Notes under the pieces: generated by a model
Databases searched by the model: none
The model's input: only the letters and a program-made list of their open reading frames with translations
Told to the model about the DNA's origin: nothing
Made by a program: the position numbers and the translations under genes
Shown: piece after piece, positions 1-1,513 of the stretch
Layout of the letters: each line of letters opens with the position of its first letter
How positions within the stretch are numbered: position 1 is the first letter of the stretch
Source of the DNA: Escherichia coli
GTDB lineage: Bacteria; Pseudomonadota; Gammaproteobacteria; Enterobacterales; Enterobacteriaceae
Length of the DNA: 1,513 nucleotides
Assembly (NCBI RefSeq): GCF_003334335.1
Contig: NZ_QOWQ01000104.1
Reading direction: 5' to 3' (one strand)

Positions 1-65
1 AGTTATCGTGAGAGTAATTCATCGGCACGTTAAATCATATCAGGCGTAATACCACAACCCTTAAG

Positions 66-392
66 TTAGCGCTTATGGGCATACACCCCGACTCTCCTGG
101 CTGTTGCTGACTGCCAGTGCCAGCGTCCTTCAAAACAGGCTCCGTCCCCCTGGCTGCAGAATCCGCTGAACCAGATGCACGGCTCTTCCATAAACCTGCC
201 GTTGCTGAGCCGGATAACACGCTGGCGGAGGTCAATCCCGAAAATGCCACAGACCTCCCTGAAGTCCCCATACGCGTTTTCATACCAGTTGCTGTCAGCA
301 TGATGCTGACGGTACCAGTCGCGGGCTTTTTCCTGTGCGGTGGAGGATAGCTCATTCAGTGTATACACGGTGGTGGTGATAATTCTGCTCAT
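66..392 (-). CDS. Hypothetical protein, 108 aa, unrecognised family; sits where a CbeA-type antitoxin is usually found
   Basis: ORF with ATG at 390-392 and TAA stop at 66-68, co-directional with and 18 nt downstream of the yeeT-like gene, with a plausible SD. The translation looks like a globular protein (W/Y/F-rich, mixed charge, four Cys at residues 48, 72, 79, 86 with C-x6-C-x6-C spacing). It lacks the GARLVQEGN..LHYLADRAG..GSCGYVY features I recall for CbeA/YeeU/YfjZ antitoxins. The alternative overlapping frame (35..355) translates to low-complexity S/G/T/A-rich sequence, so this frame is preferred. Confidence 0.6.
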   Translation of the reverse strand: MSRIITTTVYTLNELSSTAQEKARDWYRQHHADSNWYENAYGDFREVCGIFGIDLRQRVIRLSNGRFMEEPCIWFSGFCSQGDGACFEGRWHWQSATARRVGVYAHKR

Positions 393-399
393 CAGAGTG

Positions 400-404
400 C
401 CCTT
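400..404 (-). promoter_or_regulatory. Weak Shine-Dalgarno (AAGGG) for the 108-aa ORF
   Basis: Minus-strand sequence TGAGTCAGTAAGGGCACTCTGATG: AAGGG followed by a 7-nt spacer before the ATG at 390-392; the yeeT-like stop is 18 nt upstream of that ATG. Confidence 0.4.
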
Positions 405-410
405 ACTGAC

Positions 411-632
411 TCAGTTCAGAGTGACGTTCATCAGCCGGACATACGGGCCAAAACTGTCCTTACGGCGTTCAGCAAACACGGCCAGCACACCGGGAATATC
501 CTGCACTTCACGACCGGTATACGCCTCAGCACTGCCGTGCCAGCGGTATTTGCCGGTACAGAAAGGAAAAAGACGGGATGCCGGATGTTGTTGGTGAATA
601 CGCATGGCTTCACCACGGGTGATGATTTTCAT
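411..632 (-). CDS. yeeT: YeeT/YkfH family protein (DUF987), 73 aa
   Basis: 73-aa ORF (MKIITRGEAMRIHQQHPASRLFPFCTGKYRWHGSAEAYTGREVQDIPGVLAVFAERRKDSFGPYVRLMNVTLN) with TGA stop at 411-413 and a good SD. Its length and position immediately downstream of the radC-like gene match the yeeS-yeeT / ykfG-ykfH arrangement in E. coli cryptic prophages. Confidence 0.85.
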   Translation of the reverse strand: MKIITRGEAMRIHQQHPASRLFPFCTGKYRWHGSAEAYTGREVQDIPGVLAVFAERRKDSFGPYVRLMNVTLN

Positions 633-640
633 AGTGTGAT

Positions 641-646
641 ACCTCT
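641..646 (-). promoter_or_regulatory. Shine-Dalgarno (AGAGGT) for the yeeT-like gene
   Basis: Minus-strand sequence CAGAGGTATCACACTATG: GAGGT followed by an 8-nt spacer before the ATG at 630-632. Confidence 0.5.
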
Positions 647-694
647 GAAGACAGAAGATAAAAGTGCAAACAAGCGTGATGTGGTTGTGACGGG

Positions 695-1171
695 TTAAAG
701 CAGACCATGTTCGGCAAAGGAGAAAACCTGGTTGCCACCGACTATCAGATGGTCCGGCACCCGGATATCCACCAGGCCCAGTGCCTGTACCAGACGTTCC
801 GTGATAAGGCGGTCTGCCTTGCTGGGTGTGACTTCACCGGACGGGTGATTGTGCGCCAGCACCACGGCAGCGGCATTGTGGTACAGGGCGCGTTTAATCA
901 CTTCCCGGGGATGGACTTCCGTGCGGTTGATGGTGCCGGTGAAGAGGGTTTCACCGGCAATCAGTTGATTCTGGTTATTCAGATACAGCACCCGGAATTC
1001 TTCACGCTCCAGTCCCGCCATGTTCAGAATCAGCCATTCCCGTGCCGCACGGGTGGAGGTGAAGGCCACGCCGGGTTCATGAAGATGGCGGTCCAGAGTT
1101 TTCAGGGCCCGCAGAATGAGACTGCGCTCGCCGGGCGTCATCTCTCCGGGCAGAAAGGAAAGTTGTTGCAT
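695..1171 (-). CDS. yeeS: RadC-like JAB/JAMM domain protein (DUF2466; YeeS/YkfG/YfjY family), 158 aa from the SD-supported start; alternative start at 1186 gives 163 aa
   Basis: Continuous minus-strand ORF with TAA stop at 695-697. Translation contains the JAMM signature HNHPSGEVTPSKAD (H-x-H-x7-S-x2-D) with an upstream Glu (NRTEVHPRE). It is short and lacks the N-terminal helix-hairpin-helix region of chromosomal RadC, as is typical of the prophage paralogues. K-12 paralogues are annotated at different in-frame Met starts, so the 5' end is uncertain; the exact paralogue cannot be assigned from sequence alone. Confidence 0.9.
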   Translation of the reverse strand: MQQLSFLPGEMTPGERSLILRALKTLDRHLHEPGVAFTSTRAAREWLILNMAGLEREEFRVLYLNNQNQLIAGETLFTGTINRTEVHPREVIKRALYHNAAAVVLAHNHPSGEVTPSKADRLITERLVQALGLVDIRVPDHLIVGGNQVFSFAEHGLL

Positions 1172-1178
1172 TGTGCTT

Positions 1179-1184
1179 CTCTCC
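1179..1184 (-). promoter_or_regulatory. Shine-Dalgarno-like GGAGAG upstream of the second in-frame ATG of the radC-like gene
   Basis: Minus-strand sequence reads ATGGAGAGAAGCACAATG. GGAG lies 9 nt upstream of the ATG at 1169-1171, whereas the first ATG at 1184-1186 has no purine-rich motif upstream (TATGCGCATCATCGACTGA). Confidence 0.45.
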
Positions 1185-1186
1185 AT

Positions 1187-1513
1187 TCAGTCGATGATGC
1201 GCATAATGGCGCTGCATTCCGGATGCTGCAGGGCGTAATCCCGCAACCGGTAATAATGGACCGTCATGGCATAACACTCCGTACGACAGGCATGATGACT
1301 GTACGTCATCAGACAGGCAGCAATGCCGGCAGCTTCCGGACTCATTTCAGCGCGGTTACCGTTCATGGCATTGAACAGTACCCATGTTTCGTCATCATCG
1401 TCATCCGGTTCGGGTGCCATAAATGCCCCGCCGTTGTTCAGGGTGTACAGATTCCAGATACCACCGCAGTAGTCTTCACACAGACGGTCCATCCAGCCGA
1501 AGACACGGGGCTC
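1187..1513 (-). CDS. klcA: Antirestriction protein, KlcA/ArdB family (YfjX/YafX-like); partial, 5' end beyond window edge
   Basis: Minus-strand frame is open from the window edge (reads EPRVFGW before the first in-window Met at 1492) to a TGA stop at 1187-1189. The translation (LCEDYCGGIWNLYTLNNGGAFMAPEPDDDDDETWVLFNAMNGNRAEMSPEAAGIAACLMTYSHHACR) matches my recollection of KlcA/ArdB-type antirestriction proteins found next to radC-like genes in E. coli prophage islands. About 108 codons are visible; full-length members are roughly 140-150 aa, so about 35-45 N-terminal residues are probably missing. Confidence 0.8.
   Translation of the reverse strand, partial: EPRVFGWMDRLCEDYCGGIWNLYTLNNGGAFMAPEPDDDDDETWVLFNAMNGNRAEMSPEAAGIAACLMTYSHHACRTECYAMTVHYYRLRDYALQHPECSAIMRIID

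Follow-up and report, generated by a model that had tools for sequence, protein, structure and literature searches.

The closest described relatives of the locus studied here belong to the CP4 elements of E. coli K-12. In CP4-57 (lfgABCDE, that is, yfjX-yfjY-ypjJ-yfjZ-ypjF) and in CP4-6 (yafX-ykfG-ykfH-yafW-ykfI) the genes follow the order ArdB, RadC/JAB, DUF987, antitoxin and toxin, and the CP4-57 set has been treated as an operon with a regulator site upstream of lfgA (PMC10846083); the paralogous block is regarded as one putative transcription unit in two further papers (PMC6480617; PMC5371832). The CP4-44 copy, flu-yeeR-yeeS-yeeT-cbeA-cbtA-yeeW, has no integrase; unlike the island described below, it also lacks ardB and has its yeeR fused upstream of yeeS. 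Another relative, the ArdB protein of E. coli CFT073 PAI II (PDB 2WJ9), relieves restriction in vivo, and does so for each of the four type I families (PMC2836571).

The window (the whole stretch of 1,513 nucleotides analysed here) holds four minus-strand reading frames (Table 1) and is 99.9% identical to a locus in NZ_CP024232.1 (L001). There, the order ArdB, RadC/JAB, DUF987, YeeU-family antitoxin and CbtA-family toxin is collinear with the K-12 copies, with one extra gene, for a 227-aa protein, between DUF987 and the antitoxin. To the CP4-44 proteins the RadC-like protein is 99% (YeeS) and the DUF987 protein 97% (YeeT) identical, with the same 62-nt spacer between the two genes and with Ag43 and a GTPase upstream, as in the window's island, although in CP4-44 yeeT and cbeA are not separated by the 227-aa gene. 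Protein identity to CP4-57 and CP4-6 is only 64-82% (RadC-like protein, 82% to YkfG and 78% to YfjY; DUF987 protein, 64% to both YkfH and YpjJ; ArdB, 70% to YfjX/LfgA and 68% to YafX); these two elements also lack the 227-aa gene, have a RadC-DUF987 gap of 8 nt rather than 62 nt, and occupy ssrA and thrW, respectively, rather than serW, although CP4-6 resembles the window's island in having its toxin end next to the tRNA and its integrase at the distal end. Order and sequences match CP4-44, CP4-6 and CP4-57, in agreement with the sequence-only reading, which had proposed a module of P4-like cryptic prophages and integrative elements. The ArdB–RadC–DUF987 block is already known and ordinary, among the most repeated accessory modules of E. 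coli (present in 5096 of 5426 complete genomes, at a median of four places per genome), and the local peculiarity is only the fourth gene, which is split by IS186/IS421.

Table 1. Features of the window, in window coordinates
Feature	Position	Strand	Remarks
IS186/IS421 (IS4 family), terminal 76 bp	1-76	minus	transposase ATG at 22, reading towards 1
IS terminal inverted repeat, 22 bp	55-76		ATAAGCGCTAACTTAAGGGTTG on minus strand; holds TAA 66-68
ORF 4, 5' fragment of 227-aa gene plus IS codons	66-392	minus	
Pseudogene, codons 1-105 of 227-aa gene	77-392	minus	identity to WP_000086768.1 N-terminus
Target-site duplication copy, 12 bp	77-88		GGGCATACACCC; original target GGGGCATACACCCC
ORF 3, DUF987 gene, YeeT orthologue	411-632	minus	73 aa
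RadC-DUF987 intergenic spacer	633-694	minus	62 nt
ORF 2, RadC-like JAB/JAMM putative metalloprotease gene, YeeS orthologue, LfgB/YfjY paralogue	695-1171	minus	158 aa; RefSeq start; alternative ATG at 1186
ORF 1, predicted ArdB/KlcA antirestriction gene, 3' two-thirds	1187-1513	minus	108/161 codons plus stop; cut by window edge

The three intact frames and their starts

ORF 1 is part of an ardB gene that is complete in NZ_CP024232.1 (L001 21187-21672), its start lying 159 nt outside the window. The frame matches PF03230 (E = 3e-37), the KlcA structure 2KMG (E = 8e-21) and, most closely, PDB 2WJ9 (E = 2.5e-98, about 98% identity over the core), so that its product is predicted to be an ArdB/KlcA-family antirestriction protein. 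The folded core is near-identical to that of the CFT073 protein across residues 25-161, whereas the N-terminal ~25 residues differ. By analogy with the CFT073, CP4-6 and CP4-57 homologues, for which this has been established, ArdB would block type I restriction indirectly in vivo.

The RadC-like frame matches PF04002 (E = 9e-45), PDB 2QLC (E = 6e-26) and TIGR00608, above its cutoff, and is the only one among the window's proteins with a match in NCBIfam. Its metal site, H-x-H-x(7)-S-x(2)-D, is intact (HNHPSGEVTPSKAD, residues 107-120), and the protein may be a JAMM metalloprotease, as suggested by a single report of the CP4-57 paralogue LfgB degrading the antitoxin MqsA; a nucleic-acid-processing role for the RadC-like domain has been proposed by others (PMC5512222). 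The DUF987 frame covers PF06174 at full length (E = 6e-40, model positions 1-65 of 65), and only chance matches were obtained for it in the PDB; a role for DUF987 as antirepressor of the dicB promoter gave a negative result in one study (PMC10448788). The matches to PF03230, PF04002 and PF06174 mark these frames as real genes rather than chance ORFs. The PADLOC models, a library of defence and not of anti-defence systems, returned no family for any of the four proteins.

The gaps between the four frames are 15, 62 and 18 nt, and the minus-strand orientation and tight spacing described earlier were correct. Shine-Dalgarno (SD) sites were found on the minus strand for the RadC-like gene (GGAGAG, 1179-1184; anti-SD duplex -6.4 kcal/mol), for the DUF987 gene (GAGG, 642-645, in the 62-nt spacer; -7.1 kcal/mol) and for ORF 66-392 (AAGGG, 400-404, 7 nt 5' of the ATG at 392; -4.9 kcal/mol). 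The claim that each gene has its own SD therefore holds for the three starts inside the window and could be checked for these only, because the start and SD of the first gene lie beyond it. A RadC start at 1186 was rejected: no SD precedes it (+0.4 kcal/mol), and it overlaps the SD of the start at 1171, the one used by RefSeq.

The IS186/IS421 insertion and the interrupted gene

ORF 66-392, counted earlier as a gene, is incomplete: it comprises the first 105 residues of WP_000086768.1 (227 aa), followed by three codons (HKR) and a stop of IS origin, and RefSeq labels the fourth gene a pseudogene with its C-terminus missing. The TAA at 66-68 lies in the terminal inverted repeat of the IS, in the context CATAAGCGC TAA. 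Positions 1-76 of the window belong to an IS186/IS421 element of the IS4 family; this IS DNA, and the start of its transposase as a fifth minus-strand start, had been missed in the sequence-only reading. In NZ_CP024232.1 the insert measures 1337 bp, with 99.85% identity to K-12 IS186A, and both of its ends open with the same 22 bases; the IS421-family transposase annotated by RefSeq (L001 18910-20022) maps to the window from position 22 leftward. The 12-bp duplication also flanks the other IS end (L001 18728-18739) and is present as a single copy in the uninterrupted allele L002. IS186 prefers G4-N6-C4 targets; the original target, GGGGCATACACCCC, is such a site, and the K-12 IS186A site, GGGGATCACTCCCC, has the same shape. 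IS-free alleles align with the window from position 77 only, at 100% identity over 77-1513. The window element shares inverted repeats, 12-bp duplication and target with IS186/IS421, and only its insertion site is uncommon: the junction occurs in 6 of 5426 complete E. coli genomes, including three O6:H16-related human isolates. IS186/IS421 transposed into the G4-N6-C4 site of the fourth gene and truncated it after codon 105.

The interrupted gene belongs to a widespread family with 2723 homologues, annotated as uncharacterised [quoted passage not shown]. The 227-aa protein had no match in Pfam, even at E <= 10, and none in a sequence search of the PDB; it matches phrog_5162, of unknown function. 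In Klebsiella a member separates the CbeA antitoxin from the CbtA toxin, in some E. coli a member is fused in frame with YeeU, and in alphaproteobacterial conjugative elements a member ~60% identical stands beside ParB_N, DUF736, a relaxase and a T4SS coupling protein (L007). The family might modulate toxin-antitoxin systems of the CbtA/CbeA type, belong to them as an unrecognised third component, or act as a new anti-defence protein, a suggestion that we make with considerable doubt.

Island context and transcription of the module

The sequence-only reading had pointed to an integrase, a tRNA attachment site, antigen 43, a yeeP-like GTPase and a toxin as the flanking features to look for, and all of them were found in an island of ~52 kb, which supports that reading. 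The island lies at tRNA-Ser(GGA) serW, between infA and clpA, both in NZ_CP024232.1 and in strain ECONIH1, whose allele is free of the IS. Its far end carries a tyrosine integrase with the P4-type layout Arm-DNA-bind_3 / Phage_int_M / Phage_integrase (PF13356, PF22022, PF00589), beyond which, at the far island boundary, 15 nt of the tRNA 3' end are repeated. DUF932, an Ag43/Cah autotransporter and a YeeP/YkfA-like GTPase are annotated upstream of the block on the same strand, and the CbtA toxin and YeeU antitoxin (88% identical to K-12 CbtA and 91% to CbeA) follow directly downstream, outside the window (L001 17505-18349). It is highly probable that the window is an internal slice, cut by IS186, of the conserved module that forms the "right arm" of a CP4-type island (P4-like integrase) at serW, a module most likely transcribed as one mRNA. 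The full minus-strand module reads DUF932, ArdB, RadC/JAB, DUF987, the 227-aa gene, YeeU/CbeA antitoxin, CbtA toxin, DUF5983 and DUF957; the compact layout recognised earlier is real, as a slice of this longer unit and not as a four-gene unit.

An ancestry in conjugative or integrative elements of the ICE/IME type, rather than in a phage-derived P4-like prophage, is a possible but rather unlikely alternative, in which the module would serve establishment and anti-defence and be expressed on entering a new host. It is consistent with ArdB/KlcA being classic antirestriction genes of conjugative plasmids (PMC2836571; PMC11541004), with the alphaproteobacterial relatives of the fourth gene mentioned above, and with the island's lack of phage structural genes in the annotation of NZ_CP024232.1 and L002. 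Nevertheless, the island showed neither a relaxase nor a T4SS nor an oriT, the layout of the integrase domains is P4-type, and at the DNA level the block occurs in only 18 of 72,556 PLSDB plasmid records, several of them megabase-sized. This reading overlaps with that of a CP4-type module, the difference being mainly one of ancestry. An origin in a plasmid leading region was also considered and set aside, given how few PLSDB records match the block as DNA.

As regards transcription, neither strand of the window yielded a sigma-70-like promoter and its minus strand yielded no terminator-like hairpin, the sole hairpin match being weak, on the plus strand and within chance expectation, in scans that rely on simple consensus matching (hexamer pairs for promoters) and that weak or non-sigma-70 promoters would escape. 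A scan of the surrounding 8.3 kb likewise gave no site of either kind on this strand of the window, and strong terminator-like hairpins were located only outside the window (L001 22660-22631 and 16778-16752). These results agree with the earlier view that no convincing internal promoter or terminator exists and, together with the tight gaps and the SD sites, are compatible with a single transcript. The 62-nt spacer cannot be regarded as structured, because its folding z-score is 0.61, nothing unusual, and an Rfam search of both strands (E <= 1) gave two chance-level eukaryotic matches only and no RNA element.

It is improbable, on the other hand, that the adjacent genes are transcribed independently, as a linkage group and not an operon, with internal promoters in the 62-nt spacer or in upstream coding sequence driving DUF987 and the genes downstream. 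The spacer is indeed AT-richer than the genes (45% versus 54-58% GC) and specific to the yeeS-yeeT lineage, and the toxin-antitoxin promoter is undefined because the K-12 transcripts are low and not autoregulated (PMC5371832); against this, the window holds neither a promoter-like hexamer pair nor a minus-strand terminator-like hairpin, the remaining gaps of 15 and 18 nt leave barely room for an SD, and lfgA::kan was reported to be polar on lfgB in the CP4-57 copy (PMC10846083). This CP4-57 paralogue, the source of the operon evidence, is only 64-78% identical and has an 8-nt, not a 62-nt, RadC-DUF987 gap. Similarly improbable is that the block survives as a decaying and functionally inert relic, left by a defunct mobile element and without any remaining selective function, the IS insertion being one step of erosion, since the disrupted fourth gene, the frameshifted or truncated neighbours (IrmA, TOTE and enterotoxin fragments), the several IS elements of the island and the integrase loss of K-12 CP4-44 (PMC5371832) are outweighed by the integrity of the three other frames (97-99% identity to K-12 orthologues), a preserved JAMM motif, a block kept in most genomes and typically multicopy, activities demonstrated for homologues (PMC2836571; PMC10846083) and the rarity of the IS junction.

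We infer, by analogy with CP4-57, that the block at the window's locus is co-transcribed, most likely as a single long mRNA whose promoter would lie upstream of ardB or of DUF932 and whose cistrons are presumably each translated from an SD site of their own. The CbtA/CbeA type IV toxin-antitoxin pair downstream, established in K-12, would add addiction to the module. The insertion places 1.3 kb of IS DNA between the upstream genes and this pair and probably weakens or rewires its expression, although read-through is possible because the IS transposase lies on the same strand.

Meaning for annotation and for the fourth-gene family

The block has been described before in K-12 and in pathogenicity islands and carries little weight as a discovery. 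The practical gain is a confident annotation of the window, in which the fourth ORF is to be labelled a pseudogene disrupted by an IS instead of a gene for 108 aa, and the rare IS186 junction can serve as a lineage marker. If the fourth-gene family does have a modulatory or anti-defence role, the IS186 allele found here would represent a natural knock-out of that gene.

Gene block and the interrupted fourth gene

The sequence-only reading had described four minus-strand genes, separated by gaps of at most 15, 62 and 18 nt and each with its own Shine-Dalgarno (SD) sequence. The frames and gaps (15, 62 and 18 nt) were borne out when the RefSeq start at 1171 was taken for the second gene, and an SD-like element lies 7-9 nt upstream of all three starts inside the window, the start of the first gene being 159 nt outside it. 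An alternative ATG for the second gene, at 1186, has no SD and was rejected.

The first gene belongs to the ArdB/KlcA antirestriction family (PF03230, E = 3e-37), with a folded core near-identical to PDB 2WJ9 (E = 2.5e-98) and 70% and 68% identity to K-12 YfjX and YafX, respectively; ArdB homologues relieve type I restriction in vivo (PMC2836571). The second encodes a RadC-like JAB protein (PF04002, 9e-45; TIGR00608 over cutoff), 99% identical to K-12 YeeS and with an intact metal-site motif, HNHPSGEVTPSKAD, RadC domains having alternatively been viewed as nucleic-acid-processing enzymes (PMC5512222). The third is a DUF987 gene (PF06174, 6e-40) whose product is 97% identical to YeeT; YeeT, YpjJ and YkfH were tested for antirepression of dicBp, with negative results (PMC10448788). 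The RadC-DUF987 gap exists in two forms, a long one in the window and K-12 CP4-44 versus a short one in CP4-6 and CP4-57. The additional sequence of the long form is richer in AT than the genes, with no structure or promoter match, and folding of the 62-nt spacer did not surpass that of shuffled sequences (z = 0.61).

Three of the four are known genes, whereas the fourth is a fragment cut by an insertion sequence (IS), the end of which, at the left of the window, had gone unnoticed. The best genomic matches span the entire window and have an IS421-family transposase annotated at its left end, while hundreds of other genomes are 100% identical to it from position 77 only. Comparison of the matching locus in NZ_CP024232.1 (L001) with the IS-free allele of strain ECONIH1 (L002) delimited an insert of 1337 bp, 99.85% identical to K-12 IS186A, with terminal inverted repeats of 22 bp (ATAAGCGCTAACTTAAGGGTTG) and a target duplication of 12 bp (GGGCATACACCC); the target, GGGGCATACACCCC, has the G4-N6-C4 form, as does the IS186A site in K-12. 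The fourth frame encodes residues 1-105 of the 227-aa WP_000086768.1, then HKR and a stop within the IS inverted repeat, and the two parts of the gene are annotated as pseudogene fragments in RefSeq. We infer that the IS186 insertion inactivated this gene and that its 1.3 kb, in the same orientation, now precede the toxin-antitoxin pair. Among 5426 complete E. coli genomes, only 6 share the exact junction, which is therefore a potential lineage marker; carriers include the O6:H16 strain 2014EL-1346-6 and strains TW10598 and B2C.

Coordinates of the features in the window and in the compared loci
Feature	Location	Strand	Basis or detail
First-gene frame (ArdB)	window 1187-1513	-	six-frame ORF listing, direct reading; runs off right edge
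Second-gene frame (RadC)	window 695-1186/1171	-	six-frame ORF listing, direct reading
Third-gene frame (DUF987)	window 411-632	-	six-frame ORF listing, direct reading
Fourth frame	window 66-392	-	six-frame ORF listing, direct reading
SD-like GGAGAG, second gene	window 1179-1184	-	-6.4 kcal/mol vs anti-SD
SD-like GAGG, third gene	window 642-645	-	-7.1 kcal/mol vs anti-SD
SD-like AAGGG, fourth frame	window 400-404	-	-4.9 kcal/mol vs anti-SD
RadC-DUF987 gap, yeeS-yeeT lineage	window 633-694; L004 (K-12 CP4-44) 12756-12817		62 nt
RadC-DUF987 gap, CP4-6 and CP4-57	L005 12870-12877; L006 3249-3256		8 nt
IS186/IS421 end, terminal 76 bp	window 1-76		L001 vs L002
IS inverted repeat	window 55-76		L001 vs L002
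Duplicated target, one copy	window 77-88		L001 vs L002
IS transposase ATG	window 22	-	
Full-length fourth gene	L002 19633-20316	-	
Strong terminator-like hairpins	L001 22660-22631 and 16778-16752	-	13 and 10 pairs, then T-run
Direct repeats of tRNA-Ser 3' end	L003 (far island boundary) 27985-27998 and 28161-28175		14 and 15 nt, CCCCCCTCACCGCCA
Type I restriction-modification (hsdM, hsdS, hsdR)	L001 32690-41309		same island as antirestriction gene

The family of the fourth gene

The 227-aa allele is a stop-loss variant, with 13 additional C-terminal residues, of a family with 2723 homologues and a typical length of 214 aa, whose alphaproteobacterial members are approximately 60% identical. The name that NCBI gives it, 'antitoxin of toxin-antitoxin stability system', has no experimental basis that we could find. 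Sequence searches of Pfam and PDB with the 227-aa protein gave no match, the protein matches phrog_5162 (unknown function), and a structure model of a family protein (pLDDT 79) had no meaningful structural neighbour. An otherwise collinear island of Klebsiella michiganensis has the 214-aa gene placed between those for the CbeA antitoxin and CbtA toxin (L008/L009 7610-8996), and some E. coli alleles encode in-frame fusions of 342-343 aa, in which an 'LPEDFIV' linker joins the protein to YeeU (P0004, P0017). In Tistrella mobilis (L007 1-16645), a 59% identical 214-aa gene sits in a conjugative-element region, alongside ParB_N, DUF736, DUF2958, a NikA-like protein, a relaxase, a T4SS coupling protein and ParA; a CbtA/CbeA pair is absent from its vicinity in that stretch, and the family is therefore not confined to toxin-antitoxin contexts. 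Taken together, there is a hint that the family is linked with the toxin-antitoxin pair, which proves no function.

Transcription

Consensus scans found no sigma-70-like promoter on either window strand and a single terminator-like hairpin, weak, on the plus strand and within chance expectation; the minus strand was empty, in agreement with the proposed lack of a convincing internal promoter or terminator. Rfam gave no RNA element in the window. Strong terminator-like hairpins flank the DUF932-DUF957 stretch, with no comparable one between, which suggests a transcription unit of approximately 6 kb and 9-10 genes, not four. A single long transcript would start ahead of ardB or DUF932 and extend across the toxin-antitoxin genes. 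The toxins CbtA, YkfI and YpjF interact with FtsZ and are neutralised by their respective antitoxins. In CP4-57, yfjXY-ypjJ-yfjZF behaves as one operon, the promoter upstream of lfgA is bound by MqsA, and the lfgA::kan phenotype is polar (PMC10846083).

Island context and distribution

The four-gene block is already known and ordinary. Matches to the window exist in 5096 of the 5426 complete E. coli genomes, the median genome having it at four places, and 1925 genomes carry a copy that spans 80% or more of it; the block is almost absent from plasmids at the DNA level. Bernabeu et al. (PMC6480617) described a six-gene linkage group with antirestriction, 'DNA repair' (RadC) and conserved hypothetical proteins, in 'the same putative transcriptional unit' and with 4-6 copies in most strains.

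NZ_CP024232.1 is 99.9% identical to the window (one mismatch, at window 794) and has the block within an island of approximately 52 kb bounded by serW, tRNA-Ser(GGA), and clpA. From the far end, its minus-strand order is GTPase, Ag43/Cah, a hypothetical gene, IrmA (frameshifted), DUF905, DUF932, ArdB, RadC, DUF987, the 227-aa gene with IS421, YeeU antitoxin, CbtA toxin, DUF5983, DUF957, DUF4942 and then the tRNA; K-12 CP4-6 has the same layout, with the toxin end beside the tRNA. At the far end lies a tyrosine integrase (Arm-DNA-bind_3, Phage_int_M and Phage_integrase domains), beyond which are two short direct repeats of the tRNA-Ser 3' end, probably att-site remnants; ARAGORN found no tRNA at these repeats. 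Both lie in or near a stretch annotated 'RtT sRNA' by RefSeq. Since the flanks hold an integrase, a tRNA site, Ag43, a YeeP-like GTPase and a toxin, every feature that the reading had proposed to look for is present, and its interpretation as an island module is supported by this context and by the literature on the paralogues.

The island of the antirestriction gene also encodes a type I restriction-modification system, with a DarT/DarG toxin-antitoxin pair embedded between hsdS and hsdR; an M48 peptidase and TOTE conflict system fragments lie farther along. It therefore carries defence beside anti-defence cargo.

Follow-up and report, generated by a model that had tools for sequence, protein, structure and literature searches.

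A conserved pyrimidine-rich segment upstream of yeeT in Escherichia coli, a probable translation-initiation region

The yeeT (DUF987) gene belongs to a recurrent genomic-island cassette in which it follows a RadC-like gene, and Escherichia coli K-12 MG1655 carries paralogous versions of that cassette whose junctions differ markedly in length. In the CP4-6 (ykfG-ykfH) and CP4-57 (lfgB(yfjY)-ypjJ) islands, which have the same gene order as the locus studied here, the two genes are separated by a gap of only 8 nucleotides (nt), which in CP4-6 reads GGTATTAC, and the corresponding RadC-DUF987 gap of a Klebsiella oxytoca cassette is 15 nt. In CP4-44, the yeeS-yeeT gap spans 62 nt (NC_000913.3 2076755-2076816); this cassette lacks the antirestriction gene, and yeeR either is fused to the gene upstream of the gap or overlaps it. 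In published operon tables, each paralogous cassette is entered as one operon (PMC4448311). Toxin and antitoxin transcripts have been detected for the CP4-6 and CP4-57 paralogs, and how CbtA/CbeA-type type IV toxin-antitoxin modules are controlled is still unknown (PMC5371832).

The stretch of E. coli DNA analyzed here (the window, 1,513 nt) contains a gap of the long kind. Here, we compare this gap with its relatives and weigh what it may do.

The locus and its relatives

Every sizeable open reading frame (ORF) of the window with a match to known proteins lies on the minus strand. In order along that strand, the genes and the spacer are as follows:

1187 to beyond 1513, minus strand: antirestriction gene (ORF)
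695-1171 (to 1186 with an upstream ATG), minus strand: RadC-like JAB-domain gene (ORF), whose TAA at 695-697 bounds the spacer
633-694, minus strand: 62-nt untranslated intercistronic spacer between the JAB gene and yeeT, supported by ORFs, RefSeq and composition
411-632, minus strand: yeeT/DUF987 gene of 73 amino acids (ORF with ATG at 630-632; PF06174 homologues)
78-392, minus strand: truncated ORF downstream of yeeT, labeled in RefSeq 'hypothetical protein ... missing C-terminus'

The window matches the chromosome of E. coli O6:H16 strain 2014EL-1346-6 at 99.9% identity, and the RefSeq annotation of that chromosome contains exactly these genes. The RadC-like gene is a 477-nt 'JAB domain-containing protein' at 6343-6819 of the O6:H16 locus and the DUF987 gene lies at 6882-7103, coordinates that agree with a 62-nt gap. 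The start of yeeT is fixed at 630-632, since 11 of the 12 DUF987 homologues examined, some of them annotated as longer proteins, share this ATG and begin with MKII. The host island is linked to tRNA-Ser, and Ag43 and a toxin-antitoxin pair of the CbtA/YeeU type are among its other genes. An IS4-like IS421 element interrupts ORF 78-392; the end of the element occupies window positions 1 to approximately 77, and the IS421 transposase coding sequence starts at approximately window position 22. Beyond IS421, in the 7122-8604 region of the O6:H16 locus, the annotation shows a pseudogene, truncated at its N terminus, for the 'antitoxin of the YeeV-YeeU toxin-antitoxin system'.

Two further observations concern yeeT itself. 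Five DUF987 proteins (P0034, P0037, P0058, P0061 and P0079) include internal stretches, NTAGTAVLKRIPVVKCRIFPVCW for example, that correspond to a different frame of yeeT (overlapping ORF 431-616, minus strand). This points to yeeT copies with a double frameshift or a partial duplication, or else to assembly errors. In addition, copies 95 to 96% identical to the E. coli gene occur on tiny contigs assigned to unrelated organisms, namely, Mesorhizobium caraganae (464 bp, coverage of 0.74) and a Lachnospiraceae metagenome-assembled genome; E. coli contamination or mis-binning is the most likely origin of both.

A first-pass annotation of the window had singled out positions 633-694 as the only sizeable noncoding gap of the cassette, 62 bp long and AT-richer. 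The size holds: the JAB stop codon (695-697) and the yeeT start codon (630-632) lie on the same minus strand with no stop-start overlap. The word 'only' applies within the window, where the antirestriction-JAB junction is 15 nt and the junction between yeeT and the next ORF is 18 nt, and fails for the island as a whole, which has intercistronic gaps of 75 to 120 nt. Those gaps match the spacer in G+C (fractions of 0.44 to 0.50), and most of them end in a purine-rich motif resembling a Shine-Dalgarno (SD) sequence. The spacer is indeed AT-richer, with a G+C fraction of 0.452 against 0.546 for the window, placing it in the lowest 8% of 62-nt windows. On the mRNA strand, where it reads CCCGTCACAACCACATCACGCTTGTTTGCACTTTTATCTTCTGTCTTCAGAGGTATCACACT and is followed by ATG, it contains 20 C but only 8 G, and its pyrimidine content of 66% ranks within the top 1.4% of 62-nt windows. 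Two of the island gaps, at 5751-5841 (91 nt) and 9546-9625 (80 nt) of the O6:H16 locus, likewise have a pyrimidine fraction of 0.66, are as AT-rich as the spacer and end in a purine-rich SD-like motif. None of the island gaps shares sequence similarity with the spacer, their 10- to 11-nt matches being of the kind expected by chance; leaders rich in C and U may nevertheless be typical of this island.

The spacer is the yeeS-yeeT intergenic region of the K-12 reference genome and, in that sense, is already known in kind. The CP4-44 version occupies the same position and has the same 62-nt length, the same core and the same SD, with approximately 92% identity. It differs by a few substitutions: G/T after CCC, CACACCTGTTTT in place of the window's CACGCTTGTTTG, and ATCCCATT in place of ATCACACT. 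Across 5,426 complete E. coli genomes, matches with at least 80% query coverage and identities of 80 to 100% were found at 11,914 places in 4,742 genomes, with a median of two per genome. None of the 40 matches listed has an annotated feature beneath it. Neither the E. coli genomes nor the island contained a second genomic context or a repeated-element family for the spacer, and we therefore rejected the idea that it is a copy of a mobile or repeated element.

The long spacer is confined to close relatives of this yeeT. We surveyed cassettes on viral and metagenome contigs (54 viral-contig loci recovered with a DUF987 profile; a protein scan of genome contigs gave 4 loci). Where YeeT is at most 70% identical to that of the window (RadC, 51 to 82%), the gaps are -4, 8, 9, 11, 13, 14 or 15 nt; cassettes whose YeeT is at least 92% identical are the only group with gaps of 62, 63, 68 or 86 nt. 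The short-junction cassettes (CP4-6, CP4-57 and Klebsiella-type) have the SD motif GAGGTAT(T/C)AC before the ATG, as does the window, and their junctions differ from that of the window only in lacking the extra C/U-rich segment. The GAGGTAT of the window's AGAGGTATCACACTATG recurs in the short junction TGAGGTATTACATG, where the SD lies next to the RadC stop codon or overlaps it and the C/U-rich segment of approximately 54 nt is absent. The first-pass annotation had taken lack of conservation of the spacer among homologous islands as part of the case against its suggestion of a processing, regulatory or binding site. For the most part, such conservation is not seen: the gap is 8 nt in CP4-6 and CP4-57 and -4 to 15 nt in every more distant cassette surveyed, which argues that the spacer is not a required regulatory part of this type of cassette.

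We favor the interpretation that the long spacer arose as a derived insertion of approximately 54 nt between the RadC stop codon and a pre-existing SD, in the CP4-44-type lineage only. The extra segment is flanked on the minus strand by the short repeats TCTGCTTTAA, at the end of the RadC-like gene (695-720), and TCTGTCTTCAGA, which runs into the SD (641-660), and a deletion between these two repeats would recreate the CP4-6/CP4-57 junction CTGCTTTGAGGTAT exactly. Insertion is preferred over deletion because all outgroups carry the short form, and the direction is inferred from the outgroups only.

Length variation and constraint within the spacer

The spacer is not uniform along its length, and the following parts are distinguished below:

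673-694, minus strand: variable CAC-rich 5' part of the spacer, whose length shifts by 6-nt units
638-672, minus strand: pyrimidine-rich core plus SD, TTGTTTGCACTTTTATCTTCTGTCTTCAGAGGTATC, of low diversity
642-657, minus strand: weak hairpin CUUCUG-UCUU-CAGAGG, predicted in minimum free energy (MFE) and centroid folds, which would cover the SD
641-646, minus strand: Shine-Dalgarno sequence of yeeT, AGAGGT, read from the sequence, 8 to 9 nt before the ATG
633-637, minus strand: the five bases before the ATG (-5 to -1), the most variable stretch

An anchored pattern search independent of the spacer sequence gathered 130 copies of the junction. Most spacers were 62 nt (88 copies) or 68 nt (39 copies) long; the others were of 60 and 56 nt, together with one 15-nt K. 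oxytoca junction. Spacers of 63 and 86 nt also occur, in the viral-contig survey. The 68-nt class results from a tandem duplication of CGTCAC (687-692, minus strand). The 5' part of the spacer behaves like a short hexamer microsatellite, although Tandem Repeats Finder (TRF) makes no call. An origin of the spacer as a tandem repeat was rejected, as TRF found none in the window or in the diverged 86-nt spacer (L147), and the hexamer periodicity seen by eye is an impression only.

To quantify variation, we used 107 distinct haplotypes in a 497-nt alignment that included coding flanks of 213 and 222 nt, and parsimony changes were counted on a neighbor-joining tree. The values were as follows:

Third codon positions: diversity of 0.098; 3.4 changes per site
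First and second codon positions: diversity of 0.013; 0.41 to 0.47 changes per site
Whole spacer: diversity of 0.042
Spacer 5' part (673-694): diversity of 0.044; 1.86 changes per site
Core plus SD (638-672): diversity of 0.0126; 0.54 changes per site
Positions -5 to -1 (633-637): diversity of 0.24; 5.4 changes per site

Taken as a whole, the spacer is as diverse as the coding average. The core, in contrast, changes as rarely as nonsynonymous codon positions do, and significantly less often than third positions (Mann-Whitney P = 0.0015), whereas the 5' part does not differ from third positions (P = 0.38). A common variant is present at 1 of the 35 core sites, compared with 28.5% of third positions, and the yeeT SD is almost invariant. 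The lowest-diversity 30-nt window of the alignment falls in the core; a stretch within yeeT (alignment positions 386-427) is equally low. The haplotypes are related and recombining, so these counts indicate constraint on the core rather than prove it. Two diverged spacers, L147 (86 nt) and L080 (56 nt), contain several indels and have only 59% and 71% of the spacer in common with the window, while the third-position identity of their flanks is 82 to 94%. They retain TTCAG(G)AGG and pyrimidine richness, and little else.

Searches for promoters, terminators and RNA structure

The first-pass annotation had seen no convincing sigma-70 promoter and no rho-independent terminator in the gap, and our searches bear this out. 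A consensus scan of the window returned zero sigma-70 sites. With a position weight matrix (PWM), the best coding-strand score within the spacer was 3.7 bits of approximately 17, for a site whose transcript would start inside yeeT; the matrix follows the classic promoter compilations, and its scores are approximate. The top PWM score in the whole window, 7.3 bits, belongs to a plus-strand site (TTCACC-17-TAGTGT, 609-637) that is antisense and lies across the yeeT start. Its -10 element is lost in the majority variant (TAATGG), and the site is thus probably fortuitous. We therefore rejected a promoter on either strand. The sole terminator hit, at 610-622 on the plus strand, is antisense and lies inside yeeT. 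A GalR site reported near yeeS is located at 2076495-2076510, within yeeS and outside the spacer. In the portions covered, data from Cappable-seq, SMRT-Cappable-seq, 3'-end/dRNA-seq (PMC7815308) and two promoter reporter studies yielded no transcript ends for the locus, and a search of the Rho literature gave nothing on it.

RNA-level searches were similarly negative. Rfam 15 assigned no family, the best overlaps being eukaryotic snoRNA models with 18 to 19.5 bits against gathering thresholds of 41 to 43 (E = 0.9 to 3.3). The 80-nt region around the spacer folds at only -7.6 kcal/mol (z = -0.12), and fold stability was not below that of shuffled sequences in any comparison (z = -0.12, -0.12 and +0.23; about -0.1 on either strand). 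RNAalifold found no covariation among 22 distinct versions (-1.97 kcal/mol, with an unfavorable covariation term of +0.4). The only recurring structure was the 6-bp hairpin at 642-657; when we read the variants of its stem, most changes broke a pair and none was compensated. Among the classes tested, the spacer belongs to no RNA family and to no class of promoter or terminator so far described.

The gap had also been credited with short direct repeats. These exist: GAAGA (647 and 654), GTGAT (636 and 676) and TGTGA (635 and 686) each occur twice. They are, however, at the level expected by chance, as the longest exact repeat of 5 nt compares with a mean of 5.56 in 2,000 dinucleotide shuffles (P = 0.90) and the three 5-mer pairs compare with a mean of 2.93 (P = 0.51). 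A repeat search and TRF found nothing inside the spacer. A role of the repeats as a protein-binding site, whether iterons or an operator, was rejected on these grounds.

The spacer as the probable initiation region of yeeT

We consider it likely that the spacer is an ordinary intercistronic untranslated region that supplies the translation-initiation region of yeeT, which we infer to lie at 638-672. Positions 633-694 would belong to a minus-strand mRNA encoding the antirestriction protein, the RadC-like JAB protein and YeeT, followed by the toxin-antitoxin genes; cotranscription of these genes is assumed here from operon predictions (PMC4448311, PMC5371832). The 3' half of the spacer carries the AGAGGT SD, which is complementary to the 16S 3' end and stands at a distance from the ATG within the usual 5 to 10 nt; it is preceded by approximately 30 nt of C/U-rich RNA predicted to be essentially unstructured. 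The slippage-prone, CAC-rich 5' third has no detectable constraint.

In pyrimidine- or U-rich translational enhancers and ribosome standby sites, protein S1 binds unstructured leaders upstream of the SD. The spacer is like these in composition and position only: its SD is immediately preceded by a tract that is 66% pyrimidine and predicted to be unstructured, and both parts are conserved. On such general grounds, the tract may favor docking of the 30S subunit and S1. Constraint at the SD and over the 30 nt upstream of it, with none farther 5' and with most change at -5 to -1, is what is expected of an initiation region. With the RadC stop codon 62 nt upstream, translation of yeeT probably depends on de novo loading of ribosomes. 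The paralogs differ in that the yeeT SD corresponds to the homologous GAGGTAT that forms the whole 8-nt junction and overlaps the RadC stop codon, and termination-reinitiation coupling may be possible there. The earlier impression that the gap is more than a simple spacer therefore survives in part. A yeeT SD and a constrained core are present, and the kinds of site that had been proposed found no counterpart in Rfam matches, stable folding, covariation, a promoter or repeats beyond chance.

One possibility is that only the SD matters and that the rest is a neutral remnant of insertion or expansion, with the low diversity of the core due to sampling, linkage or recombination. No other cassette lineage has the spacer, its lengths (56, 60, 62, 63, 68 and 86 nt) differ mostly in 6-nt steps, and L147 and L080 agree with the window less in the spacer than at the third positions of their flanks. 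Moreover, a yeeT coding stretch is equally low in diversity, and recombination with spacer-less paralogs could raise diversity in the flanks only. We nonetheless regard neutrality as unlikely, given the difference between core and third positions in both changes per site and common variants, and given that variation is free in the spacer segments flanking the core: a purely regional effect should not end at these boundaries. The core also reaches to -39 from the ATG, beyond the needs of an SD, and selection beyond ribosome binding may act on it. This extension is among the points that would suit an RNA-level control point separating expression of yeeT and the toxin-antitoxin genes from that of the upstream genes, by RNase E cleavage in the single-stranded ACUUUUAU, Rho loading, small RNA (sRNA) pairing or an SD-occluding hairpin. 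The pyrimidine-rich, C-over-G and essentially unstructured character predicted for the spacer would suit it as well, ACUUU fits the RNase E preference motif R-N-W-U-U, and the CUUCUG/CAGAGG hairpin would sit over the SD. Yet Rho needs roughly 70 to 80 nt of free RNA, more than the 62 nt available, the hairpin is weak and its changes are uncompensated, paralogous cassettes work without the element, and diverged versions do not keep the core sequence. Such a control point thus appears unlikely, about as improbable as neutrality, and the same holds for its more specific form, in which the 35-nt core, present in thousands of E. coli islands, would be a lineage-specific cis-regulatory RNA that acts through cleavage, Rho loading or sRNA pairing and both uncouples and tunes expression of yeeT, antitoxin and toxin relative to the antirestriction/RadC half.

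Transcription and coding offer less satisfactory accounts still. A promoter within the spacer, recognized by sigma-70 or another sigma factor and perhaps dependent on an activator, that drives yeeT and the toxin-antitoxin genes independently seems very unlikely, even though the spacer is AT-richer than its flanks, TATCTT (655-660, coding strand) has T1, A2 and T6 of a -10 hexamer, and conservation extends to the block CACATCAC upstream of TATCTT. Besides the scan results given above, the -35 hexamer at 17-nt spacing from TATCTT is CACATC (1 of 6 matches), a start from TATCTT would leave a leader of approximately 14 nt beginning at the SD, and no match to the sigma-54, sigma-E or sigma-32 consensus was apparent by eye. 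CP4-6 and CP4-57, with their detected toxin and antitoxin transcripts (PMC5371832), have only 8 nt at this place.

The least credible account is that the spacer is coding, as a TTG mini-ORF, a RadC read-through, an N-terminal extension of YeeT or an antisense ORF (537-698). All three mRNA-strand frames are indeed open across it, TTG at 671-673 opens a 14-codon ORF whose TGA overlaps the yeeT ATG (ATGA), the reading frame is preserved at spacer lengths of 56, 62, 68 and 86 nt alike, and a 53-amino-acid ORF is open on the plus strand. Open frames are, however, expected because the composition is purine-poor: by our own estimate, approximately 1.75 stop codons would be expected, giving P(0) of approximately 0.17. 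Hexamer slippage explains the 6-nt steps, and high-diversity sites, by reading, have no three-base periodicity in any frame. The start codon of the mini-ORF is CTG in 96 of the 107 haplotypes and TTG in only 10, which makes a real leader peptide unlikely, and with the composition argument this led us to reject both the mini-ORF and RadC read-through; RadC paralogs also end at the same ...GLL*. An N-terminal extension was rejected as well, since the 92- to 99-amino-acid annotated YeeT forms are C-terminal or frameshift variants, and the shared MKII start of DUF987 homologues speaks against it. The mini-ORF of the minority variant found in the window (629-673, minus strand) reads MFALLSSVFRGITL.

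With the spacer read as the probable initiation region of yeeT, a widespread E. coli island is tidied up, in that annotation has overlooked no gene, sRNA or promoter in this gap; in itself, this matters little, and its relevance is limited to studies of how CbtA/CbeA-type type IV toxin-antitoxin modules are regulated. The comparative point is the contrast between a free-standing, conserved initiation region in CP4-44-type islands and the tight, coupling-competent junctions of CP4-6, CP4-57 and Klebsiella-type cassettes. This contrast could yield different stoichiometries of YeeT and the toxin-antitoxin proteins between paralogous islands in one cell.

Follow-up and report, generated by a model that had tools for sequence, protein, structure and literature searches.

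Where an antirestriction gene runs directly into a RadC-like gene on Escherichia coli chromosomal islands, three in-frame ATG codons can lie at the junction, and the question arises which of them starts the second gene and how firmly its translation is tied to that of the first. We addressed this question for a stretch of E. coli DNA of 1,513 nt, referred to as the window throughout, the features of which are collected in Table 1. The reading that we favour, with a probability of about 0.88, is that of a co-transcribed antirestriction/RadC-like junction in a CP4-type island, in which translation of the RadC-like gene begins at the second ATG (ATG2), the GGAG in front of it serves as ribosome-binding site and the spacer between the two genes is non-coding. 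As such, the finding is ordinary and of a kind already known: a standard Shine-Dalgarno (SD)-led start in a tightly packed operon.

Both genes are located on the minus strand, where the junction reads, in the 5' to 3' direction, ...CGC ATC ATC GAC TGA ATG GAG AGA AGC ACA ATG CAA CAA CTT TCC TTT CTG CCC GGA GAG ATG ACG CCC... When read directly from this strand, all coordinates given in an earlier note on the same DNA proved to be correct. The mechanical open reading frame (ORF) that begins at ATG1 comprises 163 aa and has the N-terminus MERSTMQQLSFLPGEMTPGERS... (listed translation MERSTMQQLSFLPGEM...). The frame from ATG2 to the stop codon comprises 158 aa plus stop, and the gap between the antirestriction TGA and ATG2 amounts to 15 nt.

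Table 1. Features of the antirestriction/RadC-like junction and its surroundings in the window.
Feature	Position	Strand	Basis
Antirestriction gene, 3' part (KlcA/ArdB type, Pfam Antirestrict), runs past the window end	1187..1513	-	RefSeq WP_000214307.1
Stop codon TGA of the antirestriction gene	1189-1187	-	sequence
ATG1, in frame, abuts the stop TGA	1186-1184	-	sequence
Intercistronic spacer of 15 nt, ATGGAGAGAAGCACA, non-coding; holds ATG1 and the SD core GGAG	1172..1186	-	entropy, alleles
GGAG, SD core of ATG2	1184-1181	-	sequence
ATG2, start of the RadC-like gene	1171-1169	-	34/34 junctions; RefSeq start 12/12; anti-SD duplex -6.4 kcal/mol
CUUUCC, codons 4-5 (Leu-Ser), predicted partner of the SD GGAGAG (1184-1179)	1157..1162	-	window-allele fold
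GGAGAG, Gly-Glu codons directly 5' of ATG3	1147-1142	-	sequence
Second GGAG, 2 nt 5' of ATG3	1147-1144	-	sequence
ATG3, internal Met codon 11, 10 codons past ATG2	1141-1139	-	sequence
RadC-like JAB-domain gene (yeeS/ykfG/lfgB family), 158 aa	695..1171	-	RefSeq WP_001186726.1; PF04002; TIGR00608
DUF987 gene (yeeT/ykfH type), downstream, same operon-like cluster	411..632	-	RefSeq WP_000692298.1

The full-length antirestriction product, taken from the homologous locus L001, matches PF03230 over model positions 1-92 of 92 (E 3e-37), and the portion encoded within the window is 100% identical to it; the partial protein by itself gave no match to NCBIfam. The RadC-like product matches PF04002 (RadC) over model positions 2-121 of 121 (E 1e-44; residues 43-162 of the 163-aa ORF), and its TIGR00608 score of 148.9 bits exceeds the cut-off of 133.85. 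It contains the stretch HNHPSGEVTPSKAD, and an alignment of four paralogues revealed H107, H109, S117 and D120 to be invariant, which we take to be the JAB metal-binding motif H-x-H ... S ... D. Matches to the window, with identities of up to 100%, are found on chromosomal islands of E. coli, where the genes follow the order DUF905, DUF932, antirestriction, JAB/RadC, DUF987, a hypothetical gene, a YeeU-type antitoxin and a CbtA-type toxin. Of 5,426 complete E. coli genomes, 4,917 carry a similar junction sequence, at a median of three copies and adding up to 14,096 copies in E. coli; strains with precisely the junction of the window include ECONIH1, TW10598 and 2014EL-1346-6. A scan of the window against Rfam (E <= 1) returned just two chance-level matches, none of them at the junction. 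Positions 1-76 of the window represent the end of an IS421 (IS4-like) element that truncates the gene downstream of DUF987; this gene (ORF 392..78, minus strand) is listed as a pseudogene in RefSeq, with its C-terminus missing. At uninterrupted loci it encodes 227 aa (L002, 5122-5805) and is annotated as hypothetical, as DUF8835 or as 'antitoxin of toxin-antitoxin stability system'.

The three candidate codons differ in their ribosome-binding potential. For ATG2, the SD core pairs with the anti-SD at -6.4 kcal/mol and is separated from the start codon by 8-9 nt, within the expected 5-10 nt, and its position is conserved. Nothing SD-like is found upstream of ATG1 (duplex +0.4 kcal/mol), which thus does not qualify as a canonical SD-led start. 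ATG3 is preceded by a second GGAG, whose duplex with the 3' end of the 16S rRNA reaches -6.6 kcal/mol at a gap of only 2 nt. The spacer GGAG had been described in the earlier note as the only SD-like element, which is wrong in view of this second site with its similar pairing energy (-6.6 vs -6.4 kcal/mol). Within the window alone, an SD-like match is indeed unremarkable, since -6 kcal/mol is reached by 11.7% of the 20-mers. What lifts the match of ATG2 above chance is that its position is fixed across homologues.

To make this comparison we retrieved 66 loci, one genome per species, and determined for every locus where the antirestriction gene stops and where the RadC-like gene starts. The type with a TGA stop and a 15-nt spacer is represented by 34 unique junctions, which stem from about 20 genera of Enterobacterales plus the E. 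coli alleles. ATG2 is invariant in all 34, and it is exactly at this codon that codon-like conservation sets in. Resolved by codon position, the entropy amounts to 0.25/0.13/0.72 in radC and 0.21/0.11/0.51 in the antirestriction gene, whereas the spacer shows values of 1.00/1.19/0.75 (mean 0.98, coding flanks 0.11-0.72) without any codon periodicity. Among the 20 spacer alleles there are three homologues (L022, L023 and L030) in which an in-frame TAA lies in the stretch from the ATG1 position to ATG2. The spacer positions 3-6 vary least, with an invariant G at position 6, and an SD core in the form of GGAG, GGAGG, AAGGAG, AGAGG or GGGGG is found at a constant place. Downstream of ATG2, in contrast, codons 2-10 encode the invariant residues Q3, S5, F6, L7, P8 and G9, and the changes at third positions are synonymous. 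The conservation analysis that the earlier note had proposed has thereby been carried out, with the result that the sequence 5' of position 1171 does not evolve as coding sequence. ATG2 is the start for this reason.

The same comparison shows how ATG1 is distributed. It is confined to one sublineage, made up of the E. coli alleles A, B and C, E. albertii and one metagenome-assembled genome (MAG). In 21 ykfG-type junctions its position is occupied by CCG, ACG, AAG, CCA, ACA, CTG or AAA, and two E. coli alleles of 92-94% identity have AAG. In this E. coli/E. albertii sublineage, ATG1 would have arisen by substitution at those two positions of the spacer that vary most. Lacking an SD of its own, it would add at most five residues (MERST) to a minor product, while ATG3 is an internal methionine.

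When E. coli alleles are compared with one another, 4-7 of the 15 spacer positions (27-47%) are different and the coding flanks diverge by 2-6%, with differences of 6-13% at third codon positions and about 1% at first and second positions; Fisher p values for spacer versus third-position divergence range from 0.004 to 0.02. The 15-nt spacer (1172-1186, compared with L072-L081) diverges faster than synonymous sites, and its length is constant. This suggests mosaic exchange or relaxed constraint, combined with a constraint on spacing. A second peculiarity is seen in codons 5 and 6 of the RadC-like gene (TCC TTT), which are devoid of third-position variation in the 34 unique junctions, compared with a mean third-position entropy of 0.72. 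The pyrimidine tract (1157-1162 and 1154-1156) is anti-SD-like, and its predicted pairing with the SD is limited to some of the alleles.

In the remaining junction types, the spacer measures 8, 9 or 11 nt, which places the two genes in different frames, and the stop codon is part of the SD (TAAGGA, TAAGGAG; examples are TAAGGATACTCATGATG and TAAGGAGTTTTGCCATG). The lfgB/yfjY type has a tandem ATGATG 8 and 11 nt past the stop (L004, 3378-3392), which is kept in most loci with an 8-nt spacer. In two species, represented by L038 (about 1170-1500) and L051 (about 1200-1500), the distance from the antirestriction stop (1171-1173 and 1201-1203, respectively) to the RadC-like start further 3' is about 270 nt, compared with the usual 8-15 nt, and the intervening DNA opens with an ATG-led reading frame (ATGAAC/ATGAAT AGT GAA GAA CTG TCC...). 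One Cedecea colo copy (L030, about 1550-1560) carries an in-frame TGA near codon 17 of the RadC-like gene (GAC TGA CGT) and is therefore probably a pseudogene.

The start in RefSeq coincides with ATG2 in all 12 E. coli records that were compared, i.e. the two best matches and ten sampled records ranging from 99% down to 92% identity. The invariant codon, the conserved SD and the agreement with RefSeq bear out the proposal of the earlier note that ATG2, served by the spacer GGAG, is the real start. As far as sequence comparison reaches, the relatives settle the 158-aa form, and the RefSeq start is already right. The RadC models of NCBIfam were considered as a means of placing the N-terminus; their matches begin only at residue 39-41 and are therefore silent on the start. 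A literature search combining ykfG, yfjY and yeeS with ribosome profiling returned no start-site data. In our reading, the spacer with the ribosome-binding GGAG begins right after the antirestriction stop, and translation of the RadC-like gene proceeds from ATG2. Since the SD is conserved, initiation at this codon is likely to be SD-dependent, either de novo or after termination.

From this layout we infer that the antirestriction and RadC-like genes are co-transcribed. This is well supported because the window is free of promoter-like sites, the gap between the genes in this family measures 8-15 nt, and the paralogous genes lfgA and lfgB have been described as belonging to one operon, in which an lfgA::kan insertion appears to be polar on lfgB (PMC10846083). 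An internal promoter or terminator between the genes was considered and discarded: the search for promoter-like sites in the window found none, and the single terminator-like site of the window (610-622) is on the other strand.

The degree of translational coupling calls for a more cautious wording. It had been stated in the earlier note that the arrangement implies coupled translation, which is an overstatement, as the real start lies 15 nt past the stop and thus falls into the range of +11 to +20 nt. Huber et al. 2023 found this range to be gene-specific and omitted it from their comparison of gene-pair classes (PMC10666635). In their reporter assays with three native E. coli pairs, a gap of +14 nt led to a loss of 40-80% of reinitiation and a gap of +38 nt abolished it, and the peak of E. 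coli gene pairs at about +10 nt was judged more likely to reflect independent initiation (PMC10666635). Reinitiation required an SD in four of five tested E. coli pairs, where its removal caused a reduction by 60-100% (PMC6728339). If a coupled pair is defined by an overlap of stop and start or by a gap not exceeding about 10 nt, ATG2 with its 15 nt lies outside, and only the non-conserved ATG1 (0 nt) lies inside. A ribosome terminating at the TGA would sit over the SD and ATG2, so that some termination-reinitiation is possible; at a distance of 15 nt, initiation at ATG2 is probably also independent of upstream translation. Judged from the sequence, translational coupling may occur, probably in a partial form, and is not implied by the arrangement.

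A stricter form of coupling would result if the CUUUCC of codons 4-5 masked the SD, and ATG2 became accessible only after the hairpin had been melted by a ribosome engaged in translation of the antirestriction gene. For 46 + 13 junctions, we compared the computed accessibility of the SD with that in synonymously recoded controls. In the window allele, the GGAGAG is predicted to pair with the CUUUCC, giving the GGAG an unpaired probability of 0.00 in a 96-nt local fold, and the accessibility of 0.17 compares with 0.36 in synonymous recodings (1-5% tail). The constant third positions of codons 5-6 would fit this picture. However, the SD of the sister alleles B, D and E is no less accessible than in the controls (0.46-0.50 vs 0.34-0.53), no effect is seen in the 8-nt type (0.48 vs 0.46) and the 11-nt type (0.39 vs 0.40), the ykfG type is mixed (0.21 vs 0.32), and the 141-nt region as a whole folds with no unusual stability (z = -0.57). 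Since the predicted masking is limited to the window allele and some ykfG-type copies, the hairpin is probably neither a conserved feature nor a family-wide coupling device, and we regard strict coupling by this route as unlikely.

Rather improbable, in our view, is a dual start in the lineage that possesses ATG1. Here, ribosomes leaving the TGA would reinitiate at ATG1, yielding a MERST-extended 163-aa form beside the 158-aa form, and the RadC-like output would be tied to the translation of the antirestriction gene. In the sequence TGAATG, the distance between stop and start is 0 nt, which is within the range of -8 to +10 nt that is predictive of reinitiation (PMC10666635). As this is the most efficient geometry for reinitiation, a minor 163-aa product may exist. 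ATG1 is in frame, eight of the ten E. coli copies that were sampled possess it, and the three spacer alleles concerned (A, B and C) keep it despite up to 4/15 spacer differences, although these copies are closely related. The 163-aa form is, moreover, recorded on four contigs. On the other hand, ATG1 is without an SD, and the finding that SD removal reduced reinitiation by 60-100% in 4/5 E. coli gene pairs (PMC6728339) argues against its efficient use. No ykfG-type homologue possesses it, two E. coli alleles lack it as well, and the hypothetical five-residue extension (MERST, MEAGT, MERSI or KGAGT) changes non-synonymously, also among the first three of these variants. One may speculate that in the TGAATG sublineage the stop-abutting ATG captures terminating ribosomes, so that the synthesis of a 163-aa protease with the MERST extension would keep a constant ratio to that of the antirestriction protein, and a recent tight coupling would have been placed on top of the ancestral SD-led start; we consider this scenario unlikely as well.

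The start ambiguity pointed out in the earlier note does exist in the databases, where all three lengths are on record for the exact protein. An exact look-up found the 158-aa form on at least 1000 contigs, the 148-aa form on 814 and the 163-aa form on 4. The 148-aa calls derive partly from K-12-like loci and partly from junctions that are base-for-base identical to that of the window (L082, L085, L088 and L089). One could thus take ATG3 for the real start of a 148-aa protein, as in K-12 yeeS and many deposited annotations, the more so as its GGAG shows the anti-SD pairing of -6.6 kcal/mol and some of the 814 contigs have the identical intact junction. This is nevertheless very improbable. The GGAG is only 2 nt away from ATG3, and ykfG-type genes read GGCGAG where the window has GGAGAG. 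Ten of the 34 unique junctions have ATA (Ile) in place of ATG3, codons 2-10 are conserved as protein with synonymous variation, and K-12 yeeS begins at ATG3 only through a replaced 5' end. The GGAG before ATG3 is the likely reason for the 148-aa calls, and at identical junctions these ATG3-based calls are an annotation error that has spread over many assemblies. Least credible of all is a read-through of the UGA to give an antirestriction-RadC fusion: stop, spacer and RadC-like gene share one frame in all junctions of the 15-nt type, and in many of these the base after TGA is C, which makes for weak termination in E. coli, but an in-frame spacer TAA in L022, L023 and L030 (about 1483-1500) would block the fusion, the genes are in different frames in the 8-, 9- and 11-nt types, and the spacer is free of coding constraint.

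With ATG2 as the start of the RadC-like gene, hundreds of deposited records are 10 codons too short and a few are 5 codons too long. For cloning or tagging of RadC-like or LfgB-type proteases, the 158-aa form is advised. The comparison decides among three in-frame ATGs of a very common E. coli island gene, and its value lies in annotation hygiene.

The junction in the window can be related to two sets of known systems, namely gene pairs with termination-reinitiation and the paralogues of E. coli K-12. The pairs investigated by Huber et al. (2019, 2023) are likewise co-directional and separated by very few nucleotides, and their SD lies at or beside the upstream stop. The window junction differs from them in that the start is 15 nt from the stop, outside the range of -8 to +10 nt that is treated as predictive of coupling (PMC10666635).

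As for the K-12 paralogues, all of which lie in cryptic prophages, the lengths given in the earlier note are correct: yeeS has 447 nt (148 aa), ykfG 477 nt (158 aa) and yfjY, now lfgB, 483 nt (160 aa). These differences had been taken there as a sign of start ambiguity. Reading of the three junctions yafX-ykfG, lfgA-lfgB and yeeR-yeeS rules this out and reveals real sequence differences instead. YeeS (CP4-44) is the closest protein, with 99% identity over 148 aa, yet yeeS has no upstream antirestriction gene, and ATG1, ATG2 and codons 1-8 have been replaced by yeeR sequence. The homology between yeeS and the window begins at GGAGAGATGACG, and the DNA upstream of it is yeeR. The gene is annotated from ATG3 and has a 4-nt ATGA overlap with yeeR (L005, 2200-2330). 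K-12 yeeS is a genuine 5' truncation without its native start region or antirestriction partner, and it starts at ATG3 only because its 5' end was replaced.

The pair lfgA-lfgB (yfjX-yfjY, CP4-57) shares the gene order with the window and lies within the described operon lfgABCDE; LfgB reportedly acts as a protease in the degradation of the antitoxin MqsA (PMC10846083). This junction differs in having an 8-nt spacer, an SD overlapping the TAA stop (TAAGGA), a tandem ATGATG start and another N-terminus, and LfgB (160 aa) is 73% identical to the window protein. The pair yafX-ykfG of CP4-6 shares with the window the gene pair, the TGA stop, the spacer length of 15 nt, the place of the SD and the start ATG, and YkfG, like the window protein, has 158 aa, with 82% identity. 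Its spacer, CCGAAGGAGCAACAG, has a stronger SD (AAGGAG, -8.0 kcal/mol), and with CCG at the ATG1 position there is no ATG after the stop. The junction of the window thus corresponds to the yafX-ykfG junction plus two substitutions that create an in-frame ATG directly after the stop.
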